Of a DNA stretch of 64,000 nt, positions 1-64,000 are shown in pieces. Position 1 is the first letter of the stretch. Every line of letters starts with the position of its first letter. The position numbers and the translations under genes are program-made. This stretch comes from a virus (lineage: Duplodnaviria > Caudoviricetes). The notes below the pieces were generated by a model. The model was given only the letters and a program-made list of their open reading frames with translations. It was not told the DNA's origin and made no database searches. The stretch is taken from positions 1 to 64,000 of IMG/VR virus record IMGVR_UViG_3300032305_002044. The stretch is one strand, 5' to 3'.

Positions 1-120
1 AAAGAGGCTGGCCTTGAAAAGGCGGGCAAAACTGGCCCTAAAGTATACTTATGTGACTTCTGCCCCGTAAAATCCTTTAATATGCAGAAGTCTAACGCCG
101 AGAAGGGGCTGTATAAATAG
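1..120 (+). CDS. C-terminal end of a protein truncated by the window edge (...YLCDFCPVKSFN...GLYK*)
   Basis: Frame 1 is open from position 1 to TAG at 118-120; CxxC motif. Confidence 0.5.
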   Translation, partial: KEAGLEKAGKTGPKVYLCDFCPVKSFNMQKSNAEKGLYK

Positions 121-135
121 CCTTAAGGGGGTAGA

Positions 136-363
136 ATGAGAGTACAAAATCCTATTAGCAGGGGTGGTGCCTCCATGTTTGTTGAATTGGTGTGCTCGTG
201 TACGGCTTCAATTACCGTGGACCTAGAGAAAAATAGGGAAGACGCAGGTTGGCTACTTATAAATAGATTCACTAATGCACATATTGCGTGCGGTTTAGTA
301 AGTCCTCTATTCGAACAGCGTGAAGCCCCAACCAAGCCATTTAACATAGACCAGGAAAATTAA
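136..363 (+). CDS. Hypothetical protein (start may be ATG 175)
   Basis: Stop overlaps next start (TAATG). Confidence 0.6.
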   Translation: MRVQNPISRGGASMFVELVCSCTASITVDLEKNREDAGWLLINRFTNAHIACGLVSPLFEQREAPTKPFNIDQEN

Positions 364-1286
364 TGAACTACTACGAAACGCTAGCTCAACAAGCAGAGTC
401 CGTAGAGTTTGAACCAAGCGAAACTTCTTATTTTAGTGAGTCTGCTGGTCATTTAGATTCAAGATTATTTCGTGGGGCTACCCTAATTCCTAATGTGCGT
501 AACGCCATTTTAGTTTTACTTAAAAATCATCTAGAACTTGGATACAACGAGCCTATGTCCTGGGCACAAGTATTCCTAGCGGGTTCGGGAGTATCGTTTA
601 ACTGGCAGGCTCATAGGGCCCCAGCAGACTTAGACTGCTTAGTTAGTGTAGATTACGTTCAGTTCCGTCAATCTAATCAAGAATACAAAGGTTGGTCGGA
701 TAGAGAAATTGCTGCTGAGATTAACCAGGGATTTAAGAACGAATTACATCCACGTACCGATAATTTTATGGACGCCTTTGAGCTTACATTTTATGTAAAC
801 CCAAATCCCAATATTACAGAATTAAAGCCCTACGCAGCCTATTCAGTTACAGATAACACTTGGGTAGTTCCACCAACAAGATTAGAGCCTCCAACCGACC
901 CTGAATGGATGTCCGCAGTTGAGCGGGATAAAGTAAAAGCCGTTGAACTAGTTAAACGGTATTCAACAGCGTTAGATCAAATCAAAAACGCGGCTAATGA
1001 CGCAATGCGTATAAATGCTGAGGCAGCTTTAGCCGTATTGGTACAACAAGGGGCCGCAATGTTTGAGGACATTCATACCTCACGAAGTGGAGCCTTTAGC
1101 CCTACGGGTGCAGGCTACGCAGATTTTGCAAACTACCGTTGGCAAGCTGGAAAGCAAAGTGGTGTTGTCCCAGCATTAAAAAAGATACACTCTATGTCTA
1201 AAGAAGCTAATGAACGTTTTTCTAAAGAAACTTATGGTATAGAATTACCAGATACAAGCACTTTACTTAGGCGTGCAATTCGTTAA
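363..1286 (+). CDS. Pol-beta-superfamily nucleotidyltransferase-like protein
   Basis: hAGS-x13-DLD motif (FLAGSGVSFNWQAHRAPADLDCLV) plus a downstream acidic strand (ELTFYVN). Confidence 0.7.
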   Translation: MNYYETLAQQAESVEFEPSETSYFSESAGHLDSRLFRGATLIPNVRNAILVLLKNHLELGYNEPMSWAQVFLAGSGVSFNWQAHRAPADLDCLVSVDYVQFRQSNQEYKGWSDREIAAEINQGFKNELHPRTDNFMDAFELTFYVNPNPNITELKPYAAYSVTDNTWVVPPTRLEPPTDPEWMSAVERDKVKAVELVKRYSTALDQIKNAANDAMRINAEAALAVLVQQGAAMFEDIHTSRSGAFSPTGAGYADFANYRWQAGKQSGVVPALKKIHSMSKEANERFSKETYGIELPDTSTLLRRAIR

Positions 1287-1331
1287 AATGTGATAGTGTA
1301 AACGCAAGATTTCTACTAAATGGAGAATTAA

Positions 1332-2048
1332 ATGAAAGCAAAAGATACCGTAGCCATTGGTTGGTGCCACGCAGGCGAAGTAGACACCGAATTTGCATTA
1401 AGTATGATGCAGATTGTTCGTGATAATCCTAAGCGCGTAGGTACATTTTTCTGTGTAGAAGGCCTAGGTTTGTTAGCTAAGAGCCGCAACATTATGGTTG
1501 CCCATTTCTTAGACAAAACAAAAGATGACTGGTTATTAATGTTAGATTCTGATGAGCGACTTTCTCCAGACGCGTTTAGCTTGTGGTGTGCCACAGCAGA
1601 CCAGATAGAACGCCCAGTAGTTGCTGGTTTGTATTTTGCAGCTTTGTGGGAAGGCCCTAGCTTACGACCAGTGCCTTTGATTTTTAAGTTAGATGAGCAA
1701 GGTGGCTTACAGCCTTGGGATAACTACCCAGAAAATGAAGTATTACAAGTTTTTGCAGCAGGAACAGGCGCGCTATTAATGCACCGTTCAGCTTTGCAAA
1801 AACTACGTGATCTTGTAGATGATGGTCTAAAAGACTGGTGTTGGTTCCAAGACGGGCCTATTGGTGATAACAAATGGCTATCAGAAGATTTAATGTTTTG
1901 TTCTAAACTAACTAACGCAGGTATTCCAATGCATGCCCATACTGGGGTAGTCTTACAGCACCATAAGCCTATGTGGCTTGATGTGCCTCATTACCGCGCA
2001 TGGGCTGAAAACAACGAGCCTGGAACTGGGTTGGATCAACTAAAATGA
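1332..2048 (+). CDS. GT-A fold (family 2-like) glycosyltransferase
   Basis: SRN..V..FL, LMLDSD (DxD), GTGALL, SED..FC and HTGV..HHK motifs; SD GGAG. Confidence 0.8.
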   Translation: MKAKDTVAIGWCHAGEVDTEFALSMMQIVRDNPKRVGTFFCVEGLGLLAKSRNIMVAHFLDKTKDDWLLMLDSDERLSPDAFSLWCATADQIERPVVAGLYFAALWEGPSLRPVPLIFKLDEQGGLQPWDNYPENEVLQVFAAGTGALLMHRSALQKLRDLVDDGLKDWCWFQDGPIGDNKWLSEDLMFCSKLTNAGIPMHAHTGVVLQHHKPMWLDVPHYRAWAENNEPGTGLDQLK

Positions 2049-2167
2049 CCGCAGAATTTCAAGACGAATACGAAGAGGTCTGGCAGTTATGTGAAGTGTG
2101 CCAAGACTTACGAGTAGACGTAACGTACCATTCTGGGAAACGTGCGTGTTCTAAATGTCAGTCGTAA
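2045..2167 (+). CDS. Small Zn-ribbon protein (40 aa; not in ORF track)
   Basis: ATGA overlap with upstream stop; CEVC...CSKC. Confidence 0.55.
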   Translation: MTAEFQDEYEEVWQLCEVCQDLRVDVTYHSGKRACSKCQS

Positions 2168-2622
2168 TTTTTGTTGATGGAGTAATGCGCCGAGTGCGCG
2201 ATCAGTCCATAATTATGGAAGGTGTAGCCCTATATAAGTCCCTTAATGAGACTAACAGGGTTATTTTGGTCTGCGATGACGCAGAGCGAACAGACGTTTG
2301 GTTAAAGACTAATAATCTGGCTAAAAAATTAGACGACATTATGGCAGTTGTAGATACTCCTTTAGAGCGCCCTCGCCTACTTACTATTGAAACCATACGC
2401 AGTAAAGGCAAAATTGATTACGTTGTCACAGAAGACACTGAGCTAGCTACCCAATTAATTGAAGTGGGTATTCCTGTTTTAGTGTTCCTTAATCCAAGAT
2501 ATACTAGGCCAGAATTCCGCCCAGATGGGCGTGAAGGCCGCAAGAGCTGGAATGCTATTAACGAGGAGTTAGACCGTCAGCAAGGGTTATATGATGACGA
2601 CGCAAGACTTGGGGAAAAATAG
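2155..2622 (+). CDS. HAD-fold protein, degenerate motif I
   Basis: VVIFVDGV resembles hhhDxDGV with the first Asp missing; WL..NNL motif. Confidence 0.5.
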   Translation: MSVVIFVDGVMRRVRDQSIIMEGVALYKSLNETNRVILVCDDAERTDVWLKTNNLAKKLDDIMAVVDTPLERPRLLTIETIRSKGKIDYVVTEDTELATQLIEVGIPVLVFLNPRYTRPEFRPDGREGRKSWNAINEELDRQQGLYDDDARLGEK

Positions 2623-4118
2623 TGCACCTAATCTATTTAGGGGCAGATGTACCTAGTAATAGAGTAATCCTAGAAACTATGGGAATTAAACGTGTTGGCG
2701 TGTCCTTTTGGAGACTAACCCGCCGTGGATTACCTAAAAGTAAACGGTATTTATTAGAAAATTACTTTCAACCCTATATGGAAATCCACGTTCATCCTGG
2801 CATTCCAGAGGCCACAGTGCTAACGGCAGCTGAGCTGGAGGAGTTTGCAGAGGCTTATGAGGACTTTCTAGCCCATAATATGGAAAGAATTACATCATTC
2901 ACAGAAATAACGCACCCACAAGTTGATAAGTTGAATCTTCAACTACAACGACAGGCCGCCTGGTCTGAAGAGGACAAGTTTTGGGTGACTATTAGGTCAG
3001 ATAGTTCTTACGCCGAGATCGTAGACTTATGCCAGCAATATAAGAACGTAGCCATTCCCTACGACCTTATTGAGTCAGACGTATCCCTAGCCGCTAAGAC
3101 CCGTTCCTTGACCAATCAATACGGTACGGTGTTCCATGCCCTTGCCTGTGCCAAGCCAGATAACCTGCGCCAGATACAGGTAAATTCTGCTACTACCCAG
3201 TCTTGGTTGTCCCCTATGATGCGTGGAGAGACCATTGTATGGGATGGTAACAAGCTAGTTAGATACCCAAAGAAGATGAAAGATCAAGCTCGCCCAAGAT
3301 ACAAAGCGGTGTACGAGAAAGCTGGGCTAGACTTTGATAAAATTATAGAAGACGACCCAGTAGAGGTAGCAAAGCTTGCCCTGTGGTCATATGACCAGTT
3401 TGAGGAGCGCTTTAATATGGTAAACAACCCATTTTCAAGTCCAGAAAATGACTACGATCAAGAAGACGAGTTATATTATAACAGCGACTTATTGCATACT
3501 ACTGGAAACGCGGAAACTACCCCCGCTGTACATGATAAGAGGGGGGGTCAGATGCGGAAACTTGAACATAGGGATAGCACCGAAATGGCTACGCTTCCTG
3601 TGTTTGGAACCGAGTACAAAACCATTGTTGAGCAGGATGAAAACGGGTTTGACGTCATCAAAGATGTCCCCCTTATGCGGTCAAATGCAACCAGCCTTCG
3701 TATGTGTGATACCTGTTTTGTAGCCTCTAATTGCCCTGCGTTTAAGCCTGCAAACACCTGTGCGTTTAACCTACCAGTAGAGGTTAAAACAAAAGAACAG
3801 TTAGTTTCGTTACTCAATGCAATCATTGAGATGCAGGCGCAACGTGTAGCATTTGCAAGGTTTTCCGAAGAATTAAACGGTGGTTATCCAGACCCTAATA
3901 CGGGTCAAGAAATGGATAGATTACTTAAACTTGTAAAGAACGCTAAGGACTTGCAAGACACATCATCATTCATTAAGATGACTGTTGAAGCAAAGAATGG
4001 AGGCGGGGTTTTAAGCCAAATATTTGGTGAAAGAGCCCGCGATTTGAGTCAGTTGCCAAACAACGGACTGTCTGAAGATGACACTACACAGGTCATTCGA
4101 AGAGCCATTGAAGACTAG
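2622..4118 (+). CDS. Hypothetical protein with a degenerate TGT/DpdA-like segment and a Cys4 cluster
   Basis: FHALAC...NSATTQSW resembles the H.LG...S.DSTSW signature; CDTCFVASNCPAFKPANTC. Confidence 0.45.
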   Translation: MHLIYLGADVPSNRVILETMGIKRVGVSFWRLTRRGLPKSKRYLLENYFQPYMEIHVHPGIPEATVLTAAELEEFAEAYEDFLAHNMERITSFTEITHPQVDKLNLQLQRQAAWSEEDKFWVTIRSDSSYAEIVDLCQQYKNVAIPYDLIESDVSLAAKTRSLTNQYGTVFHALACAKPDNLRQIQVNSATTQSWLSPMMRGETIVWDGNKLVRYPKKMKDQARPRYKAVYEKAGLDFDKIIEDDPVEVAKLALWSYDQFEERFNMVNNPFSSPENDYDQEDELYYNSDLLHTTGNAETTPAVHDKRGGQMRKLEHRDSTEMATLPVFGTEYKTIVEQDENGFDVIKDVPLMRSNATSLRMCDTCFVASNCPAFKPANTCAFNLPVEVKTKEQLVSLLNAIIEMQAQRVAFARFSEELNGGYPDPNTGQEMDRLLKLVKNAKDLQDTSSFIKMTVEAKNGGGVLSQIFGERARDLSQLPNNGLSEDDTTQVIRRAIED

Positions 4119-4192
4119 CTCTTATATTATAAGAGCCCCCCGTTCCCCTGTGGAACAGCACTATAGTAAAAACCACACAAATAAGGATAGGT

Positions 4193-6211
4193 ATGTTGTC
4201 ATTTAAGTTGACTGACGAGTTCATCTCGTCGTATGAAGGTAAAAAAGTTCCCTGGGGTTACCAAGACGCAGGTGGAAATGCGGTCGGGGAAATCACATTT
4301 CTACGAACCTATTCTCGTAAGAAAGAGGATGGCACTAAAGAGACTTGGGTAGAAGTTTGCCGTCGTGTTATTGAGGGTATGTACTCAATCCAGAAAGATC
4401 ACTGCAAGACCAACCGTTTGCCGTGGAATGAGAACAAGGCGCAAGCCTCGGCTAAAGAGGCTTTCGAACGCCTGTTCGAACTTAAGTGGACTCCGCCAGG
4501 CCGTGGGTTATGGGTAATGGGTACTCCTATTGTTACTGTGCAAAAGAATAGCGCGGCTCTACAAAACTGCTCATTTGTATCCACAGAGTCAATGACCAAG
4601 CACAACCCAGCCAAGCCATTTGCGTTCCTAATGGAAGCCTCAATGCTAGGTGTAGGTGTGGGCTTTGATGACAAAGGGGCAGACAAAGAGTTCACCATTT
4701 ACGCACCAACACAAACTATCAGCGAGTATGTAATCCCTGATACCCGTGAGGGTTGGGTGGAATCCACCTCTGCTCTGATTAACTCTTACCTACGCCACGA
4801 CCAGCCAACCCTTAGTTTTGACTATAGTGAAATCCGTAAAGAAGGAGAACCTATCAAGACGTTTGGTGGTACGGCAGCGGGCCCTGATCCGTTGAAGGCG
4901 CTTCACCAGCATATTATCCGAATCTTCAAAGATAGAGAAGGCACATTATTAACTAGAGTGGACATTGCCGATTTGGGTAACCTTATTGGAGTGTGCGTAG
5001 TGTCGGGTAACGTGCGCCGTTCTGCTGAGCTACTAATGGGTCGCTTGGATGATGATGACTTCCTTAATCTAAAAAATAGTGAGCGTTTTCCAGAGCGCAA
5101 TAGCTATGACAAGAAAGCTCCAGGTTGGGGTTGGATGTCCAACAACTCTGTTGGCATCTCTGTTGGGGATGATCTATCAGGAATTATTGACGGTATTGCT
5201 TTGAATGGTGAGCCTGGTGTTATTTGGATGGATGTAACCCGTAAGTACGGTCGCCTCATTGACCCACCAAACAACAAAGACTGGCGGGCAGCTGGATACA
5301 ATCCGTGTGCAGAGCAGAGCCTAGAATCGTTTGAGTGCTGTACTCTAGTCGAGACTTACCTTAACCGCCACGACGATATGGCAGATTACTTGCGAAGTCT
5401 AAAGTTTGCTTACCTGTATGCCAAGACGGTTACGCTTCTACCTACCCATTGGGAGGAAACCAACGCTATTATGCAACGTAATCGCCGTATTGGTACTTCA
5501 ATGTCTGGTATTGCTAACTTTGCTGATAAGAACGGACTACCTGAACTTCGTACTTGGATGGACTCTGGTTACGACACCGTGCTGAAGTACGACAGGATGT
5601 ACTCGGAATGGTTGGGTATTCGTGAGTCAATTAAAACTACTACCGTTAAGCCAAGCGGGACTGTGTCTATTCTAGCTGGTGAAAGCCCAGGTGTGCATTG
5701 GACTCCAGGTGGCAGGCACTTCTTACGAGCTATTCGCTTTGCCAATGATGACCCAATGTTACCTCTTTTTCAGTACGCAGGGTACACGGTTGAACCTGCT
5801 AGTGAGTCTCCAAAGACTACCAGCGTAGTTTTCTTTCCTGTGGAATCAGACGCTTCTCGTAGTGAGAAAGATGTCTCTATCTATGAAAAAATGTCTCTCG
5901 CTTCGGTAGCTCAACGCCATTGGTCAGACAACTCGGTCTCGGTTACTGTATCCTTTAATAAGGACACGGAAACTAAAGATGTTGGTACAGTCCTACACCT
6001 CTTTGACGGGCAACTCAAAACTGTTTCTTTCTTACCAATGGGAAACAAGACTTACCCGCAAATGCCGTACACACAGATAACTGCCGAACAGTATGAAGAT
6101 TACAAAATGAAACTGCTACCCATTGACTTTACAGATGTCTATGCAGGAATGGCAGCCGACGCTATCGGTGAGAAATACTGCAGTACGGATTTCTGCGAAG
6201 TACCGAAGTAA
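4193..6211 (+). CDS. nrdJ: Class II (adenosylcobalamin-dependent) ribonucleotide reductase, RTPR type
   Basis: PPGRGLW, LQNC, GNVRRSA, YNPCAEQ, TVKPSGT and C-terminal CSTDFC redox pair. Confidence 0.95.
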   Translation: MLSFKLTDEFISSYEGKKVPWGYQDAGGNAVGEITFLRTYSRKKEDGTKETWVEVCRRVIEGMYSIQKDHCKTNRLPWNENKAQASAKEAFERLFELKWTPPGRGLWVMGTPIVTVQKNSAALQNCSFVSTESMTKHNPAKPFAFLMEASMLGVGVGFDDKGADKEFTIYAPTQTISEYVIPDTREGWVESTSALINSYLRHDQPTLSFDYSEIRKEGEPIKTFGGTAAGPDPLKALHQHIIRIFKDREGTLLTRVDIADLGNLIGVCVVSGNVRRSAELLMGRLDDDDFLNLKNSERFPERNSYDKKAPGWGWMSNNSVGISVGDDLSGIIDGIALNGEPGVIWMDVTRKYGRLIDPPNNKDWRAAGYNPCAEQSLESFECCTLVETYLNRHDDMADYLRSLKFAYLYAKTVTLLPTHWEETNAIMQRNRRIGTSMSGIANFADKNGLPELRTWMDSGYDTVLKYDRMYSEWLGIRESIKTTTVKPSGTVSILAGESPGVHWTPGGRHFLRAIRFANDDPMLPLFQYAGYTVEPASESPKTTSVVFFPVESDASRSEKDVSIYEKMSLASVAQRHWSDNSVSVTVSFNKDTETKDVGTVLHLFDGQLKTVSFLPMGNKTYPQMPYTQITAEQYEDYKMKLLPIDFTDVYAGMAADAIGEKYCSTDFCEVPK

Positions 6212-6220
6212 TAATTAAAT

Positions 6221-6257
6221 AAAAAACCCCCCTAATCAAAACTAGGGGGGTTTTTTT
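6221..6257. terminator. Bidirectional intrinsic terminator between convergent arms
   Basis: A6-CCCCCCTA...TAGGGGGG-T7. Confidence 0.85.
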
Positions 6258-6319
6258 ATGCCAAAATTTTGTCTAAAAACCCCCCATAGGGGGGTCTAAA
6301 TGAGGTAAATTTGAACAAG

Positions 6320-6355
6320 AAAAAGCCACCCGTTCCCGATTAGGAGAGAGGTGGC
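6320..6355 (-). terminator. Terminator of the leftward arm
   Basis: GCCACC/GGTGGC stem followed by a T-run on the minus strand. Confidence 0.6.
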
Positions 6356-6375
6356 AGTTCCTGGTCTATTTTATA

Positions 6376-6594
6376 TTATTCAAAGCTATGAATTAGGTCT
6401 CTCTCGTTTGGAGCTATGCTAATTCCGTTGTGCTTACGAAGTCTCTTATTAACTTGGTTGATTGCTACTACGTTATTGCAAGCAGGGCATTTAGTAGTTA
6501 CTTTATTAGACTCTGGATAGTGCCAGACTTCGGCAGTATCTAAATCTATCTCTCCTGTGTAATAGCAAGGGTGTTCAACGTGTTTATTAGCCAT
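6376..6594 (-). CDS. Small Zn-ribbon-like protein
   Basis: CPAC...LRKH; coupled to upstream ORF. Confidence 0.65.
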   Translation of the reverse strand: MANKHVEHPCYYTGEIDLDTAEVWHYPESNKVTTKCPACNNVVAINQVNKRLRKHNGISIAPNERDLIHSFE

Positions 6595-6743
6595 TATCGT
6601 TTCTTAGCCTTTCCTGCATACCCAGTCTTTTTCTTATTCATAGACCCAGGGGTGTTGTATCCACCTCGGTTAGGTACGTTACGCTTACGGACTTCTAGTG
6701 CTTCTAATATTTTATCGTGGTGCTTACCCATTTTAATTTCCAT
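6594..6743 (-). CDS. Small basic protein (49 aa; not in ORF track)
   Basis: MEIKMGKHHDKILEALEVRKR...KAKKR*; TAATG coupling. Confidence 0.55.
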   Translation of the reverse strand: MEIKMGKHHDKILEALEVRKRNVPNRGGYNTPGSMNKKKTGYAGKAKKR

Positions 6744-6880
6744 TTTCTTTGTAAGACATTTTTATAGTTATTCCTGTTGGTTTTGATGACCAAAACCCAT
6801 CATAAATTCTAGAATGTTTTGCTTCTTTTGAGTTCTTTTTATATTTACGAGGGTTGTATACCTCGCAATATAGTTTGTTT

Positions 6881-7237
6881 TTACCCATTTGGGTTCTCCT
6901 TGTAATAATCGGTTTCTAAAACTAACTTAACAACGTGGGCGCAGGGGTCTCCGCCCTCCTCCCAATCATTACTCTCTTGCTCGGTGAGGTAAGGGTCTCC
7001 GTCGTGAGTCATACAAAACGGTGGGGTAATCCACTTGTTAGTAAGCCCTGTATTTAACCACTCAAAGTATTCCTCAAGATCATTAGACTCAACAAGTTCC
7101 TTAGCCAATTCAGGATAGTGTTTTACTATGTCCTCGTAGGTCATAACACCTTTGTATTCAGAGCAAGACGCACAATATGTCGCTTCCTCTCCTAAATTGT
7201 TGCTACAAAAGACACAGAATAGGGTGCTACTCTCCAT
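6881..7237 (-). CDS. Hypothetical Cys-rich protein
   Basis: CVFC...CASC, FCMTHDG...DPCAH; start reassigned to MESST. Confidence 0.7.
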   Translation of the reverse strand: MESSTLFCVFCSNNLGEEATYCASCSEYKGVMTYEDIVKHYPELAKELVESNDLEEYFEWLNTGLTNKWITPPFCMTHDGDPYLTEQESNDWEEGGDPCAHVVKLVLETDYYKENPNG

Positions 7238-7409
7238 CTTTTTTGTCCTCAACTTTGCTGTACAAGTCAATAAGTGCTTCTAGTTCTAGTTCTCTTTTCT
7301 TTGACTCATAAGTTTTCTTGCCTTTAAGTCTCCAATGTAGACTCCATACCCAAGCTTCTACAATGTTGTAAACTTGCGCGAACGCGATTATCCATAGTGC
7401 TGTTTTCAT
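7227..7409 (-). CDS. Small hypothetical membrane-associated protein
   Basis: Hydrophobic N-terminus; SD GAGGAG. Confidence 0.6.
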   Translation of the reverse strand: MKTALWIIAFAQVYNIVEAWVWSLHWRLKGKKTYESKKRELELEALIDLYSKVEDKKDGE

Positions 7410-7681
7410 TATTTCTCCTCATCTGGTGGGCAGGTGCAAATCTCAAGTGGCATAAGAATAAGTTCTGCCCAACTATTGTCAGCGTTTAGTAAGTGCATAG
7501 CCTTTGAGTTTATTAAAGAGTTGTGGATAGTCCCCTTTAATATTTCTTGTTTTGCTTCATCAGGTAACGTGTTAAAGAATTGAACGTGTGGGTGATCGTT
7601 ATCAAGCTTGATAGCAAACTCAATGCTTACTCTCTCAATGGTGATGTTATCACGCTTCTTCTTCTTATCTTTCTTAGCCAT
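7409..7681 (-). CDS. Hypothetical protein
   Basis: Coupled ORF within operon. Confidence 0.65.
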   Translation of the reverse strand: MAKKDKKKKRDNITIERVSIEFAIKLDNDHPHVQFFNTLPDEAKQEILKGTIHNSLINSKAMHLLNADNSWAELILMPLEICTCPPDEEK

Positions 7682-7994
7682 TATTTTCTCCGTTTTCTAG
7701 TTTAGGCCATACTCCGTCAATAACCATTAAAGCAATAATGCCGTAATTGGCTAAGTCTAGGAAGCTATCCCGCAGCGACTCGTGCTTTGGGTCTTTATTC
7801 TCGTCTATTAAGTTGTTAATGCGAGATACTTTATCGTAGATACGAACCCTTAAACCATTTAACGCACCGCCAGGGGCGTTTGCTATGTTTAGAGGACCAT
7901 AATCGTTTTGCTTTGAGATAAGCAGGTTACTACATTCAGTAATAATGTCTGCTACATCTACTACAAACTTTTTCATTTCAGGGCTTGTTGCCAT
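7674..7994 (-). CDS. DUF1599 / nucleotide-modification-associated domain protein
   Basis: K.NDYG..NI, RVRIYDK.SR..NL, ESLRDSF.DLANY. Confidence 0.75.
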   Translation of the reverse strand: MATSPEMKKFVVDVADIITECSNLLISKQNDYGPLNIANAPGGALNGLRVRIYDKVSRINNLIDENKDPKHESLRDSFLDLANYGIIALMVIDGVWPKLENGENNG

Positions 7995-7996
7995 TA

Positions 7997-8016
7997 TCTC
8001 TCTCTCTCTCTCTCTC
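7997..8016. repeat. (TC)10 microsatellite
   Basis: Read directly; sits 2 nt upstream of the ATG at 7994. Confidence 0.95.
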
Positions 8017-8036
8017 TTTGGTAAACATTACCATAA

Positions 8037-8171
8037 TTATTTATGACACTCGCACTCGCAGGTGTAGGTCAAGCCTGTCAAGTTTGATGTGAACGATATG
8101 GTGCAATCGGTGTGGGTAGCGTCTACTCCACCACACCAACCAAAGAAGTTACTCTTACCCTTGCTACTCAT
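8037..8171 (-). CDS. Small Cys-rich protein (44 aa; not in ORF track)
   Basis: MSSKGKSNFFGWCGG...TCECECHK*; ATGA overlap. Confidence 0.55.
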   Translation of the reverse strand: MSSKGKSNFFGWCGGVDATHTDCTISFTSNLTGLTYTCECECHK

Positions 8172-8407
8172 ACTGTTACGGACTCTCTCATCAGGGTTGA
8201 TACTCGGTCTAATACATCAGGCACGTTAGAGTCTAAAGCTTCGCACAGGCTAAACATAAGATCGCTTGAGACTTCCTTGACACCTCTTTCTATCTCGGAG
8301 ATGTACCCCAGAGACATAAGAGCTTTGGTAGATAGTTCCCGTAAAGTCCAACCTTGCTTAATCCGCAGGTCTTTAATTACTATTCCTAGCGCGGTTCGGT
8401 ACAACAT
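8168..8407 (-). CDS. XRE-family HTH regulator, ClgR-like
   Basis: QG.TLRE.S..A..SLGY.SEIERG.KE.SS.L...LC.AL matches actinobacterial ClgR. Confidence 0.8.
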   Translation of the reverse strand: MLYRTALGIVIKDLRIKQGWTLRELSTKALMSLGYISEIERGVKEVSSDLMFSLCEALDSNVPDVLDRVSTLMRESVTV

Positions 8408-8409
8408 AA

Positions 8410-8610
8410 CTAGTTTATTTCCTTTCTTGTAACGTACTCAAGTACGTCAGCTTCCTCTACGGCGCATTGAAGTTGAGCATAAAGAGCAGATAGTTCGCGG
8501 TAAGTTAGGTAGTAAAGGGTGTCTTTGATAGTTATTGGGTGGAGTATTGGTTTCATTTCCTTATTAGTTTCCTTATCCATTGACTTCAACGTGTTCGTCA
8601 GATAGTTCAA
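8410..8610 (-). CDS. Hypothetical protein
   Basis: Operon position; start uncertain. Confidence 0.55.
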   Translation of the reverse strand: MNYLTNTLKSMDKETNKEMKPILHPITIKDTLYYLTYRELSALYAQLQCAVEEADVLEYVTRKEIN

Positions 8611-8748
8611 TATCCCCGTCTTGCCAATCTGTCGCGCCTGTTCGGGGGTGAGCGTTCCACTTATCGAGAGCTTCCTGAGCTGTCTCGGCTTGTACCCAGT
8701 AGGTAATAACTTGTGTTATTTGATATTCCATTTTTATTCTTTCTTTGA

Positions 8749-8961
8749 TTAGTTCCAGTATTTGATCTTAGAGATACGGTAATTCGAGGCTTTCCAATCG
8801 TCTGTGTGGTGTTGCGCCCACTCAAAGGCTTGCTCGCTCGCGTGGTCAGGGTCATCTGCAAAGACTTTCATTTCATACGAGATGTTATTGCCGTCTTGTA
8901 ATCCTGTTATTGTTACCTCGTAGTCAGGTCGAGGTGGTTGCGGTTGTTCTGGCTCGGTCAT
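8749..8961 (-). CDS. Hypothetical protein
   Basis: SD GAGAGG; TAATG coupling. Confidence 0.65.
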   Translation of the reverse strand: MTEPEQPQPPRPDYEVTITGLQDGNNISYEMKVFADDPDHASEQAFEWAQHHTDDWKASNYRISKIKYWN

Positions 8962-9170
8962 TAGATACCTCTCTTTGGTCTGTATTTATTAGCAATAGTG
9001 TAGTTAATATCGAGATACTTAATCAAAGTTGGTAGATAACTAGCGGTAAAGCTAACTTTCGGCTCATCTTCGGATAAGTTCCAAACAGCATAACGGGAGT
9101 CCCCGTCATATTCTGGATAATGTTCCCCGTACTCTGTAATAACTAATCCGCTTCGGTGTTTAATAGCCAT
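8961..9170 (-). CDS. Hypothetical protein
   Basis: TAATG coupling at both ends. Confidence 0.65.
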   Translation of the reverse strand: MAIKHRSGLVITEYGEHYPEYDGDSRYAVWNLSEDEPKVSFTASYLPTLIKYLDINYTIANKYRPKRGI

Positions 9171-9907
9171 TACGCACCTGCAAAAGTTTGTGTTGGGATA
9201 AGCATTATTACTGGTGAGAGCGGAGGATAAACCGTTCGGTGGTTCTCTCGGTCACAAGCAGACCACAACCTAAGTTGGGTAAGCTTGAGGACATCTTGGA
9301 ACAGACCAGTAGTTGTATCGTCACTCTCACCAGTAGTAATGGGATTAACCACGCGAGGTAAAGGTCGCAAGTTGAGACTCCTCCAATGCTCGCTTCGTCT
9401 AACGCGGTCTCCAATTTGAGGGAGACACCTCATAGATGAGCAAAGCGGAACGTATTTACCACGACCTTTACTCACCAGACACAGGCAAAATGCCCCTGAA
9501 CGTGCGTGGTTAAAGGGATTAGTATCAACAGAGAATAACTTACTACTACCAACCCTGACAACGCTAGGCGTGTACTTCGTGGTTCGAGTAGATACCGTTG
9601 TTGATACTAAGCTTGTTAGTAGGCGCAGAGGCACAGGCATTGTTGCAATATGCGAACGCAGGTCGTACGTTGCGCCTACTAAGCTTGTTAGTACGCCCAG
9701 AGGCTCAACCCCTACTAGTGAGCCACAGTCACTCTTACGCATAGCGCGTTCAGACAGGCACTCCGTTCGCAAGTGAGCGTTGGGCGTACTAAGTTTAGTA
9801 AGTGGCATAGGCGCAGGTACTTCTAGGACTGAAAGGAAGTAAGTATCCATTATGGAAGTCCTTGCCGAGATTTCACCAGTCGGTTTAACGCCTATGCCAC
9901 AAGTCAT
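9170..9907 (-). CDS. 245-aa ORF of atypical composition overlapping the structured array
   Basis: Open for 246 codons with TAATG overlaps at both ends; no recognisable fold. Confidence 0.5.
   Translation of the reverse strand: MTCGIGVKPTGEISARTSIMDTYFLSVLEVPAPMPLTKLSTPNAHLRTECLSERAMRKSDCGSLVGVEPLGVLTSLVGATYDLRSHIATMPVPLRLLTSLVSTTVSTRTTKYTPSVVRVGSSKLFSVDTNPFNHARSGAFCLCLVSKGRGKYVPLCSSMRCLPQIGDRVRRSEHWRSLNLRPLPRVVNPITTGESDDTTTGLFQDVLKLTQLRLWSACDRENHRTVYPPLSPVIMLIPTQTFAGA
9203..9900. ncRNA. Candidate structured RNA or ssDNA array: six tandem long-stem domains
   Basis: Closing stems 9203-9220/9324-9341, 9345-9354/9504-9513, 9519-9530/9599-9610, 9616-9627/9671-9682, 9688-9699/9781-9792, 9802-9813/9889-9900; GAG...CGT caps five of them. 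Confidence 0.75.
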
Positions 9908-11778
9908 TAGAGACTCCGTAAGATGTTACGAGCCACACTAACAAGCTCGTTAGGCTTGGAAACTAATTCAATAGAATGTGCGTGGTGGCGGTAACGCTTC
10001 ATTGTGGCTTCCCTGTCCAGCGCAGACTGTTCCATAATCCACTCACTACTACTAATGAATACAATCTGACTAATAGTGCCGTCAATATTGTTAATACGCT
10101 TAATAGTAGAGTCACACTCGTCAGAGCGTGACCACTCCCCGTCTGTGATTACGAATAACAACTTAGTCTTGCGCCTTGAGGACTCAAGTATTGCCTCGGC
10201 GTCAAGCAAAGCGTCAAGTGGGTCAGTACCTCCACCGTCATACCAAAATCGGTATTGACTAGTGGCACGTTCGTTACTTCCATAAACAAGCTTGGTCTTG
10301 TCACTAAAGCCAATGACCGTAACCTTGCCGTCAATTTCCTCCAGCGCACGTTTGATCGCCCACATAGATTGAGAGACCTCCTTGATTACGTTGCCCATAG
10401 AGCCTGATGTGTCGCACATAATAACGGCTTCGATATTAAACTCGTCACGCCCCTCACGCCACTCATCAAAGACCGTGTTGATATCGTTGATATCCATATT
10501 CATAACACGGTTGATATTGAGCCTACCAACAGGCTTCTCAATGTCCCAATGTGGGTCGCTGTCAATACGAAGCTTGCTAAGTTCCTGACCAAAGGCTTTA
10601 CTCGCCACGCGGTAAGCGTTATCTACTGGGAGTAGATCGGAGGTTGCCTTGAGGTCTGTACGACCTGCACGGTCAGACTCACGGATAGCAGAACGTAGTT
10701 GTCGAGCCTCGGTCTTGGCTTGCTTAGACTTCATAACAGACTTGATAGCCTCGCGCACTACGTCAGCAAACTCCTTATCCATTTCGGTACGTTCCATAAG
10801 TGGGTCATATTCTTGGGACTCACCCTCGACACCTGCACCTGCACCTGCACTCGGCTCGGCGTTGGGTGGGATATTCTCGGCTTTCTTGTCCATATTCTTA
10901 GCACGATTAGCAATATTGCTTTGCTTATCATTACTTTCAGGTCTGCCAGACTTGAGCATTGAGCGTGAGCCACATTGTCCCTCGGTCTTATTCTTTGGGT
11001 CAGCAAGCTTGAGCAGGTTGTGAAACTCAACAATGAGATCATAACCACGTTCGTAATCACTTGGGTAAGTAAGTAGTCGGTATTCATCTATGATACGAGC
11101 GACATTGTTAGCGTGAGTTGAGCCGTGCCGTGCCACATAAAGGTCAGCAGATAGTTGGCGCACCTCGATAGGCAGGTAACGCCGACCTCGGATTAAAGGA
11201 AACAAGTCACTTGGGTCTGGGTTACTCATAATGTAAGTCAAAACAGACTGGGTAAGTGACAGGGTAGTGCTTGGGAAACGCGCGGTCATAAGAGTTTCGA
11301 TACGCAAGTCCTCAAGGATATTGAAAGAGGTTTGGTATCCACCTGATGTAACCTTGCGCCCAAACTCGGAGTTACCTCGAGGTGACCACAGGATATGAGC
11401 AACTTCGTGGTAGTTAATACCGTTAAGGCTAATGAGACTGTTATCGTCAATCTCGGCTAAGACGTTTGTGTTGAGATAGATAGTCTTGCCGTCATTGAAC
11501 GCAGGTGCTTCACCCATTGACTCCATATTGCTAAAGTCACCAGCAGTAACGGTAATACTAGACTTGGTAAGCACACTATCCGCAGTCTGGTACACACCAG
11601 CAATAGCCTGAAACCTAGCAAGCTTCTTAGCCTGTTTAGCCACAAGGTAGTCCTTGAGTTCGTCACGTTCGATCTGGGATAGACCCTCGCTAGAGTTGGT
11701 GCTGTTGTAGTCATACCAGTCTTGGTACAGGTTGCCCGTATTGGCAGACTTAGCAGGTTTCTTAGTTGGCATTACCAT
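9907..11778 (-). CDS. vWA (MIDAS) domain protein with an N-terminal HExxH domain, CobT-like partner of MoxR AAA+
   Basis: YHEVAH, NILEDLRIE, DTSGSM, GGT, ITDG. Confidence 0.85.
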   Translation of the reverse strand: MVMPTKKPAKSANTGNLYQDWYDYNSTNSSEGLSQIERDELKDYLVAKQAKKLARFQAIAGVYQTADSVLTKSSITVTAGDFSNMESMGEAPAFNDGKTIYLNTNVLAEIDDNSLISLNGINYHEVAHILWSPRGNSEFGRKVTSGGYQTSFNILEDLRIETLMTARFPSTTLSLTQSVLTYIMSNPDPSDLFPLIRGRRYLPIEVRQLSADLYVARHGSTHANNVARIIDEYRLLTYPSDYERGYDLIVEFHNLLKLADPKNKTEGQCGSRSMLKSGRPESNDKQSNIANRAKNMDKKAENIPPNAEPSAGAGAGVEGESQEYDPLMERTEMDKEFADVVREAIKSVMKSKQAKTEARQLRSAIRESDRAGRTDLKATSDLLPVDNAYRVASKAFGQELSKLRIDSDPHWDIEKPVGRLNINRVMNMDINDINTVFDEWREGRDEFNIEAVIMCDTSGSMGNVIKEVSQSMWAIKRALEEIDGKVTVIGFSDKTKLVYGSNERATSQYRFWYDGGGTDPLDALLDAEAILESSRRKTKLLFVITDGEWSRSDECDSTIKRINNIDGTISQIVFISSSEWIMEQSALDREATMKRYRHHAHSIELVSKPNELVSVARNILRSL

Positions 11779-13198
11779 TGTTAAGCACCTCCATAACAGG
11801 CTCGGCAGGAGTGGAGTGAGCCAAACCTAGTTCCTCCTCAATGTTGTAGCGGTAAGTGTCAATAACTAACTTGACACTTGCTTGCTCGCGCATTGGGAAT
11901 AGGTTGAGGTAGGCATAGATACCGTAGTCAATACCAAGACTGTTAATGTTACCCATTAGAGCAACAAGTGAACGAGTCGAGATCGGAGTCTGGATTTCCT
12001 CCTCCTCGAAACGGTCGCGTAATGAATTAGCCATTTCCAAGATTGCCTTACTTTTGATTAGTTTACCCTCAATGTCTGGGTCGTAAGGGAAGTCGAGGTG
12101 GTGTGTGAACCTATCGTTGAAAGCTTGGGATAGTTCCCGAGTACCACGATAGCCAAGATTACCGTCAGCAACAATGAGCAGATCAGGGTGAGCCTTGACA
12201 ACCTCCCCGTCTTTATCCGTTAGTTGGATTTCACGGCGGTAATCTAGTAGAGAATACAATTCCGAGGCGGTACGTTCAGGCATAAAGGTAATCTCACCAA
12301 TAAGCAAGACTCCACCGTTGCGTACCAAGTCTGTTATTGCCCCGTCTTGCCAATGGAAGTGACCGTCTGGGCTTGGGTTGTATCCACCAAATAGTTTCTT
12401 GGTATCCGTGCCAGCAGAGCAAGAGAAGTTGTAGTAACGGTATCCGCGAGCCGAGGCGTAAGCCATAACCGAGGAAGTCTTACCAGAACCAGCGTGACCA
12501 GTAATAAGCACGTTCTCGTCATTACGCATAGCAACGTCAAAGATATCAAAATCAGTAACATCACCTACGACCTTGCGGTTGATGTATTGCTTTGCCCACT
12601 TGATATCAGGCACACTTGCCAATTCCATTACCAAGCTTGGTGTGGTGGTCTGGCGAGAGATAGCAGGTTGGTTAGGTACTGCCACGTTAGAAATTGTCGG
12701 GGTGACTGGATTGCTAACAGGACTATTACCAAAGGCACGGTTAGGCACTAGGGCAGGAAACTCGATTGAGGTGTCCTTGTAACGGGAGTCGGTCAAGTAG
12801 ATAGCAAGACTGCTATCAGCGTTCTCGAAACGTGATACCAAGTCTGATACTAGATCGAAGTGGTTGAGAGTGTAATCGCCACCAAGCTTGGTAAGTTGAT
12901 CGGAGGCGGTGGTGGTCTTGTATCCCAAAGTAGTTACCTTGCCACCTTGAATAGCAAAGTGGTCATTGTCGGTGAGACGGATAGCAACAGGGTTCTTAAT
13001 GACACGGGTATTAGGTAGATCAGATAGAGGCGTTAGTGTCCAAGCCTCGGAACGACCACGCTTACCCGTACTGGTACGGTGGAATAATTGAATTGCGCCA
13101 ATGGTGTAGTTTGGCACGATAATAGTTTGGTCAAGACCTGCTTCGCCATTGTCACCAATGGTCTCGGACAGGGACTCAACGTAGAGTGCGATTGTCAT
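11762..13198 (-). CDS. MoxR/CbbQ/CobS-family AAA+ ATPase
   Basis: Walker A GHAGSGKT, WQDG, N.GY.GT..L..AF.DRF, ISTR; adjacent to vWA gene. Confidence 0.9.
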   Translation of the reverse strand: MTIALYVESLSETIGDNGEAGLDQTIIVPNYTIGAIQLFHRTSTGKRGRSEAWTLTPLSDLPNTRVIKNPVAIRLTDNDHFAIQGGKVTTLGYKTTTASDQLTKLGGDYTLNHFDLVSDLVSRFENADSSLAIYLTDSRYKDTSIEFPALVPNRAFGNSPVSNPVTPTISNVAVPNQPAISRQTTTPSLVMELASVPDIKWAKQYINRKVVGDVTDFDIFDVAMRNDENVLITGHAGSGKTSSVMAYASARGYRYYNFSCSAGTDTKKLFGGYNPSPDGHFHWQDGAITDLVRNGGVLLIGEITFMPERTASELYSLLDYRREIQLTDKDGEVVKAHPDLLIVADGNLGYRGTRELSQAFNDRFTHHLDFPYDPDIEGKLIKSKAILEMANSLRDRFEEEEIQTPISTRSLVALMGNINSLGIDYGIYAYLNLFPMREQASVKLVIDTYRYNIEEELGLAHSTPAEPVMEVLNNGNAN

Positions 13199-13292
13199 AG
13201 TGGATTGCTTCCTTTCGTAAAGCTTGATTTATCCAATACAAGGACAGTACCAGTTATGGGTGAAATTACATAATTATTATCAAAAGATTTAG

Positions 13293-13308
13293 TGTGATAC
13301 TCGTCACA
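13293..13308. promoter_or_regulatory. CRP/GlxR-type box 1
   Basis: TGTGA-TACTCG-TCACA. Confidence 0.75.
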
Positions 13309-13745
13309 TTTATTTAGACTAATCCCATACCACACATAGGGGTCAAAAGTCAATAGTTTTCTCAAACTATTTTTGAGAGCTTTCCACTTGGCGTTAACAA
13401 GCTTTCGGGGCGTATCCCAACACCTAATCTAAGAAATATCGGGGGGTTTCCTGAATTGGCTATCAAATACTAATAGAGATAGAGAGAGAGGATTGGATAC
13501 ACTTCAGGTCACTTGAACCACCTATGAACAACTTTAGTAATAGGACTGGTATCTCTCTCTCTCACTCTCTTATCACATAACAGACTTGCGATACTAGCTA
13601 ATAATCTGGTCACGCAAGCGGTCAGGCTTGTCCCATATCACAGCAGTAGCCGACTGTCAAATCGGCGAGCATAACCAGCTGGGTAAGCTCTCTCTGGCCT
13701 ATACAGCTCTTCTCTCTCTGTCAAGCCGACACGCCGTTTAAGCGG

Positions 13746-13761
13746 TGTGACTTTGGTCACA
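13746..13761. promoter_or_regulatory. CRP/GlxR-type box 2
   Basis: TGTGA-CTTTGG-TCACA. Confidence 0.75.
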
Positions 13762-13858
13762 TTGTTTGTGTCGGCTTTAAAGCCGAATTCAGCTTTAAAG
13801 CTGAATTCATTCAGGGACAGCCTTTAAAGGCTTAGGGTGGGTGGGCCAACACAAACAA
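13762..13858. repeat. Multi-hairpin cassette copy 1
   Basis: TTGTTTGTGTCGGC...GCCAACACAAACAA arms; three internal palindromes centred on TTTAAA. Confidence 0.9.
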
Positions 13859-13866
13859 ATGGGCGC

Positions 13867-13908
13867 AAAAAAGCCCCCGAGACTACCAAGTTTGGCAATT
13901 TCGGGGGC
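13867..13908 (-). terminator. Intrinsic terminator
   Basis: GCCCCCGA/TCGGGGGC stem plus T6 on the minus strand. Confidence 0.75.
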
Positions 13909-13914
13909 GACTTC

Positions 13915-14091
13915 TTACTTAACTATCTTGTCTTTGATCCTGATCTCAACGACTTCCTCTGTGTGGTAGAACTCCTTGACTAGAGCATACGCGGTATCCC
14001 ACAGTTCTAACTCAATTCCGCCGTGCTTGTGCAGTTCTACTAACTCATCGGCTAGTTTTGGTGCTATTTCGAACAGTTTGCTGATTTCCAC
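13915..14091 (-). CDS. Small hypothetical protein (58 aa; not in ORF track)
   Basis: GTG start with SD AAGGAGG; MEISKLFEIAPKLADELV... Confidence 0.65.
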   Translation of the reverse strand: MEISKLFEIAPKLADELVELHKHGGIELELWDTAYALVKEFYHTEEVVEIRIKDKIVK

Positions 14092-14241
14092 AGCGTTTCC
14101 TCCTTAATAGGTTGGTTAGGGGTAGAGAGAGCCTACCGCCTATTGGTTTTGTAAGCCCCCGCACTACTTGTCGCACCTGCTCGTTGACAGGACTGTAACT
14201 TTCGCTTTTGGGAGTTACTCTGTTACCCCTAACCAAGATTG

Positions 14242-14457
14242 TTATTCGTCGTAATCGCCGTCTATTACGTCGTGTACTAGTTCTGTTAGTAGGTTCTCTA
14301 CGAAATTGTCCATACGACCAAGTATTTCGCCCGCAACCCTTTCCCAGACTTCGTCAGTTACGACGTATTCGTGTTCCCGTTGATCCTCAATTAACTCTTG
14401 GAAACTTTGCTTGGTAAGCCGATACTGATTTTGGCATACTACTGCGTTCATTAACAT
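14242..14457 (-). CDS. Small acidic hypothetical protein
   Basis: Coupled ORF; SD GGAG. Confidence 0.65.
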   Translation of the reverse strand: MLMNAVVCQNQYRLTKQSFQELIEDQREHEYVVTDEVWERVAGEILGRMDNFVENLLTELVHDVIDGDYDE

Positions 14458-14612
14458 ACGGTGATCTCCCAACTTCTAGAGCAGTCAGAGTCCTCGGTAA
14501 AGTCCTCTGCTACCCACTCGTCTACGATAGCCATAGCCTCCTCCTCGGAATTGGCTTCTACCTCGTCTGTGTGACTGATAGTAAGTTTGGCACGTACTAT
14601 GTACTTTTCCAT
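14451..14612 (-). CDS. Small acidic protein with VEANSEEEA motif (53 aa; not in ORF track)
   Basis: MEKYIVRAKLTISHTDEVEANSEEEAM...; a motif common in small phage early proteins. Confidence 0.65.
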   Translation of the reverse strand: MEKYIVRAKLTISHTDEVEANSEEEAMAIVDEWVAEDFTEDSDCSRSWEITVC

Positions 14613-14614
14613 AC

Positions 14615-14791
14615 CTACACTCCCTGATTAACGGTAATGCCCCACTCGGACTGTGGTGTTAGGCAATCGAGCAACTGCTCAATTCCCTCTAATAACCCAC
14701 ACGCGGAACAGATACGAGTCTTGTTATCTGTGCGTGACAAGGCTGGTGCGTCAGGCATTATGCCTGTAATACAACGTGGGCAAGTACTCAC
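14615..14791 (-). CDS. Small Zn-finger protein (58 aa; not in ORF track)
   Basis: CPRC...ALSRTDNK..ICSACG; SD GAGAGG. Confidence 0.7.
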   Translation of the reverse strand: MSTCPRCITGIMPDAPALSRTDNKTRICSACGLLEGIEQLLDCLTPQSEWGITVNQGV

Positions 14792-14835
14792 GGTTGATAC
14801 CTCTCTCTAGTGGGAGTCTTTCTCTCACTAACTAA

Positions 14836-14889
14836 ATAGTAAGGGCATTTCTCGCTCACAGATTTAGAGATTATGTGATCTAGGTCACA
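14836..14889 (-). promoter_or_regulatory. Early promoter: CRP-type box 3, 32-bp conserved spacer, -10 TACTAT
   Basis: TGTGA-TCTAGG-TCACA at 14874-14889; spacer shared with four other copies. Confidence 0.75.
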
Positions 14890-14890
14890 G

Positions 14891-14966
14891 TTGTTTGTGT
14901 TGGGCTTTAAAGCCCAATTTTGCAGCTTTAAAGCTGCTGTTTCGGCCTCGACGCCGACACAAACAA
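14891..14966. repeat. Multi-hairpin cassette copy 2
   Basis: Same arms; TTGGGC-TTTAAA-GCCCAA, GCAGC-TTTAAA-GCTGC, CGGC-CTCGAC-GCCG. Confidence 0.9.
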
Positions 14967-15038
14967 AAAAAAACAGAGTGGCTACCAGGAAACAGGACTG
15001 GTAGCCACTCACAGCGCGGAGATTAGGGAAACGCGCTG
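14965..15038 (-). terminator. Tandem hairpins ending in an intrinsic terminator
   Basis: 13-bp stem GAGTGGCTACCAG/CTGGTAGCCACTC plus T-run; upstream CAGCGCG stem. Confidence 0.8.
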
Positions 15039-15040
15039 GC

Positions 15041-15556
15041 TTAGCAGATAGAGAACCCACCTGAGTATTGCAGAAACTCTGCAAACTCCTTTACGTTCTC
15101 TACCGAGAATGGGTATTGAGTGCCGAAGTGAGGCTTGTTACCTGCCCCGTCACACCCATTACACCAACCGTGTGTACGACCATACAAGGCTTGGTGTTCT
15201 AGTGATAGTTCTTTGTCTGACTGGTCAATACCGTGAGGACTATCTGCCCCACGAATACCTGTTGCGTGGCACAACTCGCAGTCTACCAACGGTAGTTCTG
15301 ACTGCTCCTTGCGGTACTCTGCCTCGTAAGCAGCAGTACGACCTGACTCAATTTCATTGAGTAACAGTTTTGCTAACAACTCTGACTCCTTGGCTTGCAA
15401 GCCGTCACCGTCGTTAGAGTGTCCACTAACAGACTTGGTTAGTTCTGGTGCGACATACTCACAGTAGTTCCAAAGTGGTCGCCAGTACCAAACATTATTG
15501 CGAAAGTATTCCCCTGTCTCGTTCACAGGTGCAATACCGATTACATCCATACCCAT
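15041..15556 (-). CDS. Hypothetical protein with a DnaJ-like Zn-finger insert
   Basis: MGMDV..., YFRNNVWYWRPLW, CELCHATG...CNGCDGAG, F.EFL..SGGF.IC. Confidence 0.75.
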   Translation of the reverse strand: MGMDVIGIAPVNETGEYFRNNVWYWRPLWNYCEYVAPELTKSVSGHSNDGDGLQAKESELLAKLLLNEIESGRTAAYEAEYRKEQSELPLVDCELCHATGIRGADSPHGIDQSDKELSLEHQALYGRTHGWCNGCDGAGNKPHFGTQYPFSVENVKEFAEFLQYSGGFSIC

Positions 15557-15585
15557 TTTATTTTCCTCATCTCTAGTTAGGTATT

Positions 15586-15850
15586 TGGGCAGTTTTTGTC
15601 TTACCCAGGACACGCTTACTTACATAGAGTCTAACACTAAGCCTGACTCGTATCCGCAGACGGGGCATTCATACGCTAGTCCCACATCGTGCAGGTAATA
15701 AATCTCGTCTTTCTGATCTCCAGACGAAACCGTATCTGTTTTGGCATCAACGGTTAGTTTAGACTCGCAAGACTCACAAGTTGTTTTGTACATAATCACC
15801 TCTGTTCCTAACCTCTATTTTGGTAGGCAGTTTTTGTCATACCTAGGACA
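15586..15850 (-). repeat. Two copies (15586-15612, 15824-15850) of a ~27-nt intercistronic pseudoknot-like motif
   Basis: Minus strand TGTCCTRGGTAWGACAAAAACTGCCYA with a compensatory change. Confidence 0.7.
15620..15793 (-). CDS. Small Zn-ribbon protein (57 aa; not in ORF track)
   Basis: CESC...CPVCG; SD GAGGTG. Confidence 0.7.
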   Translation of the reverse strand: MYKTTCESCESKLTVDAKTDTVSSGDQKDEIYYLHDVGLAYECPVCGYESGLVLDSM

Positions 15851-15857
15851 CACTTAC

Positions 15858-16064
15858 TTAGACCTTGACTCCGCGAGGCGGGCGCACACTGCCTTGACTG
15901 ACAGTGTAGGTTGCTTCCCAATGATAATTCAAGATGTCGAGCTCATCTGTATTATGTGACTTAGCCGTCAGGCTAACCAGATTTGCTACCTCGTCTAGAG
16001 TTAGGAAGTCATCTCCCCCGTAAGTAATCTCTAGTATCATTGGTATTCTTGCTTTGTGACTCAT
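15858..16064 (-). CDS. Hypothetical protein
   Basis: SD GAGGTG; first gene after its promoter. Confidence 0.7.
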   Translation of the reverse strand: MSHKARIPMILEITYGGDDFLTLDEVANLVSLTAKSHNTDELDILNYHWEATYTVSQGSVRPPRGVKV

Positions 16065-16096
16065 TTAATCACCTCGTCTCCTAATCTCACTCTCTT

Positions 16097-16150
16097 AGTA
16101 TGCCCTAGTATTTCGCTCACGCATTTAGACTTTATGTGAGATAGATCACA
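16097..16150 (-). promoter_or_regulatory. Early promoter: CRP-type box 4, 32-bp spacer, -10 CATACT
   Basis: TGTGA-GATAGA-TCACA at 16135-16150. Confidence 0.75.
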
Positions 16151-16157
16151 TAGCGGA

Positions 16158-16227
16158 TTGTTTGTGTCGGCCTTTAAAGGCCGTTTGGGCACAGCTGGCC
16201 TTGAAGCCAGCCAGCCAACACAAACAA
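16158..16227. repeat. Multi-hairpin cassette copy 3
   Basis: Same arms; CGGCC-TTTAAA-GGCCG, GCTGGC-CTTGAA-GCCAGC. Confidence 0.9.
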
Positions 16228-16231
16228 AAAG

Positions 16232-16263
16232 TTATCCACAACTTATCCACAGGCTGTGGATAG
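16232..16263. promoter_or_regulatory. DnaA-box cluster 1 (three boxes)
   Basis: TTATCCACA at 16232 and 16243; inverted TGTGGATAG at 16255. Confidence 0.8.
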
Positions 16264-16289
16264 TGGGGCAGGTTGCCCTGCCCCACTAT
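16260..16289 (-). terminator. Hairpin after the DUF932 gene
   Basis: ATAGTGGGGCAGG/CCTGCCCCACTAT 13-bp stem. Confidence 0.65.
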
Positions 16290-16292
16290 TGA

Positions 16293-17309
16293 TTACAGAC
16301 CAGCAGTCTCGAGCACTGCCTTGCGAATGCGCGACTTCTCGGCATTCACTTGAGCGTCGAACCCACTAGCACTGGCGAGAATACCAGCGTTGGTACCCTT
16401 GCGCCCTAGTCGGTAGTAATCGACACGTTCGGTTAGCGCATTGAGCGCGCCCCAGCCTGTGCCCTTGATACCCGTCTGGGTAGGCCCGCGCCACAATTCC
16501 CACATAGTGTCGACTTTATCGTCGTACTTGGTGAGAACTGCTTTACCAGCAGTCTGGCGATCTGGCGCAGGGTAAAGACCCTCGATGATTTCGCCGAACT
16601 GCTTATCGGTGATAGCCGATTGGAACAGCGCGTTGGCTTCAACCTCGAACTGGTCAAGATAGGTAAACGAGATACCTAGAGCCTCGCGAGCCTGAGCCAC
16701 GCGATCTTGCGCGGTCGCTGTATGGCGAACCTTGAAAGACTGCTTGGTACCCATGCCCAAAGCCATGTTAAGCGTATTCTGGCAAACCACCCGAACTGGC
16801 GTGGTCATAGCCTGAATTGCGCTAGAACCGTCGTGTGAGGTCGTGACCAGTAAGTAAGACTTGGTAACGTCGCCGATACCAGCCTTGTCAAGCACGATGT
16901 CTTTCCCGAGCTTAAGGCTTCCGAATACTGTGCGCCCGTTGCGAATTGCTCCAGCAGACTCCCAGTAACCTCCACCGTCGAGCAGGTTGTCACCGAATGC
17001 GAATAAATCCTCATTCTGGTAGGTGTGGTAACGATCTCCCACGACAGCCAACACGTCTGGCGTGTTGTTGTTCAACACGTCGTTGCGAACCACCATGAAA
17101 CTAGGTGATTTGGTGGTGTAACCCTCGGGCAGGATTACATCCTCTAGTCGGACATCCCAGCCAGATAGCAATGCGCTATCCAACATTTGCGAGGTCGTGA
17201 CGTGTTCATCTTCATCGAAGATGTGCTGAGCCAGACCATGCCATGCAGGCGCGCCACGCAGTGCAAATGCGACGTCGCCATTGGCGTTCATCTCTAAGTC
17301 GTGTGCCAT
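16293..17309 (-). CDS. DUF932-family phage/plasmid protein
   Basis: MAH.LE, PAWHGL, TSHDGS, TPVRVVCQNTL, RHT, GT.WG.LNALTE..D. Confidence 0.9.
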   Translation of the reverse strand: MAHDLEMNANGDVAFALRGAPAWHGLAQHIFDEDEHVTTSQMLDSALLSGWDVRLEDVILPEGYTTKSPSFMVVRNDVLNNNTPDVLAVVGDRYHTYQNEDLFAFGDNLLDGGGYWESAGAIRNGRTVFGSLKLGKDIVLDKAGIGDVTKSYLLVTTSHDGSSAIQAMTTPVRVVCQNTLNMALGMGTKQSFKVRHTATAQDRVAQAREALGISFTYLDQFEVEANALFQSAITDKQFGEIIEGLYPAPDRQTAGKAVLTKYDDKVDTMWELWRGPTQTGIKGTGWGALNALTERVDYYRLGRKGTNAGILASASGFDAQVNAEKSRIRKAVLETAGL

Positions 17310-17390
17310 AAGGCAATCACTCCCAATCTCGTGAGAACCCCTGAATACGTAAGTATCTCTCACGCCAGCCGTTGCTTCTCAACTGTTCCA

Positions 17391-17444
17391 ATAATAAAGT
17401 AGTTATTCGCTCACGAGTTTAGACTTTATGTGATCTACATCACA
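17391..17444 (-). promoter_or_regulatory. Early promoter: CRP-type box 5, 32-bp spacer, -10 TATTAT
   Basis: TGTGA-TCTACA-TCACA at 17429-17444. Confidence 0.75.
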
Positions 17445-17453
17445 CTGGGCCGA

Positions 17454-17525
17454 TGTTTGTGTCGGGCTTTAAAGCCCGATCAGCTTAAAGCTGCTGCGGC
17501 GGCCTTGAAGCCGCCGACACAAACA
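17454..17525. repeat. Multi-hairpin cassette copy 4
   Basis: Same arms; TCGGGC-TTTAAA-GCCCGA, CAGC-TTAAA-GCTG, CGGCGGC-CTTGAA-GCCGCCG. Confidence 0.9.
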
Positions 17526-17537
17526 ATTTTCAAGCGA

Positions 17538-17565
17538 CAAGCCAGCCCCCGTAGGGGCTGGCTTG
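17538..17565 (-). terminator. Hairpin after the DUF4192-like gene
   Basis: CAAGCCAGCCCC/GGGGCTGGCTTG 12-bp stem. Confidence 0.65.
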
Positions 17566-17582
17566 GCTTATTGCTTGCAGGG

Positions 17583-18101
17583 CTAAACCGCACCCTGCAA
17601 ACACTTGTCAATGGGATTATCAGCAAGTGATGCACCCCAAACGTGGGAAGGTACATTGTGCCTTATGGCTATGTCCAGTAGTTGCCAAAGGCTGTATTCG
17701 CCAAAGTCCTCGGTTTCGAGAACGGCGGTTACAGGTTCTTTGTTGTCCTCTAGCCAGTACGAACCTGCCCAGATAGCCAAGATAGCAAGGCGGGCAGTAC
17801 CGTTTGCCTTAGATGCCCAGTCCGCTAGCGTTTCGCGGTAACGCGTTAGGGTTTCCGTATCCTCGGCCACGTGCAACTCGTACATCTTGCGAAGTACCCC
17901 GTCACGTATTCTAATGTCGGCTAGTGATGATGCAGACTTAACGTCAAACTTACTGACTTTGCCTACTTCTAGATGCTCGATAATTCCGTTGAATCTTTCC
18001 AACCTTTTCTCGGGCGTGGTAATGCGTGGCAGGGGTAATTCTTTCCTGCCGTTGTCATTAGCGACTATGGCTAACGCAACTTCTTTTGTCATTGTGTCCA
18101 T
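17583..18101 (-). CDS. DUF4192-like protein
   Basis: SLADIRIRDGVL...YSLWQLL..AI..NVP..W pattern. Confidence 0.5.
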   Translation of the reverse strand: MDTMTKEVALAIVANDNGRKELPLPRITTPEKRLERFNGIIEHLEVGKVSKFDVKSASSLADIRIRDGVLRKMYELHVAEDTETLTRYRETLADWASKANGTARLAILAIWAGSYWLEDNKEPVTAVLETEDFGEYSLWQLLDIAIRHNVPSHVWGASLADNPIDKCLQGAV

Positions 18102-18146
18102 TAGGGACTCCTGTCTCTTTAGCTGAGCGGTTTCTCAACTGTTCCA

Positions 18147-18200
18147 ATAGTAAGCCCATTATTCGCTCAGCAATTTAGACTTTCTGTGATGTACGTCACA
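18147..18200 (-). promoter_or_regulatory. Early promoter: CRP-type box 6, 32-bp spacer, -10 TACTAT
   Basis: TGTGA-TGTACG-TCACA at 18185-18200. Confidence 0.75.
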
Positions 18201-18205
18201 CCGCG

Positions 18206-18288
18206 TTGTTTGTGTCGGGCCTTGAAGCCCGACCCCCTTCGGGGGAATAGCGGATATGGCTTTAAAGCCATATGCCGCCAACACAAAC
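18206..18288. repeat. Multi-hairpin cassette copy 5
   Basis: Same arms; GTCGGGC-CTTGAA-GCCCGAC, CCCC-TTCG-GGGG, ATATGGC-TTTAAA-GCCATAT. Confidence 0.9.
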
Positions 18289-18331
18289 TTTTCTACAGGT
18301 TGTCCACAGGCTGGGGATAACCTGTGGATAG
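18289..18331. promoter_or_regulatory. DnaA-box cluster 2 (three to four boxes)
   Basis: TTTTCTACA 18289, TTGTCCACA 18300, inverted TGGGGATAA 18312 and TGTGGATAG 18323. Confidence 0.75.
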
Positions 18332-18360
18332 CCACCCCGTAGGGAAGTCGGGGTGGCTAT
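18328..18360 (-). terminator. Hairpin at the end of an operon
   Basis: ATAGCCACCCCG/CGGGGTGGCTAT 12-bp stem. Confidence 0.65.
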
Positions 18361-18368
18361 CAGGTTAG

Positions 18369-18533
18369 TTAGACTCGCGCTAGTTGGTTGGCGTCGCACT
18401 CCTCCTCTGTATGGTTGTCTGCCTCATCGGGTAGGAACATCGCATTGCAATAGCGACACTCAAACTCGACACCAATAGTAGGCGCGCCAGGCACGCGGAC
18501 GTAGTGCATTGTCATTTTGCGGTAGTAAGTCAT
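18369..18533 (-). CDS. Small Zn-finger-like protein (54 aa; not in ORF track)
   Basis: FECRYC...H....C; TAATG coupling. Confidence 0.6.
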   Translation of the reverse strand: MTYYRKMTMHYVRVPGAPTIGVEFECRYCNAMFLPDEADNHTEEECDANQLARV

Positions 18534-18706
18534 TAGAAGTCCCACTCATCCTTTAGCTGATCGTGAATTGGCGTGCCGTTTGCCAATAGACGTTGGCGTT
18601 CTTGCTGAGCGTAATACTCGCGTGAATTAACAATTAACACGCGGTATCCGTATCCACCTATGAAAGACACTAGGCAGAGTAACAGGGTGAACCCGTTTAC
18701 AAACAT
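18533..18706 (-). CDS. Small single-pass membrane protein
   Basis: Start reassigned to MFVNG (SD GGAAGG); hydrophobic N-terminus. Confidence 0.6.
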   Translation of the reverse strand: MFVNGFTLLLCLVSFIGGYGYRVLIVNSREYYAQQERQRLLANGTPIHDQLKDEWDF

Positions 18707-18781
18707 AACTTTCCCTTCCGTTATTGGGGCTAGGTAGCCCACCCGATAGCCAACCTTTCGGTTGGCTATCAGGCTAGTCAC

Positions 18782-19114
18782 CTAGACTACGGTGTAGAGA
18801 GTGCCGTCACACTTGACGGTTAGCACACCCTCTAGACCTACCGAGCGGATGCCCTGAACTTTGTCAGTATCGCCCGCCTCAACCTTAGCCTTGCCGATAG
18901 CAACAGCCTTAGTTGAGAGTAGGACATACAAGCCCTTAGCCTCTGCATCATAGGCAGGAGTACCGCCAGCAAGAAACTTGCCGTATGCGTTCGTGGCAAC
19001 CATAGTCGCCACTTCGCCAGTCTTGCGTTTGGTGTAAGTAACACTAAAGAACTTGTTACCCAACCCTTGCAGGAACGCGCGCAACTCGGCGCGTTCTATT
19101 GTTGCCTCACTCAT
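18782..19114 (-). CDS. Hypothetical SH3/Sm-like fold protein
   Basis: FFSVTYTKRKTGEV..M...IRSV pattern. Confidence 0.65.
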   Translation of the reverse strand: MSEATIERAELRAFLQGLGNKFFSVTYTKRKTGEVATMVATNAYGKFLAGGTPAYDAEAKGLYVLLSTKAVAIGKAKVEAGDTDKVQGIRSVGLEGVLTVKCDGTLYTVV

Positions 19115-19169
19115 AGTTAATTCCCTATCTCTTAGAGTGGTTAGCGTTGAGCGGTTGCTCAACTCTTAA

Positions 19170-19223
19170 AGAATACAGTCGTATTTCGCTCACGAGTTTA
19201 GACTTTGTGTGATGTATCTCACA
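19170..19223 (-). promoter_or_regulatory. Early promoter: CRP-type box 7, 32-bp spacer, -10 TATTCT
   Basis: TGTGA-TGTATC-TCACA at 19208-19223. Confidence 0.75.
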
Positions 19224-19424
19224 CGCTCACAATTTGACAAGCCCCTTCTCTCAGGCTATGCACCCCCTACCCCTTAAGCGACACGCCCGAGCGCGTGGGG
19301 CCAGGTGTCACGCTCTGGTAACGAGCTTATTATCGATACAGTAGCCTGATTTGGAGTTGTTTTTAATAGAATAGGATGGTTTTTATCGGGAAAACGGGTT
19401 TGAGGGGATATAAACAATTTTGAT

Positions 19425-19440
19425 TGTGAGCTGGATCACA
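19425..19440. promoter_or_regulatory. CRP/GlxR-type box 8
   Basis: TGTGA-GCTGGA-TCACA. Confidence 0.7.
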
Positions 19441-19533
19441 TTTTTGGCTTTGTGGGCGCGCCAAAGGTGTCAAAGATGTCATAGTTGTATTTTTAAGACG
19501 GACAGGGTTCGACGGGCTAGCTATCATTATTGG

Positions 19534-19758
19534 GTGTTTACTACATGGTTTTTAGAACAGCAAGATAGAACTGATGAAATTGGCAAGGTATCTCGGGTTT
19601 GCTACAGCGATTACAACGCGGGGTGTGCCATGATGTACCGTGATCCTATCGGCTGGGCAGAACACTTCAAGAGTTCACATAGTAAGCATTATGAAAATGT
19701 AAAAAGTGTCTTGGGGGATGCTTATTTAGAGTACATAGCACAGTCAAGCGTAAAATAA
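19534..19758 (+). CDS. YozE-like small helical protein, probably leaderless
   Basis: -10 TATCAT ends 7 nt before the GTG; FTTWF.EQ.DR.D.IG pattern. Confidence 0.55.
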   Translation: MFTTWFLEQQDRTDEIGKVSRVCYSDYNAGCAMMYRDPIGWAEHFKSSHSKHYENVKSVLGDAYLEYIAQSSVK

Positions 19759-19772
19759 GGGACAATAGGAGA

Positions 19773-20000
19773 ATGACAACTCCATACATCAAAGAAATAG
19801 AGGGCGCTAAGCGTCTTTATGGCGTGCGTCATTTCAAATATCCAGTTGACGTAGCTACTTATGAGGATAAAACTAACGTTCCCCATGAGGCCCGCAGTAC
19901 CTGTGGATACTGCAAGACTTTTAAAGACCCACAACACATTGTAGACCACCATAACAACCGCACTAACGTTATGAGTTTGTTTGATGAGGAGAAAAGCTAA
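19773..20000 (+). CDS. Hypothetical Zn-finger-like protein
   Basis: SD AGGAG; CGYC......H. Confidence 0.65.
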   Translation: MTTPYIKEIEGAKRLYGVRHFKYPVDVATYEDKTNVPHEARSTCGYCKTFKDPQHIVDHHNNRTNVMSLFDEEKS

Positions 20001-20299
20001 TGGGAATTACAATTGGCGGAGGCACTCCCTCACCACCACCTGATAGGTCATCAGACTCATCTCGTAAAATTGAGATTAGAGGAAAAGGCGTTTCAAGCGG
20101 TTCCCCAGAACCATCTAAAATGCCTGCATCTGGAGACCATTTAAAAACTACTGATGCTGAAAAAGCAGCACAGACATGCGACACCTGTAAAGGCCCGTAT
20201 AGAGATAAGTCTGGAATAAAAGGTCCTGAAACCATAAAGGGCGGCGTTAGTACTAAAACCTGTAGGTCATGCGCAAAATCAGCTCGGAAAAAATCATGA
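20000..20299 (+). CDS. Hypothetical protein with CxxC pairs
   Basis: CDTC...CRSC; coupled ORF. Confidence 0.6.
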   Translation: MGITIGGGTPSPPPDRSSDSSRKIEIRGKGVSSGSPEPSKMPASGDHLKTTDAEKAAQTCDTCKGPYRDKSGIKGPETIKGGVSTKTCRSCAKSARKKS

Positions 20300-20321
20300 A
20301 GATTAATGAGGAAAAAAGCTA

Positions 20322-20807
20322 ATGGCTATTGATTCAGGACCTCAGTTTATAGGCATGCCTATTGGGCGTATCGAATCAGATACAAGCGACCTTCCTGTAG
20401 AACGACACGGTGTCCGCAACAATAATCCTTATTTCTATAACGAAACTGGTAAACAACACAGAATTGCTATTAGGCCTTTAAAGAGTGATCCACAAGATGA
20501 AAGCAAGCCTAACCCTGATTTTATTGCTGCAATGAACTGGGAACCAAAAGACAGCACCTTTATGCAAAAACAGCGCCCAGATGATTCTTGGCCTACTAAA
20601 GCAGGGGAAATTAACGACATCTGGACCAGGGATGACCACAGACGTAAAGGTCTAGCTACTTTCATGTACGGCTATGCAAAGAAAATGTCAGAGTCAGACC
20701 CTACAGTTGCACCACCAGTACATAGCACCCACCTATCCGACGCAGGTGAAAAATGGGCAAAGAGCACTGGTGACCCAGTACCTAAAAGAAAGTACAAGAA
20801 CTACTAA
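20322..20807 (+). CDS. GNAT-family acetyltransferase
   Basis: I..IWT..DHRRKGLAT.M (acetyl-CoA motif A); HS..LS..G..WA. Confidence 0.75.
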   Translation: MAIDSGPQFIGMPIGRIESDTSDLPVERHGVRNNNPYFYNETGKQHRIAIRPLKSDPQDESKPNPDFIAAMNWEPKDSTFMQKQRPDDSWPTKAGEINDIWTRDDHRRKGLATFMYGYAKKMSESDPTVAPPVHSTHLSDAGEKWAKSTGDPVPKRKYKNY

Positions 20808-21220
20808 TGGCAATTGATAAAGGACAGCAATTTAGTTATTCTGACATTGAAAACGCGCACCCAAATATGGTTGATGAAGGCCTTGAAGACGCTGTAAGAG
20901 CTTTAGCTAATGGTAAAGAAGGTAATTCTTTTGGGGAACATTCCGACCCTCCAGAAAATTACGAACTCCGCAATGTACCTATTTCAAAAATTTCACAATA
21001 TATAAAATACGATGATTCAGACCCTCGTATGAGACGGGCTGCTATGGGGTACAAGAATGAAGACCAAGTTCCACCAACTGTTTTAGTAAACCAAGCTGGT
21101 ATGCATGAAATTGCTGATGGGCACCATCGTATTGCAGCAGCCACACATGTAGGGCTTACCCATGTACCAGCGTATGTTGCAGATAGTTTTGAAGAACGCC
21201 CTCATCCAGGATTTGAGTAA
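20807..21220 (+). CDS. ParB/Srx N-terminal-domain protein
   Basis: PP.VL...EIADGHHRIAAA..G...VPAYV. Confidence 0.8.
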   Translation: MAIDKGQQFSYSDIENAHPNMVDEGLEDAVRALANGKEGNSFGEHSDPPENYELRNVPISKISQYIKYDDSDPRMRRAAMGYKNEDQVPPTVLVNQAGMHEIADGHHRIAAATHVGLTHVPAYVADSFEERPHPGFE

Positions 21221-21383
21221 ACATGAACATCAACGAACTGCACAAGCTACACATGGATAGGCTAGTAAAGTCATTCGGTGTAAGTACCGCTATGTCCGCG
21301 TTTCGAGATGATCGGGCTGCACGCGCATTAGGCAACCACTACTCAGAAGATGGCTCACACAACACTGATAGGTCTGAGTACTA

Positions 21384-21773
21384 ATGGCTAAGAAAAACAA
21401 ACCCCGCGTAGAAAAAAACGTTAGCTCTGTACGAAGTCTAAAGAGCATGTACCATCCCGATTCAGTCAAATACATGCTTGAAAAAGCTGGTAGCAATCCT
21501 ATTACGCAAGAACAAGCAGAAAAGTATGATCAAGACTGGGCCGCTGGAAAAATAGGCACAACTAAGAGTCAGGCCTCAACTGAAGACATAAGCAACATAA
21601 TGCAAGAAACGCCTAATAACGCTCCTATACGTGGTGCTGCTAGAAGTCCCCAGTTTAAAAAGATACTAGAAAACAGAAACAATGGCGTCCGCGCTGTTGC
21701 CGAGTCTAGTCAAGACCTCCATACAAGTATTATAAACTTACGCATTCCAGGTACTGGAAACAGTCATGTATAA
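21384..21773 (+). CDS. Hypothetical protein
   Basis: ORF on the coding strand. Confidence 0.65.
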   Translation: MAKKNKPRVEKNVSSVRSLKSMYHPDSVKYMLEKAGSNPITQEQAEKYDQDWAAGKIGTTKSQASTEDISNIMQETPNNAPIRGAARSPQFKKILENRNNGVRAVAESSQDLHTSIINLRIPGTGNSHV

Positions 21774-21803
21774 ACTTCAAAATACTAAACAGGGTAAACT
21801 ATA

Positions 21804-21962
21804 ATGGATACACCAAAAGATAAAGCCAACGATATCGCTCGCGTAGTAGACTTGAGTGAGTTTCGTCGTAAGAAGTTTGCCGAAGAAGCTATGACTGCTC
21901 CAGGACCTATGCACCCAGCTGCTCGTGCTAAGAAAAAGCGTGAGGAAGAAGAAAATGAATAA
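21804..21962 (+). CDS. Small protein (52 aa; not in ORF track)
   Basis: MDTPKDKANDIARVVDLSEFRRKK... Confidence 0.55.
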   Translation: MDTPKDKANDIARVVDLSEFRRKKFAEEAMTAPGPMHPAARAKKKREEEENE

Positions 21963-22052
21963 CGATCCTGAAGAAGAAGAGGACTATGAAGAAGATAGTC
22001 CTTGGACTCGCCCATTACGTAGACGTCGTGAACGTGAATTAGAGGACGCATA

Positions 22053-22418
22053 ATGGCTGCAGAACGTGGTCAACAGTTTCCTGAGGAACTATCTATGAGC
22101 TCTAGGCTTGTTGGCCCTAATAGACGAGGGCATACTTTTTTAAGGGTAACAGCTACACACCCAGAGCACGGAGACATTGGTACAATGGCTGTGCTACATG
22201 AAAGTGCTGACCCTGAGTTTGCTGATCAACAAGGGTACATCAGCGGTATGCACGTTGACCCTGACCACCAACGAAAAGGTGTAGCAACCGCAATGGCTAG
22301 ATACGCAACGGAAGAATTAGGCGTTCCACTAGTGCATAGTGAAACTCGTACTGAATCTGGGGATGCTTGGGCTAAATCATGGGGTGGACCTATGCCTCCT
22401 AGACAGGACCCCCAATAA
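22053..22418 (+). CDS. GNAT-family acetyltransferase (paralog)
   Basis: MHVDPDHQRKGVATAM; HS..RT.SG.AWA. Confidence 0.8.
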   Translation: MAAERGQQFPEELSMSSRLVGPNRRGHTFLRVTATHPEHGDIGTMAVLHESADPEFADQQGYISGMHVDPDHQRKGVATAMARYATEELGVPLVHSETRTESGDAWAKSWGGPMPPRQDPQ

Positions 22419-22534
22419 TGCCATTTCAATCTGACTCACAACGCCGCTGGATGTGGTTAAAGCATCCACGCATGGCTTCACAGTGGGAAAAGCACACACC
22501 TAAGGGCGATTTACCCGAAAAGGTTTCTAAGTAA
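22418..22534 (+). CDS. Small phage peptide (38 aa; not in ORF track)
   Basis: MPFQSDSQRRWMW.KHP.MA.QWE; TAATG coupling. Confidence 0.65.
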   Translation: MPFQSDSQRRWMWLKHPRMASQWEKHTPKGDLPEKVSK

Positions 22535-22569
22535 CCTGTACTATAGAAATAGACTTAATAGGAGCTGAC

Positions 22570-22785
22570 ATGGCTAGAAATCTTGGACCTGAACACATTA
22601 GCGGTATGCACCGCGATGAAATGATGGGCGACCAAAAAGATTGTGTTCATTGTGACCCATGGCATGAGCGTTTTATTGATATGCGCACCCAAGAAGAAAA
22701 AGACAACGCAAGCGCAAAATGGCGTAGATCAGGTTCTGATGGTTGGACCGAGGCTTGGGAAGCTAGCCAAAAAGAAAAGAAGTAA
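22570..22785 (+). CDS. Hypothetical protein
   Basis: SD AGGAG. Confidence 0.65.
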   Translation: MARNLGPEHISGMHRDEMMGDQKDCVHCDPWHERFIDMRTQEEKDNASAKWRRSGSDGWTEAWEASQKEKK

Positions 22786-22790
22786 CTTTA

Positions 22791-22943
22791 ATGGCTAAGC
22801 CTTTAGGGATATTTCCCCGTAACGCCAATGTACAATTTAGAAATAATAATGTTGGTATGTTTTCTGGACCGCGTCCTTCTTATCAACGGTATAGCACAAG
22901 TTACGCGGCTCGTGATGTAATTTTAGGAACTGGTGGTATGTAA
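22791..22943 (+). CDS. Small protein (50 aa; not in ORF track)
   Basis: TAATG coupling to the next gene. Confidence 0.5.
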   Translation: MAKPLGIFPRNANVQFRNNNVGMFSGPRPSYQRYSTSYAARDVILGTGGM

Positions 22944-24172
22944 TGGCTGGCGAATACGCACAAAGCTTACGTAAAACTCCTGCACCTTCTGTCGCTCCTA
23001 GAGCGGTAACTCCTCCTAGAGCAGCTCCTGCCCGTCAAAGTAACTTTAATTTAGGCAGAGCCGCTTCTGGTGTGGGCTCCTTCATTGCAAATGAATTACT
23101 TGGAGTTGATGACTTCCGTAATACAGTTAGCCATGCTTCTAAAGGTAATTTTGGCGCAGCCGCTAAATCTTTGTCTACAGGCGCATTTGAAGCAGGAACA
23201 ACTATTGGTGCTGCACTAACTGCAATTCCAACGTTTGGAGGCTCTTTAGCCGCTCGTGGAGCTGTTGTAGCTGGTAAACAAGGTGCCAAAGCAGTAGTTA
23301 AAGAAGTAGCCCAAGAAACAGCTAAACAAGGGGCTAAAAGTTCTCCTGTTAAATACACAACAGTTATTCCTCAGCAAGTAACCGCGGGAACACGCCAACT
23401 AGTTACCGCAGGCGGTGGGCGCGGAGGACGTTTTGTAGATGACTTTGTAGATACTCTTGCTCCAGCAAAGCCTAAAATTGAACCTATTAAGATTCCAGAC
23501 CCTAAGGCACCTAAGCCTAAAATTGAACCTATTAAGATTCCAGACCCTAAAAAAGCGCCTGCTAAACCTTTAAGTCCAAATCCACCAGTGAAGCCTGGTA
23601 CATACCCTCCTTACCGTCCTGGCACGCCCTCGCCAGTTCCTACATCTCCTAGGCCACCGCTTCCTTCACGACGTCCTGAACCGTTGCCTCCTCCACCGCG
23701 GACTACACCAAAACCAGGCCCGCAGCCTAAACCACAGCCTAAGCCGCAACCTAAGCCAATTCCTGGTACGCGCCCTGCACCTTTGCCTGGTACGCGTCCA
23801 CAACCACAGCCGCAACCACAGCCAGGACCACAGCCTAAGCCGCTTCCTGAAACACGTCCTGGCACAGGAACTTCTCCAAGGTCACCTTGGTCAAACCGCC
23901 CAAATTCAGCGCTTCCTGATGCATCTCCATTAGCAAACTTAGGGCTAGGTCTAGGTGCAGCTGCAGGTACTATTTTGGGTCCTGATCTATTTAGAAATCC
24001 TCAGACTAGCAACCCAACCCAACCTGGAACAGAAACTACTCCTGGTTACAACAACCCAGGTAGTACAACAACAACTACACCTACAGAAGAAAATAAAAGA
24101 CGAGAAGATTTTGGAGCTGGCTTTGGTGGCGGCGTAGGCCAGCAAGACGTATTCTTAAAGAAGGTATTTTAA
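22943..24172 (+). CDS. Pro-rich, largely disordered protein
   Basis: PKIEPIKIPDPK x2, PQPK and PGTRP repeats. Confidence 0.75.
   Translation: MAGEYAQSLRKTPAPSVAPRAVTPPRAAPARQSNFNLGRAASGVGSFIANELLGVDDFRNTVSHASKGNFGAAAKSLSTGAFEAGTTIGAALTAIPTFGGSLAARGAVVAGKQGAKAVVKEVAQETAKQGAKSSPVKYTTVIPQQVTAGTRQLVTAGGGRGGRFVDDFVDTLAPAKPKIEPIKIPDPKAPKPKIEPIKIPDPKKAPAKPLSPNPPVKPGTYPPYRPGTPSPVPTSPRPPLPSRRPEPLPPPPRTTPKPGPQPKPQPKPQPKPIPGTRPAPLPGTRPQPQPQPQPGPQPKPLPETRPGTGTSPRSPWSNRPNSALPDASPLANLGLGLGAAAGTILGPDLFRNPQTSNPTQPGTETTPGYNNPGSTTTTTPTEENKRREDFGAGFGGGVGQQDVFLKKVF
23468..23550 (+). repeat. 38-bp direct repeat x2 within a CDS
   Basis: AAGCCTAAAATTGAACCTATTAAGATTCCAGACCCTAA at 23468 and 23513. Confidence 0.9.
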
Positions 24173-25005
24173 TGAAACAAGACATTGTCTCTAGAGCCAC
24201 GTCTGCTTTACAAAATTTAGTTGCTAAGCCTCAAGCTACTACTCAGCAAACACCTAGTTCTAATAAAACAAGTACTCAAAAAGTAACTCCAACGCAACAG
24301 GCCCAAGTGTTTGGTTACCCTGTAGCGGGCGCAAAAATTACTCAAGCATACGGTAATAGGCCATCTAATCCAAATATTCGCTACGAATCTGGTACTAATT
24401 TAGGTACTGATTTTGGCGCTTCTATGGGATCAGCTATTTCAGCCCCTGTTGGTGGAACTGTAGTGGGAATTAACCCTGGTGCAGGTGCTTGGGGTAACCA
24501 AGTAATTATTGACGCTGGAGACGGGCGTCAACTAGCTTTTAACCACATGTCTAATTTTGGCAATATTAAAAAAGGTCAAACCATTAAAGCGGGGGATATT
24601 CTTGGTCAAGTGGGTAGAAGTGGTCAAACCACAGGCCCTCATTTAGATATGGAAGCTACTGTTAATGGAACTAGCGTTCCATTATCAACCGCATTTAAGG
24701 GATACCAGTTTGATAGTGCTTACGGCGGCATGGAGTCTGGCGTTAAAGGCGCTCAAGGGTACAACCGTAGCCAAAACTCATTTTACGACACTAACGACCT
24801 TAGCAAGAGCACAGGTTCTGTATACAGCTACGGTTCTGGCGGGAATCCGTCAAGCTCATCTGGTGTAAATAGAGGTCCTTACCGCGATACACGCTCTCTT
24901 TCAGAGACAATGCTTTCAGGATTAGGTAGTACCGCTTCTACGACTGCTTCTGGCATTACCAGCACTAAACGTGCTGGCGCTTTAGGTTTTGATATAAATG
25001 CTTAA
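24172..25005 (+). CDS. M23 peptidase-fold protein with altered metal ligands
   Basis: GTDFGA..G..I.AP..G.V, WGN.V.I, G..G.TTGPHL; NLGTD and HLD replace HxxxD and HxH. Confidence 0.8.
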   Translation: MKQDIVSRATSALQNLVAKPQATTQQTPSSNKTSTQKVTPTQQAQVFGYPVAGAKITQAYGNRPSNPNIRYESGTNLGTDFGASMGSAISAPVGGTVVGINPGAGAWGNQVIIDAGDGRQLAFNHMSNFGNIKKGQTIKAGDILGQVGRSGQTTGPHLDMEATVNGTSVPLSTAFKGYQFDSAYGGMESGVKGAQGYNRSQNSFYDTNDLSKSTGSVYSYGSGGNPSSSSGVNRGPYRDTRSLSETMLSGLGSTASTTASGITSTKRAGALGFDINA

Positions 25006-25026
25006 TTTTATTAAGAGTGGTGAAAT

Positions 25027-25311
25027 GTGAGTAACGTAAAGAAATTTGGCCCTTACAAAGGTTCAGAGCAAAATGGTGGTCGTCCTATTTACGTTTACAA
25101 GAAAAAAGTAAATGGCAAGTGGGAAACAACTTCATCTAATAAAGCACGTGTGGATTATGAAGATAAGCACGGCAAGCTATCTAAAGACACTGACGTTGAC
25201 CACAAGGACAACGGAGGCCGCAAAGGCCATGATGGTCAAAAAAACTTACAAGCAATGAGTCATTCTAAGAACGTTGCTAAAGAAAACAAGCGAAGGGCTG
25301 GTAAGAAATAA
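25027..25311 (+). CDS. Small HNH-fold protein
   Basis: DVDHKD......D...NL..M.HS.N. Confidence 0.7.
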   Translation: MSNVKKFGPYKGSEQNGGRPIYVYKKKVNGKWETTSSNKARVDYEDKHGKLSKDTDVDHKDNGGRKGHDGQKNLQAMSHSKNVAKENKRRAGKK

Positions 25312-26015
25312 TGGCAAAAGCATTTAATGGGCACGGACTTTCTGACAGTCACGCGTATGCTAGATACAATTTAGGTCAAGTTAGCGCAAAAATGAATAGA
25401 GCAGCCCGAAAAGCTGGTAAAGGTGGCGGAGACCGTAACCGCAAAGCTGAATTTGAAAACCAAGCCAAGCTTATGGAATATGACGCTAATCTAAAAGATT
25501 GGCACAATACCAGAGCTCCTGGTCACGCCGCAGAAATGATGCGTCAACAGCGTGAAGCTGGAACTTACAGAGATGAAGACGGTAACGTTTTAGGCAATAT
25601 CAGCGGCTCATGGAAGGGCGCAGAGGGTACTTCTGGTAGTATTGGTGGCTGGAAGAATCCTAGAAGAGCTGCAGCGGAAGAGCCTGAGCAGACTGAGGAT
25701 AACCCTAATGGGCAAGGACAACAGATGAAGCAGTTTGCAGGTCGACGCAAAGTATTTTTAGGTGTTTACAAAGAGCCAGGCGACAAAAAAGGCAAGGAGT
25801 ACCCTCTTGCAAACATTCCTACTTTAACTTCTGAAAATAGCACTACCGATGAAAACGGACATATTACAGACGTTGGATGGATTAGAAGAAACGCTCAAAA
25901 CAATCGATTTGAAAGTAACGTTGGACCTAAAGATACGTATGAAGCCCAACAAGACCGTCAAGATCAACAAGCTGATGAGTTCCATAACCGCGGTCAGCAA
26001 ATGAGGCTTTTTTAG
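25311..26015 (+). CDS. Hypothetical protein
   Basis: Coupled ORF. Confidence 0.7.
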   Translation: MAKAFNGHGLSDSHAYARYNLGQVSAKMNRAARKAGKGGGDRNRKAEFENQAKLMEYDANLKDWHNTRAPGHAAEMMRQQREAGTYRDEDGNVLGNISGSWKGAEGTSGSIGGWKNPRRAAAEEPEQTEDNPNGQGQQMKQFAGRRKVFLGVYKEPGDKKGKEYPLANIPTLTSENSTTDENGHITDVGWIRRNAQNNRFESNVGPKDTYEAQQDRQDQQADEFHNRGQQMRLF

Positions 26016-26019
26016 TCAC

Positions 26020-26208
26020 ATGGCAGCTAAAAAGTCTAAGGGCATCCCACAACCCTACTCAACATTAGAGTCGCAGTCACTGCAGCGTTTTCAAATTAAT
26101 GCCCGCTCTGCTAGTCCTCGCGATTTCAGAGACGCCATTACAAAGGTCACAGGGGGCGTTAGAGGCGTTGTTACGGATTCTACTCAATGGGGTAGGATAA
26201 GTCCGTGA
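26020..26208 (+). CDS. Hypothetical protein
   Basis: Operon position. Confidence 0.6.
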   Translation: MAAKKSKGIPQPYSTLESQSLQRFQINARSASPRDFRDAITKVTGGVRGVVTDSTQWGRISP

Positions 26209-26366
26209 ACGCTCGTGCAAAGGCTTTTACAGGGGCTGTACCAAAGTCTCTAACAATTAAAGACTCTCGTTTTGGATTACGCAAACTTCCACAAAATAAT
26301 GAAGTGCCTTCGATCTTCTCATACAGTAGACCAGGCAAAGGGCCGAATGGCGAAAGCAGCAACTAG
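26205..26366 (+). CDS. Small protein (53 aa; not in ORF track)
   Basis: GTGA overlap; SD AGGA. Confidence 0.5.
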   Translation: MNARAKAFTGAVPKSLTIKDSRFGLRKLPQNNEVPSIFSYSRPGKGPNGESSN

Positions 26367-26375
26367 GAGTAACAA

Positions 26376-26645
26376 ATGGCTGAAAGTAAAAAAGACCCAC
26401 GTCTAGCGCGTGCAGGAGTATCGGGGTATAACAAACCAAAAGCTACCCCTGATCACCCAAAAAAATCACACATTGTAGTAGCTAAAGAAGGCGACCAGGT
26501 TAAGACCATTCGTTTTGGTCAACAGGGCGTAAAAGGTTCTCCTGAGGGCTCAAAGCGCAATGACTCATTTAAAGCACGTCACGCAAAAAATATTTCCAAA
26601 GGCAAAATGTCTGCGGCTTACTGGGCAAATAAGGTGAAATGGTAA
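26376..26645 (+). CDS. Basic phage protein
   Basis: YNKPK.TP.HPKKSH.V.AK.G..VK.IRFGQ.G...SFKARH...YWA.KVKW. Confidence 0.75.
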   Translation: MAESKKDPRLARAGVSGYNKPKATPDHPKKSHIVVAKEGDQVKTIRFGQQGVKGSPEGSKRNDSFKARHAKNISKGKMSAAYWANKVKW

Positions 26646-26806
26646 TGGCTAAAAAAGAAGTATGGGATACTCCCGATCCATCTAAAAAAGATAAAAAACT
26701 TACCCCTAAGAAAAAATCTGCTGCTAAAGCAAGAGCTAAGGCTGCTGGTCGCCCTTACCCTAACTTGGTAGATAACATGAATGCTGCCAAGAAAAAGAAA
26801 AAGTAA
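26645..26806 (+). CDS. Small Lys-rich protein (53 aa; not in ORF track)
   Basis: AKARAKAAGRPYPNLVDNM; TAATG coupling at both ends. Confidence 0.7.
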   Translation: MAKKEVWDTPDPSKKDKKLTPKKKSAAKARAKAAGRPYPNLVDNMNAAKKKKK

Positions 26807-27039
26807 TGGCTGCTAAGAAAAAAGACAAGCCAGCAACTCTTAAGGTATCTGGCAAAGTTCACCGTGTTTACAAAGAAAAAGACGGCGACGTAGTTGTTAA
26901 CCATGCTGGCTCTAAAAAAGAAAATGGCAAATATGACAAAATCAATTTGACTGACAAAGCTGGCGTTAAGACTGTCAAGAGTGGCGTAAAAGCCACCAAG
27001 GATTGGCACAAAAAAAATCCCCATCCAAAAGGAAAATAG
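26806..27039 (+). CDS. Small Lys-rich protein
   Basis: Coupled ORF. Confidence 0.7.
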   Translation: MAAKKKDKPATLKVSGKVHRVYKEKDGDVVVNHAGSKKENGKYDKINLTDKAGVKTVKSGVKATKDWHKKNPHPKGK

Positions 27040-27195
27040 TTTAGGCAGTTGCCTACTTTGTTCTAAGTTAAACTGGTATGGCTGACATCCGAGCGGTTGC
27101 AGGCCTAATATCCGTTGCTTGATATCTTTAAAGTTTGTGTAGACCATAGTCTCCGTCAAGCACTTAATAAAACCCTTCAACCCTAAGGATGCCCC

Positions 27196-29355
27196 ATGGC
27201 ACGCGATACTGGCTCGTACACAACGAGCAATCTACCTGTTACAGACCCACTGCATACACTTTCTGTGTCTACTGCAGCTGCTGACAATACAAACGTACTT
27301 TCTTACACTACTACAGGTGTTCATAACCTAAAAGTAGGCTCTCCAGTAGTTATCTTTGGTACTGGCAATTCAAATTTTAACTTCAACCCAGATTCTTACG
27401 CTTACGGCAATACTGCCCCTAGCGCAACTATCCTTGGTTGGGGAACCCCAGCTACAGTATTTGCTGTAACTGGCACTAACACTTTCACTGTTAAGGCACC
27501 TACGATAGTTGCTACTGCAACTGTCTCAACAGGTACTGTTATCAATGAGATTCTTGATTCAAACGCACCGTGGGACAAGACTTGGTTGCCTACTTCGGCT
27601 CAGACCAATGTTGTAGTTGACCGAGCATGGGGCAATTCGTTCCCAATTCAAAACAACGAAGACCGTGCTGCAAACGTTGCTATTACAGGCGTTTCCTCTA
27701 ATGGTAACCAAGTTACATTCACTGTTGGCTCAGGTCACGGTCTTGTAGCGGGTCAGCGCGTATCAATCCAAGGTATTAAGTCAGGTTCTTACAACTCAGA
27801 CGCATACAACTTTGAAAACTTAATTGCTTCCACAACCTCAACTACAGTTGTATTTAACAGCACTTTAACCGATGCTGTAACTTCATACGCTAATGGAGCT
27901 ATTGTACGTCAGGCTGTTATTGGTGGAGCTAAAGTTATCTCCTCCGCTGTTGGTGCTGTTGCTTACGCAGGTTCAACCGCTGCGGCTGGTGCTACCGCTG
28001 CGGCTGGTGCTACTTCAATAACAATTGCAACAACTAGTCTTGTTGTTGGTATGGGCGTTAGTGCAACAGGTGTTTCTACAGGTACAGTTATTACAGCAAT
28101 TGGTACAGGTAATATAACAATTAACCCAGTAACTGCTAGTTCAGTAGCCTCTGCCGCTACTGTTACATTCTCGGCTTCAGATAGCAATCAGTATGTAACT
28201 CAGCAAGCGCATGGTTTAACTTCAGGTGAAAACATCGCAATTACTGGTGCAAGCAACCCTAACTACAACGTTTCTGGTGTTGTAACGGCTGTTAATACAA
28301 CAACCTTCTCTGTAAAGGTTCCATCCTTTAAGATTACTAAGGTTTCTGGCACATCAGGCAGTGGCACAGTTGGTGACGGAACTAATGTCCTTTACTACAC
28401 CGATTCAGCACACGGCCTAGCTTCTGGTGATAAAGTAACTATTACTGGTATGGCTCCAGCAGGCTACAACATAGTAAACGCTGCAGTTATTTCTGCGGGT
28501 TTATCTGCGAACGCATTTGCAGTTGCTAACACCACAGCTACTGCAGTAACCGCTTTTGGTCAAGCTGTTAAGAATAGTGGTACTTTCACAGGTACTGCTA
28601 TTGTTGCTGGTGACAAGGCTTGGGCTTCAACCTACGCTTACCCATCAGGTCAGCTTGATCCATCATTGGATGACCATGACCGAGTTACAAACTCAGAGCG
28701 TGGCTACCCTGACTTTACCGAAAGCTACAACGTTCCTGAAGTTCGTGGTCTTACTACCACTAACGCAATTCAAAGACTTCGCGCTGCTGGTCAAAGTCCT
28801 AACATTTCGTTTGGCGTTAACACCGCGGTAAGCAGTGCAACGTCTGTATCTTCAAACAGCACGACTGTCACTGTATCTAGCACGGCTGGCGTATACGTTG
28901 GTATGGGTATTACAGGTACTGCTGCAGTAACTGCTGCAATTGCTGCTACTAACTACGTAACTGCCGTTGGTAGCGGAACAGTAACTCTAAATGCTACAAC
29001 TACAAATACGATTGCTACGAGCGTTCCGCTGGTATTTACTACGGATATCTTTGGCGCAACTATTGCAGCTGCAGCATCTACAATCACAGTTACTACGCTT
29101 GCCACTCATTACCTATCTCCAGGAGACACGGTTAACTTGAGTGGAACAGCAAATGGAGCATTAAATGTTGGAGATATAACAGTAACTTCTGTACCATCAT
29201 CAACAACCTTTGTTCTACCAATTGCTGGTATACCCTCAAATACCGCAACTGGTTTAGTTATCCGTCCAAAGAACACTGTTGTTACATCGCAGATTCCATC
29301 GGCTGGTGCTACAACTTCTACTAGTGTTAAACTGGCTCGCAACTACGGCATCTAA
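27196..29355 (+). CDS. Virion structural or adhesion protein with repeated beta domains and a split PASTA-like domain
   Basis: Repeated H.L..G..V.I.G units; VPEVRGL...A...L.AAG and VTSQIPSAG. Confidence 0.7.
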   Translation: MARDTGSYTTSNLPVTDPLHTLSVSTAAADNTNVLSYTTTGVHNLKVGSPVVIFGTGNSNFNFNPDSYAYGNTAPSATILGWGTPATVFAVTGTNTFTVKAPTIVATATVSTGTVINEILDSNAPWDKTWLPTSAQTNVVVDRAWGNSFPIQNNEDRAANVAITGVSSNGNQVTFTVGSGHGLVAGQRVSIQGIKSGSYNSDAYNFENLIASTTSTTVVFNSTLTDAVTSYANGAIVRQAVIGGAKVISSAVGAVAYAGSTAAAGATAAAGATSITIATTSLVVGMGVSATGVSTGTVITAIGTGNITINPVTASSVASAATVTFSASDSNQYVTQQAHGLTSGENIAITGASNPNYNVSGVVTAVNTTTFSVKVPSFKITKVSGTSGSGTVGDGTNVLYYTDSAHGLASGDKVTITGMAPAGYNIVNAAVISAGLSANAFAVANTTATAVTAFGQAVKNSGTFTGTAIVAGDKAWASTYAYPSGQLDPSLDDHDRVTNSERGYPDFTESYNVPEVRGLTTTNAIQRLRAAGQSPNISFGVNTAVSSATSVSSNSTTVTVSSTAGVYVGMGITGTAAVTAAIAATNYVTAVGSGTVTLNATTTNTIATSVPLVFTTDIFGATIAAAASTITVTTLATHYLSPGDTVNLSGTANGALNVGDITVTSVPSSTTFVLPIAGIPSNTATGLVIRPKNTVVTSQIPSAGATTSTSVKLARNYGI

Positions 29356-29365
29356 GTACCAAAAT

Positions 29366-29395
29366 AAAAAAGCCCCCCGCAAGGGGGGCTTTTTT
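29366..29395. terminator. Bidirectional terminator
   Basis: A6-GCCCCCC-GCAA-GGGGGGC-T6. Confidence 0.9.
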
Positions 29396-29708
29396 ATTTG
29401 CCCTTAATCCAATCAGCTGTAACCATAGACATTGGTTTAGGAGGTGGGATACGTCTAGTTTTACGAATAGCACGCCTGTCGCTATCTACGGTACCTCCCC
29501 AAATTCCTGTGACATCGTTGTATAGTGCGTATTGCAGGCACTCAATGTTAAACGGACAGGAGTTGCAAATAGACTTTGCTTGTTCTACACATAGGCTATA
29601 TTGGCGTTTGTCTTCTGAATTAGGTCTTGTAGGCAGCTCGGGAAAAAATACTTCGGGGTCAATTTTCATACAAGGTTGAGTTCCGTCAAAATACGGGGCA
29701 GTAGCCAT
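29394..29708 (-). CDS. whiB: WhiB-family Fe-S transcription factor
   Basis: C...DPEVFFP...AKSICNSCPFNIECL.YAL...GIWGG...R. Confidence 0.95.
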   Translation of the reverse strand: MATAPYFDGTQPCMKIDPEVFFPELPTRPNSEDKRQYSLCVEQAKSICNSCPFNIECLQYALYNDVTGIWGGTVDSDRRAIRKTRRIPPPKPMSMVTADWIKGK

Positions 29709-29873
29709 CTAATTCTCCATAAGCTTGTGTAGTAAAAATGTACACCAGAACGCTGACAAAAGCAAGTTGTGGCGGACAAAAAAAGCATTTTATGTAAAAC
29801 TATTAGTAGTGGCTTTATTCGTACAACCTTACGGACTTGTTTTGTAACTAGTCACCCGTGGGGTACCCAATTT

Positions 29874-30107
29874 ATGTCAACTGACACTCTTAGTTCTATG
29901 CTTACTGTATTGCTTGCAGTAATTCAAATATCAGCCATTATTTATGGTGGATTTAAATTTTTTAATAAAATTACCGCTCGTTTAGAAAAATTAGAAGAGC
30001 AGTACCGACCAAATGGCGGTTCAAGCATGAGAGATGCTGTTAACCGCATTGAATTAAAACTGAGCAAACTTGAAGGCAAGTTTGAGCAGCACGTAGATGA
30101 ACAATAA
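29874..30107 (+). CDS. Membrane protein of the lysis cassette
   Basis: N-terminal TM segment plus RPNGGSSMRDAV.RIE coiled coil, as seen in actinophage lysis regions; start reassigned. Confidence 0.65.
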   Translation: MSTDTLSSMLTVLLAVIQISAIIYGGFKFFNKITARLEKLEEQYRPNGGSSMRDAVNRIELKLSKLEGKFEQHVDEQ

Positions 30108-30125
30108 CCTTAGGAAAGGTCCAGA

Positions 30126-30458
30126 ATGAAAAAAGTAAAAAATATCTCTACAAGAATGATCGCAGTAGTAATTGCAACAGCACTCGGTACAATTGGTGCT
30201 GGCTCAATTATAGGTCTTGAAACTTGGAAAACTGCAGCACTTGCTGCAATTATGGCAGTAGCCGTAGTTGCTGAAGACTTAGCTCGTGCCTTCCTTAAAG
30301 ACGGCAACCTAACTGATGCTGAAATCAACACAGCGTTTTCTAAGATTAAAGATGAAGAAGTTGAAGCGGTTTCTACAGCAGAACTTGCTGAAAAAGCTGA
30401 AGAACTTTTATATGACGAAGACGGTCATACAATTACTCCAGACACACATCTTAGCTAA
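30126..30458 (+). CDS. Putative holin
   Basis: Two TM segments, charged C-terminal tail, MKK start. Confidence 0.6.
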   Translation: MKKVKNISTRMIAVVIATALGTIGAGSIIGLETWKTAALAAIMAVAVVAEDLARAFLKDGNLTDAEINTAFSKIKDEEVEAVSTAELAEKAEELLYDEDGHTITPDTHLS

Positions 30459-30468
30459 TACTAGGCTT

Positions 30469-30493
30469 AGGGCGCCCTACGGGGCGCCCTTTT
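30469..30493 (+). terminator. Intrinsic terminator
   Basis: AGGGCGCCC-TACG-GGGCGCCCT-TTT. Confidence 0.75.
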
Positions 30494-30507
30494 GCTATTC
30501 TTAGACT

Positions 30508-30774
30508 ATGCACGTAATTAGAACAATTCAAACATTTCAGGGTCATCCCGTGCCTGATAAGGTACATAATCCTAGAGGTCCATTTCCCGCTGAGTTGTTT
30601 ATGAACGAACCTATTAATTACGAGTACGAGCAAGCTTTTGGCGAAGACGGGGAAAACTTTCCTATGGGAGCCACCGCTCAAAATAACTTTGATCCTCTTA
30701 AATGGTATAGATGTTACGATTGCCATGAGCGGGTGCGAGAAGACGAATTAGACTTACATGAGTGTGATGAATAA
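30508..30774 (+). CDS. Hypothetical protein with a C-terminal Zn finger
   Basis: CYDC...HEC; probably leaderless (TATTCT just upstream). Confidence 0.7.
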   Translation: MHVIRTIQTFQGHPVPDKVHNPRGPFPAELFMNEPINYEYEQAFGEDGENFPMGATAQNNFDPLKWYRCYDCHERVREDELDLHECDE

Positions 30775-31268
30775 TGGCTGTTGTAGACCCTACAGATTTA
30801 CAAAATGACCTTGATATTGATCGCGAGGTTGAAATCATTGAGACTGAAGACTTAAGTTTACCTCCAGCAAAATTAGAATTGCGTAGTACGCAAACCACTA
30901 ACCCTTCAAGACCACGAACAATTGCGGCTGGGTATGATGGTAATACCAGGACTCTTACTGTTGTATTTCGCGATGAAACTTGGTACAACTACTACGATGT
31001 ACCGTCAGATATGTGGGATCAATTTAAACAAGCCCCTTCAAAAGGAGTTTATTTAAGGGAATCTGGGCTTGATTACTGGCACAGCCGTGGCGAGGCTAAC
31101 CGTGAGGGTCTAAGTAGCCGTTCACTTGCTCAATACGATAGTATTGTTAAAGCCTCCAGACGTAAACAAATTATGACTGCGGGTGGGCAATACGAAGGTA
31201 ACCCACGCTCAAAACTGTGGGACTTAACTAAGCTTAGATGGAACATGCAAACAGAGGACTATAGTTGA
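30774..31268 (+). CDS. KTSC-domain protein
   Basis: AGYD..TRTL.V.F....Y.Y.DVP...W..F..A.SKG.Y. Confidence 0.85.
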   Translation: MAVVDPTDLQNDLDIDREVEIIETEDLSLPPAKLELRSTQTTNPSRPRTIAAGYDGNTRTLTVVFRDETWYNYYDVPSDMWDQFKQAPSKGVYLRESGLDYWHSRGEANREGLSSRSLAQYDSIVKASRRKQIMTAGGQYEGNPRSKLWDLTKLRWNMQTEDYS

Positions 31269-31528
31269 TTAATTTTGGACCACTATACGTACAAGTAATT
31301 AAATATCCACATAGGGACGCTCTGCCAGTTTTTGAAAAAGGCTGGTCTCATGAAATTGAAGAGCCTTACCGTCGAGGCAGTTGCCTAGTCTTTCGTGTAC
31401 CATTTACCAAGCCAGGATTTGTCATAGGAAAATGGGCGGAAGCTCAAACTGAGGATGAAGCTCTTACTGCAGCAATTTGGGGCAGAGAATTAAATGTACC
31501 GCTAGAGGAGTTATTAGAATGGGACTAA
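31265..31528 (+). CDS. Hypothetical protein
   Basis: TTGA overlap; SD GAGG. Confidence 0.65.
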   Translation: MINFGPLYVQVIKYPHRDALPVFEKGWSHEIEEPYRRGSCLVFRVPFTKPGFVIGKWAEAQTEDEALTAAIWGRELNVPLEELLEWD

Positions 31529-31770
31529 AGTTTTGGGTTAAAAAAGAAAACTGGGACAAACCTTTTTCTGAGAAAGTAGCCAAAAGAGTAGCAAAGCTAG
31601 CTACCGCAGATTTATATTTATGGACAGAGCAGGCTATTTCAGAGACTAACCGAGCACTGAGCAGATACCAAAAAAACCCTAACGATGTAGTTAGTTTACA
31701 AGATTTAACTTTAGGTTCTGAAGCTATACACGCTTTGGCCTGCGAGATAAATAAGCGCTCTATGCTATAG
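31519..31770 (+). CDS. Hypothetical helical protein upstream of terminase
   Basis: SD GAGGAG before the ATG at 31519. Confidence 0.65.
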   Translation: MGLKFWVKKENWDKPFSEKVAKRVAKLATADLYLWTEQAISETNRALSRYQKNPNDVVSLQDLTLGSEAIHALACEINKRSML

Positions 31771-31777
31771 TAATAAA

Positions 31778-31859
31778 GCCTCACTTCTTTACCTCTCCTA
31801 AGGTGGCAACTGGGCTCTAGCGTGTTTCTTCCTCCTTTCTTACACGCTAGAGCTCTTTT
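31778..31859 (+). ncRNA. Candidate two-hairpin small RNA with anti-SD (CU-rich) loops
   Basis: Extended -10 TGcTATAGT at 31763-31771; 14-bp stem 31812-31825/31842-31855 with loop TTCTTCCTCCTTTCTT, then TTTT. Confidence 0.55.
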
Positions 31860-31904
31860 ATTCCTGTATCCTTTATTTATCGGTTTTATTAGTTTGGAAG
31901 ATAC

Positions 31905-33500
31905 ATGAGTGAAACTCAACATCTCTTTTATGAAGAGGGTTCAGAAGAAGAGGAAGAATTCCTTGATGGTACAGCTACTGAGGATTCTTCTGATGAAGAA
32001 GAAATGGATGAGCTATCCAAAGAGTTTGTAAATAAACTTATTGATAATATGCTTGAGTTTATGGATGCTCTTGTAGGGCACTCCTTACATCCTTACCAGC
32101 TTCCTTTAGCACGTCGTATTATGGAATCGGTAATTATTAATGATGGCGAAGAGGTTACCGCCCTTGCAGCTCGTCAATCTGGAAAATCAGAGACCATTGC
32201 TAACACAGTAGCCACACTTATGGTTTTACTCCCACGCCTTGCCCAGATGTACCCAGACTTACTTGGGCAGTTTAAAAATGGTATCTGGATTGGTATGTTT
32301 GCTCCTGTTGAGGGCCAGGTAGAAACTTTGTTTGGTAGAACTGTAAATCGACTTACCTCTGAAAGAGCTCAAGAAATATTAGGTGATCCAGAGATTGATG
32401 ACTCTCTTGGAAAAGTCCCAGGTATTACACGCCAAATCAAACTTAAAAACTCTGGCAGTAGCCTTATGATGATGACAGCTAACCCTAGAGCAAAGATTGA
32501 ATCTAAGTCATTCCACCTCATTGTTATTGATGAGTGCCAGGGTGCAGATGACTTTATTGTTTCAAAGTCTATTAGCCCTATGCTTGCGTATTACTCGGGA
32601 ACTATGGTTAAGACTGGAACACCTACTAATGTTAAGAATAACTTTTATCGGTCTATTCAGTTAAACAAAAGACGCCAAACCAGCCGTGGAAAACGCCAAA
32701 ATCATTTTCAATGGGATTGGCGAGACGTATCTAAAGTTAACCCTAAATACGATAAATTCGTCCGTAAAGAAATGCTTCGCATTGGTGAAGACTCTGATGA
32801 GTTCCAGATGTCTTACAACTGCAAGTGGATGCTTGAAAAGGGTATGTTTGTTACATCTACTGTTATGGATGAACTTGGAGATACTAGCCAAGAAGTGGTA
32901 CGTGCTTGGCACCGTACGCCTGTGGTAGTTGGCATTGACCCTGCTCGAAAGATGGACAGCACAGTAGTTACCGTTGTCTGGGTAGACTGGGATCGGCCCG
33001 ATGAGTTTGGTTACTACGACCACCGCGTACTTAACTGGCTTGAAATTCAAGGCGACGATTGGGAAGATCAGTACTTTCAAATTGTAAACTTCCTAGCTAA
33101 CTACAACGTCCTTATTGTCGGAGTTGATGCAAATGGCGTTGGTGACGCAGTAGCTCAGCGCCTTAAGCTTCTTTTACCAAGAGCAGAAGTTGTTCCGTTA
33201 AGCAGTAGCCAGTCTGAGCAATCAAAGCGTTGGAAGCACCTAAAGGCTCTTATTGACCGTCGTATGATCGGATTTCCAGCCCACGCTAAAACTCGTAGAT
33301 TGCGTACATATAAACGTTTTTATCAGCAAATGACTGATTTAGAGACTAAATTTCAAGGACCTAACTTTACGGCGCAAGCGCCAGATGAAGCTCACGCACA
33401 TGATGACTTTGCTGATTCTTTAGCCATTGCATGCTGTTTAACACTAGATATGACCATGCCAGAAGCCGAAGTTTCTTCTTCACCATTTTTCTCTAGGTAG
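31905..33500 (+). CDS. terL: Terminase large subunit
   Basis: ARQSGKS Walker A, IVIDE Walker B, GTP coupling motif, VGIDPA nuclease motif, HDDFADSL. Confidence 0.95.
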   Translation: MSETQHLFYEEGSEEEEEFLDGTATEDSSDEEEMDELSKEFVNKLIDNMLEFMDALVGHSLHPYQLPLARRIMESVIINDGEEVTALAARQSGKSETIANTVATLMVLLPRLAQMYPDLLGQFKNGIWIGMFAPVEGQVETLFGRTVNRLTSERAQEILGDPEIDDSLGKVPGITRQIKLKNSGSSLMMMTANPRAKIESKSFHLIVIDECQGADDFIVSKSISPMLAYYSGTMVKTGTPTNVKNNFYRSIQLNKRRQTSRGKRQNHFQWDWRDVSKVNPKYDKFVRKEMLRIGEDSDEFQMSYNCKWMLEKGMFVTSTVMDELGDTSQEVVRAWHRTPVVVGIDPARKMDSTVVTVVWVDWDRPDEFGYYDHRVLNWLEIQGDDWEDQYFQIVNFLANYNVLIVGVDANGVGDAVAQRLKLLLPRAEVVPLSSSQSEQSKRWKHLKALIDRRMIGFPAHAKTRRLRTYKRFYQQMTDLETKFQGPNFTAQAPDEAHAHDDFADSLAIACCLTLDMTMPEAEVSSSPFFSR

Positions 33501-33585
33501 TTTGAGTTTACTCTGACTAAAGCCTCATTAACAGGGATAATTTTTAGTGAGGTACCTCAACCTTAACTTTAAGGAGATTCTCCAA

Positions 33586-33990
33586 ATGTCAATGAACATC
33601 GCACCTACGCCTCAGTTCCCTGAGCGTCCAGGTACTGTATACGACCGTACAATAAGCCCTGCCCTTCCAGGACAGCGCGGCCCACTTCGTTTTGAAGAAG
33701 GTCTTGCTACGGACACTGACGTTCCTATGGAATTCACCAAGGGAGCTATGCAGGGATACATTCCTGCCCCTGGTCGTCCAAACCATAACCAGAACGTTTT
33801 TGAAAAATACCCTGAAGAAACAATGCGCGAACGCGCTCACGTAGGCTCAGCAGCCTGGGTGGAAGCCCCAAGCGTTCTTCAAGATTTTGCAAGCAATGCG
33901 TTTGCAGATCATGGACAGAACGTATTTGAAGAGGTCTTCCGTGATGGTGGACACCAGTTCCGCCTAAACCCATCTGTCATTCAGGACTAA
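33586..33990 (+). CDS. Hypothetical (probably virion) protein
   Basis: SD AAGGAG; lies between terL and portal. Confidence 0.75.
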   Translation: MSMNIAPTPQFPERPGTVYDRTISPALPGQRGPLRFEEGLATDTDVPMEFTKGAMQGYIPAPGRPNHNQNVFEKYPEETMRERAHVGSAAWVEAPSVLQDFASNAFADHGQNVFEEVFRDGGHQFRLNPSVIQD

Positions 33991-34007
33991 TCCCGCTACC
34001 TGGGAAT

Positions 34008-34034
34008 TGCCCCCCGCTCACAAGGCGGGGGGCA
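34008..34034 (+). terminator. GC-rich hairpin
   Basis: TGCCCCCCGC/GCGGGGGGCA; weak T-tail. Confidence 0.5.
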
Positions 34035-34047
34035 CTTAGGATTTATT

Positions 34048-34356
34048 ATGGCTCTCATTCAAGGTAAAGCGGTTCAAGAAGGACCAAAACAACTTCCTGC
34101 TAACCCTAAATTGTGGAACATGTATGTTGCACAAGCTAAATCAAGGTTTAGAGTTTACCCGTCACCTGCGGCTGCCCACTGGGTTCATTCACACTACGCG
34201 CAAGTGGGTGGAAAGTTTGTTGATAAGAAAAGCCAAATTGATCCACGATTTAGAGATTACGTGCAAGAACGCATGGATGCTCAAATTGCAGCGAAAAAAG
34301 AAAAAGTTTCTAAACCAGTTGGGCGTAACATCTCTCGTGGAGAACGTTATCGTTAA
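34048..34356 (+). CDS. Hypothetical protein
   Basis: P.NPKLW....AK..F.VYPS..A..W....Y...GG. Confidence 0.7.
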   Translation: MALIQGKAVQEGPKQLPANPKLWNMYVAQAKSRFRVYPSPAAAHWVHSHYAQVGGKFVDKKSQIDPRFRDYVQERMDAQIAAKKEKVSKPVGRNISRGERYR

Positions 34357-34397
34357 TAGTATGCTAATATTTGTTAGATTAGAATTGAGGTAATTAG

Positions 34398-36134
34398 GTG
34401 AGTGTTGACTTTTCGCCCCCCAGTTATAGGGCGGCGTCATCTGACCTTACCATCTCAATTTCTCCTCTTGGTCTTGTGGAGCTTGCAGATGAAGAGTTTG
34501 AGGTTCACGGTCCTCGTTTAAACCGTTATTCCCTTAACTGGGCTATGTATTTAGGCCATCACGCATCTTACCGCCGTCAAGCGGGAGAAACCCAAATGGT
34601 GTTTAACTATTACCGAGCGTTTACTGATTACATTATTAACTTCTCGTTTAGTCATGGTTGCCATTTCCGTAGCCCTAAGCAAACTGAGGGAATTGTTCCT
34701 GACCTGCTTGAGCGCGTGTGGTCACAAGATAACGATAAAGGCACCGTTCTTTGGGAAATGGGCCAGCAAGGCGCAGTTTCAGGCGATTGTTTTGTCAAAG
34801 TTGCCTATGAAGAAGCTTATGAAGATTCCGTAGGACGTGCGCATGCTGGTAAAGTCCGCATTCTTCCCCTTAATGCATCGTTTTGTTTCCCCGAGTTCCA
34901 TCCGCATGACCGCGAGCGGTTAATCCGTTTCAAGCTAAAGTACCGTTTCTGGGGCACCTCGCTTGAAGGAACTCGGCAGGTTTTTACATATACTGAAATT
35001 CTTACCGATGACATTATTGAGGAATATATTAACGATGAACTTATTGACTCACGCCCAAACCCACTCGGAGTTATCCCAGTTATTCACATTCCTAATGTTC
35101 GGGTTTCTGGTTCCCCTTGGGGGCTTTCTGATTGCCATGACATCATTCCTGTTAACCGTACCTATAATGAAGTTTCAACAGATATTGCAGATATCGTTAA
35201 TTATCATGCTGCTCCTGTTACTGTCATCATCGGAGCCAAGGCTAATCAACTAGAAAAGGGCGCTAACAAGGTATGGGGCGGTCTTCCTAAAGATGCTCGT
35301 GTAGAAAACCTTGAAGGTGGCGCACAGGGTCTAAAGGGCGCTATGGATTTCCTAGCCCTTATGAAAAAAGCTATGCATGAACTTACTGGCGTTCCAGAAA
35401 CCGCACTTGGTATGGCCCAGCCTATTTCTAACACTTCTGGTGTTGCGCTTTCTATTCAGTTCCAGCCATTAATGAACAAGTGGAACCAAAAGATTACTCA
35501 GTACTCTCGCGGCATTCAGCGTATTAATGAACTTATTATTCTTAACCTTGCCATCAAGGAACCTGACACCATGATGTGGAACCCTCTACTTGAGGGCGGG
35601 CTTGCTCAGGGCGAAGCTCAAATGCTTGATATTAATGATCCGTTAACCTATCAAAACTTTGTACACTTCTTGCCACCATTACCTTTGGATAAGTTAATTG
35701 TGCTTAACGAAGTACAGACCAAGATGTCTTTGGGTCTGGAGTCAAAGGCTGGCGCTCTTCGTGCCCTTGGTGAAGAGTTCCCATACGAGAAGCTAGATGA
35801 GATTCGTGTTGAACTCCTAGCTGATGCTAAGGCCGATGGAGCCGTCAAACTGGTACAAACCCAGATTGAAAACACCATTGCTGAACTTACTGGCATGCTT
35901 TCTGGCGGCCTTGGCGGTCAACCAGTTCCTATGGCGCCTGGACAACCTGGCGGTCCTCCAGCAGGAAAAGAAGGCGAAGGATTACCTCCAATGCCTATGC
36001 CAATTATTGACCAAGCAACTATTGCGTCTGAGCAAGCTGAACAGCAGCTCCGCATTGACTTGGTAACAAGAGCTTACGGTACTACTCTGCCAAACAGAAG
36101 AGCACCGTCAGGCGAAGGAAATACTAAATATTAA
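34398..36134 (+). CDS. Portal protein
   Basis: Position and size; NPLG.IP..H.PN, SGVAL motifs. Confidence 0.9.
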   Translation: MSVDFSPPSYRAASSDLTISISPLGLVELADEEFEVHGPRLNRYSLNWAMYLGHHASYRRQAGETQMVFNYYRAFTDYIINFSFSHGCHFRSPKQTEGIVPDLLERVWSQDNDKGTVLWEMGQQGAVSGDCFVKVAYEEAYEDSVGRAHAGKVRILPLNASFCFPEFHPHDRERLIRFKLKYRFWGTSLEGTRQVFTYTEILTDDIIEEYINDELIDSRPNPLGVIPVIHIPNVRVSGSPWGLSDCHDIIPVNRTYNEVSTDIADIVNYHAAPVTVIIGAKANQLEKGANKVWGGLPKDARVENLEGGAQGLKGAMDFLALMKKAMHELTGVPETALGMAQPISNTSGVALSIQFQPLMNKWNQKITQYSRGIQRINELIILNLAIKEPDTMMWNPLLEGGLAQGEAQMLDINDPLTYQNFVHFLPPLPLDKLIVLNEVQTKMSLGLESKAGALRALGEEFPYEKLDEIRVELLADAKADGAVKLVQTQIENTIAELTGMLSGGLGGQPVPMAPGQPGGPPAGKEGEGLPPMPMPIIDQATIASEQAEQQLRIDLVTRAYGTTLPNRRAPSGEGNTKY

Positions 36135-36257
36135 GGGTTTAGTAAGACAAACCCTGTTCTTCGTACAAAAATGAATATATAAACAATTGTTCGGTCATAC
36201 GTGATACGGGGCTTGCCCCATTTGGATAACGACCCAGAGAATACTTAAGGAAATAGT

Positions 36258-37049
36258 ATGGAAACATCTGTAAATGCAGATATGGAAGCTTTTACCGCTG
36301 AAGCGGAAGCAGTTTCTAATGTCGCACCTCCAGTAGCAGCAACAACGGGCGTTGACGCACCCGCTGCTACCTCAGAAACAAGGTCAAAGTTCTACACTGA
36401 AGATGATTTGGCTAAAGTTCGAAGTCAAGAAAAAGAAAAGCTCTACCCTCAGATTGATAAGCTCAAGGAAGAACTTGATCTTATTAAGCGCGATCGTGAA
36501 GCAGAAATTGCTGCAAAGCAAGCTGAAGCGGACGCAAAAGCGGCTGAAAAGAAGCTAAAAGCTGAGGAAGAACTTGAAGTCCGCGACCTTCTAAAGGTTA
36601 AGGAACAAGAACTAATGGAGCAGCTGGACCGTGAGCGCCAAGAGCGCGAACGAGCTTTTGCTCTTCTGGATCGTGAAAGAGCATTCACAGAGTTAACTAA
36701 CTACCGCAATCAGCGCGTCGAACAAGAACGGGATGCTATTATTCCTGAACTTGTAGACTTGATTGACGGCAACACGCAAGAAGAAATTGAACAAAGTATC
36801 GCGGGACTAAAAGACCGCTCGTCCCGTATCCTTGAATCAGCACAGCAAGCAATGCAGGCTGCTCGCAGGGATATGACTGGGACGAGGGTAACCACGCCCC
36901 CAGATGCTGGACCTATGGACGTCAATACGGGCACTAGACAGTTTACGGCTGAAGATATTTCATCCATGTCGTTGAATGATTACGCAAAATACAGAAGCCA
37001 GCTATTGAGCCCAGAAGCTCAAGGTCGGTCAAAGGGCTTGTTCGGTTAA
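36258..37049 (+). CDS. Capsid scaffolding protein
   Basis: Acidic coiled coil directly upstream of the MCP; C-terminal MS..DYAKYR. Confidence 0.8.
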   Translation: METSVNADMEAFTAEAEAVSNVAPPVAATTGVDAPAATSETRSKFYTEDDLAKVRSQEKEKLYPQIDKLKEELDLIKRDREAEIAAKQAEADAKAAEKKLKAEEELEVRDLLKVKEQELMEQLDRERQERERAFALLDRERAFTELTNYRNQRVEQERDAIIPELVDLIDGNTQEEIEQSIAGLKDRSSRILESAQQAMQAARRDMTGTRVTTPPDAGPMDVNTGTRQFTAEDISSMSLNDYAKYRSQLLSPEAQGRSKGLFG

Positions 37050-37091
37050 TACCACCCATAAACCCATAAACAACAAACAAGGAGTCCATTC

Positions 37092-38162
37092 GTGGCTAGC
37101 GCACTAACGGGAACAGGCAATCTTGCCGCATCCCCAACAGCCTATTCAGGCACAAACAGCCAACTGACTCAAGCAATCCAGCAAATCTGGTCGAAGGAAA
37201 TCCTCTTCCAGGCTATGCCGATTCTACGCTTTGAGCAGTTTGCAGTAAAGAAGACCGAACTAGGTGTTGCACCTGGTCTTCAGATCAATTTCATGCGTTA
37301 CAACAACCTTGGCTTTGCACAGCCATTGGTTGAAGGCGTTCGCATGACCACAAATGCTTTGACTGCACAGCAGTTCAGCATCACCGTTTCAGAGCATGGC
37401 TATGCACTTGCTGTATCTGAACTTTTGCTTAATGCTTCTTTTGATGACGTAATGGCTTCTGCCTCACGTCTTCTAGGTCGCAACATGGCAATCTACCTAG
37501 ACCAGATTTCCCGCGATACACTTTACGGTGCTACCTCGGTAATCTACGGTTACGACCGTTCTGGCCTATCAGCAGTTAACAACTGGTACGACAAGGGTAC
37601 AAAGGGTTCCAGCCGCGCAGCAATGACTGGTAACTTTGCCCTAACAACCGCAACCGTTAAGGATGCAGTTGAGACCCTAGCAACCAAGAATATCCCAAGA
37701 TTGGGCGAAACCTACGTTGCATTCGTACACCCTCACCAGAGCCGTGCTCTTCGTGACAACCCTGAATTCATTGAAGTATCGAAGTATGCCGCTCCTGGTA
37801 ACTTCATGCTTGGTGAAATCGGCCGTTTGTTTGACACCGTGTTCATTGAGACCACTCAGGTTCTCAAGGTTCCAGGTGGCGCAGGCACTTCCTACACTGC
37901 TGACACTGCAGTTTCAACTCCTGTTGTTTCTGCTGGTGGTGGCTACACAACCCCTAACACATTCACTGGCAACGGTGCATCTGACCGCTACAGCGCTATC
38001 TTCATTGGAGACAACGCTTTTGGTCACGCTATCTCACTTCCTGTTGAATTGCGTGATGGTGGTATCCTGGACTTCGGTCGTGAGCATGCATTAGCATGGT
38101 ACTCAATCTTCGGATTGGGCCTTATCACCGATCAGGCAATCGTAGTTGCAGAAACCAACTAG
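37092..38162 (+). CDS. Major capsid protein (N4-gp56-like, HK97 fold)
   Basis: FEQFA, L.EG, FVHP.Q...LR, GEIG; strong SD and terminator. Confidence 0.92.
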   Translation: MASALTGTGNLAASPTAYSGTNSQLTQAIQQIWSKEILFQAMPILRFEQFAVKKTELGVAPGLQINFMRYNNLGFAQPLVEGVRMTTNALTAQQFSITVSEHGYALAVSELLLNASFDDVMASASRLLGRNMAIYLDQISRDTLYGATSVIYGYDRSGLSAVNNWYDKGTKGSSRAAMTGNFALTTATVKDAVETLATKNIPRLGETYVAFVHPHQSRALRDNPEFIEVSKYAAPGNFMLGEIGRLFDTVFIETTQVLKVPGGAGTSYTADTAVSTPVVSAGGGYTTPNTFTGNGASDRYSAIFIGDNAFGHAISLPVELRDGGILDFGREHALAWYSIFGLGLITDQAIVVAETN

Positions 38163-38172
38163 TAAGACCCCT

Positions 38173-38205
38173 TGAGGGGGGCCTTCGGGCCCCCCTCATT
38201 CTTTT
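38173..38205 (+). terminator. Terminator after the MCP
   Basis: TGAGGGGGGCC-TTCG-GGCCCCCCTCA-TTCTTTT. Confidence 0.85.
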
Positions 38206-38234
38206 AACAGACACTAACATTGGAGAAAACAATC

Positions 38235-38606
38235 ATGGCAACAGCAAAAGCAAAGCCTACCGACGCAACTGGTCGTCAGCGTGAAAAGCTAATGAAAGAG
38301 AATGAAGAAGCTATTCAGATCGCTGCAGAAACCACAGCAATGGCAACTGCTCAAAAGCAGAATGCTATTAATAACGATATTATTGATGCAACCAAACCAA
38401 CTCAAGTAGCAACCGTCGTAGTTGACGAAGCAACCGTAGTGGCTAAGGGTGACGACACTGTCACCATTCGCGTTGTTGAAACTATTGAAAACATGACTTT
38501 TGGAGCGGGAAATATGTTCACGTTCGTAGCAGGTCAAAAGTACCAGGTCCAAAGAGACCTTGCTCGTCACCTTGAAGAAAAAGGTTACTTAGCTGGAGTT
38601 ATCTAG
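38235..38606 (+). CDS. Hypothetical head-associated protein
   Basis: SD GGAG; position after the MCP. Confidence 0.7.
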   Translation: MATAKAKPTDATGRQREKLMKENEEAIQIAAETTAMATAQKQNAINNDIIDATKPTQVATVVVDEATVVAKGDDTVTIRVVETIENMTFGAGNMFTFVAGQKYQVQRDLARHLEEKGYLAGVI

Positions 38607-38619
38607 CAAGTGTCGGGGG

Positions 38620-38649
38620 TAGCGGGCTGCGGCCCGCTATTTCTGTTTT
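38620..38649 (+). terminator. Terminator
   Basis: TAGCGGGC-TGCG-GCCCGCTA-TTTCTGTTTT. Confidence 0.7.
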
Positions 38650-38713
38650 AGGCAGTAATTGCCTATGAAATAGGGCATTATTTATTAGAGTGTAAATTAC
38701 CAAGGGAGCATTT

Positions 38714-40291
38714 GTGGCAGTCCTTTCTGACCTATTGTCTAAAGTTCGCCTAGAACTTGGGGATAACGCAACTCAGTTCACCACTAACTTAACTGGTACT
38801 GGCTCCATTAAAGATTTTTATTTAGACGTTAAACCTGTAGATGCTACTTATCTTGTAGTTACTGTAAATGGCGTAGCTCAAGCTAACCCTACAAATTTCA
38901 CAGTTGAAGAAAACCTTGGTGTTATTCACTTTAATTCGGCTTCAACAACCAAAACGGGCTCTGGTGGCGGAGCGGGAACTAGCAGCTTTACGGTAAACAA
39001 TACAACAGGAATTGTTGTAGGTATGTCAATAACAGGCACGGGTATTGCTACAACCGCCATGGTTTCTTCTATTACAGGCTCTACTATAGTAAACGTATCT
39101 GTGGTTAATACTGGAGCGGTTTCTGGCACTGTTACATTTACTCAAATTCCAAAAAATGGGGCTCCAATCGTAGTCTCAGGAGTTCATTACCGATACTTTA
39201 CTAGTGCTGAGCTTACTACGTTCCTCAATACAGCCGTTCTGCAGCACACAGACAACCGTACAGACTCTTATGGTAGTAATATTACTATTGCTTCTATTCC
39301 TCCCGTAGAAGAGTACCCAGTGGCTATTTTGGCTACTGTAGAGGCTCTATGGGCACTTGCTACAGATGCAGCGTTTGACATTAATATTACTGCCCCTGAT
39401 GGCGTTGTAATCCCCCGTAATCAGCGTTTTGCCCAATTGTCCATGATCATTCAAGCTCGTAAAGAACAATATCGTGAGCTTTGCGCTGCTCTTAATGTGG
39501 GCCTATGGCGTATTGAAATGGGTATTTTACGCCGCATTTCTCGCACTACTAATAAATTAGTGCCTGTTTATATGCCTCAAGAAATTGATGATAGGACTAA
39601 ACCAGAACGCGTTTACATTGAAAACAACATGAAGGGGCGTACACCGCCTCCGAGCAATGTTGGCGTTTACGATATTATTCTTACTCAAGGTGATACTTGG
39701 AGTACTACTTTTGACTTCCCACTTAATCTTACTGATTATCTTGTTAAAGCTCAAATACGCACCTATCCAGAATCGCCAGTTCTTTCCGCAGAATTTACTG
39801 TTACAACTGTTACCGCAACAACTGGCGTAGTTACTTTAAGCTTAACCTCAGATCAAACCGAAGACTTACCGCTTAAATCTTTTTGGGATGTTCAAGTTTA
39901 TAAAGCTGATGGGTCGTTTAACCAAACTTATGTAAGAGGTTTAGTATTTGCTAACCGCGCAGTTACAGATGAAAACAATGTTGTAAGTACTCCATTAGCT
40001 GCTCCTACGTTTATTGCATCCACCCCACCTGCGGGTACTCGCACTGTAGCGTACTCATATCAATTCCTTGCTACTGGTCCTGATCCTCTATTTTATGTTC
40101 AAACAGGTACATTACCAACAGGTTTAAGCCTGGGTAGTACGGGTCTCTTAAGTGGTATACCTACTACGGCAGGTACGTATAACTTTACAATTCGTGTATA
40201 TAACTCAGGTTTAGTGTTTACCACTGCACAATCAACTTTGCCATTAAGTACTTTATTTACTGATTTAGCAGTTTCTGTGGTGATTAGTTAA
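38714..40291 (+). CDS. Head-tail adaptor (neck) protein with inserted beta and C-terminal Ig-like domains
   Basis: VRLELGD...YFT..EL..F adaptor pattern; QGD.W...F; LPTGLSL..TGLLSG.PT..GTY.FTI. Confidence 0.7.
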   Translation: MAVLSDLLSKVRLELGDNATQFTTNLTGTGSIKDFYLDVKPVDATYLVVTVNGVAQANPTNFTVEENLGVIHFNSASTTKTGSGGGAGTSSFTVNNTTGIVVGMSITGTGIATTAMVSSITGSTIVNVSVVNTGAVSGTVTFTQIPKNGAPIVVSGVHYRYFTSAELTTFLNTAVLQHTDNRTDSYGSNITIASIPPVEEYPVAILATVEALWALATDAAFDINITAPDGVVIPRNQRFAQLSMIIQARKEQYRELCAALNVGLWRIEMGILRRISRTTNKLVPVYMPQEIDDRTKPERVYIENNMKGRTPPPSNVGVYDIILTQGDTWSTTFDFPLNLTDYLVKAQIRTYPESPVLSAEFTVTTVTATTGVVTLSLTSDQTEDLPLKSFWDVQVYKADGSFNQTYVRGLVFANRAVTDENNVVSTPLAAPTFIASTPPAGTRTVAYSYQFLATGPDPLFYVQTGTLPTGLSLGSTGLLSGIPTTAGTYNFTIRVYNSGLVFTTAQSTLPLSTLFTDLAVSVVIS

Positions 40292-41832
40292 TGAGTGAAG
40301 AAATAGTTGTAGTTACTCCAATTCCTAGTAGTACCGTAGTTGTAAACCCTCCAACAGGTAGTACTAGTGCTAGCACTGTTGTAGATGTAAATGCCGCTTC
40401 TGTTGGTCCACAAGGTCCTACTGGTCCAACTGGTCCTAAAGGAAATTACACTGTTTCAGAGACCGAACCCGTAAACCCAATAGTTGGTGACACTTGGTTT
40501 AAATCTTCTACTGCTCAAATGTATTTAAGATACGATGGTTACTGGGTAGAGACTTCTACAAGTTATTTAGGTCCTGACCAAAAAGCAGCTAAAGTTCTTT
40601 ATGTGGATACGGATGGTAGTGACAGTAATGATGGAAAATCTGTCGGTAAAGCAAAACGTACTATTAAATCTGCCTTAGATTACGTAGCTTCGTTAGGTGT
40701 TGCAGGTAAAAACTATACTGTCTTTATTAAAAGTGGAGACTATACAGAAATTAACCCAATAACTATTCCAGAAAAAGTTGCACTTGTTGGAGATAGTTTA
40801 CGAACCGTAACTATTAGACCACAATACCCTGATAGGGACATTTTTTATGTAAGTGATGGATGTTACATAACTGAGGTAACTTTTAGAGACCATGTACAAC
40901 CTGCAAATCCAAATCCAAATGCAGATGGAAGTGGCGGAGCAGCAATTGCCTATAAGCCGCATGTTGGAGACCTTAGCCTCAGACCAGAAATTAGGCAAAG
41001 TCCTTATGTTTACAACTGCTCATCTATTACAACTACTGGTACAGGTATGCGTATTGATGGAAACCACGTTGGTGGCGGAAAGTCTATGCTTGCTGCTCAA
41101 TACACTCAAATTAACCAAAATGGAAAAGGCATACATATTCTAAATAAAGGATATGCGCAGTTAATTGGAATTTACACCATTTGCTGTGATATTGGAATTC
41201 TTTGTGAGAGTGGTGGATTCTGCTCCCTTATTGGTTCTGACACTAGCTTTGGTAACATAGGTCTTAAAGCATCTGGTGTAAGTAATATTCTTTACACAGG
41301 AACAGCTCCTGCAGTTAGTGTAAACGCCACTAGTGTAACTATTACAAATATTAGAAATTCTGATACAAACGCTCTTCAAATTCCTTATGCTAACAACGTA
41401 GTATCTTTTGAGGAACCTCGTAGTCCTGATACCCGTAAGTTTTACACAATTAAAAAAATAGAAAATGCGTCAGCAGGGACAGCAAAACTAACTTTTGCTG
41501 AAAGAATATCAACTCCAGTTGCAGCAAGTGCAACCGCATATTTCTATCAATCAAGTAGAATTACGGCTGCTGGTCATACTTTTGAGTACGCTGGCTCAGG
41601 AGTCAATTTAACAACAGCACTTCCTCAGGCAGGTGGAATTCCAAATCAAGAGCTTGAAATTAAAGAAGAATACGGCGGTCAAGTTTACCGAACTAGTACA
41701 GACCAACTTGGTGACTTTAGAATTGGAAATGATCTAGTAATTAACCGAGGCACTGGAGACATTACTGGAGTTGCCTTTGATAGAAGTTTGTTTGCCGTTC
41801 TTACCCCTTACATCTTAGCGCTTGAGAGTTAA
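40291..41832 (+). CDS. Fibre or spike protein with a collagen-like stretch and beta-helix domain
   Basis: GPQGPTGPTGP; LYV...G.D.NDG.S...AK.TI..A; SPYV.NC. Confidence 0.7.
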   Translation: MSEEIVVVTPIPSSTVVVNPPTGSTSASTVVDVNAASVGPQGPTGPTGPKGNYTVSETEPVNPIVGDTWFKSSTAQMYLRYDGYWVETSTSYLGPDQKAAKVLYVDTDGSDSNDGKSVGKAKRTIKSALDYVASLGVAGKNYTVFIKSGDYTEINPITIPEKVALVGDSLRTVTIRPQYPDRDIFYVSDGCYITEVTFRDHVQPANPNPNADGSGGAAIAYKPHVGDLSLRPEIRQSPYVYNCSSITTTGTGMRIDGNHVGGGKSMLAAQYTQINQNGKGIHILNKGYAQLIGIYTICCDIGILCESGGFCSLIGSDTSFGNIGLKASGVSNILYTGTAPAVSVNATSVTITNIRNSDTNALQIPYANNVVSFEEPRSPDTRKFYTIKKIENASAGTAKLTFAERISTPVAASATAYFYQSSRITAAGHTFEYAGSGVNLTTALPQAGGIPNQELEIKEEYGGQVYRTSTDQLGDFRIGNDLVINRGTGDITGVAFDRSLFAVLTPYILALES

Positions 41833-42134
41833 TGATGAAAAAATTTGACCCAGCAACTATGCCAGAAACTACTTCACCCACTGTAAGGGCGCTTAGAACT
41901 TTTGTTGAACGATCTATTGAAAATGAAATAGATAAAATTACTTTACTTTACGGGGACAAAACAGCAGAGATTGTAGAAAAATCTTTACGTGCAGTTACTT
42001 TTCAAATCTTTCACAAAAATCCAAAAGTACATACTGAAGCTATAGAAGACCCTTGTGCTTTTGATGATGCAATTAAAAAACTGTTTAACATTACTCCAGA
42101 TGAGTTTTTAATAGACCTAGATGTTAAGGAATAA
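41832..42134 (+). CDS. Stand-alone glutamyl-tRNA reductase (HemA) dimerisation-domain-like protein
   Basis: PTVRALR..V....E.EI...VEKSLR.V...I.H..P...F.DAI.KLF.I. Confidence 0.55.
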   Translation: MMKKFDPATMPETTSPTVRALRTFVERSIENEIDKITLLYGDKTAEIVEKSLRAVTFQIFHKNPKVHTEAIEDPCAFDDAIKKLFNITPDEFLIDLDVKE

Positions 42135-42136
42135 CT

Positions 42137-42490
42137 ATGGCACTAAATACATTTAAGACTAGAACTTTGGCACTATCAACGACTTCTACACTAGTGTACA
42201 CTGCTCCTGAAAACTACACTTCCATTATTATTATGGCGCAGGTTAGCAACGTAAACGTATCTGGCTCTGCAGTTAGCGTAACTGTATCTCACCGTAACGT
42301 TTCAGATGACCTTGTGCCTGTTACAACTGACACTCAGTTGGTACAAGGTTTTAGCATTCCAGTAAATGACTCGGCATCTGTAATAACAGGTAAATTAGTA
42401 TTAGAACAAAAACAATCTGTGGTGGCCTCAGCAAGCGCAACTAATTCTGCAAAAATAATCCTTAGCATATTGGAGACCTTGAATGGCTAG
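42137..42490 (+). CDS. Small virion beta-sandwich protein
   Basis: VYTAP...IP......GKLVLE...LS.LE pattern. Confidence 0.7.
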   Translation: MALNTFKTRTLALSTTSTLVYTAPENYTSIIIMAQVSNVNVSGSAVSVTVSHRNVSDDLVPVTTDTQLVQGFSIPVNDSASVITGKLVLEQKQSVVASASATNSAKIILSILETLNG

Positions 42491-44276
42491 TCTTCTATCG
42501 GGAAAGATTGTTACGCCTGGCAAAGTTGCTAATAGTGCTACTACAGCTACAAGTGCAAACACTGCTTCCGCAATCGTTGCTCGGGATGCGTCAGGCAATT
42601 TTAGCGCTGGCGCAGTTACTGTTTCCTCTATTATTGGTGGTACAACAGCAACGGCATTTGCTACTACAGAAAATTTAAGTATTGGTAGAACTTCTGGTTA
42701 CGATTCCCGCGGTTATATTACTAATAATGTTATGAGTGGTGGCAATCAAATTGATACTTACATTACTGATAATTATTCTGTAAGACAGGTACGTGCAAGT
42801 GACGAAGAGGATGTTCTTCTAGAAGTAAACATTGCAGATGGTAGCAGGTATGCAACAGGTAGTGGCATTGCTAGAACTAACGTAAACATTGCAACTGGTG
42901 CTTCAGAAGGTGCTGGCGGAAGCACTATTAAAATTGGTTCATTTAACGGCAATTCAACCACAGATATTCGTGGAACAGTGACTCTACCAAGTACCACTTC
43001 AATTGGTAACGTTGACTCTACCGAACTTAGTTACCTAAATGGAGTAACTTCTTCAATACAAGCACAGTTAGATAGTAAGACTTCAAATGTAAATCCAGTA
43101 TATGCATCTCCAGAATTTACTGGAACAGTGACTCTACCAAGTACCACCTCAATTGGTAACGTTGATTCTACGGAAATTAGTTATCTAAACGGGGTAACTT
43201 CTTCAATACAGACGCAGTTAAACGCTAAAGCCCCAACTGCTAATCCTACATTTACTGGCACTGTAACCCTTCCAGCTGGAACTATTGTTAATGCTGACAT
43301 TAAATCAGATGCTGCTATTGATTGGACTAAACTAGCAATATCTTCAACTGTTAGTTCTACAGAAATTGGATACGTTGATGGTGTTACATCTGCCATTCAA
43401 ACACAGTTAAATTCTAAGGTTTCAAATGTAGACCCAACATTTACAGCAAATGGTTTAACTATTAGTGCAACAGAACTTGGTTATCTTGATGGCTTAGAGA
43501 GCAACATTCAAGCACAGTTAAACTCTAAGGTTTCAAGTGTAAGCCCCACCTTTACGGGAACTGTTGGATTAGGAACATCTGCTGTTTTCTCTGTTGAAGG
43601 TTCTAGTAATGACGATAATGAAACTACACTTACCGTTGCTAACCCAACTGCAGATAGAACAATTACACTTCCTGACGCTGATGGGATCGTTGCTTTAACT
43701 ACAAGTCCTGCGTTTATAGGTACCCCAACAGCACCAACGGCATCCGCAGGTACAAACACAACACAAATTGCAACTACCGCTTTCGTTCAATCGAATTCAG
43801 AAAGATTAGTTGCAAAACTTTTATCTGCTACGGCTGCTATTGGAAATACTGAAACAGTAATTCTTAGTTTTACCGCACCTCAAGACAGTATTGCTGTTGG
43901 GGATACATTTAGATTTACTGGTTTTGCAACTCGCGCTGGTACTGGTAACGTTGCTCCAACATTTCGCATCAGAATAGGTACAGCAACCCTTACTGGTGCG
44001 GAGGTTTCTGTTTTAACCCCACCAGCCACAGCTACTGTTGCACCATTTAAATTTGAAGCAATAGTTACTTGCCGTAGTATTGTTGGCTCCTCTGCACAAA
44101 TTGGCGGTGCAGCAAGTGCGCTTTATTCAACAGGAAGTGGGGGAAATAGTATTACTGCTCCAGTAACTGTAAACACAGGAGTAAATAATCTTATTGAAGC
44201 TACAATTGATTCAAATAGTGTCAGTGGAAACACTTATAAATTTGAGCACGCTATTCTAGAAAAGTTGCCAGCATAA
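42483..44276 (+). CDS. Tail fibre protein with internal repeats
   Basis: Repeated TE..YL.GVTS.IQ.QL..K; SPAF.GTPTAPT...TNTTQIATTAFV. Confidence 0.8.
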   Translation: MASLLSGKIVTPGKVANSATTATSANTASAIVARDASGNFSAGAVTVSSIIGGTTATAFATTENLSIGRTSGYDSRGYITNNVMSGGNQIDTYITDNYSVRQVRASDEEDVLLEVNIADGSRYATGSGIARTNVNIATGASEGAGGSTIKIGSFNGNSTTDIRGTVTLPSTTSIGNVDSTELSYLNGVTSSIQAQLDSKTSNVNPVYASPEFTGTVTLPSTTSIGNVDSTEISYLNGVTSSIQTQLNAKAPTANPTFTGTVTLPAGTIVNADIKSDAAIDWTKLAISSTVSSTEIGYVDGVTSAIQTQLNSKVSNVDPTFTANGLTISATELGYLDGLESNIQAQLNSKVSSVSPTFTGTVGLGTSAVFSVEGSSNDDNETTLTVANPTADRTITLPDADGIVALTTSPAFIGTPTAPTASAGTNTTQIATTAFVQSNSERLVAKLLSATAAIGNTETVILSFTAPQDSIAVGDTFRFTGFATRAGTGNVAPTFRIRIGTATLTGAEVSVLTPPATATVAPFKFEAIVTCRSIVGSSAQIGGAASALYSTGSGGNSITAPVTVNTGVNNLIEATIDSNSVSGNTYKFEHAILEKLPA

Positions 44277-44326
44277 TGGCTTGTAAACCAGGATGTCCTA
44301 CTAAGGACTGTGAATTACGGCGATGA
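44276..44326 (+). pseudogene. Frameshifted copy of the 48711 microprotein gene
   Basis: MACKPGCPTKDC versus MACRTGCPTQDH; the YG codons continue out of frame. Confidence 0.6.
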
Positions 44327-44396
44327 AATTGTCTATCTTTACTATTAAAGCGTCTAAACATTTTGATAGCATTAAAGTCTACAGAATAGTAATGTA

Positions 44397-44744
44397 ATGC
44401 CAGCGATTGATTTTCCAAATTCACCTCAGGTAAACAGCACGTTTACTGTAGGCGAGCGTACCTGGAAATGGACTGGTACCACTTGGGATGTAGTTGTAGT
44501 AACCCAGATTACGGGACCTACGGGACCTACGGGACCTCAAGGTGCTTCTGGTGGATCATTTGTATTTACCCAAGCTTCCCCAGCTAGCACTTGGACTATT
44601 GCTCATAACCTTGGGTACAGACCAAACATATCTGTTGTTGATTCCGCTGGTTCTCAGGTAGAGGGAAACACCGTTTGGACTGACAACAATAACTTAACTA
44701 TCACTTTTAGTGGCGCTTTTAGCGGCGTAGCGTACCTATCGTAG
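44397..44744 (+). CDS. Short collagen-like fibre protein
   Basis: DFP.SP..., GPTGPTGPQG, WTIAHNLG..P. Confidence 0.75.
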   Translation: MPAIDFPNSPQVNSTFTVGERTWKWTGTTWDVVVVTQITGPTGPTGPQGASGGSFVFTQASPASTWTIAHNLGYRPNISVVDSAGSQVEGNTVWTDNNNLTITFSGAFSGVAYLS

Positions 44745-44753
44745 GAGATGTAA

Positions 44754-46688
44754 ATGGCACGTAAATTTTTAACCCCCATAGACCTGGGTAAGAACGAGCT
44801 TCAAAATGCCCGTATTCAAAACCTTGCGGGCTCTCCTGCATCCCCTGTTGCTGGTCAGGTTTACTACGACAGTACGGCTAACACGCTGTATTTCTACAAT
44901 GGCACGGGCTGGGTTAGTGCTGGAGGTATGTCTGCTGGAGTACTTTCTGCTCGTCCTTCAGCGGGTGCAGGAAACGTAGGTACTTTCTTTTACGCTACAG
45001 ATAACACACTTATCTACTACTCAAACGGTTCTACTTGGACTCAAACTGATGCGTTTGGTTCTCCAACTAATCTTGCTGCTACGGCTGCCGATGGCTCCGC
45101 ACTTACTTATGCTCGTTCTGACCACGTTCACCGCCATGCTGGAACAGACCACTCAGCGATCAAGTTAAGCGACCTCAGCAACTCCCTAAGTGCCAACGTT
45201 GACTTCAGCGCTTCTGGCTATACCATTCGCGCTACTGCTCCTGTAAACGCTCTTGATGTGGTTAACAAGAGTTATGTAGATAACATTTCTGCAGGTCTTA
45301 ATCCACACGATGCTGTGGAAGCTTGTACAACTGGAACGCTTGCCGCTACTTATACCGCTGGTTCTGCCGATGCTTCTGGCGGTACAGGTATTGGGGCGTA
45401 CATCCAAGCTTCTTCTAACGGTTTTCTTAGCATTGACGCTGTTAGCACTACCAGTAGTCCGATTTCTCTAACCACTGGTTCTCGTATTCTTGTTAAAGAT
45501 GGTGTCACTGCTGCTGCAGGTGCTGAGTCTATTACTAACGGTGTTTACTATGTTGCTGCCGCTGGTGATATTGGCTCTGGCTCAACCCCTTGGAAATTAA
45601 CTCGCGCAACTGACATGGACAATAGTCCAGCAGGCGAGTTTATCTCTGGTGACTTTGTATTCGTATTAGGCGGTACACAGCACGCTAATCAGGGCTTTGT
45701 AATGAACTCCCCTGGAACAGGTACTCCAACAAACGCTATTAAAATTGGCACTGACCCTGTTAAGTGGACTCAGTTCTCTGGTGGCGGAACACTTACAGGC
45801 TCCTCTCCAATTAGCGTTTCTAATAACATTATTTCTGTAGGTCTTGCTTCTACATCTGCATTAGGTGTTGCGTCATTCCCAACCGCTCAGTTTAGTGTTG
45901 CATCTGGCGCGGTATCTATTTCCGAGCTTGCTGGCTCGTTAATCTCTGGAAATATTACAGGTAATGCTGCTAACGTAACTGGCACGGTTGCTATTGCTAA
46001 CGGTGGTACAAACGCTACTACTGCTCCTTTAGCACGAGCTAACCTTAGCGCTGCCGCTTCTGGTGCTAATACAGACATCACAAGTCTTGGCGGGTTAACT
46101 ACTGCGTTGTCTATTGCTCAAGGTGGAACAAGCGCCACTACAGCCCCACTTGCCCGAACAGCACTATCCGCCGCATCTTCAGGTGCTAACAGCGACATTA
46201 CTAGCCTTAGTGGACTTACTAGTGCACTTACTGTAGCTCAGGGTGGTACTGGTGCAACTACAGCCCCACTTGCTCGCACAGCATTATCTGCCGCGGCTTC
46301 GGGAGCTAACAGCGACATTACTAGCCTATCTGGTTTAACTACAGCGTTATCAGTTGCTCAGGGCGGTACAGGTAACTCAGTTACGGCTACCAATAACTAC
46401 ATTGCGGTTGGCGATGGTACTAAGTATGTACCTACTTCAACTACTAATGTACGTACGCTTTTAGGTATTGGAACATCTACATCAAAGGCAACGGGATCGC
46501 TGTCTTTTTCATCCACAACGACAGTGCCTGTGACTCACGCTCTGGCTACTACTGCGGTTCTAGTACAAACGTTTGATTCGGGAGGCGTTTTGGTAGACAT
46601 GGATGTAACGGTTACTAACTCAACAACCGTTACATTTGTGGTAGCAACTACTACAGCAACTTCGTACTCTTACGTAATTATAGGGTAA
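44754..46688 (+). CDS. Tail fibre protein with 39-aa repeats
   Basis: NKSYVD, W.LTRATD, GGT.ATTAP.AR..L.AA.SGAN.DITSL.GLT.AL x3. Confidence 0.8.
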
Positions 46689-46697
46689 ACTAGTATT

Positions 46698-46901
46698 ATG
46701 CCTAGAGGTTTTCTTAACGGTATTACCGCCACTACAGTTACAGCTACATCTGTTGTAGCTACTAGTATTAGCGGAAGTTTAACAGTTCCCCTTAACGGAA
46801 CTACTCAGCTTAGTGGATTAACTATTGGAACTAAAAAAGTTTTTGTTGGTTCTACTACCCCGACTGGTATGGCTGCTGGAGATATCTGGATTCAGGTATA
46901 G
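46698..46901 (+). CDS. Small fibre-associated protein
   Basis: C-terminal FVG.TTP.....GDIWI. Confidence 0.7.
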   Translation: MPRGFLNGITATTVTATSVVATSISGSLTVPLNGTTQLSGLTIGTKKVFVGSTTPTGMAAGDIWIQV

Positions 46902-46903
46902 CA

Positions 46904-47185
46904 ATGTTACAAATTTTTTATTGCAAAACTTGTTACAATCCACAAACAGAGTACTTGTGCCATTCATACAATGGTTTATGCTGCACTAATTGCTGTCCCT
47001 GCACCGATAAAGTTAATGGCGATGGCCTTGTCACACTTGATAACAATGGTGGTATTTGGAATCTAACTCATCAAATTGCATCAGAAATCTTTATTCCTGT
47101 TGAAATTCCAGATGAGCCACTTGAGATTGTTTTAGAGGATATTATTAACGACCCAAATTCCCCTAACTACATTGGGGATTTGTAA
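46904..47185 (+). CDS. Cys-rich hypothetical protein
   Basis: Eight Cys in the first 33 aa; coupled ORF. Confidence 0.6.
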   Translation: MLQIFYCKTCYNPQTEYLCHSYNGLCCTNCCPCTDKVNGDGLVTLDNNGGIWNLTHQIASEIFIPVEIPDEPLEIVLEDIINDPNSPNYIGDL

Positions 47186-48708
47186 TGGCAACATTAACTA
47201 TTGGTACAGCAAGCGGTGGCTATTTTAACTCGCGTGGAACAAACTCTGCTCCATACGCTATGGGCTCATCAGTTGTTATCCAGAATACTGGCGGTAACAT
47301 AAATACAACTGGTGGCTATGAAGGTGTTGTATTTAGCCAATTAACGTTTCAATGTTCTGGTAATGCTGGAACTTCAACCCTTTATGGGAACATCTGGAAC
47401 AGCGTTGGAACTTCTATAACCGCATCCCCTGGTGTATCAGCAGCAGCAGATTCCACCGCCCCTTTTACCTCTAAAACGTTTAATCTTTCCGACCAGTACT
47501 TTGCTACACCGCAAACAATATACGTTGGATACTCTAGAGCAGCAGCACAAGGAACTGCTTGGGATGTTGTAGATGGAAATAACACAACAAGAATTGGAAA
47601 TACCGCTGGCTCTGCTCCAAATGGTTTGACTGGCACTGGTACTGGAACTGTTTATAGACGACTAGTTGGAACAGCAACTTACACGCTTTATGATGCTGGA
47701 AACATTTCTCAATCTGCATCTCAACCATCTAACCTTGCTATTACATTAACTTTTGCTGGAACTAGCCCTACTTACGGCAAAAACATAAGTATTAACTGGG
47801 GAGACGGAACTACTACTGACTTTTCAGTTGCGGCTGGTGCAGTCCCAACAGATCAAACAAAAACTTATGCCTCTGCTGGTGCAAAAACTATTACTACAAC
47901 GTTGTCTCATGCTTCATCATCTGTTGGTATTCCAAACATAACTTTAACTAGCAGCCCTACTGTTTATACAACTCCAAGCGCTCCGCAATTTCTTAGCGCT
48001 AGTCCTGGAAATGGAAGTGTGGCGTTATCCTGGGCGGCCCCGTCTTACGTTGGTTCTGGAACCGTCACGTATCATATCTACATTGGCGGTTCATTTCGCG
48101 GCAGTACTACTGGACTTAGTTTTACAGATACTGGTTTAGCAAACGGAACTGCTTATACACATACTGTTTATGCATTAAATACTTGGGGTACAGGCGGTTC
48201 AGCTTCCGTTAGCTCAACTCCGTTCACTGTTCCTGGTGCTCCTTTTTCAAGTACTTACGCTGTTAGCACTTTTTCTTCAGGTTTAAGTTCTACGTTTAGC
48301 GTAACTCTGTATGTAAGTCCTAATGGAACTGGCGGTAGCGCAATTACTGACTATCAATACTCCCTTGATAATACAAACTGGACTTCACTCGGGTTACCCG
48401 TAGGGGGAACACGCACAGTATCTGGGTTGACTAAAACTACTTATTACACTGTCTATGTAAGAGCAGTAAATGCGGCTGGGAATAGTTCTTCTACAGCAAC
48501 AACTTGGACATCGTATGACCCAACTACTGGGGGTCAGTACAATACAACCTCATTTACTCATGGAGGTAGGTACAAAACCTACGTTGATTCAGAATCTTAT
48601 GGACAAGAGTGGGCTCCATTTTACGTAAAAAGATATAATGGAACTGCTTGGGTTGACGCACCAATACAGATATATAATGGAACTGCTTGGGGATATTCGG
48701 ATGCTTAA
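47185..48708 (+). CDS. PKD/FN3-domain virion protein
   Basis: INWGDG (PKD); PSAP..L.A......LSW.AP; L.....Y.V.VRAVN.AG (FN3). Confidence 0.8.
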   Translation: MATLTIGTASGGYFNSRGTNSAPYAMGSSVVIQNTGGNINTTGGYEGVVFSQLTFQCSGNAGTSTLYGNIWNSVGTSITASPGVSAAADSTAPFTSKTFNLSDQYFATPQTIYVGYSRAAAQGTAWDVVDGNNTTRIGNTAGSAPNGLTGTGTGTVYRRLVGTATYTLYDAGNISQSASQPSNLAITLTFAGTSPTYGKNISINWGDGTTTDFSVAAGAVPTDQTKTYASAGAKTITTTLSHASSSVGIPNITLTSSPTVYTTPSAPQFLSASPGNGSVALSWAAPSYVGSGTVTYHIYIGGSFRGSTTGLSFTDTGLANGTAYTHTVYALNTWGTGGSASVSSTPFTVPGAPFSSTYAVSTFSSGLSSTFSVTLYVSPNGTGGSAITDYQYSLDNTNWTSLGLPVGGTRTVSGLTKTTYYTVYVRAVNAAGNSSSTATTWTSYDPTTGGQYNTTSFTHGGRYKTYVDSESYGQEWAPFYVKRYNGTAWVDAPIQIYNGTAWGYSDA

Positions 48709-48710
48709 TT

Positions 48711-48812
48711 ATGGCTTGTAGAACAGGGTGTCCAACTCAAGATCACGCTGACTATGGCGAGTGCTTATTTGCTGCTCGTATTAATATAGATAAGAGTAGT
48801 TTGAGGCCTTAA
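48711..48812 (+). CDS. Cys/His microprotein (33 aa; not in ORF track)
   Basis: MACRTGCPTQDHADYGECL...; TAATG coupling. Confidence 0.65.
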   Translation: MACRTGCPTQDHADYGECLFAARINIDKSSLRP

Positions 48813-49327
48813 TGAGTAGAGCGTTTACACCTGGCGGTAGGTTTGATACCGATTTTGAGCATTCCGAAATACACGATGCCATTACCAAAGACCTAACTAA
48901 CCCAGTAGGTACTGAGGTTTTGTGGTACAGATTTAATGCTGCGGCTACCGTAGTTGACCCAATTTATGACGTTGGCAGTAGCGCTGGCGTAGGCCGTCAA
49001 TGGTATTCCCCAGTTACCCTACCTGTTATTAGGGCGGTTATTAAGCATGGAACTGTGGAGCACAGCCACGAGGGTTTCTACAACGCTGACGCTGTACACC
49101 TTACTATTGATAAAGAAGAACTTTCTAGACTACTTCCGACAGTATTTAATAACCCTGACCCATTAAATCGTGACCGTATTATTTGGCAAAACCAGGTTTA
49201 CCGACCACTTTTGTCTCAGCTACGTGGTATTGTATTAGAGAAGTTTACCGTGGTCTCTTTGGATTGTCGTCAGATTATGCCCGAAGAAATGGTCAACGAC
49301 TCTCAATTTCAAGCTTACGCAAACTAG
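48812..49327 (+). CDS. Head closure (stopper) protein
   Basis: Size and position; DRIIW....Y pattern. Confidence 0.6.
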   Translation: MSRAFTPGGRFDTDFEHSEIHDAITKDLTNPVGTEVLWYRFNAAATVVDPIYDVGSSAGVGRQWYSPVTLPVIRAVIKHGTVEHSHEGFYNADAVHLTIDKEELSRLLPTVFNNPDPLNRDRIIWQNQVYRPLLSQLRGIVLEKFTVVSLDCRQIMPEEMVNDSQFQAYAN

Positions 49328-49335
49328 GAGTTATT

Positions 49336-49506
49336 ATGTGCGCACCGTGTGGATGTGGAAAGAAAAAAGGCGAGCCTGGTTACGGCAAAGGTAAGGGAGC
49401 AGCAAAGAAGCTATCCCCAAAGCAAAGCAAGATTGCTGGAAAAGCTGGTAACCCAAATAAAATTGAGGCTGCTGATTTAGCCGCACTACGAAAGAAGAAA
49501 AAGTAA
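49336..49506 (+). CDS. Cys-led Lys-rich microprotein
   Basis: SD AGGAG; MCAPCGCGKKK...LSPKQ.KIA. Confidence 0.7.
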   Translation: MCAPCGCGKKKGEPGYGKGKGAAKKLSPKQSKIAGKAGNPNKIEAADLAALRKKKK

Positions 49507-49622
49507 TGTGCGCAACCTGTGGCTGTGGCGCCCCAAAGAACAAGCACGGTGAAAAAACACTAGCCGCTGCTAATAAAAAATTTGCTAAGAAAACTACTAC
49601 TAAGAAAGCTGGTAAGAAATAA
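49506..49622 (+). CDS. Cys-led Lys-rich microprotein (38 aa; not in ORF track)
   Basis: MCATCGCGAPK...; TAATG coupling at both ends. Confidence 0.7.
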   Translation: MCATCGCGAPKNKHGEKTLAAANKKFAKKTTTKKAGKK

Positions 49623-49834
49623 TGTGTAAAAAATGCGGTAAGGCAAAGTGTGCATGCGGTCCAATGAAGGCTGCTGACAAGAAGCAAGATGCCAAAGCAA
49701 TGAAGGGCATGTCCCCAGCTCAAAAAGCTAAGTTTGAAAAAGAAGATAAGAAAATGGACAAGAAGCCAATGTCTCGTAAAGAAGACACTAAGAAAGACAG
49801 CGCTCTTGCCAAGAAGATTAAGGGTAAGAAGTAA
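49622..49834 (+). CDS. Cys-led Lys-rich microprotein
   Basis: MCKKCGKAKCACG... Confidence 0.7.
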   Translation: MCKKCGKAKCACGPMKAADKKQDAKAMKGMSPAQKAKFEKEDKKMDKKPMSRKEDTKKDSALAKKIKGKK

Positions 49835-50124
49835 TGGCAATTGTATGTGCAGCATTTACTGTAGCAACTACGCCTACTTTAATTGCAGAAATTCCTGAGG
49901 GAAACCCAAGCACCGCAGTTCAAATATCTAATACCGATTCAGCCGCTCTATTTTTAGGTACTAATTTAGTAGACCATAGTACAACTGCTAACAGAGGCGT
50001 TAGAATGAACCAAAGTACTAACCTGCAACTTTGGTTAAACGCGGGAGACAAACTTTACGCTATATCGGGCGCTGGCACTTCTACTAACGCTGTTAGTGTT
50101 TTGTTTTCTAAAATTGTTGGCTAA
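49834..50124 (+). CDS. Small virion beta-sandwich protein
   Basis: L..GD.LYAIS pattern. Confidence 0.65.
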   Translation: MAIVCAAFTVATTPTLIAEIPEGNPSTAVQISNTDSAALFLGTNLVDHSTTANRGVRMNQSTNLQLWLNAGDKLYAISGAGTSTNAVSVLFSKIVG

Positions 50125-50378
50125 TGGCTAAAACAGAAGGGTATTTTGATACCAACCCGTATCGTAATTCAAAGTGCCCGTCTTGTAGTAAAAGACGGAA
50201 TAGCTTTGGCAGGTGCACAGACGATAGCTGCAGTAAAGACTATGTAAAGGCTTCTTGCGGGGGCTGCGGTCGGGATAAGATGCAGTCTTACCATAAGGCG
50301 GACTCTACTTTTCCTAAGCCAGACCTGGACATGCGCCCTTGCAGAGTGTGTAACTCTAGAGAAGTTACGTATAACTAA
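50124..50378 (+). CDS. Cys-rich Zn-binding protein
   Basis: CPSC, C....C, CGGC, CRVC. Confidence 0.6.
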   Translation: MAKTEGYFDTNPYRNSKCPSCSKRRNSFGRCTDDSCSKDYVKASCGGCGRDKMQSYHKADSTFPKPDLDMRPCRVCNSREVTYN

Positions 50379-50387
50379 GACTGATTT

Positions 50388-50409
50388 AGCGGGCGAAAGC
50401 CCGCTTTTT
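50388..50409 (+). terminator. Terminator
   Basis: AGCGGGC-GAAA-GCCCGCT-TTTT. Confidence 0.85.
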
Positions 50410-50493
50410 CATTTATCCTTATAAGTAGTTCCACTGCAGGAACTGAACTACCCACTGCGAATACCCCTGCTACTCCTACAAGGAGATTTACCA

Positions 50494-50622
50494 ATGGCTA
50501 ATGAGAACATATCTCAAGGCTCTTTCTCTGATTTTTATCAGGGGGCAGTTTCAGGCGATTCCACAATGGTAAATATGTTAGCTTATTACTTGGGTGTTCT
50601 ACGCGGTGGGGGAATGCGTTAA
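50494..50622 (+). CDS. Small protein (42 aa; not in ORF track)
   Basis: SD AAGGAG; TAATG coupling. Confidence 0.6.
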   Translation: MANENISQGSFSDFYQGAVSGDSTMVNMLAYYLGVLRGGGMR

Positions 50623-51248
50623 TGTTTTTATTAGCTGAGGACGCTGCTCTTAAATCTTATTTATCAGGCATTACGGTTGCCGATGAAAAAAACCCAACCC
50701 GCTCAGTAGGTGTATGGTTTGGCTACCCTGATGTAGAAATTCGTGAGCAAACCTATCCTTTTATTACTCTTGATTTACTTTCTGTGCGCAACGCTGTTGA
50801 GCGCCAGATGTCTGGGGAAATCTATGATGGCAATTACGCAGGCACAATAGCCCCTGTAAATAATAGGTTTTATAAGTATGAAGTACCAGTTGCTTATGAT
50901 TTATTGTATCAAGTAACCTCTTACTCCAGACACCCGCGGCATGATCGCGCTATAATTTTTCAGTTAAGCCAAAAATTTCCTGGCATGCGTGGGCACTTAC
51001 CTGTTCCAGATGACTTGGGAACATCCATAGCTTATCGCCATATGTTCCTTGAGAACACAATGAAAAGCGATAAAGCCGAGGGTGAGAACGGAAATAAAAG
51101 ACTTTTACGTAATATTTATACCATCAGAGTGATGAGTGAAATGACTCCTCCAACCGCTGCCCCTACTTATATTCCTGGTGTAACAACCGTTTTGGTGAAC
51201 CGACAGAATACTCCTACAGTTCCCGCAAATAAAACAATCGTTAAATAA
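50622..51248 (+). CDS. Tail terminator or completion protein
   Basis: YPFIT.D, P.AYDL.YQV; directly upstream of the sheath gene. Confidence 0.7.
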   Translation: MFLLAEDAALKSYLSGITVADEKNPTRSVGVWFGYPDVEIREQTYPFITLDLLSVRNAVERQMSGEIYDGNYAGTIAPVNNRFYKYEVPVAYDLLYQVTSYSRHPRHDRAIIFQLSQKFPGMRGHLPVPDDLGTSIAYRHMFLENTMKSDKAEGENGNKRLLRNIYTIRVMSEMTPPTAAPTYIPGVTTVLVNRQNTPTVPANKTIVK

Positions 51249-51274
51249 CTATTAACCCTTTCTAAGGAGAAATT

Positions 51275-53455
51275 ATGGCTTACAATAAGCCTGGCGTGTA
51301 CGTCGAAGAGACACTTACACCTAACGTGCCTGTTGCCCCAACGGTTGCTGACTCAGTAGCAGCTTTTATTGGTAGAGCAGACCGTGGACCTACTGAAGTT
51401 GTAGGCGGTAACGTTGTTGGTATCCCTACTTTTGTTAACAGCTGGTCTGACTTTGTTAACAATTTTAGCTTTGGATCATCTCTTAACACTTTTAGTGGTG
51501 CAGGACTTGGCGTTACAACTTCAGCAACTTCCGCTGCCTATGTAGCCAATACCCCTAACTCCGTAATTACTGTAGCTGCAACTACTAACGTAGTTGTTGG
51601 TATGACTGTTTCAGGAACTGGTATTGAACCAACCGCAACGGTAACAAGTATTTCTGGAACAGATGTTACTTTGTCTCTACCAATTACAGCAACTGTTTCT
51701 GGAAATGTTAACTTTGCTAATAACTCCTTAAAATACGCAGTAAAGTCTTTTTTTGATAATGGTGGCGGTGGCGCTTATGTTCTTCGAGAAGTTAATACTG
51801 ATGCGGTACGAGCCTCAGTTTCTTTTCGCGACAGTAGTGGCGCTATTACCCAAGCTTACAGCTGGCAGTTTGAAGCTATTTCTGCTAGTAAAGTAGTTAG
51901 AATTACTAGCGCTACTGCTGGTCAATTTACTGGCGCTCTTGTTGGTGACTCCGTTTCATTCTCAGGAGTTACTCTTACTAACTATCTTTTCCTTAATAGT
52001 AACCGCTGGGTTATTGCTGCTGTAGATGGCACTGGAACTACTTTAGACATTGTTTACAACGGCGCTAGCTTTGCTCAAGCATCTCAAGCTCTTGGTACCG
52101 CAATTGTTATTACTAATGCTGTGGTTAGCGCTACTGCTTCTTTAACAGTTACGGCTAAAGATCACGGCGCATGGGGAAATAATGTATGGGTAGGTATTTA
52201 CCCTAATAATAACGCTGGTTACTTTGACCTGCATGTTTTCTACTCAACTACTGCTACTACATCAACCGCACTTACTGATGTTAACCGAGTTGAACGATTT
52301 GTTAAGCTAAGCATGGACACCACAGACGCTCGGTACGTAATTAATAACGTATCTTCTAAATGGATTACTGTTACAGATGCAGGCTCTGCCGCAACTGGAT
52401 ACGCGGACCTTCCTGCGTTTACAGGTACTTGGTCAACTTCACCAACAGCCGTAAGTATTAATAGCACTTCTGGAGCACTAAATTGGAACTCAATAGGCTT
52501 TGATACTAGTGTTGTTAGCGCCGCTCGTCTAGGCGTTACTAGTACTACCAATAATACTTTAGCTGGTACTGCTGGAGCTTCAGGTATTGCAACCCCAGTT
52601 GCTGCTACTACAACAATTCCACGCCTTGATAGCTTGACGTTCCCGCTTATCCTTAATTTCCCTGCTAGGACTGATGCTACAACAGTTAATGCGTTAACCA
52701 CATATGCAGCAACTCGTACAGATTCATTTGTAGTTATTGATACAAAAAATGATACTGTAACTAACACGCTTGCAGCAATTGCTGGATACACTACTAATCA
52801 AAATTATGGTGCTGTTTACTACCCTAATATTGTTATTGCTGAACCAGCTTCAACCACTGGGCAGACTAGGTTAATCCCGTCTGGTGGTGCAGTTGCGGCC
52901 CTGTACACAATTACAGATACTTCTCGCGGCGTGTTTAAAGCGCCTGCTGGGTCTCAGACTCGAATATCCTCAGCGGTATCTGTGCAAGCATTAACTAGTG
53001 ATGAGTTTAACCGAGTTGGAGGAACTACTCCAAACTTAAACATTATTCGTTTTGTTCCTGGAGCGGGTATCTGTGTTATGGGCGCTCGCACGCTTAAGAG
53101 TAACTCTTCAGATATTTATGTACCAGTTCGTCGCTCATTAAACTATCTATCGTATAACTTGCGTAGTATCACCCAATTTGCAGTGTTTGAACCTAATGAT
53201 GCAAACCTTTGGTCTCGTGTAAATGCTGTAGTTACTGGTTTCTTGGATGACTTCTGGCGTGCAGGCGGATTGGCTGGGGCTTCTTCAAGCGCAGCCTATT
53301 TTGTTAAGTGCGATGAAACAATTAATACTCCTGCAGTAGTTAACGCTGGAGAACTTCGAATTGAGGTTGGTGTAGCTTTACAACGCCCAGCAGAGTTCGT
53401 AATTATTACAATTGGTCAAATTGATGGTGGCGCAACAGTCACCACTTCTATTTAA
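51275..53455 (+). CDS. Tail sheath protein
   Basis: PGVYVEE, FF.NGG, RGVFKAPAG, GARTL, YVPVRR, AVFEPN, PAEFV. Confidence 0.95.
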   Translation: MAYNKPGVYVEETLTPNVPVAPTVADSVAAFIGRADRGPTEVVGGNVVGIPTFVNSWSDFVNNFSFGSSLNTFSGAGLGVTTSATSAAYVANTPNSVITVAATTNVVVGMTVSGTGIEPTATVTSISGTDVTLSLPITATVSGNVNFANNSLKYAVKSFFDNGGGGAYVLREVNTDAVRASVSFRDSSGAITQAYSWQFEAISASKVVRITSATAGQFTGALVGDSVSFSGVTLTNYLFLNSNRWVIAAVDGTGTTLDIVYNGASFAQASQALGTAIVITNAVVSATASLTVTAKDHGAWGNNVWVGIYPNNNAGYFDLHVFYSTTATTSTALTDVNRVERFVKLSMDTTDARYVINNVSSKWITVTDAGSAATGYADLPAFTGTWSTSPTAVSINSTSGALNWNSIGFDTSVVSAARLGVTSTTNNTLAGTAGASGIATPVAATTTIPRLDSLTFPLILNFPARTDATTVNALTTYAATRTDSFVVIDTKNDTVTNTLAAIAGYTTNQNYGAVYYPNIVIAEPASTTGQTRLIPSGGAVAALYTITDTSRGVFKAPAGSQTRISSAVSVQALTSDEFNRVGGTTPNLNIIRFVPGAGICVMGARTLKSNSSDIYVPVRRSLNYLSYNLRSITQFAVFEPNDANLWSRVNAVVTGFLDDFWRAGGLAGASSSAAYFVKCDETINTPAVVNAGELRIEVGVALQRPAEFVIITIGQIDGGATVTTSI

Positions 53456-53468
53456 GGAAATATGAACA

Positions 53469-54128
53469 ATGGCTGAAACAACTAAAGTAGTTAACGTTAT
53501 TGATAGCAGGTCTACAATTGGCTCTGACCCTTTACGCAGGTTTAGGTTCCGCGCTGTATTTTCTCCTGCGCCTTCTGGAGGCACTGCTATTGGCACTGCG
53601 TTTGATCCTCGAATCACGTCTTTTAGCGGTGGGTTTAATGCCATAAATGGCCTAGGTATTAAAGTAAATCCTATTGAATACCGTGAGGGTGGGTATAACA
53701 CTACTACGCATAAGATTCCTGGTCAGGCAACTTTTGATGATATTACGTTTTCTCGTGGCGCTTTATACGGCAATGACGGTGCTATTACTTGGATGCGCGG
53801 TTTATTTGCTGCTGCTTCTGGTGATGGAATTGGGTTAACAGCAGCAAATGGTGGAGGATTTAGATGCAACATTTCTGTGTTTTTAATGGACCATCCAAGC
53901 TCCGCGGCACTTACAAACACTCCTCGTATAGGGTTTTTCATTCACAATGCTTGGATTAATACTCTTACATACAGCGGCCTTGATGCTGGTTCTAACGATC
54001 TTTTGTTTGAAGGTATGACTCTTTCACACGAAGGTATCTCAATAGCAATGGTAGATGTTTCTTCAACTGGAACTATTTCAGCCTCAGCAGGCAACAAGAT
54101 TCCTGCGGGATTCCCTGGTGCTACCTAA
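53469..54128 (+). CDS. Tail tube protein (T4 gp19-like)
   Basis: DPL..F.F, IEYREGG, PG...F..IT..RG, NAW, LDA, E...L.HEG. Confidence 0.9.
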   Translation: MAETTKVVNVIDSRSTIGSDPLRRFRFRAVFSPAPSGGTAIGTAFDPRITSFSGGFNAINGLGIKVNPIEYREGGYNTTTHKIPGQATFDDITFSRGALYGNDGAITWMRGLFAAASGDGIGLTAANGGGFRCNISVFLMDHPSSAALTNTPRIGFFIHNAWINTLTYSGLDAGSNDLLFEGMTLSHEGISIAMVDVSSTGTISASAGNKIPAGFPGAT

Positions 54129-54167
54129 AATATAGTACAATAAACAAAACAATAATAAGGAGTATTA

Positions 54168-54968
54168 ATGGAATTTAGCGATCCAAATGCTATAGCTGCA
54201 CTAGCTAAAGAATTTGAAAGCGCATCATTGGATGACACTAAAGTAGAAATTATTACCGAGGCGCCTTCAAGCAATGTGGTTAATTTGCCAGGAGGGTTTG
54301 TACTTAAAGACGGAACTCTTGTCAAAAACGTTGAGATTAAAGAACTAAACGGGTTTGATGAAGAGGCTCTTGTTAAAACTACAACTTCTAATCGACTACT
54401 TCACACTGCGTTTACTAGAGGACTAGTTAGTGTTGGCAACGTACCAGTATTTGATGTGGATTTAGACACTATGCTTTCGGGCGATAGGGACGCTATTCTT
54501 CTTGGAATTCGTATTGCTACCTTCGGTAAAGATGTTGAGTACTCAGCTTCTTGTCCAAAGTGCTTAGAGTCCCAAACTTTTGTTATTGATTTAACTACAG
54601 ATGTTGAAACCAGACAGCTTACCGAACCTATTAGTGACAGAGTTTTTTCGGTTAAACTTAAAAACGGTGAAGCAATAGTAACGCTTCCTAACGGCATTAC
54701 TAATAAAAAACTATTAGACGCGGACGATAAGTCCACATCTGAATTAGTAACTATTGTGCTATCAGGATGCATAGTCAGTATTGATGGGATGCCATCTTTA
54801 GGGGTACAAACTGCCCTTAATCTTGGTATTTTAGATAGAGAAGCTATTGTCTCTGCTATATACAAAAGAACCCCAGGCCCACGCCTTGGGGAGGTGACAA
54901 AGGCTTGCAAGGCATGTGATAATGAAGTTCCATTACCACTAAGTCTGGCTAGTTTATTTCAATTATAA
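54168..54968 (+). CDS. Tail assembly chaperone or baseplate hub assembly protein
   Basis: EL.G.DEE, L.GDRD..LL.IR..T.G, CPKC, CKAC. Confidence 0.75.
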   Translation: MEFSDPNAIAALAKEFESASLDDTKVEIITEAPSSNVVNLPGGFVLKDGTLVKNVEIKELNGFDEEALVKTTTSNRLLHTAFTRGLVSVGNVPVFDVDLDTMLSGDRDAILLGIRIATFGKDVEYSASCPKCLESQTFVIDLTTDVETRQLTEPISDRVFSVKLKNGEAIVTLPNGITNKKLLDADDKSTSELVTIVLSGCIVSIDGMPSLGVQTALNLGILDREAIVSAIYKRTPGPRLGEVTKACKACDNEVPLPLSLASLFQL

Positions 54969-54990
54969 AATTGAACATTACGTTGATTTA

Positions 54991-55101
54991 ATGGACTCCT
55001 ACGAAATAATAATCCGAGCATTTACTGGTTGGAGCCTCAGCGATGTGCGCTCTCTTTCCTACAGGGAAAGAAAAAACTGGCTATTACGAGCTACTAGATA
55101 A
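54991..55101 (+). CDS. Short chaperone C-terminal segment (36 aa; possible frameshift extension)
   Basis: GWSLSDVRSL..RER..W, typical of the pre-tape-measure ORF. Confidence 0.6.
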   Translation: MDSYEIIIRAFTGWSLSDVRSLSYRERKNWLLRATR

Positions 55102-55109
55102 GGATTATC

Positions 55110-56594
55110 ATGGCAGATAGTGAAGAGATTATTGAACGGCGGGCAAGTAATGCTGCCATGGCGCGGTTAGAACGTGCTATAACTTCTTTAACAAGTCAAT
55201 TTGCCTCAAGTAACAGCTCTCCGTCTAGCAGCGGTGGTGGTGTTAGCGCAGCTGCTCCATCTTTTGGTACTGCGGGCGGAGCTCCTAGCCCTCCTCGTTT
55301 TACTAACTATACTGACCGTCAAAACTTTACTAAGATATTAACTTCTTTTGGTAATGGCGCGCTTGGCCTTGCTGGCGCGGTGTCTATGGCCTTACCTACT
55401 ACTCAAGAAGCGGTAGATGTCCAAGCACTAGCTAATCGTATGCGGTTCTATGGAGGAACTAACTACAGTACTGAAGCCAAAGCAATGAAGGCTCAGCTAC
55501 AAACTTCTCTTATGGGCACTGCGACTAGCCCTGAAGATTCCGCTCTTGCATCTAATTATGCATCACAAAGAGGCTTAATGCCTGGGTTAGCAAACTTTGG
55601 TGTGGGCAAAAACTATACAGGTATTATGGGAGGCGCTGCCCTTGCGTCTAACTTAACTCCAGGTCTTGGTATTACAGGTGGCGTAGGGGTTATGGCAGGC
55701 CTTAACGATCCTAAACTAGTTAACATGTCACGCATGTTTGGTATCCAAACGCGTAATAAAGAGGGCACTGGCATGGTAGATTTGCCACAAATTATTAAAC
55801 AACTTTACGATATTTTAGCTAAAGCAGGACCTGTTACTCCAGAGAATATAGCTATTTCTGCTATGCCAGGTAACGCTCTTGATAGCATTCTTAATCAGTA
55901 CTTTGGATTAGACCCTAATGTTAGAAGCACAGTACTTGCTGGTATTACCCAGTTAGCTAAAAACAAAGGTTCAGTTAGCTCTTTAACTAGCAAAGCAGCT
56001 CTTACAACGTCAGGCGCATCTACTGATGCTATTGCCTCTACTGGATATAGAGCCTCAACTGAATTAAGTTTGCTTCAAGCATATGCTGGTCGCACAACAA
56101 CAAACCTCATTGGCACTAACAATATTCTTAATGATATTTATAAAGGCGTAGCCAAGACTGCAACTGGTAAGGGCGTTGAAGATAAAGCAGTACAAATGAT
56201 TTCAAACCTTTCAACTATCCTTGAAACATTTGGCGGTGCAAGAAATGGCGCTGGGCAACTACTTGTTGACACTATGTTTGATCTTACTGGAGATGCTGCA
56301 ACAGGAGCATTTAAAGGCCTACAAAGCGGAAAATTTTTGGGCAAAGCTCTTACAGTTGGTGGCATTGGATTAGGGGCGTATGGTGGGTACAAGCTTAATC
56401 AAAAATTTAGCAATAGTTTTGCTGACGGCACCGTAAGAAATCCACTTGGTATAGGGACCGAGACTGGGGTACAGCCAACAAATCCAGGCCAACTATTTAC
56501 TGGCGCAATCACCATTAACGTGTCAGCTCCTTTAGGTCAAGACCCATACGCGTTTGCTTCGGCAATTACTAAGTCATTAAGCGCGGCGATGTAG
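55110..56594 (+). CDS. Tape measure-like protein (short)
   Basis: Ala/Gly-rich and helical; follows the chaperone. Confidence 0.65.
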   Translation: MADSEEIIERRASNAAMARLERAITSLTSQFASSNSSPSSSGGGVSAAAPSFGTAGGAPSPPRFTNYTDRQNFTKILTSFGNGALGLAGAVSMALPTTQEAVDVQALANRMRFYGGTNYSTEAKAMKAQLQTSLMGTATSPEDSALASNYASQRGLMPGLANFGVGKNYTGIMGGAALASNLTPGLGITGGVGVMAGLNDPKLVNMSRMFGIQTRNKEGTGMVDLPQIIKQLYDILAKAGPVTPENIAISAMPGNALDSILNQYFGLDPNVRSTVLAGITQLAKNKGSVSSLTSKAALTTSGASTDAIASTGYRASTELSLLQAYAGRTTTNLIGTNNILNDIYKGVAKTATGKGVEDKAVQMISNLSTILETFGGARNGAGQLLVDTMFDLTGDAATGAFKGLQSGKFLGKALTVGGIGLGAYGGYKLNQKFSNSFADGTVRNPLGIGTETGVQPTNPGQLFTGAITINVSAPLGQDPYAFASAITKSLSAAM

Positions 56595-56595
56595 C

Positions 56596-57633
56596 ATGGC
56601 TATACCACCCCCAGGCGGATTTGAAGGTTACAGAAACCCAGGTGTTACGGGTACGGGTGCTATAGGCGACGAAAAAAACCCAGGCGGTACAGGCACTTCA
56701 AAAGTAATTAATGCGGCTGCCTCTCCATGGATTGGGGCAGATGCTAAAACAAGTACACAAAGCGGTCTTGGTTTAAATGGCTACCAATGGAACTTACCTC
56801 CACATAAATGGAGTCTTCCTGTAGAACCCTCTTTAGATGACATGGTTATAGACCCTGCTACTAGAGCAATTGGAGCCACTCATAAGTACCGCCGTGGTCG
56901 CATTTATTGGTATGCACGCGTTGATAACACGTACGTTAACAGCAATAATTATAATTACGGTGGCAAAGACGATCCTAGATACGGATTTCAATTTATGTGG
57001 AACCCTACTGAGTTTAATACTTCAGTAGCAGTTAACATGAGTGTTACGCCTACGTTTGCTGATAAATTTGCTACTGTAGTTGGCGCATTCCCTAGCGGTC
57101 AAGCTTTAAGTTTACAGATAGCTCTTGATAGAACTAATGACTTTGCGTGCTTAAACTCTTTAAACCTTAACGCTAGTGATTTACAATCAATTAGTTCACT
57201 AAACAACCCTACGGCATTTAATGCTAAAGATAATAAAGCTATTACTGAAGCCGCAACTACATTTGCCTCAAGTACATTTGCGTCTACTTTGGGATACACA
57301 CCTGGTCACTCTTTTGATCAGGGGTTTGCAGAAACTCTTATTAGTAAAGTATTAAATTTAGCTAGATACGGAACTACTGCAGATATTGAATATATCTACA
57401 AAGCCATTAATGGTCCTGGTTGGACAAACGTAGCTACAGGTAGGGAGTCTTCTGAAATTGGATTTCTTCGCCCTACACTTTTACGCATTGATTTAGGGCC
57501 ATTAAGTTACTTAGGATACGTCAGCGCTATGAATGTAAGCCATACCAAATTTACTAAAGGAATGATACCTATGGCATCTACTATTGATTTGCAGTTTAAC
57601 CTTATGGCTACTGCAGGATTGTCGAGTCAATAA
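56596..57633 (+). CDS. Tail tube initiator or baseplate protein
   Basis: FQF.WNP.E, GYV....V.HT.F...M.P. Confidence 0.65.
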   Translation: MAIPPPGGFEGYRNPGVTGTGAIGDEKNPGGTGTSKVINAAASPWIGADAKTSTQSGLGLNGYQWNLPPHKWSLPVEPSLDDMVIDPATRAIGATHKYRRGRIYWYARVDNTYVNSNNYNYGGKDDPRYGFQFMWNPTEFNTSVAVNMSVTPTFADKFATVVGAFPSGQALSLQIALDRTNDFACLNSLNLNASDLQSISSLNNPTAFNAKDNKAITEAATTFASSTFASTLGYTPGHSFDQGFAETLISKVLNLARYGTTADIEYIYKAINGPGWTNVATGRESSEIGFLRPTLLRIDLGPLSYLGYVSAMNVSHTKFTKGMIPMASTIDLQFNLMATAGLSSQ

Positions 57634-57914
57634 TGGCTATCCGCGCAGGCTCCAGATACGAAACTTCGGTTGTAGATTATTTTAGAAAAGTAGAGAACGG
57701 TCAAACGTTTCCAATTGTGTTTTACAATTTTGATTACTTAAACTCAATATCTTTTGTTCCTCATACTTTTGTTGAAGGTGAAACATTAACAGGGTTATCT
57801 TGGAGATACTTTAACCGCCCAGATTTATGGTGGGCTATTGCCGAGTACAACCCAGAAATTAAAGATTTTATTAATATTCCTGGTGGAACGGTATTAAGAA
57901 TCCCTAATGTTTAA
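57633..57914 (+). CDS. LysM / tail-X-like baseplate protein
   Basis: GETL..LS.RY...P.LWW.IA..NP...GTVLRIP. Confidence 0.85.
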   Translation: MAIRAGSRYETSVVDYFRKVENGQTFPIVFYNFDYLNSISFVPHTFVEGETLTGLSWRYFNRPDLWWAIAEYNPEIKDFINIPGGTVLRIPNV

Positions 57915-59226
57915 TTATATATCTGTATCGTTTCCGTTATCTCAAAATGCACCTCAACGAGTAAGCTCGTTTACTTTAAGCCAAGAACGCTACGCTCACG
58001 AAATGGCTACTATTAAGTTTAGAGATTGGGGAATTTCCTATACTAGTGTGCGCCCAGGCGACCCTGTAAAATGTGTGCTTAGAGGTAAGGACAGCTCTAG
58101 AGAGTTTGTAGGGTACGTGCACGAGATTAAACCCAATATTACTCCTGGGTCCAACTTTGTAGAAGTTACTGTTATTGGCGCATCTTACCGTTTAAAGCAG
58201 GCCAGGCAAAAAGTATATGAAAACGTAACTGCCACAGATGTTATTAAAAGTATTGCTAATAAATATGGGTTCTCTACGTCTAATGTCCAACAACACGGGC
58301 GAGTATACGAACAGGTAGTACAAGCTGGACACACAGAACTTCAGCTAATGAGCAGGCTAGCAAAACAATGTGGTTATTCACTACGTATTGAGAACACTAA
58401 TATTTACTTTGAGCCTTTAACTTTTAACTACGAAGAAAGTAGGGTTAACGCTCAAACGTATACAATGCGTGAAGCCAATGACCCTGCTGGTTCGACTCTA
58501 TATTCTTTTAATTTAACGTTAGGAGATAGTGTTGCATACAAGGACTCTTACAAGTCTGCGGTGCAAATAGGTGGCGTTGACCCTAATACTATATCTTCAA
58601 GTCTTGTAACTAACCAACGTCAGAACACGCTTAACGAGACCCAAGCTACTGAGTTTTTTGATAGTTTTGCTACTAATACGGTTGCTCCATCGTTTACGAT
58701 TGCTGCGTATGAGGCAAAGGCAGCTGATGAACGAAACCGCTTTCCTTACCGTGCACGTATTCAAGTTATTGGTACGCCTGAAATTAAACCTGACCAGCCC
58801 ATTTACCTAGAGGGCATTGGCCCTAATTACTCAGGGTATTGGATCGTACTCTACGCTGAACATTTTATAGTAGAGGAATCTCCTAATATTTTAAAGTATG
58901 TAACTGTCCTTGACGTAGGTGCTGATTCTATTGGGCAAGCCCAGTCTTGGAAAGGTAATGTAGTTACTTCTCCAGGTAGTTTTAGAGTACGCAAACTAGT
59001 ACCCGATACACGAAATGTACCGCCAATCTCATCATCAGTGTTGACTGAGGGAACAGGCACTTACAACAATGCTGGGTTTACCGAAGTAACAAATCGCGAA
59101 ACTGCCTCTAATGTTAAACCTTACGTTTGGGTAACAGTAGGGGTTGGGGAAGTTTCTACTACAATTGATGTAAGAAACCGACCTGAAACAGTGGTTAAGA
59201 GATTGGAGAACAAAGGTGTACTCTGA
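57907..59226 (+). CDS. Baseplate hub (gp27 / late control D-like)
   Basis: Q...T..Q.M.RLA..CGY, G.P.IKP...I.L.GIG..YSG.W. Confidence 0.8.
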   Translation: MFNYISVSFPLSQNAPQRVSSFTLSQERYAHEMATIKFRDWGISYTSVRPGDPVKCVLRGKDSSREFVGYVHEIKPNITPGSNFVEVTVIGASYRLKQARQKVYENVTATDVIKSIANKYGFSTSNVQQHGRVYEQVVQAGHTELQLMSRLAKQCGYSLRIENTNIYFEPLTFNYEESRVNAQTYTMREANDPAGSTLYSFNLTLGDSVAYKDSYKSAVQIGGVDPNTISSSLVTNQRQNTLNETQATEFFDSFATNTVAPSFTIAAYEAKAADERNRFPYRARIQVIGTPEIKPDQPIYLEGIGPNYSGYWIVLYAEHFIVEESPNILKYVTVLDVGADSIGQAQSWKGNVVTSPGSFRVRKLVPDTRNVPPISSSVLTEGTGTYNNAGFTEVTNRETASNVKPYVWVTVGVGEVSTTIDVRNRPETVVKRLENKGVL

Positions 59227-59485
59227 TTTATTTACAGGTGACCTATCTGATAAAAGGTTTTACGGCGTTTACCGCGGTATTGTGCAAGAAACTAACGACC
59301 CCCTTAACTTAAAACGTATTAAAATGCAAGTTCCTCAAATTTTAGGAACCGCCGTTACAGGTTGGGCTTGGGGTGTGCAGCCATCAATAGCTTCCGCTTT
59401 GGTTGTGCCAGATCCTGGTATGGGCGTCTGGGTAATGTTTGAAGGCGGAGACCCTAATTTCCCACTATGGCTAGGAGTTTTCTAA
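59216..59485 (+). CDS. Baseplate spike OB-fold (gp5/gpV N-terminal domain only)
   Basis: YRG.V....DP....RIK..VP...WA...P..G.GVWV.FE.GD...P.W.G. Confidence 0.85.
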   Translation: MYSDLFTGDLSDKRFYGVYRGIVQETNDPLNLKRIKMQVPQILGTAVTGWAWGVQPSIASALVVPDPGMGVWVMFEGGDPNFPLWLGVF

Positions 59486-59486
59486 A

Positions 59487-59918
59487 ATGGCAACTATTCC
59501 AAGTAGCATCTTGGCTACATCTACCTACTCGGTTTCACTACCTTTTAATATATCTGCTAATGGCAAGATTGGTATTGTACCTGATTCGTCCCCTAAAGCT
59601 TGGCGTGATCGCGTATTAACCCTGTTATCAACAGGAATTAACGAAAGAATTTGGTACTATAATTACGGAGCTAGTTTAGACGGATTACTATATGAAACCG
59701 CAGGCAGTGCTATTGAGCTAGGTAGGCGAGCAATTACGGAGATGTTTGCTTCGTGGATTCCTCAACTTTCTTTATTGGATGTAGTACCTGGCTATGACAG
59801 CGGTACAGCGACCCTTGAGCTTACTATTATATATAAACTTCCCAATGGGGAAAACGATTCTGTTACAATATCTACAGCATCTTTAACTGCTGCAGGCGAA
59901 ACAATTAAGGGTTCATAA
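59487..59918 (+). CDS. Baseplate wedge / sheath initiator (gp25-like)
   Basis: LL.T...ER....YG..L..L.YE. Confidence 0.8.
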   Translation: MATIPSSILATSTYSVSLPFNISANGKIGIVPDSSPKAWRDRVLTLLSTGINERIWYYNYGASLDGLLYETAGSAIELGRRAITEMFASWIPQLSLLDVVPGYDSGTATLELTIIYKLPNGENDSVTISTASLTAAGETIKGS

Positions 59919-61633
59919 TGGCTGATAATCTGTACCTTCCTCAGGTTGATTACACTTCACGAGACTACGTCTCTATCCGTGATGATTTAATTGCGCTTAT
60001 TCCTAACTTTACCCCTCAGTGGACATCTCGCGACTCTAATGATTTTGGCATTATCCTTCTTGAGTTGTTTTCTTACCTAGGGGATTTGCTTAATTACCAA
60101 ATTGACCGTGCCGCAAATGAAAGCTACCTCAACACATCTACTCAACGCGACACTGTTATTGCTATTGCTAAACTTCTTAACTACATTCCTAATGATATTA
60201 GTCCTGCTACTGGCACTGTTACTTTCTCTAATTCAGGCGTTAATCCTACCACTGTACCTGCGGGAACTTTGGTGTCTACCGTTTCTGACGGCATTAGTCC
60301 TTCAATCACATTTACTACTACGGCTGATGTGCCACTTAACGCTATTGTAGGAACTACTCCTGGAACAGGCTCAGTAGTTGTAACTCAAGGACAGTCTTTA
60401 ACTGAAACTGTAGGTACATCAAACGGTACTATTAACCAAAGATTTGCACTTACTACTCCAGGCGTCATTACTAGTGGAGCACTTGTAGTTACTGTAGGGT
60501 CATTAGCATATACCAAAGTTTCATACATTATTGATTACGCGGCTGACGATCCTGTATTTTCAACTTTTACTGATGGTACGGGAACTACGTATTTGCAGTT
60601 TGGTGACGGAATATCTGGACGAATTCCGCCAACAGGATCAACTATAACTGCAACATACACTTACTCATCTACATCTGGAGCACTAGGAAACGTAGCTGCT
60701 GGAACGGTTACTACCCTTCAAAGTAATGATTCTTTTGTAAATGCTTGGGTTGATGTAACTAACGCCGCAGCGTTTAGCGGTGGAGCAGACCCTGAGTCAA
60801 CGGACTCAATCAGAGTCAATGCACCCGCTAATTTACGTAGCCTTAACCGCGCCGTATCCCTTGCAGACTATGGTCAAATTGCTTTAGGTGTTAATGGTGT
60901 TTCTAAAGCCATCGCTATGGCTACTAGTAAAAGTGCTGTAGTTTTATACATTGCTGCTTCAGGCGCTGCAGCATCTACTGGTGCATTTAAAACCATTGTA
61001 AGCGAATTTTTTACTGATAAAATGCCTCCAGGAACTACGCTTAAAGTTTTGGACTTTACCCCAGCATATCCTTACTTGAACGCTACGGTTAACGTACTTC
61101 CTCGGTATAACGCTGCTAATGTAGGCTCCGCTGTCCAGTCTGCTTTATATAGTTTATTTGCTTTTGATAACGTTACTTTTAATGACAACATCGCAATAGG
61201 AGATGTTCAAGCCGCTATTAAAGCAGTTGACGGTGTTAACTCTGTTACTTTAAACGATTACGAAAAACTTCCTGCGTTGTACTCACAGTCTGGTACAACC
61301 TCTACGGCTTCAACTACCTCTACCTCTACTACTACTTCAGTGCCTGTCTCTAGTTCTGCAGGTTTATGGGTGGGCGCCGCTATTAACTCTATTACTAACA
61401 GCAGTGGCACAGTATTGTACTCATACACTACGCCTGTTACTACTATTACAAGCATTCCTGATGCTACTAGCATAGTTATTAGCACTACTCCAACAGCTAT
61501 TACAATTCCAGCTAGCTCTGTAATTACTGTTAGAGGTAACGGAGGAACTACGGATTTTGTATGCGCTGTTAATGAAGTTCCAATCCTTAATTCTAATTAC
61601 ATCTATGTTGATACTACGGGTGGTACAACGTAA
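59918..61633 (+). CDS. Baseplate J / gp6-like wedge protein
   Basis: DYTSRDY, LLELF.Y.GD, FGDG..G.IP, GG.DPES...IR..AP, RAV...DY. Confidence 0.9.
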   Translation: MADNLYLPQVDYTSRDYVSIRDDLIALIPNFTPQWTSRDSNDFGIILLELFSYLGDLLNYQIDRAANESYLNTSTQRDTVIAIAKLLNYIPNDISPATGTVTFSNSGVNPTTVPAGTLVSTVSDGISPSITFTTTADVPLNAIVGTTPGTGSVVVTQGQSLTETVGTSNGTINQRFALTTPGVITSGALVVTVGSLAYTKVSYIIDYAADDPVFSTFTDGTGTTYLQFGDGISGRIPPTGSTITATYTYSSTSGALGNVAAGTVTTLQSNDSFVNAWVDVTNAAAFSGGADPESTDSIRVNAPANLRSLNRAVSLADYGQIALGVNGVSKAIAMATSKSAVVLYIAASGAAASTGAFKTIVSEFFTDKMPPGTTLKVLDFTPAYPYLNATVNVLPRYNAANVGSAVQSALYSLFAFDNVTFNDNIAIGDVQAAIKAVDGVNSVTLNDYEKLPALYSQSGTTSTASTTSTSTTTSVPVSSSAGLWVGAAINSITNSSGTVLYSYTTPVTTITSIPDATSIVISTTPTAITIPASSVITVRGNGGTTDFVCAVNEVPILNSNYIYVDTTGGTT

Positions 61634-64000
61634 TGGCTCAAGTATCGGTTACAGCACCTCTGTTTACAGTTAATGCCGACGCAAGACCCTCTAACTATTT
61701 AATTAATCACGTTAGCTGGTCAGCTCCAAATGAAAAAATTAACTGGTCAGAAGTTAGGGTTATTCGTAGTACTACTGGTTATCCTATGAACATCAATGAC
61801 GGTGTTCAAATATTTTTAGAGCAACCTTATTCTGTTATTGGTACCGTAGGAACGGTATACACATCTAGTTCGGTTTCTGCTATTACGCATACGGGTGGCG
61901 GTACATATGGTTCAGGTAATACGTATGATTACTACTATGCAATAACTGGCACCGCAAGTGCGTCTGGCACAGGTGCATCATTTAATATTGTGCGGTCTAA
62001 AGACGTACTTGGAGCTATTAGTTCAGTAACTATTAACTCTGCTGGCGGTGATTATGCTGTCGGTGAAACTATTACTATTGATAAAAATAAAATTGGTTTT
62101 TTAAAATTAGACGGAGTAACAGCTGATCCAGCAGGAACTTTAGTAACTGACTTAGTTATTACTGTGGGCGCCGTTAGTGCTGGAACTTCTGGCATTAAAA
62201 CCATAACCCTTACTCAGCCTACTTTACAAGACGTGTCAAATACCACTACTGTTTACTCTAATGTAGCGGCTGTTTCTACCGATAATTCTATTGGCAGCGG
62301 AGTTACTTTTGACGTATCTCGTGCAGGCAATGGTACTGTTGCTACCACTACTACAACGCTTAGAGCTACTGGGGTCAACTATAAAGTTGGTGACATTGTT
62401 CGTGTTCCTGGGTACAGCATCGGCGGTCGCGTTAGTGATCTTCAATTAGGAATTGATACAAATTATCATATTTATGATAAAGGTAATAGTACAGCTGTTA
62501 CTACTAACCCTGGGTATGGAGTAACGGGTACCGACCTACGTGCTTCAAAATATTATTACTCTATTTTTATTAAATACGTAGTTAACGGAGAAACCCTTCC
62601 ACGGTGGAAACGAGTAGCTGCTGTGTCTAGCTTTGCAGTAAAAGATAGCGGAGCGCTAAATGTTATCTTAAATCATATCCCTTTGTTTTATCGTAAAGAC
62701 TACCAAGGTAAAGATAATAAAGATTTAAAAGACTTTATTAGATTATTTGCATTTCATTATGATATGTACTTAATTCAAAGTAACGCTGTGTTTACGGCTA
62801 GTGATCCTAACAATATTGATGATAAATTACTAGCTTTAGCTCTAAAACAATTTGGATTTGATATAAATGATGTTGCTAGCATCACACAAGCTAAAGTAGC
62901 TCTTAGTCAATTAGTAAAGGCATACCAAACTTCAGGTTCTACTGAAGGATTTAAAAATCATATCCAAGTTATCTCTGGGTATGATGCAAATATTAATGCT
63001 GGTAGAAACTTGTTAACTGACTACAACGCCTCTTCATTTATTGAAGGAACTGACTCGTGGTATTTAGACCCTGCTTTTTACACGGCTACTACTTACGTAG
63101 CCACTTTAAGTTTAGCTGGGCCAATTGCCACGGGAACTTCAACTATTGGATCATACACTAACACCAACGGCGTTACTATGACCAGCGCTAGCTCTTCTGG
63201 ATATGTTATTACTGTACCAAGTACTGAAGGGCTTAAGTCTGGCTCTGCCGTAACAGTTACCGCGGGTACTGGCCTTTTTGCTCCAGGAACTGTAGTGACA
63301 TCTATTGATAGTACAACTAAGTTTAAAGTTAATATTATTCCAACAACTACTTTGAGTGGAGCTACGGTTGTATCCTCAAGTATTCTTACTTCAGGTATGG
63401 GTAAAATAACAGTTACAGGAACTACCTCTGTACCAACGTTTAAGCTTGGTTTGAAAAACACTATTACCGCAACTAACTCAGCAATCAATACCAATACTAT
63501 TACTATCAAGCCAATTATTGCTGAAGTTGGCGACTACGTTATTGCTAGTACTACTATCGCTACTACGGGTGCCACACTTAACTATATTCCTAATAACACA
63601 GTAGTTGCTGCAGTTAGTACTGCAGGAGTAGTCACCCTTTCAAAAAATATTACATCAGCCCTTGCTACTGGAACTTCCGTATTATTTAGTACGCCACCAG
63701 CTTCTGATAAAATTGGTGCACTTACCTCTACAATGTTTGTTGATCCAGACAAACCGTATGCGTTTAGTATTAAAGCTAACCGCGCTGGTACTACTGCTGT
63801 AGCCGTTACTGCTTCGATTAACTGGCTTGATAAAAACGGTACTGCAATCTCTAGCACTACGGGAACTTTAAGCACTGGTGCTCAGAGCTCTGGTACAACT
63901 TGGTACACCGCTCAAATTAGTGGTTCCGCCCCATCCAATGCTATATATGCTCAACCTTCATTTTCCGCCGCTAACAACTATTTTGTAGATGCTGCTCAAT
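61633..64000 (+). CDS. Baseplate wedge / tail protein I-like large protein, truncated by the window end (absent from ORF track)
   Basis: TAATG start; frame appears open to 64000; HIPLFYR.D...L..FI..F...YD and GS.EG...I...SGY. Confidence 0.75.
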   Translation, partial: MAQVSVTAPLFTVNADARPSNYLINHVSWSAPNEKINWSEVRVIRSTTGYPMNINDGVQIFLEQPYSVIGTVGTVYTSSSVSAITHTGGGTYGSGNTYDYYYAITGTASASGTGASFNIVRSKDVLGAISSVTINSAGGDYAVGETITIDKNKIGFLKLDGVTADPAGTLVTDLVITVGAVSAGTSGIKTITLTQPTLQDVSNTTTVYSNVAAVSTDNSIGSGVTFDVSRAGNGTVATTTTTLRATGVNYKVGDIVRVPGYSIGGRVSDLQLGIDTNYHIYDKGNSTAVTTNPGYGVTGTDLRASKYYYSIFIKYVVNGETLPRWKRVAAVSSFAVKDSGALNVILNHIPLFYRKDYQGKDNKDLKDFIRLFAFHYDMYLIQSNAVFTASDPNNIDDKLLALALKQFGFDINDVASITQAKVALSQLVKAYQTSGSTEGFKNHIQVISGYDANINAGRNLLTDYNASSFIEGTDSWYLDPAFYTATTYVATLSLAGPIATGTSTIGSYTNTNGVTMTSASSSGYVITVPSTEGLKSGSAVTVTAGTGLFAPGTVVTSIDSTTKFKVNIIPTTTLSGATVVSSSILTSGMGKITVTGTTSVPTFKLGLKNTITATNSAINTNTITIKPIIAEVGDYVIASTTIATTGATLNYIPNNTVVAAVSTAGVVTLSKNITSALATGTSVLFSTPPASDKIGALTSTMFVDPDKPYAFSIKANRAGTTAVAVTASINWLDKNGTAISSTTGTLSTGAQSSGTTWYTAQISGSAPSNAIYAQPSFSAANNYFVDAAQ

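Follow-up and report, generated by a model that had tools for sequence, protein, structure and literature searches.

To our knowledge, few phage-encoded small RNAs are known, and none has been described for actinobacterial phages. In lambda, a short terminated RNA, the PR'-tR' '6S' transcript, heads the late operon, whose genes are transcribed from that very promoter by means of Q antitermination. The Firmicutes small RNAs RsaE/RoxS and RNAIII (UCCC loops) display C-rich strands that are complementary to Shine-Dalgarno (SD) sequences to block ribosomes. Actinobacteria produce many leaderless mRNAs. In this phylum, small RNAs with C-rich loops that act without a chaperone have been documented (PMC6486639). 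The 16S rRNA tail is removed by the toxins MazF-mt11 and RelE1 (PMC12274833, PMC12620021); MazF-mt11 is reported to cut C^ACCU and to remove the terminal 11 nt of 16S (PMC12274833).

The window, meaning the whole stretch of DNA analysed (64,000 nt), covers positions 1 to 64,000 of an IMG/VR virus record that is 93.4 kb long, with an estimated completeness of 98%. The G+C content of this phage is approximately 44%. The element described here lies in a 134-nt gap between the end of a small ORF (gene X) at 31770 and the large terminase gene, terL (Table 1). The closest cultured relatives of terL, at 53-55% identity, belong to the Streptomyces phages BRock, GiJojo and similar phages. An actinobacterial host, as implied in an earlier note on this DNA, is well supported by these nearest isolates together with two WhiB-family genes in the record; among the 14 control genomes of the WhiB search, Corynebacterium alone scored.

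Homologues of gene X were present upstream of the element in all relatives, with 12 residues invariant among 31 sequences. The AF2 model of the protein is a helical hairpin (pLDDT 89.7). Searches of Pfam, PHROG, PDB sequences and Foldseek returned no informative match, so gene X offers no clue to the role of the small RNA. An RNA chaperone and a small terminase subunit (TerS) were both considered for gene X and rejected, as the AF2 hairpin gave generic (uL29-like) matches and there were no Pfam or PHROG hits.

Table 1. Features of the small-RNA locus and its surroundings. Positions refer to the window unless another sequence is named.
Feature	Position	Strand	Remarks
WhiB-family gene	29394-29708	-	PF02467; two WhiB in record, 51.9 and 58.7 bits
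Gene X	31519..31770	+	83-aa conserved protein, function not assigned; small-RNA cassette always directly behind
P1, predicted extended -10 promoter TGcTATAGT	31763..31771	+	Hexamer TATAGT at 31766-31771
Predicted transcription start (G)	31778	+	Placed at canonical distance from the -10 box
5' C/U-rich element GCCUCACUUCUUUACCUCUCCUAAGGUGGCA	31778..31808	+	Family-wide conserved part; mostly single-stranded; GCC...GGC clamp
Intrinsic terminator hairpin	arms 31812-31825 / 31842-31855	+	14 bp, one G-U pair
Terminator loop UUCUUCCUCCUUUCUU	31826..31841	+	16 nt, pyrimidine-only
U-run of terminator (TTTT)	31856..31859	+	T-runs follow the hairpin in all variants
P2, -10 box of terL's own promoter, TG + TATCCT	31865..31872 (TATCCT 31867-72)	+	32 nt before ATG
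terL, large terminase subunit	31905..33500	+	Pfam Terminase_6N/6C; first gene of structural module
Portal, SPP1-type	34398-36134		Within window
Second WhiB-family gene	84041-84265 of G000	+	PF02467; outside window

The earlier note had pointed to an extended -10 box, a first hairpin with a CU-rich loop at the predicted start, a 14-bp stem with a 16-nt loop containing CCTCCTTTCT, and a final TTTT. The promoter box, the C/U element, the stem, the loop with its 10-mer and the T-run were all found where it had placed them. The hairpin proposed for the C/U element proved weak: taken alone, the 5' element of the window folds at about -3 kcal/mol with a z score of about -1, and its minimum free energy (MFE) structure pairs just ACCU with AGGU. 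The stop codon of the upstream ORF (TAG, 31768-70) lies inside TGcTATAGT. The region 31763-31870 as a whole folds at -33.5 kcal/mol, compared with -17.9 +/- 2.5 kcal/mol for 200 shuffled sequences (z -6.2), none of which was as good, and the terminator segment alone folds at -26.9 kcal/mol. The 10-mer CCTCCTTTCT occurs once in the window; at least one copy was present in 7 of 100 window shuffles, making the 10-mer alone only weakly improbable.

More than 597 relatives of terL were found in IMG/VR, of which the best 80 (83-100% identity) were taken with their flanks. Overall, more than 100 related IMG/VR loci were compared, representing 48 distinct variants, with 47 entering the promoter table. 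Upstream of terL, almost all of the fetched relatives exhibited a TAnnnT box, a spacing of 6-7 nt, a [G/A]CC tract, a G+C-rich hairpin and a T-run. The tract is nearly free of purines, its typical form being GCCUCUCUUCCUCUCCCCGUGUGGUGGCA. The recurrence of promoter box, start, C/U tract and terminator in the 48 distinct variants places the element far beyond chance.

A covariance model built from the short-loop group alone recovered the window element (31778-31862, 19.4 bits). Exactly one full-length copy per sequence was detected in the genome of the window and in four larger contigs of relatives, and no match was obtained in the Streptomyces phages. With nhmmer, too, the 5' element gave a single match in each genome. 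In BRock and GiJojo, the nearest isolates, the element is absent and a reverse-strand membrane-protein gene takes its place. By eye, GiJojo (L081) also holds an unannotated ORF resembling gene X at approximately 820-1075, with the reverse-strand membrane-protein gene before terL. When IMG/VR and metagenome contigs were scanned with loose patterns, true instances appeared solely beside terL of this clade, and a strict pattern applied to one prokaryote genome per species (185,579 species) gave a single chance match in a Rhizobiales repeat. Against Rfam 15, including the 6C family (RF01066), no gathering-level match was found in the whole window; with E values allowed up to 10, the region 31650-31950 returned just a chance match to HOTAIR_2 on the opposite strand.

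Coding explanations were rejected. The lengths of the element (61-86 nt) are not multiples of three apart. A 152-aa ORF on the minus strand (31464-31922), which runs antisense through the element, is probably spurious: it is not open across the element in 8 variants, among them the near relatives L004, L008, L009, L013, L016 and L032. On comparative grounds, the element is a genuine small-RNA gene conserved among phages, predicted to belong to an undescribed family that is carried, once per genome and always between gene X and terL, by a large clade of uncultured actinobacterial phages.

The boundaries of this predicted gene were examined across the variants. Relative to the first base of [G/A]CC, the TAnnnT box spans -12 to -7 in the 47 distinct variants, with T at -7 in 39 of them and one base further in the remainder. 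The upstream extension is frequent, T being found at -15 in 25/47 variants and G at -14 in 28/47. All 47 have a purine at +1 (G in 41, A in 6). The 47 variants thus present the actinobacterial sigma-A-type arrangement of TAnnnT 6-7 nt before a purine start with an optional TGn. The geometry of P1 is canonical for an actinobacterial -10-type promoter, and the start is predicted at G31778. A near-palindrome resembling ATTTGTCGACAAAT was observed approximately 20-33 nt upstream of the RNA start in L014, L039, L042, L053, L072 and others. It occupies the -35 location in many short-loop relatives and is absent from the window genome; it may be a binding site for a regulator.

At the other end, a stem of 7-15 pairs without mismatch, with a T-run behind it, is present in every distinct variant. 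Compensatory changes were seen in 10/10 RNAalifold pairs, and the stem sequences differ widely among relatives, all of them pairing. A G+C-rich stem, a U-run and compensation are the marks of an intrinsic terminator; the 16-nt loop of the window is unusually large for one.

The reading that we favour, with a probability of about one half, is that the locus is a self-contained gene for an RNA of ~80-85 nt, a member of an uncatalogued family, which would pair in trans with SD regions. Under this model, P1 would start the RNA at G31778 and the intrinsic terminator would end it near 31859, giving a product of ~80-85 nt. The exposed C/U tracts would then pair in trans with purine-rich ribosome-binding sites, probably those of host mRNAs and possibly those of phage mRNAs with long SDs, and the pairing would block 30S binding, the mode of action of C-rich-loop small RNAs such as 6C, RsaE/RoxS and RNAIII. 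The analysis shows the sequence, the fold, the conserved promoter geometry, the covarying terminator, the single copy and the independence from terL; accumulation of the RNA, pairing in trans and the nature of the targets are inferred.

The relationship of the element to terL was analysed next to the alternative, also raised in the earlier note, of an attenuator that keeps terminase low. A second TAnnnT box lies downstream of the terminator in every variant. In the group of the window, this box is 32-33 nt before the terL ATG in 10/12 distinct variants (28 nt in L059 and 30 nt in L029). In the larger group it is 6-10 nt before the ATG in 28/31 variants, often with no SD, implying a leaderless terL message in that group. 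The box 6-10 nt before the terL start has the conserved form TA[A/G]ACT in the larger group (L014, L021, L024, L036, L039 and others), and L034, L036, L048 and L061 have no SD before terL. In the window's group, the terL leader is approximately 26 nt long with a weak GGA.

The cassette can also be lost or displaced. Two loci from two different metagenomes, L011 and L017, lack the whole cassette, with the -10 box on the upstream stop codon joined to the terL leader; the site of this natural deletion is at approximately 2960-3000, and the covariance model gave no match on the 52-kb cassette-less contig. In L079 and L080, two tRNA genes are located between the small RNA and terL (L079 2692-2843, tRNA-Thr(TGT) and tRNA-Asn(GTT)), and L006, L010 and L020 have extra DNA with an ORF in this position. 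Where extra DNA precedes terL, the RNA remains behind gene X. In L050 (approximately 2030-2050), a truncated gene X is fused to the N-terminal region of terL, representing either a deletion or an assembly chimera.

The terL promoter of its own, together with the absence or separation of the cassette, argues for an independent small-RNA gene and not a terL attenuator. An attenuator or riboswitch leader for terL was accordingly rejected: P2 follows the terminator, no competing fold was seen, L011/L017 do without the cassette, and in L079, L006 and L020 it is separated from terL. No alternative antiterminator fold was apparent in the window fold or in the folding of the 5' element across variants. 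Features of lambda-type nut/qut sites were likewise not found, the only hairpin being the one that is variable in sequence and followed by a U-run, and the nearly A-free transcribed tract leaves no TAnnnT-like pause element. Pairing in cis between the loop and the terL leader was also rejected. By eye, 6-bp matches were present in the window, L004 and L008 and not in L013, L032 or L007, as expected of chance, and GGAGG, with which the loop could pair, is absent from the terL leader. Taken together, the comparison describes an independent transcription unit as expected of a trans-acting small RNA (P1, terminator, P2 and a separable cassette), and the discrete small-RNA gene proposed in the earlier note gains from the -10 box at a fixed distance from a purine +1 in 47 variants, the covarying terminator and the separate terL promoter.

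The element could instead serve gene X in cis, as the terminator of its operon, with the C/U tract forming a 3'-UTR or leader that acts in stability, Rho loading or read-through, and with P1 weak or irrelevant. It lies on the same strand as gene X, directly behind it, and the two always travel together, so the terminator must also stop transcripts arriving from upstream. Rho binds C-rich, G-poor RNA, a composition that this transcript would have. However, the spacing between the -10 box and the purine +1 is exact in 47 variants despite varying surroundings and a varying C-terminus of X, no antiterminator fold was seen, P2 is downstream of the terminator, and L011/L017 have terL without the element. 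A boundary role of this kind is considered unlikely.

Returning to the small RNA that would pair in trans, its most striking segment in the window is the terminator loop. Positions 31831-31840 (CCTCCTTTCT) match the 3'-terminal 10 nt of actinobacterial 16S rRNA exactly; the tail sequence given in the earlier note is consistent with the MazF-mt11 report (PMC12274833). In the main group, the loops are 3-7 nt long and contain no anti-SD. A search aimed at 5' elements of the window type brought out, in the window's subclade, 12 distinct variants with loops of 15-18 nt, of which 8 carry CCUCC in mid-loop on compensated stems that differ from one another. The loop of the window recurs in L220 on a different stem. 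The others are UCUUUCCUCCUUUCUU (L224), AAUUUCCCUCCUUUCG (L013/16), AUUUCACCUCCUUUGG (L211), AUUUCCCUCCUUUGG (L219), GUUCACCUCCUCUGA (L223) and an 18-nt CCUCC-containing loop (L221). Two subclade loops read (U)CACCUCCU, which lengthens the match to the 16S tail. The long loops of L004, L008, L009 and L209 have no CCUCC, and six further subclade variants have loops of 4-7 nt. In L012/L029, CCUCCUU is found in the 5' tract instead of the loop. The closest relative, L004/5 (95% terL identity), differs at 4/16 loop positions and 1/28 stem positions and has lost CCUCC. A metagenome scan for further long-loop variants found none, the sole new variant (L244) being short-looped.

Conservation of the loop upstream of terL, which the earlier note had proposed as a check, therefore holds in part: CCUCC is kept in 8/12 long loops of the subclade, whereas most family members have no anti-SD loop and L004/5 have lost it. 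From this distribution, the anti-SD loop is best read as a selected yet dispensable trait of the window's subclade, added to the family-wide C/U tract.

A free copy of the anti-SD could be a decoy for RNases of the MazF-mt11/RelE1 type. It could also compete with ribosomes late in infection, so that host mRNAs with strong SDs are displaced and terL, leaderless or with a weak SD, is still read; this pair of possibilities we regard as rather improbable. A decoy in the strict sense, in which the copy of the 16S tail occupies a tail-recognizing protein with no mRNA pairing at all, is likewise improbable. Such a protein might be an RNase of host abortive infection that cleaves the anti-SD off, or else a factor acting in maturation or initiation. 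The loop of the window reproduces the final 10 nt of the 16S tail, and CACCU is contained in the loops of L211 and L223 (UCACCUCCU). Actinobacterial toxins that remove the anti-SD are documented (PMC12274833, PMC12620021), and a losable cassette would fit an accessory counter-defence gene. However, the conserved core, CCUCC, pairs with SDs and is not the CACCU cleavage motif. CACCU occurs in just 2/8 of the loop variants that retain CCUCC, and most family members have no 16S-like loop, only a generic C/U tract.

That tract is the part of the putative SD-pairing RNA that is shared by the whole family. On its own, the 5' element folds weakly, most variants giving between -1 and -5 kcal/mol at a mean z score of -0.7. 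The clamp GCC/GGC is replaced by ACC/GGU in L034/L048 and L077, and is mismatched (A.C) in L033/L047/L075, which makes the evidence for covariation modest. The element is best described as a predominantly single-stranded C/U tract, predicted to be closed by a 3-bp clamp that uses the extreme 5' end. The weakly folded tract and the terminator loop, which is unpaired in both the MFE and centroid structures, would each provide an accessible seed. The 5' tract is more conserved than the third codon positions of terL (81% vs 64%, and 62% vs 53%). In highly diverged relatives, its composition and a few motifs (GCCUC, CUCYCC and GG[C/U]) are kept rather than the exact sequence; tract identity at this divergence is 54-62%, of which a two-letter alphabet alone gives approximately 50%. 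Such conservation of composition over sequence fits generic pairing with purine tracts, or protein binding, equally as well as a specific target. In the window's subclade, the 5' element ends with the SD-like AAGGUGG (window 31800-31806), which can pair with ACCU just upstream (MFE) or, imperfectly, with CCUCCUU of the terminator loop. The window RNA thus carries both SD-like and anti-SD-like strings.

Protein binding could take the form of a sponge, in which the purine-free tract titrates a pyrimidine-binding protein, for example ribosomal protein S1, and so favours leaderless mRNAs. In E. coli, S1 has a preference for RNA rich in pyrimidines, and leaderless mRNAs can do without it. The conservation of composition above sequence agrees with this, as does the larger group, where terL looks leaderless (-10 box 6-10 nt before the ATG, several with no SD). 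However, other late genes such as portal have SDs, and the specific motifs GCCUC, CUCYCC and GG[C/U] are conserved beyond composition, leaving a sponge very improbable. A DNA-level signal, namely a packaging (pac/cos) site with incidental RNA-like features, is suggested by the location immediately upstream of the terminase gene and can be dismissed as scarcely credible, given the promoter geometry, compensated stems with T-runs and strand asymmetry that are signatures of RNA and transcription, a gene X with no similarity to TerS, and cassette-less relatives that keep terL.

For the preferred reading, pairing in trans with SD regions, potential targets were sought. The loop and the 5' tract are complementary to purine-rich SDs, and the energies computed for pairing between the loop and the translation-initiation regions of the phage follow SD strength (r 0.84); together these favour pairing with ribosome-binding sites in trans. 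When the whole 93-kb genome was scanned for ungapped complementarity to the 5' tract and to the loop, the best scores did not exceed those of shuffled controls. The complement of the common seed, with 2 mismatches allowed, was found in five related contigs (11-79 kb) just at the RNA gene itself and at one 2-mismatch site (G001). In the phage of the window, the strongest pairing was with the start region of portal (-26 kcal/mol). It was rejected as a target, since no covariation was seen across 35 phages, with own pairs at -19.6 and cross pairs at -18.9 kcal/mol.

A (GA)10 tract is located at 7994-8022 of the window on the minus strand, where it makes up nearly the whole 5'-UTR of a gene on that strand; a TGgTAATGT box directly precedes the tract, which ends 3 nt short of the ATG. 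This 5'-UTR was also rejected as a target, not being conserved in 5 relatives. Two further CT/GA-rich tracts were observed at 13472-13493 and 13550-13574 of the window, and these tracts are likewise not conserved in the five relatives.

The earlier note had further suggested that the RNA would occlude strong SDs and spare phage genes that are leaderless or translationally coupled. This is contradicted by the phage's own start regions: from 19 kb on, 47% of + strand ORFs, late ones included, have AAGGAG-type SDs (duplex of -6 kcal/mol or better), compared with a background of 10%. As the phage genes use such SDs, unselective SD blocking would harm the phage. SD blocking, if real, would need selectivity through longer complementarity (AAAGGAGGUGA-type sites), timing or dosage. 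Also counting against the pairing model is that the cassette is dispensable in some relatives.

The locus offers a predicted gene with clear boundaries (promoter, start and terminator) that are supported by 48 variants, and its place in the genome is constant across a large clade of phages from the environment. Its pyrimidine tracts, and the literal copy of the 16S anti-SD in one subclade, suggest that the initiation of translation is what the RNA would disturb. Once confirmed, the RNA would be a practical means of studying how such phages protect or reprogramme the ribosomes of their hosts, and the covariance model can be used to annotate the family.

Compared with the lambda '6S' transcript, the arrangement is alike in its constitutive-looking promoter, in a terminator within ~80-200 nt and in its place immediately before late/structural genes. 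It differs in that the phage cassette described here has a second conserved promoter after the terminator, no -10-like pause, and can be deleted. With the actinobacterial 16S 3' tail (ACCUCCUUUCU), the likeness is literal, the window loop being identical to the last 10 nt and two relatives extending the match to (U)CACCUCCU; however, the phage copies the tail alone, within the loop of a hairpin and without helix 45, and most members have no copy. RsaE/RoxS and RNAIII likewise display C-rich, SD-complementary single strands, but their sequences are unrelated and they are host-encoded with defined regulons. The 6C small RNA (RF01066) is similar in being from the same host phylum and in pairing with mRNAs through exposed C-rich loops with no chaperone (PMC6486639). 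It is host-encoded with two C-rich hairpin loops and shows no sequence or structure match to the phage RNA, whereas the predicted RNA described here is phage-encoded and would present a C/U tract at its extreme 5' end and, in one subclade, a C/U terminator loop.

Follow-up and report, generated by a model that had tools for sequence, protein, structure and literature searches.

The window analysed here is the initial 64 kb of an IMG/VR virus record that is 93,416 bp long and has an estimated completeness of 98%. Genes for a portal, the major capsid protein (MCP), a tail sheath and the large terminase are present in the phage, whose GC content is 43.8% and whose MCP is 70-73% identical to those of the Streptomyces phages BRock, LuckySocke and Alone3. 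On account of these genes and the MCP identities, it is a myovirus-like relative of actinophages, with a GC content that is unusually low for such a phage, and it is described here as an aquatic actinobacterial phage of 93 kb. Downstream of the MCP gene lies a contiguous run of tail-fibre genes, which contains a small gene whose product resembles the dimerisation domain (DD) of glutamyl-tRNA reductase (GluTR, HemA). The features of this region are:

38173..38198, + strand: strong terminator-like hairpin of 11 pairs (9 GC), 3' of the major capsid gene
38714..40291, + strand: first gene of the contiguous fibre run, 525 aa, with an LtfC-like / L-shaped tail fibre assembly-like segment (phrog_1084, phrog_3304)
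40291..41832, + strand: tail-fibre or baseplate-wedge-like gene, 513 aa (phrog_17885, E 1.8e-80), with a collagen-like GPTGPTGPKG stretch
41824..41828, + strand: GAGAG, a weak Shine-Dalgarno-like motif of presumed function, 6 nt before the ATG at 41835 and inside the end of the fibre gene
41832..42134, + strand: stand-alone GluTR (HemA) DD gene, 100 aa (PF00745 homology, dN/dS 0.20-0.30)
42137..42490, + strand: fibre partner gene, 117 aa (PHROG match to phrog_1276, function unknown), which adjoins the fibre gene in other phages
42483..44276, + strand: tail-fibre-like gene, 597 aa (PHROG tail-fibre/virion families, E 5.6e-12 to 1.5e-5), which overlaps the end of the 117-aa gene

The genes on the + strand are gapless from 38714 to 44276, and the ATG of the DD gene overlaps the TAA of the 513-aa fibre gene by 1 nt (TAATG), while the next gene starts 2 nt past its stop codon. 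A second in-frame ATG at 41835 gives a protein of 99 aa that begins with MKKFDP and thereby matches the start of most homologues. The hairpin 3' of the capsid gene is the sole convincing transcription signal upstream of the fibre run, and because a single upstream hairpin is followed by a gapless run on one strand, the DD gene is probably made late, being co-expressed and co-translated with the fibre genes. The 513-aa fibre protein shares 39-45% identity with fibre/baseplate proteins of cyanomyoviruses, and the 117-aa partner also has cyanomyovirus homologues, at 34-42% identity. A preliminary description of this DNA had placed the open reading frame (ORF) between two virion genes, coupled to its neighbours and carrying the residue pattern of the HemA C-terminus. 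The upstream match to phrog_17885, the downstream tail-fibre-like PHROGs and the 1-nt and 2-nt junctions agree with that description, and the residue pattern is present in the ORF and is not due to chance.

A search of the ORF against Pfam returned GlutR_dimer (PF00745) as the sole match (E 1.3e-4), which spans positions 21-98 of the 99 in the profile and scores 22.7 bits, 0.2 bits under the gathering cut-off of 22.9 bits. The sole NCBIfam match is the GluTR equivalog NF000744, at positions 335-427 of 447, with a score of 22.4 bits vs a cut-off of 429. The ORF belongs to a family of stand-alone proteins of 91-100 aa that form 24 clusters at 90% identity; PF00745 is independently the top family for 23 of these 24 homologues, and one relative, P0028, clears its cut-off at 25.7 bits. 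When 1.84 billion proteins were searched exhaustively with phmmer, five short representatives at 50% identity were recovered together with one long protein, P0029 (E 1.7e-4), which is a genuine GluTR of 412 aa with GlutR_N, Shikimate_DH and GlutR_dimer domains; over 81 aa, its C-terminus and the ORF share 37% identity. When the family profile was aligned by hhalign with a profile of 14 host HemA C-termini, the probability was 99.2% and the E value 3e-19 over 89 columns, and two structures of GluTR from Arabidopsis, 4n7r and 4yvq, were also matched by the family profile, with E values of 1e-3 to 6e-3. The family-profile search returned no longer, fused forms at E<=1e-3, which is weak evidence. 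The weak PHROG match of the ORF, phrog_4385, does not fall on HemA in host genomes and was dropped.

The AF2 model of the ORF (pLDDT 78) is composed of helices at residues 16-40, 42-61, 64-72 and 78-85. The ESM Atlas gave 30 feature neighbours and 10 structure neighbours, every one a member of the GluTR family, with TM values of 0.54-0.62 in the structure rows. Against the PDB, the best Foldseek matches of the model reach a TMq of 0.49-0.50 (GluTR 5yjl) with an rmsd of 3.3-3.7 Å and an E value of about 7, and VIA-align gives Z scores of 5.1-5.2 to 4yvq and 4n7r, level with many unrelated helical hairpins. A true host DD that was modelled alone as a control matches GluTR in Foldseek only at E 0.75-1.3 and TMq 0.51-0.52. 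As this genuine domain scores about as weakly, the weak structure-search statistics of the model would stem from the fold and not from a missing relationship. The Pfam score just below the gathering cut-off and the non-significant structure matches are what a chance likeness of some helical protein to PF00745 would also produce, but such a likeness does not account for the hhalign alignment, for the retrieval of a true GluTR from among 1.84 billion proteins, for PF00745 matches in nearly every family member or for the uniform GluTR neighbourhood in the ESM Atlas, and the genuine host DD alone fares no better in Foldseek. We give virtually no credence to a likeness without homology, and regard homology to the GluTR DD and capture from a host as close to certain.

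The GluTR catalytic domain GlutR_N (PF05201) was found neither in the ORF nor in the 93,416-bp genome at E<=1, and the NADPH-binding domain PF01488 was found neither in the ORF nor anywhere else in the phage genome. Because the genome is without both domains, the phage DD protein cannot be an enzyme, and the earlier designation of the ORF as a GluTR dimerisation domain devoid of catalytic parts is borne out.

The DD ORF is a real gene under purifying selection, with a dN/dS of 0.20-0.30 for unsaturated pairs, a reading frame that is intact in every locus, and 25 columns that are invariant across 24 homologues, down to 52% identity. Its rate of divergence is about that of the neighbouring genes. 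A functionless, neutral or decaying fragment of a captured hemA that hitch-hikes in the genome could likewise be merely part of an enzyme and be missing from close relatives, but the dN/dS values, invariant columns and intact frames are not those of such a remnant, nor is its retention across phages with capsids only 63% identical, and we consider a remnant of this kind very improbable.

The region that the phage protein covers contains 28 positions that are invariant or nearly invariant in host HemA. Thirteen of them are kept (P16, R22, V25, E32, G41, V48, S51, L52, H61, P64, L84, F85 and F5), three carry a different fixed residue (S15 in place of D, F24 in place of H and F77 in place of Y) and the remaining 12 are relaxed, four arginines among them. 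Features fixed within the phage family are M10, T17, T23, R53, the inserted N63, H67 and D78. Judged from these residues, the phage DD appears to retain the core and signature of its cellular counterpart, to have shed some constraints of the enzyme context and to have gained new ones.

The position of the gene was compared among viral contigs that carry the 117-aa partner gene. Three of 80 such loci have a gap of ~305 nt between fibre and partner that is filled by the DD gene (L002/L045, L003/L046 and L082/G330, the last a new complete genome of 93,972 bp), whereas in 72 of 80 about 10-41 nt separate the end of the fibre homologue from the partner gene; the other five give no information, as four have no fibre match and one has a 2-kb gap. 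Fibre and partner adjoin with 0-3 nt between them in the cyanophages SynMITS9220M01, S-SRM01, S-B05 and S-T4, and their matches lie about 10 nt apart in Marine virus AG-345-E15. PF00745 is absent from the five cyanophage genomes SynMITS9220M01, S-SRM01, P-SSM2, S-B05 and S-T4. Among closer relatives, G333, whose MCP is 88% identical to that of this phage, lacks the DD gene and has its partner gene 3 nt past the fibre gene, whereas G330, whose MCP is only 63% identical, has the order fibre, DD, partner. The DD gene occupies exactly the same junction in every informative carrier relative (L002-L007, L082), and its presence follows the variant of the fibre module and not the capsid/head lineage. 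Matches of 28 aa in L008 and L009 lie outside any ORF of at least 50 aa and are spurious.

Since fibre and partner adjoin in most loci, in the cyanomyoviruses and in G333, the cassette works without the DD gene, which is an accessory insertion of ~300 nt. The gene is thus dispensable and variably present within the phage module, being carried in 3 of 80 loci and lacking in G333, and we consider it very likely to be an accessory element and not a structural requirement.

These observations also bear on the possibility that the domain is an exapted helical bundle that serves the tail-fibre module as a chaperone, an adaptor or a minor virion protein, and that its link to haem has been lost. The gene lies within the contiguous fibre run and overlaps a fibre stop codon, is found at the same junction in all informative carriers, diverges at about the rate of its neighbours and tracks the fibre-module variant instead of the capsid lineage, all of which such a role would explain. 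The co-occurrence expected of a fibre assembly or partner protein is not observed, however, as 72 of 80 loci, five cyanomyovirus records and the phage with the 88% identical capsid have the cassette without an intervening gene. Moreover, the motifs that are kept are specific to GluTR and go beyond mere helicity, and no tail-chaperone family in PHROGs or Pfam matches the protein. A fibre-tied role with the haem link lost is therefore unlikely in our estimation.

The closest cellular sequences point to a particular donor. The long protein P0029 shares 87% identity with the HemA of G001, a 1.8-Mb metagenome-assembled genome titled 'Actinomycetes bacterium', in which hemA is the first gene of a hemA-hemC-hemD-hemB operon that adjoins hemE and a gene of the chlorite-dismutase family (hemQ-type). 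Against the phage-family profile, the C-terminus of G001 HemA scores 51-56 bits, and high-GC actinobacterial HemAs score only 6-20 bits. Within the order of G001, 18 of the 301 sampled genomes match the family profile at 34-56 bits, 17 of them in frames of 415-524 aa; the eighteenth match (G125) lies in a frame of 174 aa that seems truncated, its sequence starting within HemA. The hem loci of matching genomes have a GC content of 45-54%, and that of the donor loci (45-50%) is compatible with the 43.8% of the phage. In a maximum-likelihood tree of the domain, which rests on 99 columns and has a long stem branch (1.25) to the phage family, the stand-alone family is monophyletic (100/98) and falls in a clade (99/95) with six HemAs of low-GC, small-genome Actinomycetes that bear the IFHKPT signature, while other low-GC HemAs and all high-GC HemAs lie outside that clade. 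The DD gene thus branches from among the HemAs of a cellular lineage that is plausible as a host. Read from sequence relationships, the tree shows the domain as probably captured once from the hemA of a low-GC, small-genome sub-lineage of Actinomycetes that has retained haem synthesis, after which it would have diverged.

HemA is sparsely distributed around this donor. GlutR_N was found in 0 of 24 small-genome near relatives of G001, and the DD match is absent in 283 of the 301 sampled genomes of its order; the tally of 15 of 41 in the GlutR_N screen counts two genomes, G031 and G039, that are marked as unpublished and on which nothing else in this analysis depends. Haem biosynthesis is missing from the freshwater acI lineage (Nanopelagicaceae), and other Nanopelagicales retain more of it (10.1101/2021.01.11.426183; PMC12817590), with which the HemA-poor pattern of G001's order agrees. 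On the basis of genome size, GC content and the pattern of HemA loss, we infer that this order is Nanopelagicales.

The best overall explanation, to which we assign a probability of roughly 0.5, is that the gene product is a captured, non-catalytic host GluTR DD that acts as an accessory factor on the entry step of tetrapyrrole synthesis. The recombinant DD of Arabidopsis GluTR folds alone, is stable and is the docking site for the regulator FLU (PMC4726326), and GSA aminomutase, which acts next in the pathway, is proposed to be cradled by the V-shaped GluTR dimer (PMC4726326; PMC10620731). Hemin-auxotrophic staphylococcal variants have a HemA that is short of 42-54 C-terminal residues, which is a correlational observation (PMC10620731). 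We propose that the DD of a host hemA was captured once, was placed as a gene of ~300 nt between fibre and partner, and has since been maintained by purifying selection within a small clade of myovirus-like phages with genomes of ~93 kb. Produced late and co-translated with the fibre genes, the phage DD could pair with the DD of host GluTR, as it keeps the hydrophobic core and the signature motifs, and would yield a one-armed GluTR:DD hybrid that replaces the V-shaped homodimer. Alternatively, it could occupy whatever else docks on the GluTR DD. Either route would alter the first committed step in the synthesis of tetrapyrroles, the precursors of haem and B12, during infection, through inhibition or through protection. 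As the protein consists of the dimerisation/docking domain alone, it could act by binding only; its most likely partner would be host HemA or a factor that docks on the DD of HemA, and for a direct action on host GluTR we would put the odds slightly under even.

The second of these routes can be taken further, with the phage DD as a decoy that titrates a host factor docking on the GluTR DD, for instance a sensor, a regulator or a protease adaptor, without any pairing with GluTR itself. The plant DD is a known regulator-docking surface (PMC4726326), the family profile matches the structure 4yvq, and the residues fixed in the phage family at some host-invariant surface positions are expected if the partner is something other than a DD. 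We found no DD-binding regulator described for Actinobacteria, though, the locus holds no candidate partner, and the same data fit direct heterodimerisation equally well, so that a pure decoy seems to us rather improbable.

Three considerations weigh against action on the tetrapyrrole entry step as such. If the host is a HemA-less member of the donor order, there would be no HemA to bind; the relaxed or replaced host-invariant positions may mean that the interaction surface has changed; and a gene that tracks a fibre-module variant would also fit a role tied to the fibre. The preliminary description had further suggested that the protein spares Glu-tRNA for late protein synthesis, for which no support was found and which is quantitatively implausible on general grounds. 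The demand of haem synthesis on Glu-tRNA is tiny beside that of translation in a non-phototroph.

A wider version of the preferred reading would make the captured DD a factor linked to host range that opposes or tunes HemA, moving with a fibre module whose hosts alone retain GluTR in an order that consists mostly of haem auxotrophs, and would count it as one of several independent DD captures by unrelated aquatic phages. We put this forward tentatively and hold it to be doubtful. Several searches bear on the occurrence of such genes. No real match came from 50,697 phage records when they were searched with the fibre region by megablast and with the ORF by tblastn. A tblastn search with the full-length HemA of G001 found only full-length hemA-like stretches, in eight records; a proteobacterial DD probe for further phage DD families gave nothing convincing, and a scan of viral contigs with host DDs found none.

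A connection to B12 was considered as well. The phage encodes an adenosylcobalamin-dependent ribonucleotide reductase (RTPR) that scores 349 bits, above the NCBIfam cut-off. This B12-dependent enzyme has no homologue in the donor order (one weak match in 301 genomes) and provides no host signal. An AAA_5 and VWA pair in the phage was examined as a candidate CobS/CobT, and NCBIfam does not recognise the pair as such. A link between the DD gene and B12 is speculation.

The earlier remark that no phage precedent is described is consistent with our full-text literature searches, which turned up no publication describing a stand-alone GluTR DD encoded by a phage. To our knowledge, the tetrapyrrole auxiliary genes of phages described so far encode enzymes, namely haem oxygenase, bilin reductases and ALA synthase. 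If the proposed action of the captured DD on tetrapyrrole entry is true, it would constitute a different mode of metabolic take-over, in which control is exerted through mimicry of the oligomerisation/regulator-docking domain of a gatekeeper enzyme; if several captures have indeed occurred, the tRNA-Glu/tetrapyrrole branch point would be a recurrent phage target, reached by domain mimicry instead of an enzyme. The locus suits testing, since its donor lineage has been identified, its insertion site is located exactly and natural pairs with and without the gene exist (G330 and this genome vs G333). As the presumed host order is split into haem prototrophs and auxotrophs, the hypothesis predicts which hosts the DD-carrying phages should have. 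The phage DD is also a small, naturally evolved candidate binder of GluTR.

Three known systems provide points of comparison. Small genes for tail-fibre assembly or fibre partners in other phages are like the DD gene in size, in their place between fibre genes and in translational coupling, but their proteins have no sequence relation to the phage DD, and the cassette in question mostly functions without it. The GluTR DD itself (PF00745; Arabidopsis structures 4n7r, 5che and 5yjl, and 4yvq for the isolated domain with FLU) is homologous to the phage protein over nearly the whole domain, with 31% identity across 89 aligned columns at the profile level and 37% to one actinobacterial GluTR. The two have in common the P-x-V-x-x-L-R, S-L, I-F-H-K-P and L-F motifs, and the phage protein, which is modelled as helical with a TM of about 0.5 to GluTR, ends where HemA ends. 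Unlike GluTR, the phage DD is free-standing, and its gene lies within the tail-fibre run of a phage; the protein has a conserved N-terminus of its own of ~14 residues (MKKFDPxSMP) and the one-residue insertion N63, and it differs at the three replaced host-invariant positions and the four relaxed host-invariant arginines. The viral ALA synthase vAlaS (PMC11480375), the closest case met in the literature, is likewise the product of an aquatic phage gene and concerns the entry step of tetrapyrrole synthesis. However, vAlaS is catalytically active and increases flux through the pathway, whereas the phage DD is non-catalytic and binding would be its sole possible mode of action.

Four further genes of the window were assigned as follows.

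4193-6211, + strand, adenosylcobalamin-dependent ribonucleoside-triphosphate reductase (TIGR02505 RTPR, 348.9 bits, cut-off 340)
9907-11778, - strand, VWA-domain protein, after the AAA_5 ATPase gene
11762-13198, - strand, MoxR-like AAA_5 ATPase
16293-17363, - strand, DUF932/TIGR03299 'phage/plasmid-like protein' (191 bits)

The phage reductase is essentially without homologue in the presumed host order, where a single weak match was found among the 301 genomes searched. The phage thus brings a B12-requiring ribonucleotide reductase into presumed hosts for which published work describes B12 synthesis as mostly absent. The AAA_5 and VWA genes together span 9907-13198 (- strand), and NCBIfam did not recognize the pair as CobS/CobT.

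In the donor-type Actinomycetes MAG (G001), a second GlutR_N match of 82 bits is found in a 430-aa frame on contig C20 (38052-38369 of that contig, outside the window), in addition to the operon hemA; this frame may encode a HemA paralogue.

The window was also compared with L047, an 8,384-bp contig of a related phage (G333). The capsids are 88% identical, whereas identity is only 61% at the fibre C-terminus and only 52% in the 117-aa partner gene, and the gene for the stand-alone GluTR dimerisation domain is absent from L047. These differences point to exchange of the fibre module between members of the phage group. Short collagen-like G-P-T repeats, PQGPTGPTGPKG and TGPTGPTGPQG, are found in two different proteins of the fibre module in the window.

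40291-41832, + strand, fibre-module protein with collagen-like G-P-T repeats
44397-44744, + strand, fibre-module protein with collagen-like G-P-T repeats

Marine and freshwater cyanomyoviruses (Kyanoviridae) and dozens of uncultured viral contigs carry homologues, at 34-45% identity, of both the fibre gene and the 117-aa partner gene (40291-42490, + strand). The capsid, in contrast, belongs to the Streptomyces-phage BRock type. The phage is a mosaic in which an actinophage head is joined to an aquatic fibre cassette.
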